Assembly: GCA_965262115.1 (NCBI GenBank)
Contig: OZ253496.1
Span: forward strand, 480,001-544,000
DNA: 64,000 nt
Direction of reading: 5' to 3'
Origin: Nitrospinales bacterium
GTDB lineage: Bacteria; Nitrospinota; Nitrospinia; Nitrospinales; VA-1
The notes under the pieces were generated by a model. That model did no database searches. It had not been told where the DNA came from and was given only the letters and a program-made list of their open reading frames with translations. Numbering within the stretch: the stretch's first letter is position 1; each line of letters opens with the position of its first letter. Below, piece by piece: positions 1 to 64,000 of the stretch. The position numbers and the translations under genes are program-made.

Positions 1-349
1 GTTTACGTTTTTCTTTTAACATGACATCCGCGACGCGTTCAATCAGGGTTCCTGACACCCCGGCGGAGATTCTTCCCACCGTCCCCATGCTTGCGGGCAC
101 CACCACCATTGCATCAACACAAAAGGAACCACTGGCAATGGAACTATTCATGCGGGAAGTTTTGTGCAGAGTCACTTGTTCACCTGAAAAATAAGAAGGC
201 GACAAGTCCAACTCCAGCTTCAAAAGTTCAGCGCCCCGCTCCGAGATGATCACATGAACTTCTGCATGGGATTTAATGCAATCAAATAGTCGCTTGCCGT
301 AACAAACCCCGCTTGCTCCCGTTATTGCCAGTACAATTCGTTTCATCAT
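1..349 (-). CDS. ubiX: Flavin prenyltransferase UbiX (3' end runs off the window)
   Basis: Manual translation MMKRIVLAITGASGVCYG...SIASGSF..DAMVVVPASMGT...LIERVADVMLKEKRK; start overlaps the tmk stop (ATGA). Confidence 0.9.
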   Translation of the reverse strand, partial: MMKRIVLAITGASGVCYGKRLFDCIKSHAEVHVIISERGAELLKLELDLSPSYFSGEQVTLHKTSRMNSSIASGSFCVDAMVVVPASMGTVGRISAGVSGTLIERVADVMLKEKRK

Positions 350-951
350 TTGAAATCAAACAGGTCTCCGGTCTCAGCCAAAACAATTTTATGCACTTCG
401 GCAACCGAGTCGACACTATCTATAAATCTTATATTTGGCCCCTCAAAACTTTTAAATATTTTCTGAACATTTTTCAAATAATCCAGTTTTTCAAAAGCAC
501 TTTTCTGGTCGCGAGACGTTTCAATTCTCTCCAGACATGTCTCAGGAGAAGTCAAAAAGATTAAAACCCGATCAGGAATTGGCGCAAAGTTTTCATTTCC
601 CAACTGAATCTGCTTAGGGTCCAGTCCTAAAGCACCCTGGTAAGCCGCCGTCGAGAAATAATACCGATCCATGAGCACTACCTTGTTATCCTGCAACGCT
701 GGCATTATATTCATTTCAATGTCCTCCTTCCGATCATTGACAAACCAGCTCAATTCTTCCTCTGGACTAACGCCTTGCCTGCCTTCACTGAGAAGCCTGC
801 GAATTTTCGTGCCCCATGTTCCCCGAGTGGGTTCGGCCAAAGCAATATTGGGCACCTGTCTTTCGTTCAAAGATTTTGCCAGCAGTTCACACTGAGTGCT
901 TTTGCCTGTTCCGTCTATCCCTTCAAAAACAATTAGAATTCCCTGCTTCAA
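346..951 (-). CDS. tmk: Thymidylate kinase
   Basis: FEGIDGTGKST P-loop, EPT and DRYYFST motifs. Confidence 0.95.
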   Translation of the reverse strand: MKQGILIVFEGIDGTGKSTQCELLAKSLNERQVPNIALAEPTRGTWGTKIRRLLSEGRQGVSPEEELSWFVNDRKEDIEMNIMPALQDNKVVLMDRYYFSTAAYQGALGLDPKQIQLGNENFAPIPDRVLIFLTSPETCLERIETSRDQKSAFEKLDYLKNVQKIFKSFEGPNIRFIDSVDSVAEVHKIVLAETGDLFDFK

Positions 952-1163
952 AACAATCCTTCCTGAAGAATTTAAACCACCCTCAGTCTATAAAAATCGA
1001 ATTATTAAAGATACCCTTACTGGGCAGAGGGCGCAATGTAATAAAATCGGATTTCAAGTTTTAAAGGAGAAAAGGTAGGCAAATGTAGAAGGGATTCTCG
1101 CGAGACAAGATATCAGGCTAATCCCGCAAGAATCCCATGGGGGGAATATACATTTTTGTTAAT

Positions 1164-1563
1164 TTAATACTTAAATTGGCCGACCAGGTTTTGCAGGTCC
1201 GCAGCCATTTTTTCCAGTTCCGTGGCCGCGCTATGAGTCTGGCCAATCCCTTGCGAAGTATCACTGGCCGCCTGGGCCACACCATTAATATTCTCAGTGA
1301 TTTCACTAGCGCCCTTTGCGGCTTGCAAAGTCTGTGTAAAAATATTTTTTGCAGTTTCATACTCGTTTGACGAAACATTCAACAACGCGGCCTTTCCCAT
1401 AGCTTGGATCAACACACGCTGACGACCCAAGGCATCCATGACTATTGAGTTTTCCGCAATTTTTGTGGAATAGTGGTCTATGGCTGCTCCAGCGATCACA
1501 ACAAGAACTGACAAGACGGCAATAGGCTCCATACACTTTCTGTTGAATGGTCAAGGTTTTCAT
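1164..1563 (-). pseudogene. Internally deleted, frameshifted methyl-accepting chemotaxis protein
   Basis: RBS and ATG at 1563 (MKTLTIQQKV) shift frame into a TM helix and LGRQR sensor start, joined directly to an MCP C-terminal tail (ASEITENINGVAQAAS...ELEKMAADLQNLVGQFK). Confidence 0.7.
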
Positions 1564-1959
1564 CCCTCCAACTCCATTGGCAATCGTTTGCGATTTTTAA
1601 CGAAAATTCATTTATGAAAGGGTCAGTTTTCCCAAAATTAATCAGAAGGAATGAGGGACAAATAAATTTTCCGTAATTTTAAATATTGTTTTGCTATAAG
1701 GATTGAGTTTTCTACCATTTAGAATATAAATCTGTCAACAGTTCTTAGCTAAATAGTTTGTTACAATCAGATTAAACCAACAGACTTTTACAATAAGTTT
1801 CCCAGAACCTATAATTCTGACTAAAATTTATTGATAGCGGAAATAATTGCAAGCAGTTGCTTTTTCCCTGCGATTTCAGGATAATAATTTCCAAGCATTT
1901 ATCAATCAATAGTAATTCTGCTTTTTCGTAAAGAATCAAAAAAGAGTGAGGTTTACCTG

Positions 1960-2493
1960 GTGAAAAAATTCTGGAAAGTCTTTGGATGGGTATTTTTAGG
2001 CATATTTTTGCAATTCAAGTTTAACGCCCTGTATGGAATCGTGTTTCTTGAGAACCTTAATTTTCATGACCGGACCTATTGGGTCGAAATGAACATGATT
2101 CCGACAGACGAGAACCTGCGGATATTAAAAGTCAAAACCACGGTTCATCATTCCCTCGGTCCAGACTATTTCGCCAATGTGTATATTCCCGAGCACTACA
2201 AAGTTTTGAACGAAACCCATTATGCCGGGGCGGACCCTCTTCCGGGTTATCAGGCCTATAAAATGAATATGAAACGCAAATATCGCGATGTTTTAGGGGA
2301 AAAACATTTTATAATTGCCCCCTTGAAATTGACTGAGGACATTCCAGCAAAACCAATAAAAGTTCATTTTGAAAATTTGAAGCAACGCCTGCATTCAGAT
2401 GAGACTTACCAAATCTCTACCCTAAAACTTAAAACTCTGCTGGAAGGACCTGAAGTGGCAGAAGCCACCTATCCCCAGAAAATTGGAATGTAG
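1960..2493 (+). CDS. Hypothetical protein with N-terminal membrane anchor
   Basis: 177-aa ORF, RBS GAGG, hydrophobic N-terminus, co-oriented with the next genes. Confidence 0.75.
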   Translation: MKKFWKVFGWVFLGIFLQFKFNALYGIVFLENLNFHDRTYWVEMNMIPTDENLRILKVKTTVHHSLGPDYFANVYIPEHYKVLNETHYAGADPLPGYQAYKMNMKRKYRDVLGEKHFIIAPLKLTEDIPAKPIKVHFENLKQRLHSDETYQISTLKLKTLLEGPEVAEATYPQKIGM

Positions 2494-2504
2494 AAAATCC
2501 GCCC

Positions 2505-3368
2505 ATGGCTCGCCGAACAAAAGAGTTTAAAGACTATTATTCCATTCTGAAAGTTTCCCAGGATTCCAGCCCGGAAGAAATGAAAAAATCATTTCGCCAA
2601 CTGGCTCTTGAGCTTCATCCGGACCACAACCCCAATGACCCGGAAAGCGAAGAGCGGTTCAAGGAAATCACGGAAGCCTATGGAGTGTTGAGCGATCCAT
2701 TAAAGAAAAAGGAATACGACCGGTTTCGGGCCGATCATTTTGCCGGACGCACCACGGGGTCTTCGGATTTTCGCTATTCCCAGGAGGATATTTTTGCCAG
2801 CATGTTCCGCGGCGAAAATGCCCGTGAAATTTTTGAAGAACTCAATCGCGAGTTCAGCCGCTCGGGATTTCGTTCCGGCAATCCGTTTTTCCAGTCCCTT
2901 TTCTTCGGCGGTGCCGTAGGTGGACTTGGGAGAATCCTCCGAATGGTACCGGGTCCGATTGGAAAAATCGGCTTGGGATTAAAGCTGGCTCAAGTTGTCG
3001 GTTCATCCTTGTACGCGCTACACAAAATGAGACAGCAGAATCAACCGGGGCAGACGGTTCCTCCAAAACATGAAAACCCTTTGATGAACGGGATAAAGGG
3101 TATGTTCGGAAAAAAAGAATCCGACAAAAATCCACTGGATATGGATTTTCACCTTTCCATCCCGCCTGTCGAAGCTCTAAACGGTACCCGCAAAAAAATT
3201 TCCTATCAGGTCAGCGGGAAAACCGAAGAGCTGATGATACGCATCCCGCCAAACTTTCCCTCAAGCGGAAAACTGCGCATTAGGGATAAAGGAAAAATCC
3301 ACGACGGAAAACGCGGTGATCTGATTCTTTCCATTCATGTTGATCCGAAAATAAGTCCCGCGAAATAA
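2505..3368 (+). CDS. DnaJ/CbpA-like J-domain protein
   Basis: DYYSIL...HPD J-domain, G/F-rich region, DnaJ_C-like end (GKG...RGDL); no Zn finger. Confidence 0.9.
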   Translation: MARRTKEFKDYYSILKVSQDSSPEEMKKSFRQLALELHPDHNPNDPESEERFKEITEAYGVLSDPLKKKEYDRFRADHFAGRTTGSSDFRYSQEDIFASMFRGENAREIFEELNREFSRSGFRSGNPFFQSLFFGGAVGGLGRILRMVPGPIGKIGLGLKLAQVVGSSLYALHKMRQQNQPGQTVPPKHENPLMNGIKGMFGKKESDKNPLDMDFHLSIPPVEALNGTRKKISYQVSGKTEELMIRIPPNFPSSGKLRIRDKGKIHDGKRGDLILSIHVDPKISPAK

Positions 3369-4063
3369 TGAACAAGCAACAAATCCTCGATTTCTGGATC
3401 GGATTTTTTAAAGATATCCTGATTGGCACTTTCAAAAACCTTTTTTTATTCGGCATTTTAGGCTTTTCACTCGGCGCTCTTGCAACCTATGGCTTTGACC
3501 TGAAGGTGATCGACATCGCCGAATGGAATGTTTGGCTGGAAGGAGCAATTCTAATATTGGTGGGAGTAGGTTATCTCAGTCTCGGTTTAATGCACGGTTG
3601 GATATCCTGCAGCCTGCATCTCCTCGGCAAAAAAATGCGTGAGGCGCTGACCGGACTCCAGGAACTACTGGACTGGCTAACGCGTGAGGTGATTGGACGT
3701 TTTCCAAAATTCCAGAAGAACATCCCCAAACATGAACTGGCAGAAAAGTACGACCAGATCGGAAATGACTTACGCCAGAAGCTGAAACAACGGGGAGGCA
3801 TAACAGGGTTTTCCTCCGGCATCCTGTTTGGAGTCATACTCAAAGCGTTACGCTTTTTTTTCCTGGATGAAGTGGTAGAAGAGCTTCAAAAAAAAGATAA
3901 AGAAGAGATCACGTCTGCCGATATCGAACACGCGGTTCGCAGAGTCGGAACGGAAGTCATGATCGCCCCTATCATCGACAACCTTTTCCTGTTGCAGACC
4001 GTCAATATTATTATCGGTTTGTTCTTTTTCGCCCTGCCCTTTAGTTTGCTCTGGATGATTTAA
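3368..4063 (+). CDS. Hypothetical membrane protein
   Basis: 231-aa ORF with several hydrophobic segments, start coupled to the upstream stop. Confidence 0.75.
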   Translation: MNKQQILDFWIGFFKDILIGTFKNLFLFGILGFSLGALATYGFDLKVIDIAEWNVWLEGAILILVGVGYLSLGLMHGWISCSLHLLGKKMREALTGLQELLDWLTREVIGRFPKFQKNIPKHELAEKYDQIGNDLRQKLKQRGGITGFSSGILFGVILKALRFFFLDEVVEELQKKDKEEITSADIEHAVRRVGTEVMIAPIIDNLFLLQTVNIIIGLFFFALPFSLLWMI

Positions 4064-4150
4064 AAGACTAAAAAAAATCAAATCTATTGCAAGCGGTCTG
4101 TATCTAAATACTTTATACTAAAATCTTTATTCATTAGAGACCCAAATAAA

Positions 4151-5020
4151 TTGATTATGAGTCGTTTTTTCACAACAGTAATTTTTATCATTGGCCTGCT
4201 CCATTTATTATCTTTTCCCAATAAATGCTGGGCCGACCCCATACCCGTTTTCGTAAGCATCTTGCCGCAAAAATACTTTGTCGAACGAATTGGCGGTGAC
4301 CATGTAAAGGTGGGAGTCATGGTGAAACCGAGTGAGAGTCCGGCCACTTTTAATCCCAACCCAAAAAAAATGACTCTGCTCTCCCATGCAAAACTGTATT
4401 TCAGCATCGGTGTGCCTTTTGAAACAATCTGGATTGATCGGGTCCGATCCATCCATCCGGATCTACAATTTGTTCCTTTGCACGATACTCATAGAAACCT
4501 AGAAACCAAGCATGACTCACATCATTCTCATGATTCCAGCGACCCACATATCTGGACTAGTCCGGCAAGAGTCAATATCATGGCACAAAAAATCAAGGAT
4601 ACTCTTGTCCGCATCCAACCGGAGCAGGAAAATTTATTTGAGGCAAATCTTCAGGCATTCTCCAAAGATCTGGACGCACTCGACGGGGATATTCGCGCTA
4701 TCCTCGCCAAAAACGAGAATCGCCGCTTCATGGTTTTTCATCCGGCTTGGTCCTATTTTGCCAAGGACTATGATCTGGAACAGGTTTCTATTGAAGAGGA
4801 AGGCAAAGAGCCTGGACCCCGAGCGTTGCAAAAAATAATTCAAAAGGGCAAAAGGCTTCGGATTAAGGTAATATTTGTGCAGAAGCAATTCAGTCTTTCC
4901 ATCGCCGAGAACATCGCCAAAATGATTGGCGCCACCGTCCGCGAAATGGACCCTCTGGCAGAGGACTACCTGGAAAACATGCGGCGAACGGCTAAAGCCA
5001 TTTCTGGAGCATTGCAGTGA
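4151..5020 (+). CDS. znuA: Zn/Mn ABC transporter substrate-binding protein
   Basis: Signal peptide, His-rich loop, DPHIWTSP, FHPAWSYFA, EGKEP. Confidence 0.9.
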   Translation: MIMSRFFTTVIFIIGLLHLLSFPNKCWADPIPVFVSILPQKYFVERIGGDHVKVGVMVKPSESPATFNPNPKKMTLLSHAKLYFSIGVPFETIWIDRVRSIHPDLQFVPLHDTHRNLETKHDSHHSHDSSDPHIWTSPARVNIMAQKIKDTLVRIQPEQENLFEANLQAFSKDLDALDGDIRAILAKNENRRFMVFHPAWSYFAKDYDLEQVSIEEEGKEPGPRALQKIIQKGKRLRIKVIFVQKQFSLSIAENIAKMIGATVREMDPLAEDYLENMRRTAKAISGALQ

Positions 5021-5763
5021 GTACCGACTCAGTCATCAAAATAAAAAATCTCGACTTCAGTTATGGCGGTCCGATAATACTTGAAAATATCGAGATAGAT
5101 ATCCAGCGTAACGAGTTCATCGGAATGGTTGGCCCGAACGGAAGTGGTAAAACCACCCTGCTGAAAATTATCATGGGTGTTTTGACTCCCGACAAGGGCA
5201 CCGTTAAAGTGCTCGGTAATCCCCCTTCCCAATCGGTTAAAGAAATCGGCTACATGCCGCAGTTCGCTTCATTTTCCCGAGATTTTCCGATCAGTGTGGA
5301 AGAAACCGTATTGATGGGGCGCTTGGGAAAAACTTCCAGCATTGGTTTTTTTAATAAGGCCGACAAACGTGCCGCCGAAAAAGCCATGAACGATGTCGAA
5401 ATTCTAGACCTTCGCAAAAGAGTTATCGGCTCTCTCTCTGGAGGGCAACTGCAAAGGGTTCTGATCGCCCGAGCCCTCACCTGCGAACCACAAATCATGA
5501 TTCTCGACGAACCCACTGCCAATGTCGATATGAAAGTTGAAAAAGATATCTTCGATTTGCTCAAGCAGTTGAATGAGAAAATTACCATCATCGTGGTGAC
5601 CCACGACATCGGTTTCATTTCGCAATACATTCACCGGGTGGCCTGCATCAATCGCACCCTCATCTGCCACCCCACTTCAGAACTAACCGGAGAAACGATT
5701 GAAAATATGTATGGCTCCCATATGCATATGGTGCACCACCATCACGAGGATGAAAAAAAATAA
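5017..5763 (+). CDS. znuC: Zn/Mn ABC transporter ATPase
   Basis: GPNGSGKT, LSGGQ, ILDEP, His-rich tail. Confidence 0.92.
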   Translation: MSTDSVIKIKNLDFSYGGPIILENIEIDIQRNEFIGMVGPNGSGKTTLLKIIMGVLTPDKGTVKVLGNPPSQSVKEIGYMPQFASFSRDFPISVEETVLMGRLGKTSSIGFFNKADKRAAEKAMNDVEILDLRKRVIGSLSGGQLQRVLIARALTCEPQIMILDEPTANVDMKVEKDIFDLLKQLNEKITIIVVTHDIGFISQYIHRVACINRTLICHPTSELTGETIENMYGSHMHMVHHHHEDEKK

Positions 5764-5765
5764 TC

Positions 5766-6587
5766 ATGAGTAGTTTTTTCGATGCAGTTTCATCCCAGGC
5801 ATTTATGCAGAACGCCATTGTTGGCGGCATTCTCGCCAGCGTGGCCTGCGGAGTGGTGGGCTCTTATGTTGTGGTGAAGCGCATCGGTTATCTGGCAGGC
5901 GGCATCTCTCATTCGGTGCTTGGCGGAATGGGTATCGCCTATTACCTGGGCCGACCTCCTATCGAAGGCGCTCTGGTCGCGGCCCTGGTTTTTTCTGTTG
6001 TTCTCGGCTGGGTGAGCCTCAAAATGCAAGAACAGGAAGATACTGTCATTGGCGCCCTGTGGGCAGGAGGCATGGCGGTCGGAATATTGTTCATCTCGCA
6101 AACACCCGGATACAACGTCGACCTCATGAGTTTTCTGTTCGGCAATATTTTGATGATCTCCTCCGATGACCTGCTCTGGATCGCCGCATTGGATACCCTG
6201 ATTCTGGTCATCGTTTTTCTATTCTATAAACAATTTCTGGCACTATCGTTCGATGAAGAGTTTGCCCGCCTGCGTGGCATTCCCGTTGAAAGATTTTATT
6301 TGCTCTTTCTTTCTCTCGTTGCGCTGACCGTCGTGATTTTGATTCAAATTGTCGGACTGATTCTAGTGATCGCATTGTTGACGCTTCCGGCGGCGGTCTC
6401 CGGTCATTATGTCCGTTCACTAAATCTGATGATGCTGTTGGCCACTGTTCTTGGAATCTTTTTCACCACCGGAGGACTGGCATTGTCTTATCAACCCGAT
6501 TTGCCACCTGGCCCCACCATCATTATGCTAGCCGTGGCCTTCTATCTGGTGTCTTTGGTCATCACTCGATTTTGGAAAAGGGCCTGA
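5766..6587 (+). CDS. znuB: Zn/Mn ABC transporter permease
   Basis: ABC-3 family motifs (ISHSVLGG, SFLFGNI, SFDEEFARLRG). Confidence 0.92.
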   Translation: MSSFFDAVSSQAFMQNAIVGGILASVACGVVGSYVVVKRIGYLAGGISHSVLGGMGIAYYLGRPPIEGALVAALVFSVVLGWVSLKMQEQEDTVIGALWAGGMAVGILFISQTPGYNVDLMSFLFGNILMISSDDLLWIAALDTLILVIVFLFYKQFLALSFDEEFARLRGIPVERFYLLFLSLVALTVVILIQIVGLILVIALLTLPAAVSGHYVRSLNLMMLLATVLGIFFTTGGLALSYQPDLPPGPTIIMLAVAFYLVSLVITRFWKRA

Positions 6588-6588
6588 G

Positions 6589-7206
6589 ATGAGCGACGCC
6601 TGTTCTCAATTAGAAAAAGATCTCGCTTCCCCACACGGCCCCAAGCGCAGGATTCTCTGGATCGTTCTTGTTCTCAACCTCATTATGTTTTTTGTCGAAG
6701 GAATTTCCGGGTGGCTGGCACAATCCAACGCCTTGATGGCCGATGCCCTCGATATGCTGGGCGATGCCGCGATTTACGGATTTTCCCTTTTCGTCATTCA
6801 ACTCGCCCCCATTTGGAGAACCCGAGCCGAGATTCTCAAGGCTGTCATCATGAGCCTTTTTGCGTTCGGCGTATTGGGCTCCGCCATTTACCGGGTTTCC
6901 CATCAAGCAGTTCCCCTAGCCACAACAATGGGCATCGTCGGCACACTGGCCCTGGTCACAAACCTGTTCTGCGCTTATTTGCTTCTGCGATTCAGAGATG
7001 ACGATATTAATATGCGTTCGGCCTGGTTATGTTCGCGTAACGATGTGCTGGCTAATCTGGGAGTTTTACTAGCCGCCGGAGGGGTGGCATGGACAAGTTC
7101 CCATTGGCCCGACCTGGCTGTTGGGGTGATCATCTCTGGACTGATCCTGCAATCTTCCTTCGGCATTTTCAAAGATGCCCGACAAGAAATGAAAGAACAG
7201 CACTAG
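6589..7206 (+). CDS. Cation diffusion facilitator (short form without cytoplasmic C-terminal domain)
   Basis: ALMADALDMLGD and NMRSAWLCSRND motifs, WPD; 205 aa. Confidence 0.88.
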   Translation: MSDACSQLEKDLASPHGPKRRILWIVLVLNLIMFFVEGISGWLAQSNALMADALDMLGDAAIYGFSLFVIQLAPIWRTRAEILKAVIMSLFAFGVLGSAIYRVSHQAVPLATTMGIVGTLALVTNLFCAYLLLRFRDDDINMRSAWLCSRNDVLANLGVLLAAGGVAWTSSHWPDLAVGVIISGLILQSSFGIFKDARQEMKEQH

Positions 7207-7319
7207 TGTGCGGACAGTGTGACGCTGGACTCAATAGCAATAACTTTTTTTCCACCTGCAAGCGTTCATAACGGGTTCACAAGGTATGGCAAATGCCTCT
7301 CACCTGCCTCAAGGGGGGT

Positions 7320-9095
7320 TTACGCTGGAGCGCCTAATCGTTCTGTCAGGGAATGGTGCTGATGGTGAGCGAGATAAAGCAGGCCATCGGACAGGGAATA
7401 ATTGTGTGGAAAGGTCATCACCTCTCGTCCCAGCTTTTCGATCAACTGCTGGTACAACTCATTAGTCTCCTCAGGAGTCATGCCTATCGTCGACTCAAAA
7501 GAATAACCCAGGCTCAAATCATGTTCGGGCGGAGTGTATAGTTTGGTGATGCCCCATTCCGCCGGAGCTTTTTCAATCGGCGCGCCCCGCTCCAGATCGA
7601 ACTGGGAAAGGATGGCGGAAAAACCGGGGGAATCCAGCAGGCGCTGGTTATTGAGGATAAAGTTGATTGAGTCCATCACCTCCTCGCGGGTTTCGGTCGG
7701 GAATCCGCAAATCAGGTAAAAGTGCATGGCGATCCCTAATTGCATGCATCGTTCTGCAGTTTCATCCACCCAACTCAACTCAACACCTTTCTTCATCGAA
7801 TCCAAAACCCGCTGGTTGTAAGACTCCAACCCAAAAATAAGTTTGCGGCAACCGGATTTATATAGCAGGTCCATTCTGTCGTCTTTGAGCAAGCTTTTCT
7901 CGAACTTGAGTTCGCCCGTCCACTGAACATCCACCTTCTGCTCGATAATCTTGGCAGCAAAGGTTCGGAGAAAATTGATCGGTAGAGCTTCATCGGTGAA
8001 GAAGAAATGATTGCAGTCATATTTTTCCTGCAAAGTTTTAAAATCGTTGACCACATTCTCGGCGTACCGCACATGGAAAGTCATGTGATCGAAAGGAATG
8101 GAACAAAACGCACATTGCTCCCAATAACACCCGCGGGAACCCATCACTGGTAAAACCAGTTCCGGCGAAAGATAAAGGTCCAGAGGCAGACCGTCAAAGT
8201 CTGGGGTCGGCAAGGCATTCAGCTCTTCCTTGGCAAACGGCCGGTTTACTTTCACTTGACCGTCCTGCTTGTATATCAGATTGGGGACTTTACTGAGATC
8301 GCCGTCTCCGCGCAGGTGCTCAACCAGCTTCAGAAGCGGTGTCTCGCCTTCATGCACAATAAAGCTGTCAACAAAATCAAAAAGGTGCGAACCGTCCTTT
8401 TCCAAACGATCCACCAGTTTGGTGAACACGCTTCCGCCAATGGTGATATGGATTTCGGGGCGGTTCTGTTTGACCAGATAAGCCAGGGTCAGGCCGGAAA
8501 TGATTTGCTCCACCGAGGTGATGGAGATGCCAAAAATGTCAATGTCTTCATGGAGAATTCCCGGCAGATACCATTTCTCGTAGAGGTCGTAGAAAAAATT
8601 TTCTTCCGGGTGATTGAAAGAGTCGATCACCTCTTTAGAGGAGTACGGGGAAAACCGCATCTGACTGCCGATGACGGTCAACTGCGACGGATAATAAGGC
8701 GCGAGAATATTATCCAGCCAGACATCCATGATCTTGAGATTTTCCATATACTGGTCGATCTCATAGAACTCCTGACTGCGTTGCGAGGCCACGGCAGAGT
8801 CGATCTGGTCTTTCAAGGCCATGACGATCTCTTCCGCTTCGCGGAGTTTGTTGAACTTTTCCGCTTCCTCCTGCGTCAGTCTGGGCTTGGCACTCAGTTC
8901 ATTCAACTCACGAATGATGCGCTCGTAAAGCGGTTTGGTTTTCTCCCAAGTACACAAGTCATTGAGCAACTCAATCGCCAGATCATGCTGGACGACATCG
9001 TGCACCCCATGCATATTGAGAAACGCCTTAAGGCTGGGCAAGCTCAAATAGGGTTGCGATGGATGCCAGGATGTTGGGAAAACCAGATAAATCAT
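7320..9095 (-). CDS. B12-binding radical SAM protein
   Basis: P-YLSLPSL N-terminus, cobalamin-binding-like GGS/EGE region, SRGCYWEQCAFC CX3CX2C motif. Confidence 0.88.
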   Translation of the reverse strand: MIYLVFPTSWHPSQPYLSLPSLKAFLNMHGVHDVVQHDLAIELLNDLCTWEKTKPLYERIIRELNELSAKPRLTQEEAEKFNKLREAEEIVMALKDQIDSAVASQRSQEFYEIDQYMENLKIMDVWLDNILAPYYPSQLTVIGSQMRFSPYSSKEVIDSFNHPEENFFYDLYEKWYLPGILHEDIDIFGISITSVEQIISGLTLAYLVKQNRPEIHITIGGSVFTKLVDRLEKDGSHLFDFVDSFIVHEGETPLLKLVEHLRGDGDLSKVPNLIYKQDGQVKVNRPFAKEELNALPTPDFDGLPLDLYLSPELVLPVMGSRGCYWEQCAFCSIPFDHMTFHVRYAENVVNDFKTLQEKYDCNHFFFTDEALPINFLRTFAAKIIEQKVDVQWTGELKFEKSLLKDDRMDLLYKSGCRKLIFGLESYNQRVLDSMKKGVELSWVDETAERCMQLGIAMHFYLICGFPTETREEVMDSINFILNNQRLLDSPGFSAILSQFDLERGAPIEKAPAEWGITKLYTPPEHDLSLGYSFESTIGMTPEETNELYQQLIEKLGREVMTFPHNYSLSDGLLYLAHHQHHSLTERLGAPA

Positions 9096-9178
9096 TTTAA
9101 TAGAAACCTAACGCTATTTTAATTTGGGCAACATATAGTTCTTTTTGAACTTGCCGGAATATGAAAAACTACTCTATT

Positions 9179-9258
9179 CGTCATCGCGAGCGACCAAAGG
9201 GAGCGCGGCGATCCAGAAATCTGGATTGCTTCGTTGCTACTAGCTCCTCGCAATGACG
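9179..9258. repeat. REP-like palindromic intergenic element
   Basis: CGTCATCGCGAG...CTCGCAATGACG inverted ends with inner ATCCAGA-AA-TCTGGAT hairpin; related half-copies at 13818-13890. Confidence 0.7.
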
Positions 9259-9318
9259 AGTCAAGCCGAGACAATTCTTTGCTCGCCAAATAAAGCGATT
9301 GCACATAGCCACCGACGG

Positions 9319-9645
9319 CTACGCCGGTTTGGGAGCCATAAAAACCAGCATGACCAGTTTATCATCAGTGTGGTTCACCACTCCGTGATCCTCACCAGAT
9401 GGAGCCAGGGTGATTTCGTGTTGCGAAAGCACTTTTTCTTCCGCCCCCACGGTCACCTTTCCCTGCCCTTCGAGCACATAATAAACCTTGTCGGACCCCT
9501 CATGGGAGTGGACTTTCTGGAACTGACCGGGCTCAAGACAGTATACATCACAAAAGAAATTGTCCGTGTCAAACAGGCTGATTTTTTTCATCTTTTCGGA
9601 ATTGAACTCAAACACATCCCGAACATTGACCACTTTCATTCCCAT
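9319..9645 (-). CDS. Cupin domain protein
   Basis: HSH...YYVLEGQG...PSGEDHGV cupin motifs. Confidence 0.88.
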   Translation of the reverse strand: MGMKVVNVRDVFEFNSEKMKKISLFDTDNFFCDVYCLEPGQFQKVHSHEGSDKVYYVLEGQGKVTVGAEEKVLSQHEITLAPSGEDHGVVNHTDDKLVMLVFMAPKPA

Positions 9646-9835
9646 ATCTCAAATCCCGTTAATTGGATTGTTGACCTGCCACCGGCCGGTTAGTTTCCAT
9701 CCACAATTTGCCAAGGGACCGTCTATCGCTGGCGGACAAAAACCCTCAAATTTTCATGAGGTTAGAGATGATAACATAGAAGGTGAATCAAGCCAAAAAA
9801 AATAGGTTTCGCAGATTTGGCACGGCCCTATTTTA

Positions 9836-9864
9836 TTGACATCCTCTTTGCGATCCACTATTTT
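9836..9864 (+). promoter_or_regulatory. Sigma70-like promoter for tRNA-Pro
   Basis: TTGACA-17 bp-TATTTT upstream of the tRNA. Confidence 0.55.
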
Positions 9865-9942
9865 GAAAAACATTCTATAGACGGAGATGCGAACAAGATA
9901 CAATCAACGCATCCCGGCACACATTCCAAGATCATTAGAATT

Positions 9943-10020
9943 CGGGACGTAGCGCAGCCTGGTTAGCGCACTTGACTGGGGGTCAAGGGGTCGGAGGTTC
10001 AAATCCTCTCGTCCCGACCA
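9943..10020 (+). tRNA. tRNA-Pro(GGG)
   Basis: Cloverleaf: acceptor CGGGACG/CGTCCCG, anticodon arm CTTGA-CTGGGGG-TCAAG, GGTTCAAATCC, encoded CCA. Confidence 0.97.
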
Positions 10021-10030
10021 TTTTTAATAC

Positions 10031-10066
10031 AAGGGGTTAACCGGAAACGGTTAGCCCTTTGGTTTT
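10031..10066 (+). terminator. Hairpin/intrinsic terminator after the tRNA
   Basis: AAGGGGTTAACCG-GAAA-CGGTTAGCCCTTT followed by T-rich sequence. Confidence 0.6.
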
Positions 10067-10378
10067 GGATGGCATTTCGCCAAGAATCACGTTTTGAGTG
10101 GGGTTGCCGGAGGAAAGCGGGGTGAACTGCTCGACCTGCATTCTACGCTTCGTTTTTTGTTTCGAAACCTTACTTTGATGACCTTCTAGCAGCATCTATT
10201 AAATCTTTACTCTCACTGATGTACCAAGAATACATGGCCCCATGCTTTGTTTTGAGAATTACTGATTCCGCAAAATAGCCAGCTTTATTACTACATATGG
10301 GGCCAAGGTTTATTGCAATAACGCCTGTTTTATCTCCCCGAATAGATTCTTCATGAGTACTCCCAACGTCCGCTTAAA

Positions 10379-10560
10379 TTGAGAACCTCATTATTGGTTT
10401 TTCATCCAACAACCAATAATCTTTTTGTCGGTAGCATATCAACCAACGATGTGAGGGAGTTTAACGGATTAACCGGTGCTTTTGTCGGCAGTTTCGGTGA
10501 TACGGCAACCAATATATCAGATGGAGGAACAAAAGACATAGCATTTCACCCCTCAAGCTG
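10379..10560 (+). pseudogene. Fragment of a beta-propeller (NHL-like) repeat protein
   Basis: LVFHPTTNNLFVGS...VREFNGLTGAFVGSFG...DIAFHP looks like one blade; no good start or full ORF. Confidence 0.4.
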
Positions 10561-10727
10561 TTTTTTTGGGGAACAATGGTTACGGAACAAAACACATCCG
10601 GGTTTGCCATGGAATTTATTGGGGATATGAGTGATTCAAAGGCAACAAACGTCCTTGCGGGTAATGCTCAAGTTGTCGGTCCTGCCGCTCCGTAAGTATT
10701 TGTATCCCAACTGACACAGACGGAAGA

Positions 10728-11666
10728 TCAAGTTTCCTTGGACCTGGTTTTTTCCTGGATGGCGTTGAACACCGATAAGGCCTGCGCCACCATAGAACCC
10801 GCGTCACCCGTTTGGGTCGGCAATAAAACCGTATTGCTTTCCTTGGCGAGATTGGAAAAGGCTTCAATATACTGTTCGGCTAATTTCAGGGCCACTGCTT
10901 TTTCGCCACCGGCTTTATCTATTGAGGCAGCGACCATTTCGATTCCCTCTGCCGTAGCTTTGGCCACGGCCAGTATCGCCTCGGCCTCTCCCTTAGCCCG
11001 GTTGATCTGGTCGGTCATGGCCGCTTCAGATTTCAACACCACTTCCTGTTTTATTCCTTCGGCAATATTGATCTGCGCTTGTCGTTTTCCCTCGGAATTC
11101 AAAACTTCTGCCCGCTTTTGACGTTCCGCCGCAACCTGCAGTTCCATGGCCGTACGCACATTAGTGGGCGGCGTTATATCTTTAATCTCATAACGCAGAC
11201 ACTGAATGCCCCATACACTGGACGCTTCGTTGATGGACTGGACAATATTTGTGTTCAATATTTCCCGTTCCTCAAATGTTTTATCCAGGGTTATTTTGCC
11301 CAGTTCAGACCGCATTGTGGTTTGCGCCAGTTGGCTGATAGCATAGAGAGGATCGCGCACTCCATAGGAGGCTTGCTTAGGATCAGTGATTTTTAAATAC
11401 AGGATTCCATCGATCACCAGCGTCACATTGTCTCGGGTGATGGCTGATTGACTGGGAATATCGACGGCATTTTCCTTTAAGGAATGTTGGTAAGCGATCT
11501 TATCGACAAAGGGGATGATAAAGTGCAAGCCAGCAATCAGCGAATTATTGTACCTTCCCAGTCTTTCTACGATCCAGACCTTTTGCTGGGGAACTAATTT
11601 AACGCCCTTAAAAACAAAGATAAATACAACAAAAGCAATGGCTAGAAATAAATTTGGTGTTTCCAT
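10728..11666 (-). CDS. SPFH/band 7 stomatin-like protein (QmcA type)
   Basis: VERLGRY, ITRDNV, AQTTMRSELG, Band_7_C-like end; ATG at 11666 preferred over 11699. Confidence 0.92.
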   Translation of the reverse strand: METPNLFLAIAFVVFIFVFKGVKLVPQQKVWIVERLGRYNNSLIAGLHFIIPFVDKIAYQHSLKENAVDIPSQSAITRDNVTLVIDGILYLKITDPKQASYGVRDPLYAISQLAQTTMRSELGKITLDKTFEEREILNTNIVQSINEASSVWGIQCLRYEIKDITPPTNVRTAMELQVAAERQKRAEVLNSEGKRQAQINIAEGIKQEVVLKSEAAMTDQINRAKGEAEAILAVAKATAEGIEMVAASIDKAGGEKAVALKLAEQYIEAFSNLAKESNTVLLPTQTGDAGSMVAQALSVFNAIQEKTRSKET

Positions 11667-11732
11667 GACCCCTCCCCAATTTGGAAGATTCGCCTGCAAG
11701 TTTTTAAACCCATTTTTTAGAGGCCTCTATAA

Positions 11733-12200
11733 TTATTCTGTCGATGATGGACGAACAATCAGTATTCCCTGAGAAACTTCGGTGATGACGACTTCCGTGT
11801 TCAATGGAATGGGTCCCTCTAAACTATAATCTGTATCTACTTTGCACTTCATGATCGTTCCCGACCATTTCACTTTTCCCGTTTTGCCTTTAGCCAGATC
11901 TTCTCCATAAACAATTGCTGTTGAACCCACCATATCGTTATAACCACCATTTTTTCCTTTTAGGAATTTTTTCAGGGGCTTCCACAACAAACCTGTCCAA
12001 ACTCCGGTAAGAGCAAAAAATAGCATAAATTGATGGGTCGGCTCCATGACCCTACCTGAGACAAGAACCGCCCCGACGCTGATCGCACCTAACCCGGCAA
12101 ACAGAAAACCGATCCCTTCCAGAACCGCAATCTCCAGGAAAATAAAAAAAGCTCCTGCGATCAACCAGCTGGTACCGTGACTGAAATCCAGTGTTTCCAT
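11733..12200 (-). CDS. NfeD-like protein (YbbJ type)
   Basis: N-terminal TM helices and C-terminal OB-like domain (GKVKWSG...ILIV); canonical partner of SPFH genes. Confidence 0.85.
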   Translation of the reverse strand: METLDFSHGTSWLIAGAFFIFLEIAVLEGIGFLFAGLGAISVGAVLVSGRVMEPTHQFMLFFALTGVWTGLLWKPLKKFLKGKNGGYNDMVGSTAIVYGEDLAKGKTGKVKWSGTIMKCKVDTDYSLEGPIPLNTEVVITEVSQGILIVRPSSTE

Positions 12201-12720
12201 AAAGTTTTCCCTTTGGGACCCGAACCATCCTTTCCCTAATCCGAACTGGTCAAATTCTGCTATAAATACCCCCCGTTTGCAAACCTTATTGCCGTGATTT
12301 CGTGCGTCAAAACTGCTCCTAACACGCTTCAGAAAGTAAAACTGGGGACTCTTTCATTGATCCATCAAAAAATTCAGGCAACACCTAAAGTTTGCCACCC
12401 ATATGACGATTAGACTAATAGCATCTTTAGGGCAAAAAAAGGAGAAAGTCATGGTAAGAGACGACATAACCTTTTGGGGACTTAGTGCTTTTTTAGTAAC
12501 CGTCATTATGGTATTAACGTTCCAACCTGCTCCAATCATTTAAAGGAACCCCGGTAACGGTCTCATTCGGCCTAAGCTCCATTTATGGCTATTTTGGCTA
12601 AAAGAAAAATTGGTGCTTTACCGGTGGTTCATAAAAATAAACTAGTCGGCATAATTACCGCCGCTGATATCCTCAAGGCTTTTGTAAAACTCAGAAACTG
12701 TCTCGATCAATTCGGAAAAT

Positions 12721-12755
12721 AAAAAACCCGGCTCGCTCAAGCGAACCGGGTTTTT
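12721..12755. terminator. Intrinsic terminator (possibly bidirectional)
   Basis: AAAAAACCCGGCTCGC-TCAA-GCGAACCGGGTTTTT. Confidence 0.8.
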
Positions 12756-12783
12756 ACTATTAATGGCAGTAGAACAATAGAGG

Positions 12784-12948
12784 TTAATAAGCCCCTTTAG
12801 TTTCGTCCACTCCCATCTTCTTGAGATCTTCTTTGCTCCATCCTTTCGAGCTTCCGGAATCACTACTTGAACCACCTGTCTGAACTCCAGCGCAACCGCT
12901 AACCACAAACATCAACATCAACACGCACAATAACATTTTCACTTTCAT
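12784..12948 (-). CDS. Small lipoprotein (54 aa)
   Basis: RBS GGAGGAG, MKVKMLLCVLMLMFVVSG-C lipobox, followed by a terminator. Confidence 0.75.
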   Translation of the reverse strand: MKVKMLLCVLMLMFVVSGCAGVQTGGSSSDSGSSKGWSKEDLKKMGVDETKGAY

Positions 12949-13175
12949 TTTCTCCTCCAAGTCTCGAAGTAAACTAGTTTTACCGCCAATAAACGCTCTA
13001 ATAAATAAAATGTGAATCGGGGTTTTTCCGCACAAAATTATTGTGCTCGCACCCCTGCTTGATCCCCCAACTCCATAACTATATATTTTTCAGCAATTAT
13101 GCTATTCTGATTGTCTCAGATTATAACAGAAAATTCCCGATTCGTCTTTAACGTTCCATAAACGGGGTTAAATTC

Positions 13176-13700
13176 ATGAAAAACTGGTTCATGCTGTCTC
13201 TAATTGGATTCGACCAGCCCAGCATGGTCGCCCGCCTGAGTGCCGGACTCTGTAAAAATGGCTGTAACCTGGGCGACTCTTCCATGGTCCGGTTGGGAAA
13301 CTATTTCACCATCATGCTGATGGTTGAGCATGAAGGCGGAAAGGAATCCTTGGAGCCCATCATTGCTTCTATTTGCGAACCCCTGAAACTCAACGCCCAT
13401 TTAGTCGAACTGGAAGATGGAACCCAGCACCATTGCGAACCGGATGTAAGAATCAGCCTGTTCGCTGAAGACCGTATGGGAATTGTGGAAGATGCCACCA
13501 CGCCCTTGGCCCAAGCCGGATTAAATATCCTGCATCTTGAGTCCAATGTCGGGGACGCCGAAGAGTCGGGCACCTATTATATCCATCTCGAGGGCACCGT
13601 TTCCAAGGGGTTGGATAACCTCTATGAAATTTTGGAAAAACTGGAAAAAGAAAAGGGCATCAAGTCCCACTTGATCCCCATCAATGCTCAGGTCACCTGA
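13176..13700 (+). CDS. Tandem ACT-domain protein (GcvR-like)
   Basis: Two ACT repeats (GFDQPSMV...NLGDSSM; AEDRMGIV...NILHLES). Confidence 0.85.
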   Translation: MKNWFMLSLIGFDQPSMVARLSAGLCKNGCNLGDSSMVRLGNYFTIMLMVEHEGGKESLEPIIASICEPLKLNAHLVELEDGTQHHCEPDVRISLFAEDRMGIVEDATTPLAQAGLNILHLESNVGDAEESGTYYIHLEGTVSKGLDNLYEILEKLEKEKGIKSHLIPINAQVT

Positions 13701-13817
13701 CTTTTAAACGCAGAGCCTCTGCGGACAAAATGCAATGTCTGCATCCTGTGGGCAAGCGTGTTATCTCGGCTTGTGATAATTCTTCATTGGCCTTCATGCC
13801 CCGCAGGGGTACAAAGA

Positions 13818-13890
13818 GTCTTGCGAGCCGCAGAGCGGCGCGGCAATCCATAGGGGTTGCCGTCTTTGCGAACAAAGTGAAGCAATCCAG
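13818..13890. repeat. Partial REP-like elements related to 9179-9258
   Basis: GTCTTGCGAG..GAGCGGCGCGGCAATCC and GTCTTTGCGAA..GAAGCAATCCAG. Confidence 0.55.
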
Positions 13891-13902
13891 ATTTGAATAA
13901 TT

Positions 13903-14292
13903 ATGATACTCGGACTCGACGACATACCCGGAGGCACACCCCTCGTTTCTTTCCTCACCTGGTTGGTACTATCCGGACTGTTTTATCTGGTCTGCTACCT
14001 TGCGATTCTCAATGTTCTGGATGACCTGACTAAAAACAGCCTGCTAAAAATCCCGGCGATGCTCGGAGCAGCGATTCCTGCGGCAGGGCTGATGGCGATC
14101 TTCCATTACAAACCCTTCGCGCTGGGAGCAGTGATTTGTGTGACCAATTTTTACCGTGTACGAACCATGCAGACTTCAGAGAAATGGAAAAACCACAAAC
14201 CAAACCCCACTCTCTTTTATGTCGCCAGCTACGCTTATATTTTTCTACTGATGGCCCTGGCAATTTATATCCCCACCCTCGACTTTGGCTAA
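13903..14292 (+). CDS. Hypothetical membrane protein
   Basis: 129 aa, about 4 TM segments; its 3' end recurs at 15295-15360 with mostly synonymous changes, which supports coding. Confidence 0.8.
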   Translation: MILGLDDIPGGTPLVSFLTWLVLSGLFYLVCYLAILNVLDDLTKNSLLKIPAMLGAAIPAAGLMAIFHYKPFALGAVICVTNFYRVRTMQTSEKWKNHKPNPTLFYVASYAYIFLLMALAIYIPTLDFG

Positions 14293-14715
14293 TAATCCAC
14301 TTAACTGATTAATTTTTAAATAGTTACTGACATCTTAACGGGTCGGGATTATATTGTTTCCCAGTTTAACCAACATAACTATTTGATTTATAAAATGTTA
14401 CCTATGGTTCTTCATATATTTGAAAGTTCCGAATGTCATCATCAACAGAAGCACGTTACCTCTACCCCCTCTCCGTTGGGGCTTTCTTATATGTCCGAGT
14501 GCATTCCCTGCAAAAAAATGCGGACCTTCCGTTTTGTCCGTGAGGGAAACAGAAAAGAGGACTGGTACTCGCATACATTGCTGCGAATTAATAGGAAAAG
14601 GAGCGAGAACCAATCCAATAAATCAAGAAGGAAAGATGATGGAATCGATAAGGTAGCAATCTGATTATTTTCAAAATCCCCGATAAAAAATTTTATCGAG
14701 AATAAAAAAAACCAA

Positions 14716-15189
14716 CTAGTTCAGGAGTCCTCGACAACGGGCGATATAGGTGTGGTTGATTTCGGCGTGGGGTTGAATTTCGAGGGCTTTTTGAAAACTT
14801 TGAAAACAATGAATAGCTTCTTCGTACCGTCGCAGATCAAACAAACATAGTCCCATCCCATTCAAGGCGCCAAAATGGTGCTGAATCTTTCGTAGCACTT
14901 CTTCACATTCCTTAACCGATTCTTCGTATTGTCCCATGATAAACAGGAGGGTTGCGAGTTTGTTATGCGCTTCAGAGAAACCCGGACATTTCTCGACCAG
15001 GGACCGGAACATTTCAAGAGCTTGCTCGTGTTGCTGACGATCCATCAACCGGGTTCCTTCATTCAGTTCCTTCTCCATCTCAGGCCCCAATTGGCTATGC
15101 CAGAGAATCCATAACCCCCGCGTGGCGTTCTCGCGAATGGAGGGGTCTTCACTCTTCAGGTCTGCCAAGTATTGCTCAGTTTTGTCCAT
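14716..15189 (-). CDS. HEAT/TPR repeat protein
   Basis: SEAHNKLATLLF..GQYEES, FGALNGMGLC..RRYEEA TPRs; probable ATG at 15189 (MDKTEQ). Confidence 0.8.
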   Translation of the reverse strand: MDKTEQYLADLKSEDPSIRENATRGLWILWHSQLGPEMEKELNEGTRLMDRQQHEQALEMFRSLVEKCPGFSEAHNKLATLLFIMGQYEESVKECEEVLRKIQHHFGALNGMGLCLFDLRRYEEAIHCFQSFQKALEIQPHAEINHTYIARCRGLLN

Positions 15190-15294
15190 GGTACTAACAA
15201 GTATAGCGGAGAACCTCCGCAGGCGTAATATCATTCATCAGTTCTCATGGACCTGTGATGTCCTTTTCCTTGAACTTCATGCCCCGGAGGGGTA

Positions 15295-15360
15295 TACGCT
15301 TATATCTTTCTACTGATGGCCCTGGCCTTTTATATTCCCACATTGGATTTCAGCGAATAG
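15295..15360 (+). repeat. Diverged duplicate of the 3' end of gene 13903-14292
   Basis: Encodes YAYIFLLMALAFYIPTLDFSE* versus YAYIFLLMALAIYIPTLDFG* at 14230-14292. Confidence 0.85.
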
Positions 15361-15369
15361 TCTCCACGT

Positions 15370-18300
15370 TCACACCCACTCTTTACAGAGCACTTCTGCC
15401 TGTTCCAGAATTAACTCCGTTGCCTTTTTCTCCATATCAGGAGGATAGCCGTACTGGCGCAAAATGCGCTTTACCATGATTCTGATTTTGGCTCGTGCAT
15501 TTTCACGAAGCGTCCAGTCAATGCTCACACTTTTCCTGACTTTCTTAAGCAATTCCTGAGAAAGAAAACGCAGTTTTTCATCTCCCATAACATCTCTTGC
15601 GCTCCCGTTATCGGCAAGCGCATAGTAAAAAGCCACTTCTTCATCATTAAGGCCCAATGATTCACCACGCTTTTGCGCTTCCCTCAAATCCTTTGCAATA
15701 CGAATCATTTCCTGAATGACTTCAGCGGCTTCAATAGTACGATTTTGGTATTTATTAATGTCTTGTTCTAACATCTCCGCAAATGACCGCGCTTGGACGA
15801 CGTTTTTTCGTGATCGAGTCTTGATTTCGTCATTGAGAAGTTTTTTTAGTAATTCCAAAGCGAGATTGCGCTGAGGCAAATTTTTGACCTCTTCAAGGAA
15901 TTCATCGGACAAGATTGAAATATCAAGCCTTCCCATGCCAGCGGCTTCAAATATATCAACGACCTCTGTCGATGCCACTGCCCGTGAAACAAGTTGTTTG
16001 ATAGCCGAATCCATCTCATCAAAAGTTTTTCCCTTTTCATCACCCGTGGTCTTAACTAATGCTGATCGCACTTCCTGAAAAAAACCTATGTCATCACGAA
16101 GTGCTAAAGCCTTTTCGTGAGGGACTGAAAGCGCAAACGCCTTGCCAAGTGCTGTGACCGCTGGCAGATAACGTTTTTTCCCATCGTCAAGACTCAGCAC
16201 AAACTCCATCGCCCTCATGATGCCTGAGATGCGGTCAGACGATTTGCCTTTAACAATATTCATGTAATCAAATCCGTAAAACATATCCTTGACGATTCCA
16301 TATTTTTCATAAAGGACAGTAACCGCTTGCTCCTGATCAATTGTTGCTGACCCTTTGCCGCCACTTTCCGTATAATTAGCCAGTGCCTTTCTAAGAGAAT
16401 CCGCAAGCCCAAGATAATCGACCACTAACCCGCCCGGTTTGTCACGAAATACTCGATTTACTCTGGCAATAGCCTGCATGAGATTATGACCATCCATGGG
16501 CTTGTCTGCATACATAGTGTGCATGCTCGGACAATCAAACCCGGTTAGCCACATATCCCTGACAATGACCAACTTTAATTCATCTTTAGGGTTTTTGAAC
16601 CGCTTCGCCAAATCTTCGCGCCCCGTTTTGCTTCGAATATGAAGTTGCCAGTCTAAATGGTCGGATGCAGAACCTGACATGACAATTTTCATAATGCCTT
16701 TTGTATCATCATCACTATGCCATTCCGGCTTGATCTTTCTGATAGCCTCGTGCATATCCACACAAACCCGACGGCTCATACAGACAATCAACGCTTTACC
16801 ATCCATGACCTCAAGACGTTTTTCGAAATGCGCCACTAAATCTTCTGCAACCAGATTAACGCGCCTCTTCGCCCCCACCATCGCTTCCAGCGCGGCCCAT
16901 TTGGTACGAAGCTTTTGTTTGCCTGATTCTTCTGCATCTTCAGTGATGTTTTCAAACTCAGGATCAAGCTTTGGTTTTTCATCTTCTTTCAGTTCAATTC
17001 TTGCTAACCGGCTTTCGTAATAGATCGGAACCGTTGCGCCATCTTCCACCGCTCGAAGGATGTCGTATTTGTCTATATAGTCCCCAAACACAGCAGGCGT
17101 ACTGCGGTCATCGTTCTCTATAGGTGTCCCCGTGAAACCTATGAACGAAGCATGGGGAAGCGCATCGTGCAAATGCCTTGCAAACCCATCAATAAAATCA
17201 TATTGGCTTCGATGCGCCTCATCCGCTATGACGACAATATTCTTTCTCTCAGAAAGAAGCGGGTGTGCGTCGCCCTTCTGGTCAGGCATGAATTTCTGAA
17301 TGGTGGTAAAGATGACTCCGCCAGATGCCACCTGCAAAAGCTCGCGCAAATGCAAGCGGCTTCCTGCCTGAGTTGGAGACTGCCTCAGCAGATCCTTACA
17401 GTTGGCAAACGTGCCAAACAACTGGTCATCAAGGTCGTTTCTGTCCGTCATCACTACTAATGTAGGATTGCCCATATCAGGGTGGCGAATGACTTTCCCT
17501 GCATAAAAGGTCATCGACAAACTTTTCCCGCTCCCCTGCGTATGCCAGATAACTCCAATCCTGCGGCCTCCAAAATGGTCCGTGCCGGGGCCATAGTGCG
17601 TTTTTCCCTCTTCTACGGTTAACGATTCGTTTGATTCAGGGAACCTGCCTATCAACTTGCTTTGGTCCGCAGAAATCCCGCAAGCAGAAAAAGTGCAGGA
17701 CAAGGCTTTATTGACCGCCCAATACTGATGATAGGCTGCGCCCTTCTTCTCAATAGTGGCTCCGTCATCCTCAAAAACAATGAAGTTAAGGAGATAACCT
17801 AGAAATCGCCGACGCTCAAACAGTCCGCGAACGGTCACTTCCAGTTCGGGCATACTTTTTGGGGCAAGCACTGTGCCCTCTACCGTCCGCCACGGCATGA
17901 ACCGGTCCCAGTCACTGGTGAGTGTTCCCGTTCTTGCCTGAATACCATCCGAAATCACCAACACTTCGTTGGCTACAAAAAGAGAAGGGATATCTTTCTT
18001 ATAGGTTTGCAGTTGATGGAACGCGCTTTTGACGGTGGCGTTCTCATCCGCCGGGTTCTTGAGATCCATCACAGCCAAAGGCATGCCGTTAATAAACACG
18101 ACCACATCCGCCCGTCTGTTCTTATTGTCTTCAATAACAGTGAACTGATTCAAAGCCATCCAGTCGTTGTTGTCGATATTTTCGAGGTCTACCAGCCAAA
18201 CCTTGACATGCCGGGTTCCGCCATATTCGTCCTTGGCAGGCACCTCGACATCCACGCCATCGGTCAACAACCGGTGAAAAGAGCGGTTGTTGACAATGAG

Positions 18301-18543
18301 GTCCGGAGATTCCGTGCCCGTTATTTTTTTGATGGCTTCCTCAATACCGATGCCGGGAACATCGGGGTTAATACAGGCCAGGCTCTTCCGCAACCGGTCA
18401 AGCAAAAACACTTGCCGATACTCATCGCGTTCCGCATCCGGCGTATCAGGGGCAAGATCAGGACCATGCAGGATGCCATAGCCCAACTCCCCCAGCCATG
18501 CCAGAGTCGCCTCCTCCACAGTGTTTTCGGTGATCTTAGTCAC
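15370..18543 (-). CDS. hsdR: Type I restriction endonuclease subunit R
   Basis: [14 protein letters not shown] nuclease motif (D in place of the usual E), [37 protein letters not shown]. Confidence 0.95.
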
Positions 18544-20198
18544 ACGACCGCCTCGACAAATTTCTCTGCTTCGGGGATGCGGAGTTCCCCTGACAGGAGT
18601 TTAGGAAGGAGGGTGTCTCGTTCAAGGGCTAAAGCTTTAATATCAATGGAACATACTTCTATCTTCTGATCAAAAACTCCAGCCCACTTTTCGAAATTCT
18701 CCACAAGTGCTTTGGAGCACTTAATCCACTTAAGAGCTTTGAAATCCCTTTGGCTGATGCTGCCAAAAACTGTTCCTTCTCCTTCAAACCTGTTGAAATG
18801 TTCTTCTAGTTCCTTCATTGCATAATAGGTATAAGAACGACTTCCAGATTTATGACGCACAGCCCCAACACCCCTACCAATACAACAGTTTTCTAGAGCC
18901 ATATTTACGTCACCCACAGGTGCACGCACGCTTACTAATGTGTCGTCTTTTGAAGCGAACCTCTTTGGCTTTGTGCAATAAATACGGTTCGATGGGTACC
19001 TAAAACCAAAGTCCACTCGGCCTTGAAAGAAAGGCTCCCCTTTGTTATCTTCGTTGTAGGAGTAGCCAGGAGGAGACTGGCCCATTGTCACGTCAAACTC
19101 TTCTCCAGTCGTACTCACTTCCCACCCCTTAGGTATCCAGCCTAATTCTTTGGTGTGTTCGAATTCATTGGGAAAAAGATTTTGAATTTCTTTTGGCAGG
19201 GGTTTGCGGGCATGACCAAGGTTTTTCCGCATGGCGGCTCGTTCTGCTAGTTCTTTGGGTATGGATTTGCCAGCGGCCAAAGCGTTGTCAATAACCGGAT
19301 CAAAATCCACAAACCAGCTTTTGAACAATGCCTGTGCCATGGCTTCCAACGTCTCATTCATCTTGCGGTTCAATTCAATTTTATCGTCCAGCGAACCTAA
19401 GATATGGGCAATTGCGCGTTGTTCGGGGAGAGTTGGCAATGGAACAGGAAAGCGTCCAAGGATTTTTGCGTTTGCTCCCGCTTGTGCCGAACCAGTTTTG
19501 GAGGAATTTACAAAGCCCCACCATTTTGAAGACCTCATGTTGTACCAAGTGAAAAATGGGTCAGCTAAATCAGAATTAATTTTGAAACGAATTAAGTATG
19601 AAGCAAAAACCGTTTCCTCTCTGCCTGTGAAGATATAATTTTCACCGGTACTGTTTCCCGTCCTTGCTACAACAATGTCTCCAAAACTCAACCGATACTT
19701 TTCTAAATCTTTTTCATCAATTGGGCAAAAAGGCACAGTCTTCCAGTTAACAACACCATTTTGGATATCAGTTATCCGCAAGAAATGTGGTCCAACTTTT
19801 TCCGAACTTGCGCTTTCAGTATAGCCATAGGAAACATCCGTGGCCAATTCGGATAATGAAAGCTCTCTCCACCCCTCCAGGACAACCTCACCCATGTCCT
19901 CCTGCAACACCACATGCTCGGCCTTAATATTTTTGCGGAACTTTTCCGGCACTTCATCCCAGACAAACAAGTCCATGCGGAATGGCAGGTTGCTTTCCTC
20001 GAAAGCTTCTTTCAGGTTGGAGACCTGGGGTTTTTGTTCGGGCGTGGTGAAAACCGCCATGTCGAGATCGGACTGCGGACGGGATGTCCATTTAACACGG
20101 GAACCGTAAACCCAAACGATGGTATTAGGAAGATAGCTTCTCAGCAAATCGAGAATAACCTTGCGCTGAGCAGGGGTTATATCTATGCTCACTCCCAT
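18540..20198 (-). CDS. hsdS: Type I specificity subunit with N-terminal MNT nucleotidyltransferase domain
   Basis: aa 1-100 carry GS-X10-DLD ([16 protein letters not shown]); then TRD1, [28 protein letters not shown]2, [13 protein letters not shown]. Confidence 0.92.
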
Positions 20199-20605
20199 GT
20201 TTCACCACTCAGGGTTTGGTAAAGGCCGATGGCATCGTCGATAAAGTCACCCATCACTTGCAACACCGCCTGCGCATTTTCTCCACTGTAGTCGTGGGCG
20301 GTGCCGATGCGCAAATCGGCGTAAAGCATCCATTGCTCCAAGGTCGAAGCAAACAGGTTATTCTCAAACGCCAGCCGAAACAAGGGTTTGGGGCTGTTGG
20401 GAACCTCGGGAAGACCCAACTCATCCTGCAAATAATGTTTCAAGACCTTCCATATACAGTCATAACAAGTCTCAAAACGCTGGACGACAGACTCTTTAAC
20501 GGCTTCCTGGATCAGGTCTGGCTGGGCTGGGTCCAGCGTTCTATAGTTCTCGTGCTGGAGTTCCAGATGTTTGAGTGACTTCTGAAATTTATCGTATTCG
20601 ATCAT
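20189..20605 (-). CDS. HEPN toxin-like protein (nucleotidyltransferase substrate-binding family)
   Basis: VQRFETCYD..WK, SPKPLFR and R-X4-H-X-Y motif (RIGTAHDY). Confidence 0.88.
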   Translation of the reverse strand: MIEYDKFQKSLKHLELQHENYRTLDPAQPDLIQEAVKESVVQRFETCYDCIWKVLKHYLQDELGLPEVPNSPKPLFRLAFENNLFASTLEQWMLYADLRIGTAHDYSGENAQAVLQVMGDFIDDAIGLYQTLSGETWE

Positions 20606-20608
20606 GGT

Positions 20609-22222
<1,614 letters not shown>

Positions 22223-22481
22223 GGTTCGTTCCAGTCCTAATTATAAATATTGCTGTCCTGCTTCAAGCCTGCTCAAGTGCCTTTCTTCTCACATTGGATT
22301 GTCTATGCCGAATTATGGCAACCGTCATAGTACAGGAAGCCGCTTCCTAATAAAAACCCTAATATAAGCATGAAGCAATACGCCCATCAGAGGCATAGTA
22401 TGCTATTTATCATTTTCTTTTCAATGCCTTAAAAGGCTGGCTTGATTAAATTAAAAACTACTCCAACGCATCCTTAAATGT

Positions 22482-22871
22482 CTAGAGATTTCTTCGTAAA
22501 GCGTTAATGAGTCTTCTGGTTGATCTTCCTGGAGTTTTGCATTCCCAAAATGTCCACCCATTAACTGGATAGTTAGTGATTTGCATTGCCGCACTTGATG
22601 GGGAATCAAACTTTTTTCCGTCAAGGTCTAGTGCACCGTTATCAACCTTGGCGTAATAATTCTCTCCTTTGTGATGTGCATAAAATTCAGTGCCGTGTGG
22701 AAATGAGACTTTTTTCGTAATCCAGGGTTTTCCGTTCGCTAGATCATTGTTGATTTTTATTTTTGATAGGTTCAATAAGTCGCGAAGGACATCGTTGTAA
22801 GTAACCTCCTCCGTTAAACGCCTATTGGTTAACTCCTTAAAAACCTCAAAATCGATTTCAATGGCTTGCAT
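22482..22871 (-). CDS. RAMA/DUF4357-like DNA-binding protein with RHH-like N-terminus
   Basis: IEIDFEVFKEL..TYNDVLRDLL N-terminus; FDSPSSAA...NGWTFW C-terminal motif; RBS GGAG before ATG 22871. Confidence 0.7.
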   Translation of the reverse strand: MQAIEIDFEVFKELTNRRLTEEVTYNDVLRDLLNLSKIKINNDLANGKPWITKKVSFPHGTEFYAHHKGENYYAKVDNGALDLDGKKFDSPSSAAMQITNYPVNGWTFWECKTPGRSTRRLINALRRNL

Positions 22872-22890
22872 ATTACTCTCCCAACCTAAA

Positions 22891-22928
22891 ATAGTTAACA
22901 TAGTTTATATTTTAACTATATCAACTAT
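22891..22928. promoter_or_regulatory. Operator-like double inverted repeat
   Basis: ATAGTT-aac-ATAGTT-n8-AACTAT-atc-AACTAT just upstream of the RAMA-like gene. Confidence 0.55.
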
Positions 22929-23208
22929 AATACCTTTAATATCAAGTGTCAATTGTTAGATTAGAAGGCAGAACGGGTACTTTATAGCAAGAAGAGGTCT
23001 ATGGCTAAAACAGGAACGGCAACCACATCGGGGTTTGGGAGCGGTAGTTCTCATAGTCCTCACCAAATTGCTCTTTTAAGGCCAGTTCTTCAAAGTGGAT
23101 TCTGAACTGGAAACCGAACCAGGCACAAAGTGTGCCGAGCGTTCCCCAAATCCATGAGTGGGTGGTGATGGCATAGGCAAGAATCACCAGCATCATCGTT
23201 GTGTAAGT

Positions 23209-23337
23209 GAGACCTTTGCGTAAGTCTATAAAGCAGAAAAGCGAGATGCTTCGACAAGCTCAGCATGACAATAAAAGGCTATTTTGTCATTCTGAAGAGC
23301 TATTGCAACGAAGAATCTTGGGTTATGCAAAGGTCTC
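23209..23337. mobile_element. 129-bp MITE with 15-bp TIRs and 9-bp target-site duplication
   Basis: GAGACCTTTGCGTAA ... TTATGCAAAGGTCTC flanked by TGTGTAAGT (23200-23208 and 23338-23346). Confidence 0.92.
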
Positions 23338-23736
23338 TGTGTAAGTGGGATGACGCATGCGGCCATGAAGGCCATCGGTTTTCAGGGTCTGTTTTTCGCG
23401 AAAGTCAATGTTGAACTTGAACCGCAAAACCCCCAACTGAACGATAGCCCAGATACGAAATACCGAGCCGACCAGAAACAGGGTTACGACCATGACCCCC
23501 TCCAAAAAAGCTACGGGAGCTTCAGTAGCACGAGAAACAAATGACATTCCCACCAGAGCCATGCAAATCGGTAACACATGTCCAAAGAGCTGTTGGAAAT
23601 ATGCCTTATTGAAGGTACAGTCTTCCGGCCTCTCGGTCAGGACGAAAATGATCATCTCAATAATGCCAAAAATCAAATTGATGAAGGAAACGACCATGAA
23701 TCGTCCAATATTGGCGTCGATCATCCCTAGAGGAAT

Positions 23737-23756
23737 GGGGGGGGGGGGGGGGGGGG
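23737..23756. repeat. G20 homopolymer
   Basis: 20 consecutive G inside the ICMT-like reading frame. Confidence 0.95.
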
Positions 23757-23904
23757 TGCCAGATAGGTGAGCCCGACCAGGATGATGTTGAAATTGAAGT
23801 TCTTGATCAAACAGGCGGCAAAAACCACGCCATAAACGGCAAAATTAATCTTTAACAGTAAAATGGCCTCCACACGTTGTTCCTCAAAATGACAATTTGT
23901 TCCG

Positions 23905-24000
23905 CCCCTGTCATGAGGGGAGGCCAGGAGGGGTGTGGATTTTCCTGACTAAATTCGTGAGCCAACCCTCCCCTAGCCCTCCCTATGAAGGGGGGGGGGA
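23905..24000. repeat. REP-like G/C-rich palindromic pair
   Basis: CCCCTGTCATGAGGGGAGGCCAGGAGGGG and inverted CCCTCCCCTAGCCCTCCCTATGAAGGGGG. Confidence 0.55.
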
Positions 24001-24334
24001 AGCTAAATCTCTTCCCTAAATAGTTTACCAGCACACATTATTGCTGAAACATCCGGAATCTGCTATTCTACTGTTCTTCAAGGTATTTTTATTATAAAAT
24101 ACTGTGATATTCAACGCGTAACCCCTATTTGTGACCATTTCTACCAGTTCCACAAATTCGGATTATAATTGACTCATTTTGGCGGGGCACCCCCGTTGGT
24201 AATGGGCAAAATCTTGTTAGCCGAGAAAACTTTTTGCTGGCGGATGCGATATTAAACCTAAACTTTCGTGCCCCGCAGGGGTAATAAAGTCTTTGCAATT
24301 TACCACCGGCAGTTCGCCGGTACTGAGGGAAATA

Positions 24335-26707
24335 ATGGATACAAAAGCACTGAATATTCCGGACGAGGTCCGGAAGGAAATTGATGCTTTCGCCGCAGAG
24401 GTGGAACGCCTGAACCGGGGCGAAGTCGGCGACGACGACTTCAAACGGTTCCGTCTGCAACAGGGAATTTATGGTCAGCGTCAGGATGGCGAGCAGATGG
24501 TGCGAACCAAACTGCCTGCAGGAAAAATGACCAGCGATCAATTGCATTGTCTGGCGGATTTTGCCGAGAAATATTCTCACGGCATCCTGCACATCACCAC
24601 ACGTCAGGACATCCAACTACATTATGTAAACATTCAAAACGTTGCCCAGGGCCTTGAAGACCTTGCTCAGTCAGGCGTCACCACCCGGGAAGCCTGTGGC
24701 AACACCGTGCGTAACGTAACCGCCTGCCACAAAGCGGGGACCTGCTCTACAGAAGTATTTGATGTCGCCCCTTATGCGCTGGCGGTTTCAAAATATCTCC
24801 TGCGTAAAGATTTAACGCAGAACCTGCCGCGAAAGTTCAAAATCAGCTTCGGCGGTTGTAACGGATGCGGACTGGCACCGATCCACGACATCGGGCTGAA
24901 AGCGGTTATTCAGAATGATGTACGCGGTTTCCGCGTTCTGATTGGCGGTGGGCTGGGTTCGTTCCCCCATGCCGCAAAAAATTTGGTCGATTTCATTCCG
25001 CAAGACAATTTGTTGCAGTTGTGTGAGGCCATTGTCTCGGTCTTCGACAAATACGGCGACAAAAGAAACCGCAATAAAGCCAGGCTGAAGTTTGTGGTGG
25101 ATAAGCTTGGCATGGATAAAATCAAAGAACTCTATGAAGAGGAATATGCGGCGCTGAATGGAAAGACCTACCCGGCTATTGAGGATTTAGAGAGCGGCAT
25201 TCCAGAAATCCCTGCATATAAGCCCAATAACCATCACGACTCTGATCCGGAGTTTCAACTCTGGAAAGGCCGGAACATTGAGGCGCAGAAACAAGAGGGA
25301 TTCAACAACGTCCAGATCAAATTGATACTCGGCGATTTCAATGTTTCACAGGCTAAAGCATTGGCAAGCATTGCCGAAAAATATGCGGGTGCAAGCATCA
25401 TCTGCACGGTCAACCAGAACGTGATGATCCCCTGGGTGAAAGAAGATGCCTTCGGTTGTATCTATCACGAACTCAAAAGCATCGGGCTGCATAAAGCCGG
25501 CACCGAAGAGATCCGCGATATTACTTGTTGTCCGGGTTCAGAAACCTGTAACCTCGGCATCACGGCCTCGCGCGGGTTGGTGCAGGAACTCAACAAGGAA
25601 ATGGAAAACGGGTTTGAGACCACCAAGGATCTTGACCATATTTCCATCAAGGCGAGCGGTTGCCCGAACTCCTGCGGACAACATCATATTGCTTCCATCG
25701 GTTTTCATGGAGGAGCAAAAAAATTAAATGGTATTCTAACTCCTCATTATGAAGTTTTTCTTGGTGGAAGGGTTTCGGAAGATGATGTGGTGTTTGGCAC
25801 ATCGGTCATTAAAATTCCTGCCAAAAATGCTCCAGCAGCCACAAAGCTGACGCTCGAAGACTATAAAACCGGGAAACAAGACGGCGAAATGTTTGGCGAA
25901 TATTTTGACCGTAAAGGTAAAATTTATTTCCGCGACTTGCTCACTCAGCTTAAAGCTTTACCGGAAATTGAGAAGTCCCCGGAATCTTATATCGATTACG
26001 GGTCCACAGAAAAATTCAGCCTCGAAGATCGTGGGCAGGGCGAATGTGCCGGTGCTGTCACCGACATGATCACCGACCGCATCACCGAAGCTGAGCGGAC
26101 CCATTTCCAGGGCAAACTCAGCCTGGAGAAAAAATCTTTCAAGGAAACATGTGAACACGCCAAGCGTTCGGTCATTGCTTCGGCCCGTGCCTTGCTGGTT
26201 ACCGAGGGCATGGACTTCAATGATGACTGGGAGTGTCTGAAAAAATTTCAGTCTCTGGTCATCGATATGGAAATTGTATCGGCGAAATTTGCAAAGCTAA
26301 TAGACAGCTTTGAGGCTACTCCTGAAGCCGCAGATGAAAAAATGGCGGAATGGTGGTTGTCGGATGCCGGAGAACTGGTTGCGGAAAGTAAAAAGATTCA
26401 GGGCACCATGCAATCAGAAAAAACTTTAAGAATGCGTGTCGGGGGAGATGATTCGAAAGAAAAGGCTAAATCAGCAAACGGTGGTGGCAAACAAAGCATC
26501 GACCTTCTCGGAGTCAAATGTCCGTTCAATTACGTCAAAACAAAAATCAAGCTTGAGACAATGACACCCGGAAGCGTGTTGGAAGTATTGCTGGATGCCG
26601 GTGAACCCTCCGAGAATGTGCCTCGAAGTATTAAAAATTATGGACACAAGGTTGTTTCCCTGACTGAAGAAAACGGCCATTATAAACTGACCGTGGAAAA
26701 GAATTAA
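24335..26707 (+). CDS. Ferredoxin-type siroheme sulfite/nitrite reductase with C-terminal helical (HEPN-like) and TusA domains
   Basis: RLQQGIYGQRQ, HITTRQDIQ, LPRKFK, CPGSETC and SGCPNSCG siroheme/[4Fe-4S] motifs; IDLLGVKCPFNYV TusA motif; ATG at 24335. Confidence 0.9.
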   Translation: MDTKALNIPDEVRKEIDAFAAEVERLNRGEVGDDDFKRFRLQQGIYGQRQDGEQMVRTKLPAGKMTSDQLHCLADFAEKYSHGILHITTRQDIQLHYVNIQNVAQGLEDLAQSGVTTREACGNTVRNVTACHKAGTCSTEVFDVAPYALAVSKYLLRKDLTQNLPRKFKISFGGCNGCGLAPIHDIGLKAVIQNDVRGFRVLIGGGLGSFPHAAKNLVDFIPQDNLLQLCEAIVSVFDKYGDKRNRNKARLKFVVDKLGMDKIKELYEEEYAALNGKTYPAIEDLESGIPEIPAYKPNNHHDSDPEFQLWKGRNIEAQKQEGFNNVQIKLILGDFNVSQAKALASIAEKYAGASIICTVNQNVMIPWVKEDAFGCIYHELKSIGLHKAGTEEIRDITCCPGSETCNLGITASRGLVQELNKEMENGFETTKDLDHISIKASGCPNSCGQHHIASIGFHGGAKKLNGILTPHYEVFLGGRVSEDDVVFGTSVIKIPAKNAPAATKLTLEDYKTGKQDGEMFGEYFDRKGKIYFRDLLTQLKALPEIEKSPESYIDYGSTEKFSLEDRGQGECAGAVTDMITDRITEAERTHFQGKLSLEKKSFKETCEHAKRSVIASARALLVTEGMDFNDDWECLKKFQSLVIDMEIVSAKFAKLIDSFEATPEAADEKMAEWWLSDAGELVAESKKIQGTMQSEKTLRMRVGGDDSKEKAKSANGGGKQSIDLLGVKCPFNYVKTKIKLETMTPGSVLEVLLDAGEPSENVPRSIKNYGHKVVSLTEENGHYKLTVEKN

Positions 26708-27588
26708 TGCTGATCAGTATGACCGGATTTGGCCGGGCAGAGTGCCAGGATGGAGATTATTCCTACAAGGCTGAAATCCGATCGGTCAACAACCGTTTTA
26801 TAGAAATCAATACACGCCTGCCTAAAGCTTTTCTGGATATGGAGCTCCCCCTGAAAAAGCTGATCAAGTCGCATTGTGCACGGGGCTCCATCAACATCAC
26901 CATTTCCCTGTACAACTCCAATGGCAATTCTGGAGAATGGGAAATTAAGGCCAACCTTCCCCTTGCCTCTCAATATGTAGAAGCAGTAAAAGAAATTCAA
27001 ACTTCTCTAGGGCTCGAAGGTAAGTTGAGCATTGATTCTGTGATTGGGCTTAGGGATATCTTAAAAGTGGAACCCGTTGCCATCGACCCAGCGAAAGAAA
27101 GCCTGCTCCTGAACATGGCGGAATCTGCCCTCACCTCGCTACAGAAAATGCGAGAGGAAGAGTGGCAGCATTTACAAAAAGACCTTTCAGAACGAATTGA
27201 CAGCATCGAAAAACACGCGGAGCAGATAGAAAAACGGCAACCCAAAGTCATTCAGGACTACAAAGCCCGGCTTAAGGAAAAAATTAAACTGCTTAACGAC
27301 GGTATCGAGATTGACGAGAGCCGCCTGGCCCAGGAAACCGCTATTATGGCAGACCGGTGCGACATTACAGAAGAAATCACGCGGCTGGGTAGCCACCTCA
27401 ATCAATTCAGAAATTTGTTTGACTCGTCAGAGCCTATAGGCAGGAAACTGGAATTCATCACCCAGGAAATCAACCGGGAGGTCAACACAATGGGTTCAAA
27501 ATCCAGCGATACCCAGTTGGCCAATCTGGTCATTGAGATAAAAAGAACACTTGAAAAGATACGGGAACAGTTGCAGAACATTGAGTGA
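26707..27588 (+). CDS. yicC: YicC/YloC family endoribonuclease
   Basis: SMTGFGR, EIRSVN, DITEEITRL, GRKLEF..QE.NRE.NT.GSK, REQLQNIE. Confidence 0.95.
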   Translation: MLISMTGFGRAECQDGDYSYKAEIRSVNNRFIEINTRLPKAFLDMELPLKKLIKSHCARGSINITISLYNSNGNSGEWEIKANLPLASQYVEAVKEIQTSLGLEGKLSIDSVIGLRDILKVEPVAIDPAKESLLLNMAESALTSLQKMREEEWQHLQKDLSERIDSIEKHAEQIEKRQPKVIQDYKARLKEKIKLLNDGIEIDESRLAQETAIMADRCDITEEITRLGSHLNQFRNLFDSSEPIGRKLEFITQEINREVNTMGSKSSDTQLANLVIEIKRTLEKIREQLQNIE

Positions 27589-27641
27589 TTGGTTTTCTCA
27601 GTTTTCACCGCAAAATTTTATAAATATTTAGGATCGCTACA

Positions 27642-28265
27642 ATGCCTGAAGGATTTGCCCTGATACTTTCCGCCCCTTCCGGGACAGGAAAAACCACCAC
27701 CTGCAAACTTTTGCGTGAAGAATTGCCTGATTTAAAATTCGCAGTTTCTCACACCACCCGAGAAATCCGGAATGGCGAAAAGGATGGTGAGGATTATATC
27801 TTCGTATCCAAAAAAGAATTCGAAGATAAAATCAAAAATAATGGTTTCCTCGAATGGGCTCAGGTCCACGGTTTTTATTATGGCACCTCTCTGGAGTCCG
27901 CTGACGCAACTCTAAAAAGCGGACACGACACTCTTCTGGAACTGGATATTCAAGGCGTTGAATCATTGCGGAAAATGGAATACCAGGTAATTTATATTCT
28001 TATCCTTCCGCCCTCAATCGCAGAAATGGAAGCCCGGCTCAATAAACGAGGGACCGACTCAAAAGATCGCATCCAACAACGAGTAGAAACCGGAAAAGAG
28101 GAAATCAAAAAATATAAAATGTACGATTACGTCATCACCAACCATGTGGTCAAAGATACGGTGAATGCTGTCCTCTCTATCCTGCAGGCGGAAAAAGTCA
28201 AAGCCTGCCAGTACCGCCCCACCTCACCCGACATTGAAGTATTATTAAAAGATGGGGTTGATTGA
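27642..28265 (+). CDS. gmk: Guanylate kinase
   Basis: SAPSGTGKTT, SHTTR..R.GE.DG.DY, YYGT. Confidence 0.95.
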   Translation: MPEGFALILSAPSGTGKTTTCKLLREELPDLKFAVSHTTREIRNGEKDGEDYIFVSKKEFEDKIKNNGFLEWAQVHGFYYGTSLESADATLKSGHDTLLELDIQGVESLRKMEYQVIYILILPPSIAEMEARLNKRGTDSKDRIQQRVETGKEEIKKYKMYDYVITNHVVKDTVNAVLSILQAEKVKACQYRPTSPDIEVLLKDGVD

Positions 28266-29338
28266 ACATGTCTCGCGTCGACCTCATGGAGTTGGTCAGG
28301 AACAAGATTAAAGGACTGAAAGCCTATCAGGTGGAGAGCTTGGATGAGGGTACCAAGTTACACGCTAATGAGAATCCATATCCTCCCTCGCCGGAATTGT
28401 TGAAAAAAATATTTCAACAGTTGGATAAGTTTGAACTTAATCGTTATCCCGACCCCGATTGCAGGGACCTGAAACAAGCCCTCGCCAACACCACAGGCGC
28501 TCTTCCCGAACAAATCATCATTGGAAACGGTTCAGATGAATTGATTCAATATCTGATGCAAGTTCTATGTGATGAAGGGGACGCTATCGCCTTCCCGGAC
28601 CCGACATTTGCCATGTACGGCATCACGGCACAATGCCTGGGGTTGAATCCTGTCAGCTTCCCCCTCAATGATAGTTGGGATTTCGAAGCCCGGTCAGCAT
28701 TGAAAGTTCTCGCTGAACATAAGGCTCGTATAGTTTTCATTAGTTATCCCAACAACCCAACAGGAAATTGCTTTTCCGGGCAGGAAATTCAACAGATCAT
28801 TGAACAGTTTGAAGGCATTGTGGTGCTAGATGAGGCCTATCATGACTTTTCAGAAAAAAGTTTTTTCAACCAAATGGAAAAACATAACAACCTGGTTATT
28901 CTGAGGAGTTTGTCAAAAATAGGCCTAGCGGGACTCCGAATAGGTTATGGAATTTTCCCGGTTATGCTTGCAGAACAAGTTAACAAAGTTCGCCTGCCTT
29001 ATAACTCGAACTCAATATCACAATGGGTCGCGACCGAACTCCTCAATGACTTCAGCCATGTGAAAAAACAAATCCATTCTATTTTAGAGGAGCGTAATCG
29101 GCTGATGGATGAATTATCGAAACTGCCCGCCATTACCGTGTATCCCTCAAACTCTAATTTCATTTTGTTTCAGGCACCCGAGGGTGGAGAAAAGTTGTTC
29201 AATGACCTGAAAAAAAATGGGACCCTGTTGCGGAACCTGAATTCTCACCCCAGATTAAAGAACTGTCTGCGCGTTACGATAGGAACCAAACGGGAAAACG
29301 ACCAGTTCCTGGATCAGTTACGAAAAGTCTCCTCATAA
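28262..29338 (+). CDS. hisC: Histidinol-phosphate aminotransferase
   Basis: NENPY, NRYPD, GNGSDE, PNNPTG, DEAY, RSLSK.GLAGLRIG; start may be ATG 28268. Confidence 0.93.
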   Translation: MNMSRVDLMELVRNKIKGLKAYQVESLDEGTKLHANENPYPPSPELLKKIFQQLDKFELNRYPDPDCRDLKQALANTTGALPEQIIIGNGSDELIQYLMQVLCDEGDAIAFPDPTFAMYGITAQCLGLNPVSFPLNDSWDFEARSALKVLAEHKARIVFISYPNNPTGNCFSGQEIQQIIEQFEGIVVLDEAYHDFSEKSFFNQMEKHNNLVILRSLSKIGLAGLRIGYGIFPVMLAEQVNKVRLPYNSNSISQWVATELLNDFSHVKKQIHSILEERNRLMDELSKLPAITVYPSNSNFILFQAPEGGEKLFNDLKKNGTLLRNLNSHPRLKNCLRVTIGTKRENDQFLDQLRKVSS

Positions 29339-29345
29339 ACCGCTT

Positions 29346-30371
29346 ATGCAGAGTTGGATAAAAATAATTCTCATCACTGGTTTCTGGGGGTTTTTGGCCT
29401 TGATATGGATCGTGATAGGCATGTTCTACTATCAGGGCTCTCGCCCTGCCAGCGAGGACAGCCAGACCAGGGTCTTTGAAATACAACCGGGAATGACCTT
29501 GAAGCAGGTGGCCCACGAACTTTCCCGCCAAGGGCTGATCCGCAGTTCCAGCGCTTTTCAGGCCATCGCCTACATTCAGGACAAACAGAAGCAAGTCATG
29601 GTCGGGGAGTTCAGCCTGTCACCTTCCATGCTCCCTTCCGAGATCATTCTTCGGATCACCTCAGGAAAAACAGTCCTCTACTCTGTCACCATCCCGGAGG
29701 GTTACCGGATAACAGAAATCGCCGCACTTCTTCACTCGGTAGGTCTGGCAGACTCAGAAAGTTTTATCCGCCAAACCCGGGATGAAAGTTTAATCCGGTC
29801 CCTGGACATACCCACTGACAGCCTGGAAGGTTATTTGTTCCCGGAAACTTACCATTTCAGCAAATTCACGCCAGAAGCAAAAATTGTTCAGAAGATGGTG
29901 GATACGTTTAAGGAACAAGTTTCAAAGTCCCAAATGTTGAAGAGCGCAAAGGAAAGTCCTCTCTCCTGGCACGAAATCATTACCCTGGCTTCCCTGATAG
30001 AAAAGGAAACCGGGTTGGACTCGGAGCGTAAATTGATCGCGTCCGTCTTTCATAACCGGCTAAGGAAAAATATGCGCCTGCAAACCGATCCCACCGTGAT
30101 TTACGCGATAGATAAGTTCGACGGCAATATCCGCAAACGAGATTTGAAAATCGATTCTCCTTACAACACCTACCGATATAAAGGGCTGCCCCCTGGCCCA
30201 ATCGCCAGCCCGGGAATCAAATCCATCGTAGCTGCACTATCCCCGGTTGAGTCCGATCACCTGTATTTTGTTTCCCGAAAAAATGGCAGCCATCATTTTT
30301 CTTCGACCCTGATAGAACATAACCGGGCCGTACAAAAATATCAGTTGAGAAAAGTCAATTCTCCCAGATAA
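29346..30371 (+). CDS. mltG: Endolytic transglycosylase
   Basis: TIPEG, LEGYLFPETY, ASLIEKE, LQTDPT, SPYNTY..GLPPGPI. Confidence 0.95.
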   Translation: MQSWIKIILITGFWGFLALIWIVIGMFYYQGSRPASEDSQTRVFEIQPGMTLKQVAHELSRQGLIRSSSAFQAIAYIQDKQKQVMVGEFSLSPSMLPSEIILRITSGKTVLYSVTIPEGYRITEIAALLHSVGLADSESFIRQTRDESLIRSLDIPTDSLEGYLFPETYHFSKFTPEAKIVQKMVDTFKEQVSKSQMLKSAKESPLSWHEIITLASLIEKETGLDSERKLIASVFHNRLRKNMRLQTDPTVIYAIDKFDGNIRKRDLKIDSPYNTYRYKGLPPGPIASPGIKSIVAALSPVESDHLYFVSRKNGSHHFSSTLIEHNRAVQKYQLRKVNSPR

Positions 30372-30393
30372 TCCTTTTGTTCAAGAGCCCCGG

Positions 30394-30576
30394 TTAATTG
30401 TTCTGGTTCAAACATTTTTTGAACAATAACACTGGGCTCTGAATTTTTTCGTACTGTTCCCGGAGCCTGGCATATTTCTCAGTCAATTTAAGAAGTTTTT
30501 CCGCCAGCACTGCATTCGACCCATTTAGCAAAATAGCCACTTCCTTCCAATTCACCTCCTGGTCATTCGGCTCCAT
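30394..30576 (-). CDS. Small hypothetical coiled-coil protein
   Basis: 60 aa with RBS GGAGGG. Confidence 0.45.
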   Translation of the reverse strand: MEPNDQEVNWKEVAILLNGSNAVLAEKLLKLTEKYARLREQYEKIQSPVLLFKKCLNQNN

Positions 30577-30637
30577 GACTCACCCCTCCATTGAGATCGG
30601 CCATACCAAAACACTGAACTCAAATATTATTGATTAT

Positions 30638-31355
30638 GGGGCTGTCCTGGATAAGATCGAACAGGTGTTATGATGGGTAGTATGAGAAAGAGCCGATTAA
30701 GCGATTATAAACAAGGGCGTCTTCTTGAGCATTTTGTGTCGGGGTCTACGGCCCGAACCGCAGCATCCCTTGTGGGTGTGAATAAGTCTACGGCAGCTTA
30801 TTATTTTCATCGCTTGCGAGAAATCATTGCTTTCGAACTTGGGCGTGAAGGTCATGAAGTCTTTGGCGGAGAGATTGAAGTTGATGAGAGTTACTTTGGC
30901 GGACGACATAAAGGCAAGCTAAGGACGAGGTGCTGCCGGTAAAGTCCCCGTTTTTGGCCTATTGAAGCGAGGGGGTAAGGTCTCACGAAGATTATACCTG
31001 ATGCTTCTTCCTCGACTTTATATCCCGTCATTGAGCGCAAGGTTATACCTGATAGCATTGTCTGCAGCGATTGTTGGCGCGGATATAATGTGCTGGATGT
31101 GTCAGAGTTCAAGCACTACCGGATCAATCACTCAAAGCTGTTTGCAGACAGGCATAACCATATCAATGGAATTGAGAATTTTTGGAATCAGGCCAAGCGT
31201 CACATGCGCAAATTCAACGGTGCTCCAAAGGTACATTTTGGCCTATTTCTGAAGTAATGCGAGTGGCGATTTAACAACCCAAAACCTAAAACCCAGCTAA
31301 AGACACTTAAACAATGGGTTAAACAATATATGGGCTAGTTGTCTGGTACAGCCCC
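30638..31355 (+). mobile_element. IS1595-family (IS1016-like) insertion sequence, transposase inactivated
   Basis: TIRs GGGGCTGTCCTGGATAA / TTGTCTGGTACAGCCCC; MRKSRLS, EVDESYFGG, HINGIENFW split by frameshifts and a stop. Confidence 0.9.
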
Positions 31356-31363
31356 TATAGTTT

Positions 31364-32320
31364 TTATACCGACGGTTTATTTTGCAGAAATAGAATCTGG
31401 TTGCGGACCGTTTCATTGCAGGAAACATCTATCTTCAAATTTCGTCCTTCCCGCACAATCACTCCGTTGAGCGCTTCAATCTCTGTCTTTCGCCCTGCGC
31501 GGATATCCTGCAACATGGACGATTCGTGTTCATAGGTACTGGGCAACAACTGGCTATAAAAATCCTTAAGATAATCTCCGGCACTTTGCCAATGGCTGGA
31601 ATAGCCCAACTTTTGCATGACTTGAAATACTTCTGCAATAATCCCTTCCATGATAGACTGGCTATTTGCGTTCTCCCCCAAATGTCCGTAAGGGATTTGC
31701 AAAACAGCATCCAGGGCATTGAGCGGACAGTTATAAAGCATTTTTGCCCACAAGTCTTTGCCAATATCGCCAGTGACAGCACTAGGAATGCCCCCTTGAT
31801 GCAAAGCGTCTGCCAAGACCTGTAAGCGGGTGAAGTCGCCATTAAACAGGCTACCGAGATGAACCGGCTGAGCGTGAACAGTCACATCCACAACATGCGG
31901 TTCAGGCCGGACGAATCCTGTGATAATCCGTGCGTTAAAAATCTGCTTTTCAGGAAAAAACTGGGTGAAAATTTCAGCGTTGCCCCAGCCGTTCTGGCAA
32001 AGAACAATGGGGCTTTTCTGATGCGCAAGAGTCGACCCTGTTTGCAATTGCCGGGCTGAGTTTTCTGTATCGAACGATTTGGTACAGACCAGATAAAAGT
32101 CAAAAGTCTCCCTGCCTGTTTCAGCAAGATTTGACGAAGCCGTCAATTGTTGTGGGGAAAAACAGGCCTGACCAAATATACCCTGCCGCTTCAAACCATT
32201 TTTCCTCAAAGCCACAACCGTTTCTTCTTTTCCCACAAGATGGACACGATGACCCTCCTGCATCAAAAAACTGGAAAGCCCCAGCCCCACTGCACCTGCA
32301 CCAAAAACCAATACTTTCAC
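31364..32320 (-). CDS. panE: 2-dehydropantoate 2-reductase
   Basis: GAGAVG, CTKS, CQNG, LWAKMLYN, SSMLQDI..GRKTEIEALNG. Confidence 0.92.
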   Translation of the reverse strand: MKVLVFGAGAVGLGLSSFLMQEGHRVHLVGKEETVVALRKNGLKRQGIFGQACFSPQQLTASSNLAETGRETFDFYLVCTKSFDTENSARQLQTGSTLAHQKSPIVLCQNGWGNAEIFTQFFPEKQIFNARIITGFVRPEPHVVDVTVHAQPVHLGSLFNGDFTRLQVLADALHQGGIPSAVTGDIGKDLWAKMLYNCPLNALDAVLQIPYGHLGENANSQSIMEGIIAEVFQVMQKLGYSSHWQSAGDYLKDFYSQLLPSTYEHESSMLQDIRAGRKTEIEALNGVIVREGRNLKIDVSCNETVRNQILFLQNKPSV

Positions 32321-32501
32321 TATTTCCTATCCGTCAGAATATTCGTAAAACAACAACCTAGCACAGCCGAAGAGAACCACCAAACTGCAGGATCAACCAT
32401 TGATAAAATGATCAAAGAGAGATAAAATGCTATCGCTATTTAATTAACCCTCTTTCCAGAAAATCATCACCTCTTCGGAATCCCCGAAAGGAGAAAATGT
32501 T

Positions 32502-33044
32502 ATGAATATGGAAAATCAGCAAGCACAGTTTAACCATGAAGACTGGCTCGCACATCTTTACCGTTTTATAGAAACGGCTCGCCAGTTTTGCAATGAACTC
32601 TTCAGAGGATTAAGAACCCTGTCACAAAAAGGTTTGTTAGAAACCTGGAAAGATATTCGTTCTGCGGTTTCCCGGCTCACGCCCCAGGATTTTATCGTTA
32701 CATCATTGATAACCATTACCGGAGTGTTTGGCGTAATGACCTTTATGATCGGACTCGGACTTTTCGGTTATCAGACCATACTCTGGTTGCAGAATGGTAT
32801 CTGGACCGAATTCCCACTTTTTGTGGTTTTCAACTTCCTGTTTGAGAATACAGTTCTTCATCAATGGATGGTTCACCCGGAGTCCTGGCTGGGCCTGCAA
32901 CAAGTGTTTTCGTGGTTGTTGAAATCAGTTCCTTTATCCATAGCGTTAATGATTCCCGGATTTTCCATTGCCCTGTTCATGGCAGGGACTCTGGGGATGG
33001 CCCTGGTCTATCGTTTTTATCAATTAAGAAACAGGAATGACTGA
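32502..33044 (+). CDS. Hypothetical membrane protein
   Basis: 180 aa, RBS AGGAG, TM segments. Confidence 0.75.
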   Translation: MNMENQQAQFNHEDWLAHLYRFIETARQFCNELFRGLRTLSQKGLLETWKDIRSAVSRLTPQDFIVTSLITITGVFGVMTFMIGLGLFGYQTILWLQNGIWTEFPLFVVFNFLFENTVLHQWMVHPESWLGLQQVFSWLLKSVPLSIALMIPGFSIALFMAGTLGMALVYRFYQLRNRND

Positions 33045-33765
33045 AGACACCCCATCGCTAAAGAAAAAACTGGAGGGTTCCAAAAAATTCCTTCAAAACG
33101 CTGATCTTAAAGGAGCCGACCTGGAAGGAGCCGATCTTCAAGGGGCGGAGTTGGGTGGCGCCGATATGCGAGGAGCCAACTTAAAAAAGATATTCCTCAG
33201 CGAAGCCAAAATCTCCAAAGCCAATCTATCCGAGGCAGACCTGTCCAACGCCAACCTCAGTGGAGCCGATTTAAATAAATCAAACCTGGGTGGAGCCAAC
33301 CTTCAACACGCTTATATCCGGCGTGCCGACCTGCGTGGCGCTAATTTGAGCGGAACCAACCTGATCAAAGCTAATCTTAGGGAATGTGCGCTATTTAAAA
33401 CCTGGATCAAAAAGGCCGATTGCAGTGAGGCCAATATGCAAAATATTAAAGGCGCACAAATGCAAATGCAGGAATCGGTGCTCAAGGGAACCAAGCTGGA
33501 AGGAGCAGACCTTTCTGGAGCCCGGCTGGATGGCGTCAACTTTGAAGACGCCGGTCTGCAGACAGCAAACCTGAGTCGGGCCAACTTAAAAGGAGCCAAC
33601 TTCAACCGGGCCGATCTACGTGGAGCAAATTTGCGTTATGTAGTGGGATTGACCCGGAAACAGATCGAGCTTGCCCTGATTGATAAAAGAACCCTTTTAC
33701 CCAGCTATCTAAAAATCAAATGGGCCTCCGAAACCCAATTTGAAATTACTGACAATAAAAGTTAA
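33037..33765 (+). CDS. Pentapeptide repeat protein
   Basis: Extensive A(D/N)LxG repeats. Confidence 0.92.
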   Translation: MTEDTPSLKKKLEGSKKFLQNADLKGADLEGADLQGAELGGADMRGANLKKIFLSEAKISKANLSEADLSNANLSGADLNKSNLGGANLQHAYIRRADLRGANLSGTNLIKANLRECALFKTWIKKADCSEANMQNIKGAQMQMQESVLKGTKLEGADLSGARLDGVNFEDAGLQTANLSRANLKGANFNRADLRGANLRYVVGLTRKQIELALIDKRTLLPSYLKIKWASETQFEITDNKS

Positions 33766-34244
33766 CCCATCTGATTTCTCCGGTCAATTTCGCCCAGCAG
33801 TTCTCCCACCGTTTGAATATTAACCAGATCCCGATGGCCTGAAACCATACCAATAATTCCCACACTAAGAGGAAACGGCTCGTCCCGGTCACGCAGAATA
33901 ATCGTCCCTGTTATATCCTTCTCGTTAAAATTGGGAATCTGCTCTACCTTTAGGGGAAGTTTTGCAACCTCCACCTCGATCGTGAATGAATATTGTTTCT
34001 CCAGATACAATTTCAGCTCGTCCACTTCCTCTTGCGATAAAATATAGTTAGCCCGACGTTGTATCCATAACTTCTGCTTGCCGGTTTTCGGCAAATCCTC
34101 GAAGTTCTCAATCAACTGGTCGTAGGGAATCAGCGGTTCATCACGCAAATAGCAGACCCAATCCACCTTCACGAAGTTTTCAGGATTATCACCCGATAAT
34201 AGCCGGGATGAATCTATCAATGAAAAGGCATAATACAGTGTCAC
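33762..34244 (-). CDS. Hypothetical protein
   Basis: 160-aa ORF with RBS GGAG. Confidence 0.65.
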   Translation of the reverse strand: MTLYYAFSLIDSSRLLSGDNPENFVKVDWVCYLRDEPLIPYDQLIENFEDLPKTGKQKLWIQRRANYILSQEEVDELKLYLEKQYSFTIEVEVAKLPLKVEQIPNFNEKDITGTIILRDRDEPFPLSVGIIGMVSGHRDLVNIQTVGELLGEIDRRNQMG

Positions 34245-34379
34245 TCTTAATATCTCCCGTCGATCCGGAATTCAAAATAATACCCATCTGGAAAATTTTT
34301 ATGTACCCCCATGTCGGCAAAGGGTATGATGAGAATCGTTTAATTTTAACCGACACTCGCACTTTTTCCATGGAGAAAA

Positions 34380-34610
34380 ATGGACAACGATAGAAAACTA
34401 ATCAGATTCTCTGCCTCAACAGCATTTTCCGTGGTTTTAGAGTTTGGTAATACTGAAGAAATGAAAGAATACGTAGAAAAAATCAAGAATGCCGGCCTAC
34501 AATGCGAAATCATAGCCGACTTTAATTTAAACTTCGACCAGGCCGACCTGTTCATGGATATGAGAAGCCGGGAATGCCGGGAACAATTTGACCTCGACGA
34601 TTGGATCTAA
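34380..34610 (+). CDS. Small hypothetical protein
   Basis: 76 aa, RBS GGAG, downstream hairpin. Confidence 0.55.
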   Translation: MDNDRKLIRFSASTAFSVVLEFGNTEEMKEYVEKIKNAGLQCEIIADFNLNFDQADLFMDMRSRECREQFDLDDWI

Positions 34611-34671
34611 CCACTCGGCGTACCCCTTTCGGGGCATGAAGACTGATGAGGGATCATAACATGCTGCCAAT

Positions 34672-34819
34672 GAGCAATAGCGTTCTTGGGCAACAGGGAA
34701 TCTAGTCGGCATAAAGAGGCCTTTGCTATTTTCCCCTTGGGGTTCCTTGGTAGCGCAGACAATTAGACAGGAACTCGTAACGCCGAGACAAATTTCGCTC
34801 GCAGTAAAAGCTATTGCCC
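34672..34819 (+). ncRNA. Candidate structured RNA (long imperfect hairpin)
   Basis: Nested helices by hand: GCAATAGC/GCTATTGC, TGGGC/GCTCG, GGAAT/ATTTC, TCGGC/GCCGA, GAG/CTC, CCT/AGG, TGCTATT/GGTAGCG; G-U pairs favour the + strand. Confidence 0.45.
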
Positions 34820-35341
34820 AGTTGCCTCCCCTGCTAAAGGGCGCAATGTATGCAGTCTGTCGGTCAGGGTCTGAGGTTTTTCCTTGCGGTCTTGTAAAAG
34901 GCGGGTGAACCAGTCCAATCCTTCCCCCAGCTTCGGGTCCATTTTTATGGCCCTGTCATAATCAGCAATGGCTTGAGGGTAAAGTCCCATCCGATCCTGT
35001 AAAATACCCCGATTGGCAAAAGAAACGGCAGAATCGGGGTCGCGCTCCAGTACTTCGTTAAACGCCTCCAAAGCGTCCCGATCACGGCCCAACTGCACCA
35101 GCGTCCGGGCTCTTCCCCTTTTGGCATGGATGAAATCCGGATTCTCCCGGATGCTGGTTTCATAGTCCTGCAGGGCCTCTTCATATTTTCCATCGGTATA
35201 AAATCCTACCGCACGACTAAAAGATGGTCCACCAGAGTGAGTTCCCGGTCCTGTCCCTTTATAAAAAGCCCAAGCCAATGAGACGAAGATAAGCGCCACG
35301 CCGATATAACGGATTCCCCTGTCAATCGTGTCGGTTTTCAT
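34811..35341 (-). CDS. Membrane-anchored TPR protein
   Basis: N-terminal TM and three TPRs (GKYEEAL, GRDRDAL, NRGIL..GLYPQAI). Confidence 0.85.
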   Translation of the reverse strand: MKTDTIDRGIRYIGVALIFVSLAWAFYKGTGPGTHSGGPSFSRAVGFYTDGKYEEALQDYETSIRENPDFIHAKRGRARTLVQLGRDRDALEAFNEVLERDPDSAVSFANRGILQDRMGLYPQAIADYDRAIKMDPKLGEGLDWFTRLLQDRKEKPQTLTDRLHTLRPLAGEATGQ

Positions 35342-35407
35342 GGTAAAGGCCGCCCTGGAACTTCCAGGCGTGGCAGAACCGTACGGCTCCGGGGAAGGAA
35401 CAACACA

Positions 35408-35923
35408 TTAATCCTGAAGTTTCCAATGGGCGAGGCGGATGCCCCCTTTCTGGGACCTACGGGCGAATCTTTCGACTCCTTCCGCAATGATTTTTTCATC
35501 ACTATAAACCGCGTTGACGAATCTGGCGACAAGTTCAGGATGACCCTCACCAAATTTAGGAATTTTTTTTCCTACCCAGTCGAAGGTAGATTCATCGGCC
35601 GTATAAAACTTTAAAAAAGTCGAAAGATGTAAAATCAAACTATTGCGCTCCACATTTTGTGGTTTGCGTTTAGAACTTCTTTTTAAGGCGGAGACAGGAA
35701 GCTGAAGACCCCCTATTCTCCTGCGGGAATCCATCCGGTCTTTTTGGGGAAGGTATTTTGCAGCAAGAAAGCATGTAGACAGCACACTGCTTTCCAGGTT
35801 CCCATAGGGAAACTCATTATCGCCCTGTCGCAGTTTCTTCATTCTCTCTATCGCCAATTTGCCCTTCGGCGAATAACAAAAATGGGCACGCCATACTTTA
35901 AATTCTTTAACCGTCTTAATCAT
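35408..35923 (-). CDS. Hypothetical protein
   Basis: 171-aa ORF co-oriented with its neighbours. Confidence 0.55.
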   Translation of the reverse strand: MIKTVKEFKVWRAHFCYSPKGKLAIERMKKLRQGDNEFPYGNLESSVLSTCFLAAKYLPQKDRMDSRRRIGGLQLPVSALKRSSKRKPQNVERNSLILHLSTFLKFYTADESTFDWVGKKIPKFGEGHPELVARFVNAVYSDEKIIAEGVERFARRSQKGGIRLAHWKLQD

Positions 35924-35940
35924 CGAAAAATGACCTTCTG

Positions 35941-36183
35941 TTAATTTTTACTGGCGGGGTCCGTTTCCAGGTTTTGTTCTTCCACATAGGTTTGGCTGCC
36001 TCTCTGGTGAACCATAACATGGTACCAGGGTTTGTCTTTAGGGGGCTTGCTCCGGGCCATATCGTCATACCATTCGTCTGACTGCTTGAACTCCATGTCG
36101 ACGCCTAAAATGATTCCTCGGTAATCAAACAGTTTATGGCAAATAAGTTGCCCGATACAGAACTTTTCTTTTGTAGTGCTCAT
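35941..36183 (-). CDS. hspQ: Heat shock protein HspQ / YccV-like
   Basis: KFCIGQ..HKLFDYRG...KPWYHV..TYVEEQNL. Confidence 0.88.
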   Translation of the reverse strand: MSTTKEKFCIGQLICHKLFDYRGIILGVDMEFKQSDEWYDDMARSKPPKDKPWYHVMVHQRGSQTYVEEQNLETDPASKN

Positions 36184-36259
36184 ATCATATTCTATAATTT
36201 AGATGTTTTTGTTTTTATAGCCCGCTTCCTCTTACTGGCCAAAACTTTATAGAGCATCT

Positions 36260-37111
36260 TTAAACTTTTTTCCTGCACTCATAGGTATCTTCAGAGGTCC
36301 ATTTCACTTCAATATAATCCGGAACCTGGGTTTTATGGTCTATCTTAGCCAATTCTAATTCTTCAGAGGAAATATTTTTTACCTTCCTGAGGTCCACGCC
36401 TTGAAATTTTGCCTCAATGAGCTCTGCCCCGGAAAAATCAGAATCCGTCAAGTCCGCGCCCCGAAAATCTGCATCTCCCAGTTTTGAGTTTACAAAACAG
36501 GTGGAAATCAGGCAAGCCTGCTTTAAACTGGCTTCACTCAAATTGGCTCCCGAGAAGTCCACTTCACGGCAATCGGTTTCATTCAATTCTGCAGCGACCA
36601 AATTAGCTCGGACCATTTTCGCGCCGACCAGTTTTCCCTTGCCCAGGTTGGCGCCACGGCTGAAATAGCCTTCCCGCTGGTACCGCCCCGAAAGTTTGGC
36701 CTCGGTCAAATCTGCACCCGACAAATCTGCTTCAAGAAGACTGGCTTCCACCAGGCTGGTGCGTATCAGGTCGCTTCCGGTCAATATAGCTTGTGAAAGA
36801 TTGGCCCCCATCAGGTCTGCGGAGTTCAAGTTCGCCCCCTCGAAGTTTGCCCGGGTGAGATTGGCTTTTTGTAAATTAGCCCCCGAAAGGTTGGTGTTTT
36901 TAAAGTTCACCCGCATGGCTTTTGCAGAGAAAAAATTGCCTCCCGAAAAATCCGAATCACTCAGATTTGCCGATACCAGATTGGCAGACATGAGATTGGC
37001 ATTTTTCAAGTCCGTGCAGGACAAATCCAGACCCTTCAGGTTTGCACCTTCAAGATTTTTTTTAGACTGCTTAACTTTTTCTTTATCCCAAGTCTCGATA
37101 GGGGAACCCAC
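36260..37111 (-). CDS. Pentapeptide repeat protein
   Basis: A(N/D)LxG repeats; C-terminus resembles that of 33037-33765. Confidence 0.9.
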   Translation of the reverse strand: MGSPIETWDKEKVKQSKKNLEGANLKGLDLSCTDLKNANLMSANLVSANLSDSDFSGGNFFSAKAMRVNFKNTNLSGANLQKANLTRANFEGANLNSADLMGANLSQAILTGSDLIRTSLVEASLLEADLSGADLTEAKLSGRYQREGYFSRGANLGKGKLVGAKMVRANLVAAELNETDCREVDFSGANLSEASLKQACLISTCFVNSKLGDADFRGADLTDSDFSGAELIEAKFQGVDLRKVKNISSEELELAKIDHKTQVPDYIEVKWTSEDTYECRKKV

Positions 37112-37272
37112 TGAATGTTAAAATATTTAATGAAAATCCAATCCTCTTGAGATCGGAGCAAAGAGTACTAATCTATTCATCTCCCAATCCAAAGTCAAAT
37201 AGTTCCTTCAAGAACCTGAAAAATCAGCAAAGCAGGTTAAACGGGGCAGAATAAATATGGAAACAGGGAAAA

Positions 37273-37390
37273 ATGAGGAATTCGATAGCCAATCAGAGCA
37301 GTTTCACTTTGGTAAAGCTGTTAATCGTTACGGCTATTATAGGCATTCTCGCCAGGATCTCCATCCCCGGTATGGGTAGTTTAAGAAAAC
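37273..37390 (+). pseudogene. Degenerate type IV prepilin N-terminus
   Basis: MRNSIANQS-SFTLVKLLIVTAIIGILARISIP matches GFTLVELLIV..IIGIL with G-1 and E+5 mutated; truncated at vsr. Confidence 0.7.
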
Positions 37391-37397
37391 CAATCTC

Positions 37398-37799
37398 TCA
37401 TCCTTTTGTAACCTTTGCAATGCACTTATGTATGTGTTGATTTATTTCATGCTCCCAAAAGCGGATCACCTTCCAACCGAGGGACTTTAAAGCTAGGTTA
37501 TTCTTTTTATCTCTCTCCCTATTTTTTCTGAATTTCTCTTCCCAATACTTGGAATTAGATTTTGGCGTTTGACCACATTTAAAGCACCCATGCCAAAAGC
37601 ACCCATCTAAAAAGATCGCCAATTTCTTCTTTGTAAATACTATATCCGGTTTTCCAAGAAGGTTTTTATAATTCTTTCTCCAACCTCTTATTCCTTTTTC
37701 CCAAAGTTCACGCCGGAATCTCAACTCAATCCCTGTATCAGCTCCTCTAATGGAACTCATTATCTCGGAGCACCGCTCTGAAGAGACCTTATCTACCAT
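37398..37799 (-). CDS. vsr: Very short patch repair endonuclease
   Basis: SEIMSSIR..DT..E, GKPDIV, FLDGCFWHGC, GWKVIRFWEH. Confidence 0.93.
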   Translation of the reverse strand: MVDKVSSERCSEIMSSIRGADTGIELRFRRELWEKGIRGWRKNYKNLLGKPDIVFTKKKLAIFLDGCFWHGCFKCGQTPKSNSKYWEEKFRKNRERDKKNNLALKSLGWKVIRFWEHEINQHIHKCIAKVTKG

Positions 37800-37857
37800 G
37801 ATCTTTTAAATATAGGAGGTTAATTAAAACTTTTTCAAATGGTTTCGCTGTGGATGC

Positions 37858-37883
37858 TAATCATAGTCTGTAGAACAATAGTA
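37858..37883 (+). promoter_or_regulatory. Degenerate C-box operator
   Basis: TAAT-cat-AGTC-TGTA-GAAC-aat-AGTA resembles the GACT-n3-AGTC-TGTA-GACT-n3-AGTC C-box of PvuII-type controllers. Confidence 0.6.
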
Positions 37884-37908
37884 TGCCATTTTCTAGAGTG
37901 CAAAAGCG

Positions 37909-38115
37909 ATGAAAAAGAAAACGTTGGTTCAATTTGGACAAAAAGCAAGAAAGGAAAGGCTGAAGTTGGGTCTTTCCCAAGAAAAACTTGCTGAAAAAGC
38001 AGGACTTCATCGCACCTACGTCGGAATGATAGAAAGAGCCGAAAAAAATATCACTTTAACAAACATAGAAAAAATTTCAAAAGCCTTGGGCCTTCGCCTC
38101 TCTGATTTAGTTTGA
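37909..38115 (+). CDS. XRE-family R-M controller (C) protein
   Basis: LSQEKLAEKAGLHRTYVGMIERAEKNITL; context vsr/REase/MTase. Confidence 0.85.
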   Translation: MKKKTLVQFGQKARKERLKLGLSQEKLAEKAGLHRTYVGMIERAEKNITLTNIEKISKALGLRLSDLV

Positions 38116-38118
38116 AAA

Positions 38119-38420
38119 ATGGACCTCGTTGAAATACAAAAACTTTTAAAAAATAAAAACATAAAAGCTATGAACATAAGAGTTCACGGGGATGCAGTCG
38201 AAAAATATATAGATGTAGAGTTCTCCTATCCCGCCATAAGTAAGAAGTGGGAAGGGACGATTCCTTTTCATTACAAATATTCAGGGCTCCTCCTTCAAAA
38301 GCCAAAAGAAGTTGCAGATTTTTAGAGGATGCCTACGGCAAATTATCTCCAGAAAAAAGAGCTGAATGGGCACAACAACAACGTTCAATATGGAATAGCG
38401 AACATTCAAGGAGGGTTGTT
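38119..38420 (+). pseudogene. Probable restriction endonuclease 5' remnant
   Basis: Directly follows the C gene; frameshift at T5 run (~38319-38323); sequence runs into the antisense MTase stub; identity inferred from context. Confidence 0.5.
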
Positions 38421-38853
38421 ACTGATGAAGTTCAGCGGCCGTTATTTCTTCAATGGGTTTTTCAATATGGACGCTTTGGGAAAAATTCTTTCTAATCGTG
38501 TCAGAGGCATATTTATTAATTTCTATACTTAATAATTTATTGAATCCTGCGTCTACAAAACCTTTGGACATTCCCCTTGCCCCAGAAAACAGATCAACAA
38601 AATTGTAATTAGCTTTTGATGACGTTATTTTGGCTGTGTCAATTTTTTCCCAATTTTGATTTGTTAAATCCTGGTCTAATTTACCCATCAAATTAGAATA
38701 ACTGCTGATGGCATTTTTAGCTCTGCTCTTGCTAAAACCTTTGAGGTTGGCAGATTTATTCATATCATTGTTGCGATTGCTCCCATAACGTTGTTCCTTA
38801 GGAACAAACTCACTAACATCAAAAAGGGCAACTTGTTTTTCAATCTTTTTCAT
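38419..38853 (-). pseudogene. C5-cytosine DNA methyltransferase 5' remnant
   Basis: Motif I FVDLFSGARG, SIEIN..A..T..NF; ends before the catalytic PCQ motif. Confidence 0.8.
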
Positions 38854-39201
38854 ATTCTTGGAAAATTTCAGAACAACATTAGAACAACAAGCGAGTTTGC
38901 CCCCGCAAATATACAGCATCTATGAGAATGATCAATAAAAAAACGGGGCTGTCCTAAAGCGTTGAGAATATGAGCAAAGAAATGATAAGAATAATATAAT
39001 CCAAGGTGTAAAGAGGCACAATCACATACATAAGTTCTGCCTTCAACCTTTACAAGTTCCGCATTTCCATGCTACTCCCCCTTCCATACTTTGCAAGTAC
39101 ATCTGAAATGCTCATGACGTTGCTCTCTTTAGGTTGTAATTTTCACCCAATAAAGAAAAATGGCCTACAGCATTTTATCTGTCCATAGACCATTATTTTT
39201 A

Positions 39202-39278
<77 letters not shown>

Positions 39279-39459
39279 TTATTTGTTTACAATGATTTAT
39301 AATCCAAACAATTTCGGAAAGACAAACTTGTAGACTGCTTTCGGAATATTCACCAAAAAAGGAGAACGGCACGAGCATAGCAAATTTTTTCGTTAATATG
39401 GATCAAAAAAACAGAATATAATAAATCGAAATTAAGGGAAACTGTCCTTAGAGGGATTA

Positions 39460-39642
39460 GGGCAGTTTCGGAAGGGATGAGACGCATGACACTTAAGGCT
39501 GTGACAGATTTCCCGCAACCGGATTCACCCACCAGCACCAGGGTCTCGCCCTTGTGGAGGGTCAGGTCCATATTGTGCGCGGGGCTTTAACGATGTTTTC
39601 TTCGGTGTGAAAAAACGTGCTCAGGTCTTCAATTTCGAGCAT
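39460..39642 (-). pseudogene. Oligopeptide ABC ATPase (OppD/DppD) 5' fragment
   Basis: [20 protein letters not shown], frameshift, then [26 protein letters not shown]; truncated. Confidence 0.8.
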
Positions 39643-39676
39643 GTTATCTTTGAAGGGGAAAAGGTGCCGGACCGGT

Positions 39677-40576
39677 TCAGGGATGGTCATGACCTTCGTG
39701 GTCGTCGTGCCCATCGTCTTCATCGAGGATATCTTCATAGCGGTATTCATCGTCCTCATCAATGTCGTAGCGGTTCAGCCTGGTATCAATTTTTTCCGAC
39801 CACAGATCAATGCCACCTTCCAGACACTTCATGTTGGTGAATCCTTTCTGGGTCAGCCATTTCTGAAAGCTGGGACTGCGATCCTGTTTCCAGTCGATCA
39901 AAACTATTTCGCGATCCTTTTCAAAGGTTCCCAGAATATGCTCATTATTTTCGGCATTGATGATGTGCGAACCCTCGATCCTGGAAATATCTCTTTCCCA
40001 GCTTTCGCGAATGTCCAGCAGGACGGGCTTGTTGCCGGAATAAATTTTTTGCTTCAGTTCCTCACAGGTCATGACGGCAATGTTTTTGTCTGCATGCTCC
40101 CTGTTCAGGCAGTTGATGACCTCTTGTATGTTTTTCCCATGGGTCTGGCATAGAGAGGCCAAGGTTTCGTCTTTATTATATGGAGTCATTGGCATACCAA
40201 TATGAAATTCCTTGAAGAGCACTGTATGAACCTCCGGAAAAATCTGGTTGGCCGATTCCATAGACAGCTCTGCATTGAACTCGCCTCCTGTTTTTTCCAC
40301 TTCAATTTCAGAAATTTTAAGGATGTGATAACCATATTGGGAATGAACCGGGCCGATAATATTTCCTGAATCAGCTTCAGAAAATTCCTGTCCCATAATG
40401 GATTGCAGATTGCCTTCTGGCATCCATCCCAAGTCACCAGAGTTTTCTTTGGAGGGGCAGGTGCTGAAGTTTGTCACCACCTCTTCAAAAGGAGTGCCGC
40501 TATCTAACTGTTTTTTTGCTGCAACGACATCTTCCATGGAATGGGTGAAAATCTGGCTCGCTCGAACCCGGATCAT
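39677..40576 (-). CDS. Parvulin (PpiC)-rhodanese-like fusion protein
   Basis: STCPS..GDLGW...GPVHSQYGYHI parvulin; LLDIRESWE...LEGGIDLW rhodanese; acidic/His tail. Confidence 0.85.
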   Translation of the reverse strand: MIRVRASQIFTHSMEDVVAAKKQLDSGTPFEEVVTNFSTCPSKENSGDLGWMPEGNLQSIMGQEFSEADSGNIIGPVHSQYGYHILKISEIEVEKTGGEFNAELSMESANQIFPEVHTVLFKEFHIGMPMTPYNKDETLASLCQTHGKNIQEVINCLNREHADKNIAVMTCEELKQKIYSGNKPVLLDIRESWERDISRIEGSHIINAENNEHILGTFEKDREIVLIDWKQDRSPSFQKWLTQKGFTNMKCLEGGIDLWSEKIDTRLNRYDIDEDDEYRYEDILDEDDGHDDHEGHDHP

Positions 40577-40894
40577 AGGCTTGTCTCCTGAGTGCTTGAT
40601 TTGTAGAGGGATATGATAGTATGTTAACTATTTGATGTCAAAAGTCAGTTCAAGGGAGCAAAATAACCGCTGGCACTCAAAACGATTGAAGTTTCAGGTC
40701 TTAAATATCATTTTGTCTAAGGGTTTGGTGGTATTGCGGAAAAACAGCGCAAACCCGGAACCATTAAAGACTAAGAAGTCTTATTATGGGAACGTTTTTT
40801 TAAGTTTGGTGATGATAGAAGAACTGACAGCCCTGCCAATGATATGGTGGGAAGGCACAGGCAAACCAAGCCTTTCGCTTTTCAAAGTAAGATT

Positions 40895-41317
40895 TTATTT
40901 ATACAACGCACTCAAATTCCGTTTAGCTTTAGCTTCCCCATTTTTATCCCTGTTCCTACGGAAAAGCCTTGCCGCAAACCTGGTATGAGCAATTGCATTT
41001 GCTTTGTCATCAACCAAACCAAATGCCTTACCAATATTCAAATGGGCATACGCATACTTCGGGTTAACTTTCAGGGCTTTTTTAAATTGACCCAAGGCTT
41101 CTGGAAAACGCTTTGCTCCCCAGAAAGCTTCTCCAAGCCTATTTAAATTAATTTCATCATCAGGCTTGATTTTTAGCTCACGTTGGTATGCCTGGACAGC
41201 ACCGTTAAAATTACCAAATTGTTGGTATACATCCCCTATATCTATATAGGCCTTGTAGTCTTTCGGGTTTTGCCGGATTCGATTTTTAAGAGTTTCCACC
41301 CTTTTCTCAGGTCGCAT
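40895..41317 (-). CDS. TPR protein
   Basis: Three TPRs (AYIDIGDVY, LNRLGEAF, AHLNIGKAF). Confidence 0.75.
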   Translation of the reverse strand: MRPEKRVETLKNRIRQNPKDYKAYIDIGDVYQQFGNFNGAVQAYQRELKIKPDDEINLNRLGEAFWGAKRFPEALGQFKKALKVNPKYAYAHLNIGKAFGLVDDKANAIAHTRFAARLFRRNRDKNGEAKAKRNLSALYK

Positions 41318-41372
41318 AACATGGTTTATTTCACGGCTAATAAACGTAGACTTCAGAGATAACTGTCAATAT

Positions 41373-42260
41373 CTAATGCCCTGCCACCTTTCTTTTCATC
41401 TTTTCCTGGCTAACTGTAACTTCACGAACTGGGAATTCAAAACCCAAATCTAATACCTGCCCATTGGTCAACTCTATTTCTTTCTCAATAATATGCGGCT
41501 CATCATAAACCGGTCGTTTGTCTGCCGCAAACTCCTTTATGTTGTAACCCTCATGCCATGCTATCAGTTTATATTTTCCTGGAGGTATGTCTTTAATTTC
41601 AAAAGCTCCATTTTTATCTGAAATACTGAAGTATGGATGCGGCAATCCAAGCATCCATCCATTCATATGTATATGAGTATCACATTGATATCGATTGATT
41701 CCTCTCACTCTCTTAAGCTTTTTCCTGGTCATCCGATTCCGGTCCGGGAGTGGCGTATTAAACAAGGTAGCCCCATTTGATCCGAATGCGTGGGGATTAT
41801 GCAAAAGATTTTCCATATTATATAAACCAACATTTCTAGTATATACAAAACCAAAAACATGCTCTTCAAAGTTACATAATTGGCTCTCAGGGCGCTGGTT
41901 TTTATCAAGACCGGCATGAAGCACTTCTGGACTATTAACTTTAATCTTTGCTTTTTTATCTGCAAGCGGTTTACCTTCTGGTACCGCTTCAAGATAGACA
42001 GCTGTGAACTTGACACCTCTATTAGTCGGGTTAACCACCAGAGCAGGGTTGAAAACCTCCTGGCCACATTTATCCATATGTTTAAAAACGGTTATCGGTG
42101 GTAGTGCCGGTATATCCCCTTTCCATTTAGCGACACCCCTGATTGTCGCCCCATTTCCAACCTCTATTTCTTTATATTTGATTTTGGCTGCAATAGCAGA
42201 GCCTGCACCAAAATTCATGATCATAGTGGCAAATGCCATAACAAACACTATCTTCTTCAT
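41373..42260 (-). CDS. Secreted cupredoxin-like / carboxypeptidase-regulatory-like domain protein
   Basis: Signal peptide, LHNPH and CDTHIHM (C-x2-H-x2-M), HPYF..SD..G.F.I.DIPPG.Y.L.AWHE. Confidence 0.75.
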   Translation of the reverse strand: MKKIVFVMAFATMIMNFGAGSAIAAKIKYKEIEVGNGATIRGVAKWKGDIPALPPITVFKHMDKCGQEVFNPALVVNPTNRGVKFTAVYLEAVPEGKPLADKKAKIKVNSPEVLHAGLDKNQRPESQLCNFEEHVFGFVYTRNVGLYNMENLLHNPHAFGSNGATLFNTPLPDRNRMTRKKLKRVRGINRYQCDTHIHMNGWMLGLPHPYFSISDKNGAFEIKDIPPGKYKLIAWHEGYNIKEFAADKRPVYDEPHIIEKEIELTNGQVLDLGFEFPVREVTVSQEKMKRKVAGH

Positions 42261-42465
42261 AGTTTGTTCCTCAAATTATAATTACGAAACCTCGTTGCAG
42301 TCGCCATCTTCCAATACGCAAACAAAGGGTAGCATCTCTCGCCACCACCCACAACAAAGACCATACAACAGACCAGCAGGTCCTATAGGCGATGCCAACC
42401 ACTTCCCCATCCCACCTTGCCGTTTGGCTTTTTCTAATGCGCCAAACGGCATATCTCACCCCCGT

Positions 42466-45400
42466 TTAATTATTTGAATAACCTCGATGCGTTACAACTT
42501 TTGCACTTTGGTCAGAAACAGCCTCAGAAGGCTGATCGGAAATGCCGCCTGGGCTCTTGGAATCAGCAACCTCGGTCGCATCACCACCAAGTAACTCAAC
42601 AGGTTTCCGGGCATAAAAAACTTGTGTTTCATTGTTATATGAGAGCGTAAGGCTAAAGTTGTCTTCTGGCCACCCAGTTGCTACTTTTATTTGTCCTTTT
42701 GCTCCACCACTTTTTTCAGCTTCAATTAATTTTTGAATAATATTAATTGGCTTACCAGTCTTTGCAACATCTCTTTGCAAATTCATTATTAAAGCAATAT
42801 CTTCCCTTGTCGCGGGCTTCTTCTTCCCCCGAACATAAGATCTTGAGATAAAGAAATACGGGTCTTTAGGCGGGAACTGAGGAAACGCATAACCATTTTG
42901 TACATCCACAAAAATCTTTTTAAACTCATCACTTTGAATGTAATCAACGATCTTGTATATTTCCTCTTTTGTCAAAACTGATCCCATCCCATCACGATTT
43001 CCGATCCCCCACTCTGGCATTAGTCTTGTAAAACGTCCATTGTGAGGAACTTCAAACATATCATCACGGGTCCTGACAAGTGAATCTGCCTCATAAGAGA
43101 TCCCCGTGATTCCTTCCCCGGTATAACCGTGACAATGCGCACAGTTCATCTCGAAAATTTGCCGTCCTGTCAAAGTAGAACCTCGTTTAAATGGTTTTGC
43201 AGGCGGCAAAGTTTGAACCGTTCCATCCCAACGCAAAAGCTCCCCTCTTTGCTCCCAACCTTTTTCATCAACCATAACTTCATAGTCGATTTTGACTGGC
43301 AGTTTCATTTCTTCAGAAGCTTTCTCCTGGGATAGAGCTTTGTATGCGTAACGGATATCTCCTCCATACATTTCAGCCCAGTGCTTTTGTCCTTTCAAAT
43401 TGTTAAAAGCCTTGTTTTCTCCAGGATTGGCTATATTTACAGCCACTTCAAGTGCCAGCGTTGGAGCAATCCCAAATTCCCCATCGCCACTACCAAGCCA
43501 AGGAACGCCATCGTTATCCCAGTCCCTTGACCCAACACCAATCGCTAACTCACCACTTCTGTTTTCTTCTGACTGTATCATTCCTGTCATCATCAAAGTC
43601 TGCACTGACCAACGGGAAAACTTGCTTACCAATGGTTTGGTCATATGTATAGGAGTAGCAAACATCATTTCCCGATACGCGCGCAACTGAGCCGAAATAT
43701 CTAAAGAATGAATCCTCACAGTATCATCGCCCAAACGACTCCTGAACAGACCAGTTGGTTCGTGCCAAAAATTTTCCCAAATATAATTCCAGGTTTGTCT
43801 TGCCCCTTCAACATATTCAAGATCATCCGTAAGTTTATATGCTTCAAGCAAAGCAAAAACTCCCGTAAAATTTGGGCGGCCTAAATCACATGCGCCAGTT
43901 GGTTTTGAGGAAGTAACATCATAAGAAACACAAAACTCCCCATTTTCTCCCTGAACACCCAACAGGAAGTCGGCATTCTTTTTGAGTAACTCCGTAGCCA
44001 GCTTTGTCAATTCTGGTTCCAGGTCATCCTTGTCAGGTGTTGCAAGAAGTGCCTGGGGATCTCGCATGCGGTCTACATACTCTTTTAACCCGATAAATGT
44101 CAATCCCATGTCTGTAATCTTTATTTCATTACCTACTCCAGGATTTTTAAGTTTCTTTCCAATCCACCAGCTGGTTTTTTTGGGTTCCCATGTCGAAACA
44201 AGAATACCGTTCCTGGTATGCATCGCTACGATATTCCTCAGGACCATATTTGCCAGATAATGCGGTACCGCGCCAAGACTTTTCTCAAGTATCCCTCCGT
44301 CTACAGGCGGATTGTCTGTAAACATGTCTGTCATCCTGTATGTTGTCTGAAAGAAGTGTGAGTTTCCCCAAAGTAACGCGCCTTGATCAAAAAGCAAACT
44401 TCGCGGATCATCTACCTCAAAGCCCCACTGGCGCTCTGGAAGATCACCGGCAAGAAGCAAGTTAGGCCAAATTCTGTGCGGAAAATATCTCAGCCCATTT
44501 TTGGGGTCATAAGTCGCGGGATTGATTCCACCCAATTCACCATCCTCGTTGGCGACCAACTGGGCTTTTAACGCCAAAACCTGATTAGCTCTTGTCGTAG
44601 CCAAGGCCATACCCCTGAACCCTTCCTCAGCGTCATTTCCAGCCAAGACAATTCTCTTGGCCTGGTTGCTGGGAGACTCACCTGTATGAGTAGCTTTCCA
44701 CATATAGTCCACCCACATACTAGCCCTTTTAAGCATAATTCCAACGCCACCCATATCTATGTACTTAACCATTTTGTCGCGATCCCATCTCCACTGCCTG
44801 TTACTGAAAAAGTATTTAGGCACCCCCCATTTTCCATTCTTCCCGCTTTGGGGGTCAACAAAGTTATCAGCAACGGGAGTTGGGGCAACAAAATGCGGAT
44901 CACCCGATTCAAACTCCAGGTATGCGGGTTGGCCATCATCTGGAAACCTCGGAATCCCAACACGTTTCCAAACTAGTGGAAAGTACCACTGAAGCATCAC
45001 GTCTTTATTAGATAAGGTGCGCTCCCCGCGATCTCTCTCAAGACGATTATATGAGGATAATTCTAATGCCTTCATGGTGAAATAAGGGCCATTCACCATA
45101 TTTATTCCGGCGTGGCTTGCAGCAAAACCAAAACCCAGGTTATTTCGAGCACTCCAATACATTTGTTGATTGGTCATCCAAATGAAAGCCGCGTTGTGCT
45201 CCAATGGCAGGGCTGCCCGGACCATATTTGATAAACCTGTTTGACTGATTTCAAACTCTTCATTAGCCGCCCATTGTTGGTACTTGGGTTTAAAGGTCCT
45301 ATCAAGGATTTTTACTTCTGGAAGTTTGCTCCTGTAGGGGCTTAAGTCAGGCTGAAATGTTCCTTCTTTGAGAATAACCATTCTGCCATCAGGTGTGTTT

Positions 45401-45516
45401 ATGTAGTAGTCCGCGTTTGCCGTGGATGACATGAGAAAAACCAAAAAAAGAGAAAAACATATACCATGTGCTTGTCTAAAAAGTGCTTGTCTAAAAACCG
45501 TATTTAAATTATTCAT
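42466..45516 (-). CDS. Large secreted protein with helical (alpha/alpha-barrel-like) core and C-terminal c-type cytochrome
   Basis: Signal peptide (ANA), ALLEAYKLT..Y...A...W helical repeat, GRQIFEMNCAHCHG..GEG with distal MPEW. Confidence 0.8.
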   Translation of the reverse strand: MNNLNTVFRQALFRQAHGICFSLFLVFLMSSTANADYYINTPDGRMVILKEGTFQPDLSPYRSKLPEVKILDRTFKPKYQQWAANEEFEISQTGLSNMVRAALPLEHNAAFIWMTNQQMYWSARNNLGFGFAASHAGINMVNGPYFTMKALELSSYNRLERDRGERTLSNKDVMLQWYFPLVWKRVGIPRFPDDGQPAYLEFESGDPHFVAPTPVADNFVDPQSGKNGKWGVPKYFFSNRQWRWDRDKMVKYIDMGGVGIMLKRASMWVDYMWKATHTGESPSNQAKRIVLAGNDAEEGFRGMALATTRANQVLALKAQLVANEDGELGGINPATYDPKNGLRYFPHRIWPNLLLAGDLPERQWGFEVDDPRSLLFDQGALLWGNSHFFQTTYRMTDMFTDNPPVDGGILEKSLGAVPHYLANMVLRNIVAMHTRNGILVSTWEPKKTSWWIGKKLKNPGVGNEIKITDMGLTFIGLKEYVDRMRDPQALLATPDKDDLEPELTKLATELLKKNADFLLGVQGENGEFCVSYDVTSSKPTGACDLGRPNFTGVFALLEAYKLTDDLEYVEGARQTWNYIWENFWHEPTGLFRSRLGDDTVRIHSLDISAQLRAYREMMFATPIHMTKPLVSKFSRWSVQTLMMTGMIQSEENRSGELAIGVGSRDWDNDGVPWLGSGDGEFGIAPTLALEVAVNIANPGENKAFNNLKGQKHWAEMYGGDIRYAYKALSQEKASEEMKLPVKIDYEVMVDEKGWEQRGELLRWDGTVQTLPPAKPFKRGSTLTGRQIFEMNCAHCHGYTGEGITGISYEADSLVRTRDDMFEVPHNGRFTRLMPEWGIGNRDGMGSVLTKEEIYKIVDYIQSDEFKKIFVDVQNGYAFPQFPPKDPYFFISRSYVRGKKKPATREDIALIMNLQRDVAKTGKPINIIQKLIEAEKSGGAKGQIKVATGWPEDNFSLTLSYNNETQVFYARKPVELLGGDATEVADSKSPGGISDQPSEAVSDQSAKVVTHRGYSNN

Positions 45517-45553
45517 TTAATTTACCTGACTTGAAAGGTTCGGTTAAATTGAT

Positions 45554-46873
45554 TTAGAAAGTTACTGACATACCCAGATTCGCCACATAAGGCGGACTTG
45601 GACCCTTGTGAGGTTGCACAACTCTACCCAAGAGAGTTGCCGTAAACCTGACCAAAGGGTCTGGGCTAAAAATAATACTTGGACCGACAAGGCTGAGCCA
45701 ACCACCACGAAAATTGGGTCGATCCTTGGTATCCTCACTATTAGGAAATCGAAACTTACCTCCGTAAGTATCTTGTTCTTGCCAGTTTGATATGCTGGAC
45801 AATTGAACGGAAAAGTAGTCCTTATAGACAGGTATAACTATTGAACCAAAAATAGTCGCCAGATCTCCCCGGTTTACGCCATCATGCTCCGCGTTAAATC
45901 TATAAGCTCCGCCCCAGTGGATTGCGGCGCGATCAAAAGGCGTTCCTGCCAGAAAATCCGGGAGGTCACCAGGCAGAAACTGACGAGTAAAAAACGTAGC
46001 AACCTTGTATGACATTTCACCTGTACCCAATTGCCTTCCTGCTGGAAGCGTTCCGTCATTCGTAAATCTTTTGAATACTGGCCGCCCACCCTTTTGCCCA
46101 CCTTTGGGAGTAACAGAAATCACACCATTGTCTCCCGCCCTTTTATTCGTTGATCCGTTGGGGAAATAGACCCCTGCGGCTACCGCCCACCCAACAGGCG
46201 CATTACCCTGATCCCAGATTTTCTTTTTAAACATCAAATTAACATCCTGAATCCCTTCTGACGCTCCTCCATTAAAAACACTTTTAGCCCCATTGCCAAT
46301 ATGAGGCAACTGCACTGGCCCACGGCTGGTAGAGTTCTCATAAGTAACGTTCAGCACGGCTGTAAAACTATGAAAAAACTTCTTGTCCAGATCAAATCCA
46401 TAGCGCAGGGAAGTCGTTAAAAACCTTCTCTGAGCGGTATTATCGACATGAATCAGATCAATCTCTCCATCTTTCGTAAAGTCTTCGCCTTCGACGTTCA
46501 CAAACTTGAAACTTGTAGCTACTTGAAAAAGGCCAGGCGGGAGAACAAACGCGTGGCCGCCAACAGCAGGTACCAGCAAAGGCGGTATGAAGTTCTTTAC
46601 CTGAACCTTGATAAGGTCACGTTCTAATATCGTGAATTTTTCATCAACACCAAGATTTAAAAAACGATCCTCAAATCTTCGGCCCTGCAAATAATCACTA
46701 TCATGTACTTCAGCCGGAGCAACGACTGGAGAGGGCAGTTGATCTTTTTTGTCAATCCTACTGTCAGCCGCCAAAAAAAGGGGGGGGGTGGCACAAAAAA
46801 TTATTGATCCAACCAACAATATCAAGACCAACCTGTAAGGATAAAACTTAACCTTGGATAGCATGGGTAACAT
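45554..46873 (-). CDS. Putative outer-membrane beta-barrel (MetA-pathway/transporter-like)
   Basis: GIQDVNLMFKK, AAGVYFPNG, QLGTG, alternating beta strands, terminal ...LGMSVTF; start uncertain (46864-46999). Confidence 0.65.
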   Translation of the reverse strand: MLPMLSKVKFYPYRLVLILLVGSIIFCATPPLFLAADSRIDKKDQLPSPVVAPAEVHDSDYLQGRRFEDRFLNLGVDEKFTILERDLIKVQVKNFIPPLLVPAVGGHAFVLPPGLFQVATSFKFVNVEGEDFTKDGEIDLIHVDNTAQRRFLTTSLRYGFDLDKKFFHSFTAVLNVTYENSTSRGPVQLPHIGNGAKSVFNGGASEGIQDVNLMFKKKIWDQGNAPVGWAVAAGVYFPNGSTNKRAGDNGVISVTPKGGQKGGRPVFKRFTNDGTLPAGRQLGTGEMSYKVATFFTRQFLPGDLPDFLAGTPFDRAAIHWGGAYRFNAEHDGVNRGDLATIFGSIVIPVYKDYFSVQLSSISNWQEQDTYGGKFRFPNSEDTKDRPNFRGGWLSLVGPSIIFSPDPLVRFTATLLGRVVQPHKGPSPPYVANLGMSVTF

Positions 46874-47013
46874 CAGTTCTTTCTTCAATTTAGGATTCCT
46901 AACAATTAAGGTTATGAAAATCAGGTGCGAAATTATGAACGACATAGTTGGAAAGGAGAAGCAGATGACTCTCTGGCCATTCCTCTGCATAATCCCCATG
47001 CCTTAACTGATTA

Positions 47014-47482
47014 AAGCGTATCACAAACTACAAGCTGAAGCGTATCACAAACTACAAGCTGAAGCGTATCACAAACTACAAGCTGAAGCGTATCACAAAC
47101 TACAAGCTGAAGCGTATCACAAACTACAAGCTGAAGCGTATCACAAACTACAAGCTGAAGCGTATCACAAACTACAAGCTGAAGCGTATCACAAACTACA
47201 AGCTGAAGCGTATCACAAACTACAAGCTGAAGCGTATCACAAACTACAAGCTGAAGCGTATCACAAACTACAAGCTGAAGCGTATCACAAACTACAAGCT
47301 GAAGCGTATCACAAACTACAAGCTGAAGCGTATCACAAACTACAAGCTGAAGCGTATCACAAACTACAAGCTGAAGCGTATCACAAACTACAAGCTGAAG
47401 CGTATCACAAACTACAAGCTGAAGCGTATCACAAACTACAAGCTGAAGCGTATCACAAACTACAAGCTGAAGCGTATCACAA
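47014..47482. repeat. Perfect tandem repeat, 24-bp unit x ~19.5
   Basis: Unit CGTATCACAAACTACAAGCTGAAG, 19 full copies plus partial ends, no spacers or mismatches seen. Confidence 0.97.
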
Positions 47483-47872
47483 GGGCCATGACTATCATGA
47501 CTGTAATGTAAGGTACCGCCTGATAGCAGAGTTTATTCTGACTACTGGAAAGGCATAATACATTGGATGTTTCGGATTTCAGACACTAACCAGACACTAA
47601 CTGGTGGTACAAAGCCGATGTTGCTTTGTGCTAAACTGTAAGGTGAACCGAAAGAAGGGGCAGTCTCTATGTCTATTAGACTATTACAGGTTACATAGAC
47701 TATTACAGGAATTGTTTTTATTGTGATTAATTAGAGGTAGTGCTAATTCTCATGGGAACTAAAGTCGTTCCTCCAAAGTGAAAATCATGTTGTTGAACGA
47801 TTTGGGGAATACACGAAAACCATTTTCCGGTGATTCGAGGCGTTTTCGCAAAAACCATGCCTCATCGAAGAT

Positions 47873-48517
47873 ATGAGCATTGAAAACCCGGAAAATTTCT
47901 CCCCTTCTTTTTCTCAAGACTGGCACACGAAAGATCTGGAAATGATCAGCCATATTGAGGTATTTCAGAAGAAACCCGTCATACTTAAAAAGGTTGAAAG
48001 CCGTCTAAACAAACTTAAAGAAGCAATGGCTGTCGAGTTGCTGTCTTGTGTTCACCAATTACCACCAGGAACAGATATTGAAAAAGGACAAATTGCCAGA
48101 GGTGAGAATCATAACGAGTTCCCCTTTTTGTCTCTGGATATTCCACAGAACTTTTCCAAAACCGAGATGTACACCTATCGAACCCTCTTCTGGTGGGGGC
48201 ATTATCTTGGGTTTTCCCTGATCTTGAAAGGTGACAAGCTAAAAATCTATTTTCAACGCCTATCCACCGCCTGCAACGAACCGTCCTTTCAGGATGTCTA
48301 CATCTCTCTGGCCCTCACCCCGTGGGAATGGCGCCATGGCAAGAAATATTTCGCGCCAGTGAGCAACCAACAGGCCTGGACTGACCCATCAAACCTTTTA
48401 GATCATATGAAGATCATGCGGTTTTATTCTGTCGCTGATGAATCGTTTAAAGAGTTAGACTGGACAGAAGCCGGAATAAAGTTCTGGAAGGACATGGCCC
48501 CTGTTTGCCTGGGTTGA
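47873..48517 (+). CDS. Hypothetical protein
   Basis: 214-aa ORF with a conserved-looking IARGEN..FPF..LD.P...RTLFWWG segment. Confidence 0.75.
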   Translation: MSIENPENFSPSFSQDWHTKDLEMISHIEVFQKKPVILKKVESRLNKLKEAMAVELLSCVHQLPPGTDIEKGQIARGENHNEFPFLSLDIPQNFSKTEMYTYRTLFWWGHYLGFSLILKGDKLKIYFQRLSTACNEPSFQDVYISLALTPWEWRHGKKYFAPVSNQQAWTDPSNLLDHMKIMRFYSVADESFKELDWTEAGIKFWKDMAPVCLG

Positions 48518-48549
48518 CCACACCCTCTGTAACAAATAATTCAACCTTG

Positions 48550-49059
48550 TCATTTTTGCACATATACCAATGGATGTTTCCAAAGGATTTTACTGGCGGG
48601 GATCACTCTCAGCTTTCCAGAGCTTGAAAAATCTTTAAAGAGCAAGACATGGTGCAGGGACGGGGCTATGGGGGAAATCCGGCTATCCGGAACATGCAGG
48701 GGAGTTGGAACCATGAACACTTTTCGTCTGCTGCCCGCGCTTTCTTCAGGAATTTCTTTTTGCATCCATTTCCCTAAAAATGGAAACTCCTCTTGAACCC
48801 CAACCGCATAAATATTTTCCAACGCAGTCCCATCCGTTTTTGAAAAAACAGCCAGACAGCCTGGCGGCAAAAATGGAGTGTGACAAGCGTCTTCGATTCT
48901 CACCCCGTAGCATGAATCCGGCAGTTCCATTGGCGGGGATATTCTGGTATAATTATTTGAAAGAAAAACCTTTTTCCCCCTCTCAGCACCGGGCTGCCTA
49001 CTTTCCCGGCTGGAGGAAAATGAGACCAGGGGAATGGAAATCTTGGAATCGTTCTTCAT
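48550..49059 (-). CDS. Hypothetical protein
   Basis: 169-aa ORF; weak resemblance to an S24-like fold not confirmed. Confidence 0.55.
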   Translation of the reverse strand: MKNDSKISIPLVSFSSSRESRQPGAERGKKVFLSNNYTRISPPMELPDSCYGVRIEDACHTPFLPPGCLAVFSKTDGTALENIYAVGVQEEFPFLGKWMQKEIPEESAGSRRKVFMVPTPLHVPDSRISPIAPSLHHVLLFKDFSSSGKLRVIPASKILWKHPLVYVQK

Positions 49060-49232
49060 AGCTTTTTTCTGTTCCCTGACAAAACAGATTACAGAATTGA
49101 ATAGTTTTATATTGCTTAGGCACTTAATATTTACTGGACTATGCGTTTCATACTTTTTCCAGATGCCTTATTTTATTTGCAGAAGAGAGCATCCATAACT
49201 CTAATAAATTATTCCATACATTATAATTTTTC

Positions 49233-50564
49233 ATGAATGAATCCAATTATCAAGAGGCTCTAAACTACCTCTACAGTCTTACACAAAGCGGCATCAAACT
49301 TGGACTTAAAAATACCGCTCGGATTCTTCAACATTTCGGTGATCCTCAATTAAAAACGACCACCATTCATATCGGTGGCACCAATGGTAAAGGATCTACT
49401 GCGGCGATCACAGAATCCATTTTAAAAACATCGGGCTATAAAGTTGGGCTTTATACCTCTCCACATCTGTTGGATTTTCGCGAGCGCATACAGATTAACC
49501 GCAGAATGATCGAAAAACAGCAAACTACGGACCTGATCTTAAGAATTAAATTGGCTGTGGAAAGCCTGAAAATCCCCATCACATTTTTTGAGTTCGGAAC
49601 TATTTTAGCCTTTCTTCATTTTCGCGAACAAAATACCGATATAAACATTATTGAAGTCGGACTGGGGGGTCGGCTGGATGCCACCAATCTTTGCAAAGCC
49701 GAAATATCCATTATCACGTCCATATCCCTGGACCATACTCAATATCTTGGAGAAGATCTGAAACAAATCGCCTTTGAAAAGGCCTCAATTATAAAGGAAA
49801 ACGGTATAGTATTTGCCCATATCCCTGAAGAGGAACTGTTTCAAGTCGTCAAGAATTCGGCCAGAAAGTGTTCAGCAGACCTTTACCGGTCGGGAGTGGA
49901 TTTCCAGGTGACCCCTGAAGCCGGAAATGAAGAGAAAAACATCTTCAGCTACAAGTGGGGCTCCCGGGTTCTAAATAACCTGATTCTGTCCCTTAATGGC
50001 CATTTTCAAAGGAATAACGCAGGGTTGGCCCTGTCAGCTTGTTTGAAGTTAAATGAACGCGGGCTCAATATTGAAGAAAAACACATAAGGCAAGGCTTGG
50101 AAACGGTTACCTGGGAAGGCCGGTTGGAAACAGTTTTCTCGCACCCCACAGTGGTGTTGGATTGCGCCCACAATGGAGCCAGCGTCAGAAACATGACACT
50201 GGAATTGCGCAAAAACTTTAAGTTTTCCCGCTGTTTTATTGTTTTGGGACTCATGCAGGACAAAAAAATTGATGAAGTCATCAAAATTTTAAGTCAGTTT
50301 GGGGATCAGTTTTTCCTGGTATCGGTCAATCCTCCTCGGGGAGAAGCTCCAGAAAAACTGGCTGAGAAACTGAAAGTTCACAATAAACCGTCTCAGGTTT
50401 TCGGGACTGTTTTTGATGCGTTACAAGCTGTAAAACAAATCGCCAATCAGGACGACCTGATTTGTATCACGGGTTCCATTTTCCTGATTGGCGCAGCCAA
50501 AAAATGTTTTAACGATGAAAACACTTCTTTTAGTTCTGGGAATATTCTTCACTCTGACGAGTGA
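49233..50564 (+). CDS. folC: Folylpolyglutamate/dihydrofolate synthase
   Basis: GTNGKGST, YTSPHL, EVGLGGRLDATN, WEGRLE, LDCAHN. Confidence 0.95.
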   Translation: MNESNYQEALNYLYSLTQSGIKLGLKNTARILQHFGDPQLKTTTIHIGGTNGKGSTAAITESILKTSGYKVGLYTSPHLLDFRERIQINRRMIEKQQTTDLILRIKLAVESLKIPITFFEFGTILAFLHFREQNTDINIIEVGLGGRLDATNLCKAEISIITSISLDHTQYLGEDLKQIAFEKASIIKENGIVFAHIPEEELFQVVKNSARKCSADLYRSGVDFQVTPEAGNEEKNIFSYKWGSRVLNNLILSLNGHFQRNNAGLALSACLKLNERGLNIEEKHIRQGLETVTWEGRLETVFSHPTVVLDCAHNGASVRNMTLELRKNFKFSRCFIVLGLMQDKKIDEVIKILSQFGDQFFLVSVNPPRGEAPEKLAEKLKVHNKPSQVFGTVFDALQAVKQIANQDDLICITGSIFLIGAAKKCFNDENTSFSSGNILHSDE

Positions 50565-52941
50565 ATCTTTTTCCATTGGCAAAGAGGGGATGCGCTCCTA
50601 CCAGTCCAGCCAGGAAAAAGCTCTCAAGCTCCCTGAATTAGACAAGGGGGAATCAGGCACTCCTGATTGGCAGTGGGGAAAAGATGAGAGACCACTTCCA
50701 CCCTCGGAATTGCAGTATTTGGAAGCTGAAGAGGAAGCTCCTGCGGCAGATTGGTTTTGGGCAAATGGAAATCCGTTGACAACAAATGAAAGTTTGGCCA
50801 TGCCCCGGTCACTAACCTTCCCAAACTGGATCCAGAATGGTGACGACCCCATCAACCGTTCGCCAGAAGAAACAAAATCTCAACCCGCCGGACAAGAAGT
50901 TTTTCTAACCGCCGACCACATGACGCATGATAATAACCGCAATCTCCTCTGGGCATGGGGAAAAGTGATTATCCGGTTGGATGACAGAGTTATTCGGGCA
51001 GATAAAGTCAAGGTGAACAATAAGACAGGAAACGGTAAGGCCACCGGCCATGTCATCATCACTCAAGATGACGGAACCCGTCTCAAATCCAAAAAAGCCC
51101 TGTTTAATATCAATAACCAGCAAGGCAAACTTTTTGAAACCCGAGGCAGGCTTGGTGAAAAGTATTATATCGAGGGAAAGGAAATCACCCGGTACTCTAA
51201 AAATCATTATAAAGTTCAGAAAGGACATCTCACAACCTGTGAAGGTAAGCTTCCGGATTGGCTTTTTGAAGCGGAATCGATGGACATTGTAATGGGTGAC
51301 CGGGTTCTTTTTACCAATGGGGTCTTTAAGATAAGAGATGTCCCCATCCTTTACATCCCGATAGGCTACCTGCCCATCGATCAGGAACGTAAAAGTGGAC
51401 TTCTAATTCCTTATTTTGGAAGCGGTAGTGTTGGGGGAGCCTCCTTTAACAATGCCTATTATTGGGCCATCAATGGGCACTCCGACGCGACATTCGGCTT
51501 GGATTATTCGGAGCAGCGCGGCTTCAAACCTTCAATTGAGTACAGGTACACCCCCAATAGTCATACTACGGGCTCCTTCAATGCTTCTTTTATTGATGAC
51601 AAGGCTACTGACTCTACATTCTGGAAAGTGGATGCCATCCACAAACAAACTCTCCCTCATGGTTTCAAGTTTAGTGGAAAACTTGACTTGGAAAGTGAGG
51701 AATTCAATAGAAACTTCAACGATAGCACCAGCCAAAGGGCCCGCCGCAATTCAGACTCCTACGCTACCATCACAAAAAACTGGGGAAGCAGTTCCTTGGA
51801 TATTCTGACCCGATATCAGGACAGTTCTGAATCAGACAGCGACCAAACCTTTGCGCAACTGCCTCAAATAACCCACAAGACACAAAGGCACTCCATTGGG
51901 GACACAGATTTTTTCTTCAGCCAGGATTCCAGCTTCACATCGTTTCTTACGGATCTGAATCAAAGCCCGGATGTAGACGACAATTTTTCCGTACAGCGCT
52001 TCGATTTTCATCCTAGAATCTCCTACACGACGAAAATCGCCCCGTGGCTTACTCTCACTCCTACCCTTGGGCTTAGAGAAACCATTTACAGTAAAGGGTT
52101 GGACACAACAGATAATAAAAATAAACGCCTGGGCTTTTTCACCCGGGAATCCTTCGATGTCAGCGCCAGTCTCCAGGGCCCAAGATTTGAAAAGATTTTC
52201 GACCTCAAAAATAAATACATCCCCAAGGTCAAACATTTAATAGAACCCCGCATCACCTATAATTACATTCCCGCCATGGATGAAACCGATCGTAGAAAAA
52301 TAAAAGTATTTGATAGCATCGATACCGTGAACCAACAAAGCACGATCACTTATTCGTTAACCCAAAGGATATTACAAAAGGAACGGGAGAAAGGTGACAA
52401 CTTTAATACCCGCGAAGTCCTTCGCTTTGATATCAGCCAAACGATTGATCTGATCGAGGCCACCGGATCGGAAACATCCGATAACAAGCGCCCATTTTCT
52501 GACCTTCGTTTTGACCTGGATAGCCGATTGTATGACAATTTGGAACTCAATTTCGACTCGACTTTTGACGTCCATGAAAATGTTCTCAAAACCTTTAACG
52601 TTGAGTTAGGGGTCAAACCCATTGACTCCCTATATCTTTTTTTTGAAAGGCGTTTTACCATAAATCAGGAAACCTTTCTCGTGGGTACCGTGGACTGGAC
52701 CTTCGGCGAAGGCTGGAGAATCCAAGGCACAACCCGCTTTGACGAAAAAGAAAAAGTATTTCAGGAAAACAACTTCAGCTTGCTATACGATAACCCCTGC
52801 AAATGCTGGGGTTTCAAATTTGATATAGTTGAAAGAAATAACCTTGCGCGAGGACTGGGGAGTGACAGGGAGGTCAAATATCTTTTGGGTATTACACTGA
52901 GAGGCCTCGGCTCTCTGAGCACGGGAAACAAAAAAAATTAA
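50515..52941 (+). CDS. lptD: LPS-assembly protein LptD
   Basis: Signal peptide, OstA-like domain, TTC...W, RKSGLLIP, HLIEP, Y..PCKCWG barrel end. Confidence 0.88.
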   Translation: MKTLLLVLGIFFTLTSESFSIGKEGMRSYQSSQEKALKLPELDKGESGTPDWQWGKDERPLPPSELQYLEAEEEAPAADWFWANGNPLTTNESLAMPRSLTFPNWIQNGDDPINRSPEETKSQPAGQEVFLTADHMTHDNNRNLLWAWGKVIIRLDDRVIRADKVKVNNKTGNGKATGHVIITQDDGTRLKSKKALFNINNQQGKLFETRGRLGEKYYIEGKEITRYSKNHYKVQKGHLTTCEGKLPDWLFEAESMDIVMGDRVLFTNGVFKIRDVPILYIPIGYLPIDQERKSGLLIPYFGSGSVGGASFNNAYYWAINGHSDATFGLDYSEQRGFKPSIEYRYTPNSHTTGSFNASFIDDKATDSTFWKVDAIHKQTLPHGFKFSGKLDLESEEFNRNFNDSTSQRARRNSDSYATITKNWGSSSLDILTRYQDSSESDSDQTFAQLPQITHKTQRHSIGDTDFFFSQDSSFTSFLTDLNQSPDVDDNFSVQRFDFHPRISYTTKIAPWLTLTPTLGLRETIYSKGLDTTDNKNKRLGFFTRESFDVSASLQGPRFEKIFDLKNKYIPKVKHLIEPRITYNYIPAMDETDRRKIKVFDSIDTVNQQSTITYSLTQRILQKEREKGDNFNTREVLRFDISQTIDLIEATGSETSDNKRPFSDLRFDLDSRLYDNLELNFDSTFDVHENVLKTFNVELGVKPIDSLYLFFERRFTINQETFLVGTVDWTFGEGWRIQGTTRFDEKEKVFQENNFSLLYDNPCKCWGFKFDIVERNNLARGLGSDREVKYLLGITLRGLGSLSTGNKKN

Positions 52942-52966
52942 TCCACCGCGAGTTTAAATCGATAAA

Positions 52967-53608
52967 ATGAGCATTGCAGAGAATATTGCCCAGGTGGCGT
53001 TAGAAATCGGCGCAATCCAAATCAATGCCCGCGAGCCTTTCACTTGGGCTTCCGGTTATAAAATGCCCCTCTATAATGACAACCGCCTGCTTCTGGGAAA
53101 CGCCGAACACCGTGCCCTGATTGCAAAAGGCTTTCAAGACCTGTTAAAAAAATGTGCGGCTGAAGTAGAAGTCATAGCCGGCACCGCGACCGCCGGGATC
53201 CCCCATGCCACCACTCTGGCTGACCTGCTTCAGATTCCCTTGGTTTATGTCAGGTCTACGGCCAAATCCCATGGCATGGGCAACAAAATTGAAGGGGTTC
53301 TAAAACAAAATCAGCGGGTATTAGTCATTGAGGATCTGGTTTCAACAGGGGCGAGTGCGGTCAACGCCGTGACAGCCATCCGGAAAGCCGGGGGCATTGT
53401 CGACCATTGTTGCAGTATTTTCAGCTATGGGTTCCCCGAGGCTACAGAAAAGTTTAAAAGCATCTCCTGCCAAATCCATTCTATCCTAATTTTTTCCGAA
53501 CTGCTGCAGGTAGCCCAATTCACCCAAAATCTCCCTCAAAATGATATTGAAACACTGCGCTCCTGGCAGGAAGCCCCCTTCAAGTGGGCAGAAAATAAGG
53601 GGCTTTAA
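52967..53608 (+). CDS. pyrE: Orotate phosphoribosyltransferase
   Basis: PFTWASG..P.Y.DNR, GTATAGIP, VIEDLVSTG. Confidence 0.95.
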   Translation: MSIAENIAQVALEIGAIQINAREPFTWASGYKMPLYNDNRLLLGNAEHRALIAKGFQDLLKKCAAEVEVIAGTATAGIPHATTLADLLQIPLVYVRSTAKSHGMGNKIEGVLKQNQRVLVIEDLVSTGASAVNAVTAIRKAGGIVDHCCSIFSYGFPEATEKFKSISCQIHSILIFSELLQVAQFTQNLPQNDIETLRSWQEAPFKWAENKGL

Positions 53609-53810
53609 GCTACTATAGCGTACCTTTAAGTCTGCGTTGCTCTGGGCTCGACTAGCAATAACTTTCTTTAGTGAGCAAAGAATCGTATCGGCTCAATAAG
53701 CTCTTGTCCAGATTCCGACTCACTTGTTTGCAGCTTCGAGTACCGTGTCCATTTCCTCTATATTTCAAATCAGAATAAGTATGCTCATGGGCAAACCCCT
53801 TAATAATTTA

Positions 53811-53840
53811 TTGACATATGAAATCTATTTCGTGTATTAT
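53811..53840 (+). promoter_or_regulatory. Sigma70 promoter with palindromic operator in the spacer
   Basis: TTGACA-18 bp-TATTAT; ATGAAAT-CT-ATTTCGT inverted repeat between the boxes. Confidence 0.65.
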
Positions 53841-53907
53841 ATTTCTTGTATTAATCATGGCATAAGTTAAGCTTTGGAAGTATTGTCTGTTCCAAATAGG
53901 ATCTAGG

Positions 53908-54201
53908 ATGAGCGCAAGAAAAATAAATACTCCGTCGTGGACTTTTTTGACGAATCATGGACACGTTCTGTTGTGTCTGGCCAAAAATCCGTCTGAACGC
54001 ATTCGAGACATTGCATTGGAAGTTGGAATCACGGAACGTGCAGTTCAGCGCATTATCGTTGAGCTGGAGGCGGGCCGGTATTTGGACCACATCCGCGAAG
54101 GAAGGAGAAACGTGTACAAAGTGTTCAGCCGCAAGCCCCTGAGACATGGTATTGAGAAACATCGACAAGTACATGATCTGATCCAGCTAATTAATAAATG
54201 A
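53908..54201 (+). CDS. Winged-HTH transcriptional regulator
   Basis: [11 protein letters not shown]...[17 protein letters not shown]...REGRRNVY. Confidence 0.88.
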
Positions 54202-54391
54202 CTTGAAGCAAATCATAATGCCCATATATCAACATCCTCGATGAAGCCGAAAATATACTTAATTACTTACGGAATACTCGAGCTAATTATTTGGAAAATA
54301 AAAATACGGGAAATAAAAGCGAACTGAGTGAAGCGTTCTCATTTATGGGGAGTACGCTGGAGATCTCTATGCAAGAGGTAAATCCTTCTAT

Positions 54392-57300
54392 ATGAGTACT
54401 ATTTCAGTGAAGCCCCTTTCCTCAGAAGATCGTGATCGGGTTCGGCAAATTGTATTGAACGCCAGTGAGCCAATTGCGCCGTTTTGGCCCATGCGGACCA
54501 TGATCGCGCAGAATCCCATTCATGGATTGGAATATCTGCCGTTTGATCAGGCTGTTCGAAAAGGCCAGGCCCTCCTTGGTGGAAATGGGTATCTTGCGAA
54601 TGAGGAGTATCGTCAATTTTACCGAAACGGCCGTATTACCAAAGAAAGTTTTAAGCGCGCTTTTTCCAGGGTTGGGCCTCGCCCCGATGGACAGGTTTTT
54701 ATTGAAGTTGGAAGTCGAAAGGTTACCCCAAAAGATGCTTGGCAATTACACATACTTTTTGGCTTCGAGGAATTGCCATTATCCCTCTTGGAATGGGAGT
54801 TAAGCGGTGGTGGAGCTACAAAACAGTTTCGGCAAGATCTTTCCGAGGAATCCCAGAAACAAATTATTGAGCAAACCATCAAAGAATGTGAACAGTGTCC
54901 GGTGTATCCAGAAGAGGCCTACCTGACGAATTTATGGAAGAGTGTGTTAGCCACCTTCGGGCTATCTGATTTTCATGCTTCATCTCAAATATCTGGGGAT
55001 TCGCATTCGCAAACTTCAGCACCCATTTCCTTGTCGCCTCAACAGACCATCAGCGATTGGGTTGATGGTTTGACTGAGGGTGGGGTGGTCGACCAAGTCA
55101 ATAATCAACTCATAGAATGGGTGGCGGCGTTTCTCGATGAAGGATTAGCCGGCTGGGAAATGCCTGGCCGAGAAGTAGGTTTCTACCAAGTATGGCGGAA
55201 CCTGGCGCAGAAAGATTTTTCGGGGCAGCTTCTCGGGATTACAGATTTCGCCCAAAAAGTTCATAGCCTTCCTGCAGCTCCAGAGGACGCGATCCGTTCC
55301 AGCTTGCACCAACTCGAAATTCCCCAAGAACAATGGGAAGATTATCTCTCAAGGCAACTATCATTATTACCAGGCTGGACGCGATACATACGGTGGCTTG
55401 GGGAACACCCAACCTACCATGCGCAACACAAACATCCCATTGACACCACACAATATCTGGCCGTGCGTTTATTCTATGAAATGGAGTTGACCAACATTAA
55501 GTGCCAGCAAGAATGGGGAATTGATGGGACCGTTTCTACCCTGACTGCATATTGGAATGATCGACCCAAAGAATACCACCAACAAAGTTGGCATGGAGTG
55601 CAATCTGGGAATCAAACTAAACAGATGAAATGTCGATATGCTTGGCGATTATTCCATTTGGCACAGTTTCTTGAGTTATCTCCAAGAGAAGTTCAAGATC
55701 TCTCGCTTACTAATGCCCAGATGTTGTTGCAATGGTTAGATCACTTTCCTGCTGATCAACATGGAAGGGTATGGATTGAGGCATACGAAGATTCCTTTCG
55801 AGAGAAGATGCTGAGAAATATTTCAGCGCATCGCGGAACGGTACCAGAATTGGAAACTCGTCCCCATGCACAACTAGCCTTTTGTATCGACGTACGTTCC
55901 GAATCATTTCGTCGCCATATTGAAGCCCAGGGTTCCTATGAAACGTTTGGGTTTGCAGGGTTTTTTGGCATTCCCATTAGCCATCAAGCTTTTGATAGTA
56001 ATCAACGTTACTCTTTATGTCCGGTATTATTGACTCCTAACCATGCGGTAACGGAATCACCTCGGTCGGGAGAGGGAGCGGCGTTAGAAAAATATTCTTC
56101 TGGTACTCGCTGGTACCAACTGGGGCACCATCTTTTTCACGACCTGAAACATCATCCTATTGGGTCGATGATGATGATTGATGTATTGGGATTCTTTTTT
56201 AGTCTGGGGTTGGTGGGCAAGACCTTGTTCCAAAAAAGATTTCGTGGAATGACCTCTACTATCCAGAGTTGGTTGACGCATAGGGTTCCAACCCAGATCT
56301 CAATTTCCACGCCATCTAATCCTCAAAATCCCAGGATCGGAGAAGTGAATGCGGAAGGGATTCCTGACAGGCTTTCTCGGGGGTTTTCTCTTTCGGAACG
56401 GGCGATATTTATCAAAAATGGTTTGCGTGCTATGGGGTTCACCAAAAATTTTGCTCGTTTGGTGTGCCTCTGTGGCCATGGGAGTGAGACCGACAACAAT
56501 CCCTACTATGGGGCGTTGGATTGCGGGGCTTGCGGGGGAGCACCGGGCGATGCAAATGCGCGAGTTTTTGCCGCGATGGCGAATGAACCTGAAGTTCGTC
56601 GCATTCTCAAGGAAATAGGGTTGCCGATTCCCGATGACACCTGGTTTCTTCCGGGGAAACATAACACGACGACTGATCGGGTCGAGTTTTACGATCTAGA
56701 GGAACTGCCTGATTCGCATAAAGAATATTTTCAGGCGTTGAAAAAGAATCTCGAAGAAGCTGGTGCGAAGCAGGCTCTTGAGCGATGCCATCGCATTCCC
56801 AGTGCTCCGACTGAAATTTCTCCAGAGCAGGCTTTTGCTCATGTAGACGAACGCAGTTGCGATTGGGCGAATACTCGACCGGAATGGGGATTAGCGGGCA
56901 ATGGCGCATTTCTCATTGGAAAACGAAAACTGACCAAAGGGTTAGATTTAGGCGGTCGGGTTTTCTTGCATTCTTATGATTCTGCTGATGATCCCCAGGG
57001 AGCCATCCTCGAAAATATCATGACTGCGCCATTAATTGTCGGCCAGTGGATTAGCACAGGCTATTATTTTTCTACGGTTGATCCGTGGGTGTATGGAAGT
57101 GGCAGCAAGGTGTTGCACAATGTCGTCGGGGGTGTTGGGATGATGCTGGGAAGCCAAAGTGATTTGCAAATGGGATTCCCCTTACAAACAGTTAATAACG
57201 GAGAAACTCATTATCATGAACCTATGCGACTCTTAGCTATCATCGAACAGACACCGAGTGTAATCTCATCTGTCATTCAAAAACACTCGATCCTTCAACA

Positions 57301-57406
57301 GTTGTTTCATAATCAATGGCTCAATCTTGTGGCCTTGGATCCCAATACGTTTGAGTTTCATCGGTACAATTCGAATGCTTCTTGGGAATCCATACGGCTG
57401 GGGTAA
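54392..57406 (+). CDS. dabA: DabA/MpsB (DUF2309) beta-carbonic-anhydrase-like subunit of an inorganic carbon pump
   Basis: IAPFWP, FCIDVRSE, GHGS..NNPY, LDCGACGG Zn ligands, RPEWGLA, FLHSYD, HEPMRL. Confidence 0.92.
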   Translation: MSTISVKPLSSEDRDRVRQIVLNASEPIAPFWPMRTMIAQNPIHGLEYLPFDQAVRKGQALLGGNGYLANEEYRQFYRNGRITKESFKRAFSRVGPRPDGQVFIEVGSRKVTPKDAWQLHILFGFEELPLSLLEWELSGGGATKQFRQDLSEESQKQIIEQTIKECEQCPVYPEEAYLTNLWKSVLATFGLSDFHASSQISGDSHSQTSAPISLSPQQTISDWVDGLTEGGVVDQVNNQLIEWVAAFLDEGLAGWEMPGREVGFYQVWRNLAQKDFSGQLLGITDFAQKVHSLPAAPEDAIRSSLHQLEIPQEQWEDYLSRQLSLLPGWTRYIRWLGEHPTYHAQHKHPIDTTQYLAVRLFYEMELTNIKCQQEWGIDGTVSTLTAYWNDRPKEYHQQSWHGVQSGNQTKQMKCRYAWRLFHLAQFLELSPREVQDLSLTNAQMLLQWLDHFPADQHGRVWIEAYEDSFREKMLRNISAHRGTVPELETRPHAQLAFCIDVRSESFRRHIEAQGSYETFGFAGFFGIPISHQAFDSNQRYSLCPVLLTPNHAVTESPRSGEGAALEKYSSGTRWYQLGHHLFHDLKHHPIGSMMMIDVLGFFFSLGLVGKTLFQKRFRGMTSTIQSWLTHRVPTQISISTPSNPQNPRIGEVNAEGIPDRLSRGFSLSERAIFIKNGLRAMGFTKNFARLVCLCGHGSETDNNPYYGALDCGACGGAPGDANARVFAAMANEPEVRRILKEIGLPIPDDTWFLPGKHNTTTDRVEFYDLEELPDSHKEYFQALKKNLEEAGAKQALERCHRIPSAPTEISPEQAFAHVDERSCDWANTRPEWGLAGNGAFLIGKRKLTKGLDLGGRVFLHSYDSADDPQGAILENIMTAPLIVGQWISTGYYFSTVDPWVYGSGSKVLHNVVGGVGMMLGSQSDLQMGFPLQTVNNGETHYHEPMRLLAIIEQTPSVISSVIQKHSILQQLFHNQWLNLVALDPNTFEFHRYNSNASWESIRLG

Positions 57407-57415
57407 AGCAGAGTT

Positions 57416-57898
57416 ATGTCACCAATAACACTCATTCTAAAAACTATCGGACTTTTCGGGCTTTGGGTCTTGTTATCCGGCAAGCTGGACGCGTTTCATC
57501 TCTCAATTGGATTTCTCGGTGCTGCTTTGATTGCTTGGGTGAACACCGAACCTCAACATTTAGATGAACCACCATTGCCTCACGTACGACTTATCCTTTA
57601 TTGGCCTTGGTTATTCTTGGAAATTGTCAAGAGCAGTCTAAATATTACGAAAATTATTCTTGATCCAAAGCTTCCTATCAATCCACGACTCATCCAATAT
57701 CCTACTAATCTTGGAAGTAATCCAGCGGTTGTATTGTTGGGAAATTCTATTACGTTAACCCCGGGGACTGTCACGATTGAGGTCTCCTCCAGTGAATTGG
57801 TGATTCATGCTCTGGATGACAAATCATCCAGCGGTCTGGAGTCGAGAGACATGGAACGAAAAATTGCCGAGGCTTTCCATTCGAGGGGGCAAACCTGA
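57416..57898 (+). CDS. mrpE: Mrp/Mnh subunit E-like
   Basis: NSITLTPGT..I...L.IHAL. Confidence 0.88.
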   Translation: MSPITLILKTIGLFGLWVLLSGKLDAFHLSIGFLGAALIAWVNTEPQHLDEPPLPHVRLILYWPWLFLEIVKSSLNITKIILDPKLPINPRLIQYPTNLGSNPAVVLLGNSITLTPGTVTIEVSSSELVIHALDDKSSSGLESRDMERKIAEAFHSRGQT

Positions 57899-58170
57899 TG
57901 TTTACTTCGTACCATTTTTTCTTTCTCATTCTCACCATACTTATCCTTGTTTATATGTATCGGGTGTTTCAGGGTCCTACAGTTTACGACCGGATTTTGG
58001 GCCTAAATGGGATTTCAACCAAGGCCATTCTTTTGTTGACCATTTTGGGAAGTCTGTATGGACGAATAGAAATGTTTGTTGATATCGCGTTGGGCTATGC
58101 CATGCTCAACATTATTGGTGGACTGGCGGTAGGAAAATATCTAGAACAAAAAGGGACTCGGGAATGTTAG
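57898..58170 (+). CDS. mrpF: Mrp/Mnh subunit F-like
   Basis: RVFQGPTVYDRI, FVDIAL.YA. Confidence 0.88.
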   Translation: MFTSYHFFFLILTILILVYMYRVFQGPTVYDRILGLNGISTKAILLLTILGSLYGRIEMFVDIALGYAMLNIIGGLAVGKYLEQKGTREC

Positions 58171-58463
58171 CAGTCGATACCCTATTAATTTGTATTGGCC
58201 TCTTTTTTCTGACGGTTGCGGCTATTGGCATCGTTCGTTTACCTGATGTCTTTTCCAGATCTCATGCGTTAAGCATTACCGATACCCTTGGCACTTTTTT
58301 TGTCTTAACAGGCGTGGCTTTTTATCAAGGGCTTACCCTTGCTGATGTGAAAATAATGTTGATTCTTCTTGCCCTTTGGCATCTTAATCCAGTCATTTCC
58401 CATGTGATCCTTAGAGTAGCTCTCCGAAATGGTGTGCGCCCTTGGGTCAAGGAGAAAAAATGA
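58164..58463 (+). CDS. mrpG: Mrp/Mnh subunit G-like
   Basis: GIVRLPDVFSRSHA..DTLG, NPV.SH. Confidence 0.88.
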   Translation: MLAVDTLLICIGLFFLTVAAIGIVRLPDVFSRSHALSITDTLGTFFVLTGVAFYQGLTLADVKIMLILLALWHLNPVISHVILRVALRNGVRPWVKEKK

Positions 58464-58999
58464 CGCTATTTGACGACTATCTTCTTCTTCTTTTGGCGGT
58501 TGTGACGGCACTGGGTGCTGTCTTTGTTCGCGACCTCTTTAGTGGAGTGCTTACCTTGGCTGCTTACAGTTTTTTTCTGGCACTTCTCTGGGCTGGTCTC
58601 GGAGCTGTTGATGTGGCCTTTACCGAAGCTGTTGTGGGTGCTGGCTTGTCCACCTTGTTTTTTTTGGTGGCCTTGTATCTAACCTCTCATCAAGAAGAAG
58701 TTCGCAAACAGTTGCCGGTACGGATAATGGCATTGGGGGGCCTGGGGATTCTGGGTTTTCTACTATTATTTGGGTCCGTGGATCTACCGGTGGTCGGGGA
58801 CCCTAAATCGCTACCTAGTAAACATGTTTCTTCCCACTATTTAAGAAAGAGTCTGGAGGAAACAGATACCCCCAATGTGGTGACGGCGGTGTTGGCCGAC
58901 TATCGAGGCTTCGACACCCTGGGCGAGACCACTGTCATATTTACCGCAGGGATAGCCTGTTGGATGTTATTAAGGAGAAGAGATAATTCAGCCACTTGA
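58460..58999 (+). CDS. DUF4040/MbhE-like split MrpA/B subunit
   Basis: AVDVAFTEAVVGAG and NVVTAVLADYRGFDTLGE. Confidence 0.85.
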   Translation: MTLFDDYLLLLLAVVTALGAVFVRDLFSGVLTLAAYSFFLALLWAGLGAVDVAFTEAVVGAGLSTLFFLVALYLTSHQEEVRKQLPVRIMALGGLGILGFLLLFGSVDLPVVGDPKSLPSKHVSSHYLRKSLEETDTPNVVTAVLADYRGFDTLGETTVIFTAGIACWMLLRRRDNSAT

Positions 59000-59435
59000 C
59001 AGTGTAATAGTTCACACCCTGACCAGAGTTATTACACCCGTTATTCAACTCTTTGCATTGTATGTACTTATTCATGGACACGATAGTCCAGGTGGCGGGT
59101 TCCAGGCAGGAACGTTGTTTGCGGCTAGTGTCATTCTGCCAATCATTGCCTTCGGCATTCAAGGTTCTCTGAGCGTGCTTGAAAGGCGAGCGATTATTTT
59201 AGGCGGGATCGGCATTTTACTTTTTGCGGGAATCGGTCTACTTCCACTTATCCTTGGAGGGGAGTTTTTAAATTACGGAAAACTGCCTATCCCAGGTATG
59301 GAGGCTTCTGCCAGGCGGCACTGGGGGATTTTGGGAATTGAAATAGGCGTTACGATTACGGTCGCTGCTACAGCCGTTTCAATTTATTATAGTTTGAGAG
59401 AACGCGGAGAAGGAGAGGAAAAACAGCATGGCTGA
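58983..59435 (+). CDS. mrpB: Mrp/Mnh subunit B-like (start uncertain)
   Basis: HGHDSPGGGFQAG; conserved N-terminal part (SVIVHTLTRVITPVIQLF) lies upstream of the first canonical start at 59058. Confidence 0.8.
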   Translation: MIQPLDSVIVHTLTRVITPVIQLFALYVLIHGHDSPGGGFQAGTLFAASVILPIIAFGIQGSLSVLERRAIILGGIGILLFAGIGLLPLILGGEFLNYGKLPIPGMEASARRHWGILGIEIGVTITVAATAVSIYYSLRERGEGEEKQHG

Positions 59436-59796
59436 CATATTTCTCTATCGTCCCCACTTTGTCGCGTTTATCATCCTATTTCTTTTGGGCATATATATCA
59501 TGGTGGTGTGTCTCAACCTGGTCAAAAAACTCATCGGTATGTACATCATGCAAACCAGTATCATGTTATTCTTTATCACCCTGGCAGTGAAAGAGGACAG
59601 TACGATTCCCATTATTTTGCCTTCTGTGACGGCATTGGCTCCCGAAGCCTATGCGAACCCCCTTCCCCATGTGTTGATGCTCACGGCGATTGTAGTTGGA
59701 GTTAGCACTCTTGGCGTTTCGCTTGCCATGGTTATTGCTTTGTACAGAGAGTACAACACATTGGAAGAAGATCAGATACTTGAAAAGATGAAATGA
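59428..59796 (+). CDS. mrpC: Mrp/Mnh subunit C-like
   Basis: NLVKKLIG, NPLPHVLMLTAIVVG. Confidence 0.9.
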   Translation: MADIFLYRPHFVAFIILFLLGIYIMVVCLNLVKKLIGMYIMQTSIMLFFITLAVKEDSTIPIILPSVTALAPEAYANPLPHVLMLTAIVVGVSTLGVSLAMVIALYREYNTLEEDQILEKMK

Positions 59797-61265
59797 CCTC
59801 AAGCCTACCAGGTTTTTTATTCGCCATTCCCTTTTTTGCCGCAATTGTAATACCAGTTGTCGGTTTCACTAATCAGAAACTTTGTCGCCCGATTGCTCTC
59901 GGTGCTTTGGTTTTCCTTAGCATTGTATCGGTCATTGGCTTGAGTGAGGCTATATCGCATGGTCCACTGTCTCATGAATTTGGGGGATGGGCACCGCCTA
60001 TTGGCATTGAGTGGGTGATCGATGGGTTGAGCGGACTCCTAATGGTAGCGATTAGTATCGTCTCGCTTATTGCGCTTGTGCATGCAGGCCCTCTGGTCGA
60101 AAAAGAATTATCCGGTCGAGTGATACCCTTTTATTCTCTTTCTCTTCTGTTAATTGCAGCCTTGGGTGGAATGGTATTGGCCGGAGACCTGTTTAACCTT
60201 TTTGTTTTTTTAGAAATCGGCTCGCTGGCTAGTTATGTTCTGGTCGGTGTGGCTGGAGGCCGTTCTCTTCTTTCTGCTTATCGCTATTTGATTCTCGGTA
60301 CCATCGGGGCATCCCTATACTTGTTAGGTGTGGGGTATTTTTATGCGGAAACCGGAACGCTCAACGTGGCAGATATGGCGCTACGACTTCCGGATGTTCT
60401 CGATTCTCGGGCGGTGCTAACAGGGTTGATATTCATTGTCTTGGGGTTGTCCATTAAGATGGGATTATTCCCATTGCATGGATGGTTGCCTGATGCATAT
60501 ACCTACGCACCGGACTCTTGCACTCCTTTACTAGCCTCGGTGGTGACGAAAGTTCCATTATATGCTTTCGTCCGTATTGCCTTTTGGGTTTTTGGTATGG
60601 CCACGGTGACCACACAAATCCCAATCTTGGTGGTGCTGGGCTGGGTCGGTGCTGTGGCTGCGATTGTTGGAGCTTACCGTGCAATTTGGCAAGAAAATTT
60701 CAAACGCATGTTGGCGTATTCTAGCGTTTCCTCTATGGGATTAATTATGTTGGGTTTCAGTCTGGGTACTGAAACAGGATTTGCGGGAGGACTGTTTTAC
60801 CTCTTGGCGGATACCTTGATGAAAGCCGCTCTCTTTGGCGTGGCTGGAGCCGCGAGCTGTCAATATGGCGCGAGTACAGTGACAGACCTTGCGCGATTGC
60901 GACGAAACATGCCCTGGGTGTTGGCTGCATTGGTTATCTCGGCATTGTCCATGGTGGGCATTCCTCCGACTGCTGGATTTTTCGGAAAATGGCACTTGGT
61001 CGTCGGTGCATTGGAGGCTGAGAAATACTTTGCTGTCGTTGCTATTTTGGTCACGAGTATGCTGACCGCCTTGTATTTCTTTCGAATGTTTCAACGTGTG
61101 TGGGCCGAAGAATCCCTTCCGCTAGTTGAGCCTCATGTTCTCGAGACGCCCTTTCCCATAAGGATGAGTTTAGGTGTTCTGACTTTCGGGATTATAGCGT
61201 TGGGGTTGGGAAGTGATCTTGTTATGGGGTTAATTTTTGAGTCGGTTATCCCGAAGGGATTTTAA
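59793..61265 (+). CDS. mrpD: Mrp/Mnh subunit D-like proton-pumping membrane subunit
   Basis: GGWAPPIGI, DLFNLFVFLE, K.GLFPLH.WLPDAY, KRMLAYSS, GIPP..GF.GK. Confidence 0.9.
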   Translation: MTSSLPGFLFAIPFFAAIVIPVVGFTNQKLCRPIALGALVFLSIVSVIGLSEAISHGPLSHEFGGWAPPIGIEWVIDGLSGLLMVAISIVSLIALVHAGPLVEKELSGRVIPFYSLSLLLIAALGGMVLAGDLFNLFVFLEIGSLASYVLVGVAGGRSLLSAYRYLILGTIGASLYLLGVGYFYAETGTLNVADMALRLPDVLDSRAVLTGLIFIVLGLSIKMGLFPLHGWLPDAYTYAPDSCTPLLASVVTKVPLYAFVRIAFWVFGMATVTTQIPILVVLGWVGAVAAIVGAYRAIWQENFKRMLAYSSVSSMGLIMLGFSLGTETGFAGGLFYLLADTLMKAALFGVAGAASCQYGASTVTDLARLRRNMPWVLAALVISALSMVGIPPTAGFFGKWHLVVGALEAEKYFAVVAILVTSMLTALYFFRMFQRVWAEESLPLVEPHVLETPFPIRMSLGVLTFGIIALGLGSDLVMGLIFESVIPKGF

Positions 61266-61290
61266 TTTCTTTAACTAAAGTGAATGGGTT

Positions 61291-63231
61291 GTGATGGAAT
61301 TTGTGTATATCTTTATCCCGCTTCTCCCTTTATTGGCGTTTGTTGTACTTGCGTTGGGTGGTAGCCGGTTTCCAAGCGATAGTCATAAAATAGGGATCCC
61401 TGCAATTGCAGGCTCTTTTATATTGTCGATCCTTGCTTTTGTCCAGGTCTCGAAAAATGGCCCGATTGATGTGCCGCTTTATACTCTGCTGGAGTCTGGA
61501 AATTTAACGATTGACTTGGGTTTGCATATCGATCAGTTGACTGTGCTACTGCTTTTGGTAACTGGTGTCAGCGGTGTGGTTCATGTGTACTCCTCTAGAT
61601 ACATGATCGATGATCCTAAATACAATCGATTCTTCGCGGTGATTGCACTCTTTACTTTTTCCATGCTCATGGTGGTAATGAGTCGCAACCTGCTCATGCT
61701 TTATTTTTTTTGGGAGGTCATGGGGCTCTGTTCTTATCTGCTGATTTCTCATGCTGCAGATAGAAAGTCAGCTGGACAAGCTGCGACCAAAGCGTTTTTG
61801 GTCAATGCCGTAGCTGATGTAGGATTCGGTCTGGGTGTGATTCTTGCGTTCAGGACATTTGGTACACTCGATATTCCTCAGATTTTGGAACTAGCTCCAG
61901 CCATGGCTAATGATACAGTAAATGTCCTCGCGTGGATGGGTCTTGATCTTCATATTCGATCTGTCACACTTATTTCACTGCTTTTATTTACAGGTGTGAT
62001 GGGTAAATCCGCACAGATTCCATTTCATGTGTGGTTGCCGTTTGCTATGGAAGCTCCCACACCTGTGTCTGCATTAATCCATGCTGCAACCATGGTGAAT
62101 GCGGGTCCATTTTTGTTAGTGCGATTGAGTCCATTGATTATTCTTTCTCCGTTCGCCATGACGGTCATTTTCATTATTGGTGCCACTACCGCGGTATTTG
62201 CTGGGTTAGTTTCCTTGACTCAATCGGACATCAAAAAGATTTTGGCCTATTCCACAATGAGTCAAATCGGGTTCATGGTTATGGCATGTGGTTTGGGCGC
62301 GTTTGCAGTTGCGATTTTCCATCTTCTTGCCCATGGGTGCTACAAAGCGTTCTTTTTTCTATCTACCGGCAATGCGTTGCGATCAGTGGAACAGGGCCTT
62401 GGGCATGGTGACCATGAACACCCTGTCTCTGATGGCATGGGGGTCTTATATGGCGGGGCCTTGTTGTTGGCGTTACTCCCGCCGTTAGTGCTGTTTTCCG
62501 GATCGTATGAATATTTGTGGGGGGTCACGGGGTTTATTTCTGCCACGATCGGATTTAAAGTCATTGGCTTGGTTACGGTATTTGTGACTTCTCAATATCT
62601 TTTTAAAGGTGTCACCTCGCTTTTTGTTCACGGTCCAAAGACGTACTGGCCCGCTTCAGGACAGCATAGTTTGGAGACGCAATCTATTCGACCACAGCTT
62701 TTAAATAGCTCCATTTTAACTGGCCTTTTTCTGGCTACGTTTTTTGTAGGGGGGCTATTGACTCTGTTTTGGAGTTGGTTCGCCGACTTTCTTGCTCCGG
62801 CTTTGACCTTTCCAGGAGTCACGTTGGGCGAAGGTGCAGTTGAGCATGGCTTTCCTTTTTGGCTTGTGGTTTCTCTTGGTGTGGCAATTGCGGGATGGGT
62901 CTATGCATACTCAACACAAGTTCGATCTCAACATCAGGTCTCCAGAGCAAGTAGGATAAGCAATCGATGGTATGTCCTATTTTGGAATAAATTCTACGTC
63001 GATGAAATCTACGATATGTATATCGTAAATCCCATCATCCGGTTGGCCCAACGGTTCTCTCGATCGGCTGAGACGAGAGAAATGCGACAGAGTATGTGGA
63101 AGTTCGGTCTTCAGACTATGCCTTTGAGCGACATGTTAGTCTTTGCCAAACCACGCTTAATTGGGCACAACATTCTCTTTTTGATTTTTGGTTTTGTGTT
63201 TATCATGAGCCTTCTTTATATTTTGAGTTAA
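61291..63231 (+). CDS. NuoL/DabB-like proton-pumping membrane subunit
   Basis: WEVMGLCSYLLI, GKSAQIPFH.WLP.AMEAPTPVSALIHAATMV, DIKKILAYST. Confidence 0.9.
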   Translation: MMEFVYIFIPLLPLLAFVVLALGGSRFPSDSHKIGIPAIAGSFILSILAFVQVSKNGPIDVPLYTLLESGNLTIDLGLHIDQLTVLLLLVTGVSGVVHVYSSRYMIDDPKYNRFFAVIALFTFSMLMVVMSRNLLMLYFFWEVMGLCSYLLISHAADRKSAGQAATKAFLVNAVADVGFGLGVILAFRTFGTLDIPQILELAPAMANDTVNVLAWMGLDLHIRSVTLISLLLFTGVMGKSAQIPFHVWLPFAMEAPTPVSALIHAATMVNAGPFLLVRLSPLIILSPFAMTVIFIIGATTAVFAGLVSLTQSDIKKILAYSTMSQIGFMVMACGLGAFAVAIFHLLAHGCYKAFFFLSTGNALRSVEQGLGHGDHEHPVSDGMGVLYGGALLLALLPPLVLFSGSYEYLWGVTGFISATIGFKVIGLVTVFVTSQYLFKGVTSLFVHGPKTYWPASGQHSLETQSIRPQLLNSSILTGLFLATFFVGGLLTLFWSWFADFLAPALTFPGVTLGEGAVEHGFPFWLVVSLGVAIAGWVYAYSTQVRSQHQVSRASRISNRWYVLFWNKFYVDEIYDMYIVNPIIRLAQRFSRSAETREMRQSMWKFGLQTMPLSDMLVFAKPRLIGHNILFLIFGFVFIMSLLYILS

Positions 63232-63279
63232 ATGCGAGATTGTCGAAATTTTTATGGAACTTAAGGGTCTATTGATTCG

Positions 63280-64000
63280 ATGCTTTCAAATCACCTTCTG
63301 AGTTGGCTGCTTGTGCTTCCCTCCTTGGGAATTGGAGCCTTATGCTGTATACGAGACCGAGAAATGGTCAATCGCGTCGCCTTGGCCAGCACCCTTCTCA
63401 CCTTTGGCTTGTCGGTAATCATCTGGATGCAGTTCGATTTTGCAAAAGCCGATATGCAATTTGTTGAACGATTCGAATTAATGCCAACGCTAAAGGTTCA
63501 GTATGCCTTGGGTATTGACGGCATCAGCCTTATCATGGTCGTCCTGACTGCTTTGCTGACTCCCATTGCCGTTTTGTGCTCTTGGAACACTATCAAAACA
63601 AATCTGCATGTTTTTATGGTCCTCATTCTCTTGTTGGAGACAGCCACACTCGGCGTATTTCTTTCGCTAGATTTGGTATTCTTCTATATTTTTTGGGAAC
63701 TTACGATGGTGTGTGCGTACTTTTTGATGGTGGTATGGGGGGGACCGGGTCGAAGCTCTGCTGGATTAAAATTTGTCCTGTATAGCTTTGGCGGTGGCCT
63801 TCTTCTCTTATTGGCTATATTGGGCCTCTATGTTCAGGGTGGACAAACATTTGATCTAGTGACGTTATCAGATTATGCATTTAGCACTTCTACTCAATAC
63901 TGGTTATTTCTCGCATTTTTTCTGGCCTTTGCTATTAAGGTCCCCATGATTCCTTTTCATGCTTGGTTGCCGGGTGCTTATGCTGAATCACCCACTGCTG
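63280..64000 (+). CDS. NuoM-like subunit (partial, runs off the window)
   Basis: Manual translation: YALGIDGISL, FYIFWE, WGG, AFAIKVPMIPFHAWLP. Confidence 0.88.
   Translation, partial: MLSNHLLSWLLVLPSLGIGALCCIRDREMVNRVALASTLLTFGLSVIIWMQFDFAKADMQFVERFELMPTLKVQYALGIDGISLIMVVLTALLTPIAVLCSWNTIKTNLHVFMVLILLLETATLGVFLSLDLVFFYIFWELTMVCAYFLMVVWGGPGRSSAGLKFVLYSFGGGLLLLLAILGLYVQGGQTFDLVTLSDYAFSTSTQYWLFLAFFLAFAIKVPMIPFHAWLPGAYAESPTA

Follow-up and report, generated by a model that had tools for sequence, protein, structure and literature searches.

An MNT nucleotidyltransferase domain fused to HsdS beside a HEPN gene in type I restriction-modification operons: a possible lock between a predicted toxin-antitoxin cassette and hsdS

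Introduction

What does a HEPN gene do inside a type I restriction-modification (R-M) operon when the domain predicted to silence its product is built into the specificity subunit of that same R-M system? The question is raised by a locus in a Nitrospinales bacterium (assembly GCA_965262115.1, contig OZ253496.1, positions 480,001 to 544,000 of the forward strand). This stretch of 64,000 nucleotides is called the window here, and positions are counted from its first letter. A sequence-only reading had proposed that the antitoxin is part of the R-M complex and that loss of the complex could free a HEPN RNase. We followed this up with profile searches, structure prediction, junction-spanning contigs, surveys of other genomes and metagenomes, and phylogenetic analysis.

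Results

The operon consists of the following features.

20738..22222, minus strand: hsdM, type I methyltransferase subunit, 494 aa, ending at a premature TAA (PF02384, 333.7 bits, and PF12161)
20609..20740, minus strand: premature TAA (20740-20738) with the C-terminal hsdM tail beyond it, 43 codons left untranslated as far as the usual stop
20189..20605, minus strand: HEPN gene for a 138-aa predicted RNase toxin, HI0074/NTase_sub_bind family (PF08780, 76.1 bits, cut-off 31.8)
20288..20311, minus strand: RX4HXY motif (R99, H104, and Y106 as predicted AMP acceptor), from sequence and alignment
18540..20198, minus strand: MNT::HsdS fusion gene, 552 aa in one frame (Pfam, spanning contigs, AlphaFold2 model)
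19896..20198, minus strand: MNT domain (HI0073-like minimal nucleotidyltransferase), residues 1-101 (PF18765, match to 1no5)
20061..20105, minus strand: GSX10DXD motif (G32, S33, D44, D46), from alignment
19893..19903, minus strand: in-frame ATG (Met102) with AGGAGG 2 nt upstream, a weak candidate internal start for plain HsdS
18543..19895, minus strand: HsdS part with TRD1, coiled coil, TRD2, coiled coil (PF01420 twice, PADLOC Specificity_I, model)
15370..18543, minus strand: hsdR, intact, 1057 aa (TIGR00348, 595.9 bits, cut-off 284.55; HSDR_N; helicase motifs)

The gene order hsdM - HEPN - MNT::hsdS - hsdR was thus read correctly from the sequence, with all open reading frames on the minus strand. 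The junctions had been called tight or overlapping, and this holds for HEPN/MNT (10 nt overlap) and hsdS/hsdR (4 nt overlap), but hsdM and the HEPN gene lie close only when hsdM is read through the in-frame TAA at 20740-20738. A frameshift or assembly artefact at the fusion is ruled out by junction-spanning contigs from two studies, which run unbroken, with no stop or frameshift between MNT and TRD1. Contigs of runs X1-X3, from two samples of one study that is possibly the source of the window's DNA, cover 18400-22300, and one contig of run X4, from a second study, covers 19399-20238 including the MNT-HsdS junction; neither set differs from the window at any position. Scans for promoters and terminators returned chance numbers only. 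Upstream of hsdM lies a RAMA/DUF4357-like gene (22482-22901) with a weak PADLOC PDC-S14 match and a 63% identical copy elsewhere in the genome. An apparently truncated ICMT-family methyltransferase reading frame, covering only half of its Pfam model, is found at 23323-23724. A tRNA-Pro (9943-10020) and a tRNA-Arg (39202-39278) are also present in the window, and neither adjoins the R-M operon.

An HMM search found Polbeta/MNT, Methylase_S and NTase_sub_bind domains, all three at this locus. The fusion protein matches PF18765 at residues 21-99 (39.2 bits, cut-off 26.9), PF01909 (21.8 bits, cut-off 21) and PF01420 in two stretches, so that Pfam and the contigs agree on an MNT domain fused in a single frame to an HsdS with two TRDs. 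The GSX10DXD motif is exact, as had been read (G32-S33-X10-D44-L-D46, with Asp76 as the third Asp), is invariant in 16/16 aligned sequences and is kept in all 381 of 381 MNT-bearing fusion proteins. By profile the MNT domain matches HI0073 (1no5) with an E-value of 3.9e-25. An AlphaFold2 model built from a 143-row alignment (mean pLDDT 89.5, pTM 0.77; a single-sequence model was unusable, pLDDT 37) places the MNT domain at a TM score of 0.90 to 1no5 and matches the HsdS structures 3okg, 1yf2 and 7vru in addition to HI0073. It has helices at 257-297 and 496-536 and an MNT-HsdS linker of about 10 residues; the two TRDs and two coiled coils of a type I HsdS are present by Pfam and model. An N-terminal fusion is reported to be tolerated by HsdS (PMC6158711). 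In the fold search PDB 8vsr ('Co-crystal structure of Prx with Esub1') also matched strongly; it may be a precedent for the binding of a protein to an HsdS-like domain. Two MNT domains occur in 19/120 fusions, and several also carry PF04480 (DUF559) or GIY-YIG.

The HEPN protein contains the RX4HXY motif seen at first reading (RIGTAHDY; R99-IGTA-H104-D-Y106) and matches HI0074 (1jog) with an E-value of 2e-09. Q42, E45 and R99 are invariant in 18/18 aligned sequences, and by alignment Q42 and E45 seem equivalent to Q44/E47, the reported metal site of a related HEPN RNase that likewise has a short MNT (PMC11586414). The residue after the motif Arg is Thr, Ile or Val in 72/86 motifs and Ile in the window, unlike the solved HI0074 and HepT, which have Asn. 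PADLOC has no model matching the HEPN. Judged by codon changes, both parts are under purifying selection, with median dN/dS of 0.08 (HEPN) and 0.12 (MNT) over 55 non-independent pairs.

The fusion recurs in other genomes and is tied to an upstream RX4HXY HEPN. Of the 1,112 candidates obtained with residues 1-135 as seed, 1,018 were matches (303-966 aa), and PF18765 and PF01420 are present in all 120 proteins among the matches listed. A distant seed, the fusion on plasmid pZMOB01 of Zymomonas mobilis ATCC 10988, where the whole layout hsdM-HI0074-MNT::hsdS-hsdR is found, gave 147 matches among 275 candidates; the two sets may overlap, and the surveys started from fused sequences. In a library clustered at 50% identity, 149 of the best 150 matches contain MNT, all with GSX10DXD. 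The metagenome survey covered the best 80 of 536 confirmed stretches and yielded 81 MNT matches: 53 fused to HsdS, 25 free, one frameshifted before hsdS and two cut by the contig end. Where MNT adjoins hsdS in the window's lineage it is fused in 53/54 metagenome cases, and the exception resembles a frameshift. Across 400 genomes of the class of genome G041, 10/64 MNT matches are HsdS fusions (one in the centre genome), each with a HEPN upstream (10/10) whose motif is kept in nine; two further long frames in this sample (G240, G404) were rejected as fusions. Within the window's phylum, 5/120 genomes have matches, three of them fused, and HEPN-seeded loci span many phyla by record titles. No fusion to a non-hsd gene occurs among the 81 metagenome and 64 class-sample MNT matches, and phage records and viral contigs gave no match with the queries used.

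Of 57 non-redundant fused loci, 55 have a HEPN gene immediately upstream, 54 of them with an unaltered RX4HXY, and GSX10DXD is intact in 57/57; of the two loci where no HEPN was seen, one has no upstream sequence and the other (L073) has no such gene. Seeding with HEPN instead finds MNT next in 16/17 loci, and the orphan HEPN (L015) has lost H104 and Y106. The fusion, by contrast, is kept without HEPN (L073) or with a degenerate HEPN (L022, L150). A tandem duplication of hsdM-HEPN-hsdS in genome G106 (L148, 913-7978) has lost MNT and the HEPN motif together in its second copy. From these sequences, the asymmetric losses look like the pattern expected of a toxin and its antitoxin. Departures are an intact HEPN motif beside an MNT without the GS motif (L089) and altered spacing in L122 and L135. 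At L146:2765-5607 and L030:583-3391 a free HEPN-MNT pair is followed in tandem by another whose MNT is fused to HsdS.

The premature stop in hsdM had gone unmentioned at first reading. It shortens the product by 43 residues, replaces a GAA of the relative L008, and is followed by tail sequence that is still conserved; the TAA is covered by X1-X3 of one study, X4 stopping short of it. In alignment the lost tail falls on the C-terminal region of PacII M1 (7vru). Surveyed hsdM genes extend 41-70 residues past the matched part and relatives have the tail intact, the single shorter entry being the 5' piece of an IS-split gene in L019. Removal of about 43 C-terminal HsdM residues of EcoKI is reported to abolish binding to M1S1 (PMC2647291), and tail deletion in PacII is reported to disrupt assembly (PMC9613975). 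The stop removes this assembly tail, and a search of the window's genome turned up no other full-length hsdM, so the R-M enzyme of this strain is probably inactive.

This bears on the proposal that loss of the R-M complex could free the RNase, which found no support. The HEPN motif and the fusion are intact beside a broken cognate hsdM in three loci, namely the window, L016 (a 3' hsdM fragment only) and L158 (an in-frame TAA), although the L016 and L158 genomes contain other HsdM-like genes. These are 3 of about 52 fused loci with hsdM seen (42, plus 8 from the class sample, plus L158 and the window; fused loci alone were counted, and many hsdM genes are only partly visible). In addition, the HsdS part is shortened beside an intact toxin motif in 4/49 complete fused frames, and close MNT relatives are also found free, next to their own HEPN. 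Since hsdM is broken in three loci and HsdS shortened in 4/49, antitoxin function seems to be independent of the assembled R-M complex.

An internal start for plain HsdS had also been suggested. The ATG at 19895 (Met102) is present and a Shine-Dalgarno signal exists at the level of the family, but in the window AGGAGG is poorly spaced (2 nt), with a pairing energy of -3.4 kcal/mol at normal spacing and -10.3 at a spacing that is too short. A conserved internal Met was rejected for the window's lineage (13/120 linkers vs about 29 expected), and linker Met is enriched in a second set (48/120 vs about 30). In 26/63 linkers a Shine-Dalgarno-like site is combined with a start codon in frame, vs 11.0-15.3 expected under three resampling schemes, including MNT-only codon usage and preserved GC3; whole-gene codon usage is confounded by the lower GC3 of the TRDs, and the TTG signal persists with the corrected schemes. 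The signal survives when each cluster is reduced to a single locus (median p about 0.001, in tests picked after data inspection) and is driven by TTG, which makes up 19/41 linker Leu codons vs 111/652 in MNT. The linker Shine-Dalgarno and TTG may be a working weak start or the relic of an old hsdS start.

A tree of HEPN plus MNT (106 rows) replaced a poorly resolved MNT-only tree. On it fused and free forms interleave, with 16 changes of state, of which at least five are forced by strong branches; a single clade of fused forms is rejected (p-AU 2.6e-15, AU test without the long-branch row L146_alone). Read without a fixed root, the tree allows several gains and losses of the fusion. On an Acetobacter plasmid (L019) hsdS follows in frame four codons after the MNT stop, a single in-frame stop away from fusion, and L159 and L160 are likewise unfused hsdM-HEPN-MNT-hsdS. 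Fusion is not required for the layout, since such unfused loci occur. MNT is also fused to HsdR, more rarely than to HsdS: 11 proteins among 286 candidates, all with the motif. One operon from the same genus as the window (L158, genome G013) has both, an MNT::HsdS and, at L158:2039-5577, a second HEPN followed by an MNT::HsdR of 1045 aa.

Free TRD exchange is usual for working HsdS alleles. In the fusion family TRD1 is less than 40% identical in 244/310 pairs whose MNT is at least 90% identical (comparison over the 232/382 proteins with locatable domains). This exchange of TRD1 behind a constant MNT suggests that the family contains working specificity subunits.

Discussion

Class I of the type VII HepT/MntA systems pairs PF08780 or PF01934 with PF01909 (Yao et al. 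2020, PMC7641770), and the window resembles it in having an RX4HXY HEPN adjoining a GSX10DXD MNT, with the Pfam pair above cut-offs. It differs in that an R-M subunit of 552 aa carries the antitoxin as its N-terminal domain and the toxin gene comes first, whereas the usual form is two small separate genes, mostly with MNT first (PMC3710099). The curated NCBIfam cut-offs are also missed (NF047752, MntA, 36.6 vs 60; TIGR01987, HI0074, 48 vs 55.8). The closest solved relatives of both domains, HI0073/HI0074 of Haemophilus influenzae (1no5, 1jog), were solved as separate small proteins without an R-M subunit fusion. As in PrrC/EcoprrI, the HEPN gene of the window sits inside a type I R-M operon. 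PrrC is described as an ABC-ATPase-HEPN held by the R-M complex (PMC3710099, PMC3874165); the window HEPN is a 138-aa stand-alone protein with no ABC-type ATPase fused to it, so the architecture does differ from PrrC as first proposed. Unlike PrrC, it has its own predicted enzymatic antitoxin on HsdS and persists with a broken hsdM. By analogy the cassette likely works like a type VII pair while lacking two membership features, and is not PrrC. In FhepTA (PMC13000451) an MNT also works inside a fusion, but its partner is the toxin, and neither restriction nor HsdS comes up in the main text. Payne et al. 2024 and Anantharaman et al. 2013 treat the same genomic slot and the same backup-nuclease idea; the main texts of both (10.1101/2024.01.29.577857, PMC3710099) have no HsdS and that of Payne et al. 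no MNT. No MNT-HsdS fusion was found in the literature searched, in which subscription papers are sparsely covered and which includes the main texts of PMC7641770, PMC3710099, PMC2701414, PMC12839542, PMC13000451 and PMC3874165. The architecture is real and widespread, has apparently gone undescribed, and joins two known kinds of system.

The best reading, by analogy, is a toxin-antitoxin cassette resembling type VII, with the catalytic antitoxin carried by HsdS. We give a probability of a little under one half (about 0.47) to the reading that a HEPN-MNT cassette sits between hsdM and hsdS, that MNT silences HEPN, and that the fusion is a mutual lock. HEPN would be a toxic RNase, and MNT, by analogy with HepT/MntA (PMC7641770), likely AMPylates its Tyr106. 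The MNT domain would be catalytic and largely autonomous, which would suit a low-copy subunit, and the HsdS part would still serve as specificity subunit. Translation from the hsdS start would be the sole source of antitoxin, so that newly made HEPN would be left unmodified if this start were deleted, frameshifted or swapped for an MNT-less allele. The fusion would likely lock the cassette and the 5' end of hsdS together and make both hard to lose. The hsdM stop has probably inactivated the R-M enzyme of this strain, yet the toxin-antitoxin pair is still there, as would be expected of an addictive cassette. HepT/MntA of Shewanella is reported to stabilise a plasmid, and attempts to delete only its antitoxin failed (PMC4621449). 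We count for the mutual lock the HEPN/MNT pairing, low dN/dS, asymmetric losses, repeated fusion, hsd-only partners, TRD1 swapping under a constant MNT and persistence with broken hsdM in three loci; against it count the non-Asn residue after R99, the motif-less MNT of L089, the spacing in L122 and L135 and the existence of unfused loci. The lock cannot protect most of hsdS, because mutations 3' of MNT are tolerated, and classical post-segregational killing may be weak, as toxin already modified covalently would stay silent if the entire locus were lost.

Next in rank, and rather unlikely, is that the MNT stop has been lost repeatedly simply because an in-frame hsdS tolerates the extension, the cassette being one of many guests of type I operons and the two systems independent. 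The Acetobacter locus one stop short of fusion and the interleaving of fused and free forms fit this, as do the many linkers that keep a Shine-Dalgarno and TTG as though plain HsdS were still made; the toxin-antitoxin pair also tracks the R-M chassis loosely (rank correlation over 14 loci 0.38 for MNT-HsdR vs 0.84 for HsdM-HsdR). The near-universal fusion of hsdS-adjacent MNTs in the window's lineage and the absence of a non-hsd partner argue the other way, and even a neutral origin would still couple antitoxin supply to hsdS translation. Ranked below it, and unlikely, is a guard or abortive-infection role, in which a phage anti-restriction protein bound to HsdS, or proteolysis of the complex, disables the tethered MNT, and HEPN made later stays active and halts the infected cell. 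The PrrC precedent (PMC3874165), the general proposal that HEPN-R-M links act in this way (PMC3710099), the short linker and the recurrence of the fusion on two R-M subunits, HsdS and HsdR, speak for it. Type I operons are moreover described as hotspots of embedded defence genes (Payne et al., 10.1101/2024.01.29.577857), and 21/26 fused loci have space for extra genes between hsdS and hsdR. Toxin and fusion are nevertheless kept in the three loci with a broken cognate hsdM, and the tail lost from the window's hsdM is an assembly region in EcoKI and PacII, with no second full-length copy found. Related MNTs are found unfused, and AMPylation is covalent, so a blocked HsdS DNA groove would not obviously free existing toxin. 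Doubtful to a slightly greater degree is the broader claim that guarded type I R-M systems form a widespread class that has evolved repeatedly, in which phage or plasmid anti-restriction proteins that bind or destabilise HsdS (or sometimes HsdR) also turn off the attached antitoxin and let HEPN abort infection, and an internal start supplies plain HsdS.

Least probable, at long odds, is that HEPN and MNT are no toxin-antitoxin pair but the two subunits of a nucleotidyltransferase, which would regulate restriction by modifying the R-M enzyme or some other target. PF08780 does carry the name 'substrate-binding subunit', the motif has no Asn after its Arg, and the literature as far as covered holds no direct toxicity test of this HEPN subfamily. 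Set against this, the motif R, H and Y and Q42/E45 are conserved, the latter apparently matching an RNase metal site (PMC11586414), and orphan HEPNs are degenerate. The Zymomonas ZM4 gene hsdSp (deleted in PMC8432527) was considered as a natural knockout and set aside, as no ZM4 plasmid is among the 29 plasmid matches to the MNT query. The mutual lock ranks ahead of the neutral passenger, the guard and the non-toxic modifying enzyme, in that order.

Databases call these proteins merely 'restriction endonuclease subunit S', and roughly a thousand protein clusters are involved. The finding bears on what type VII toxin-antitoxin systems do and on whether the HEPN genes of R-M operons act as guards in the manner of PrrC or as selfish stabilisers. 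Both layouts are at hand, fused in cultured Zymomonas mobilis ATCC 10988 and unfused on the Acetobacter plasmid. Deleting such an hsdS to raise transformation would also take out the predicted antitoxin.
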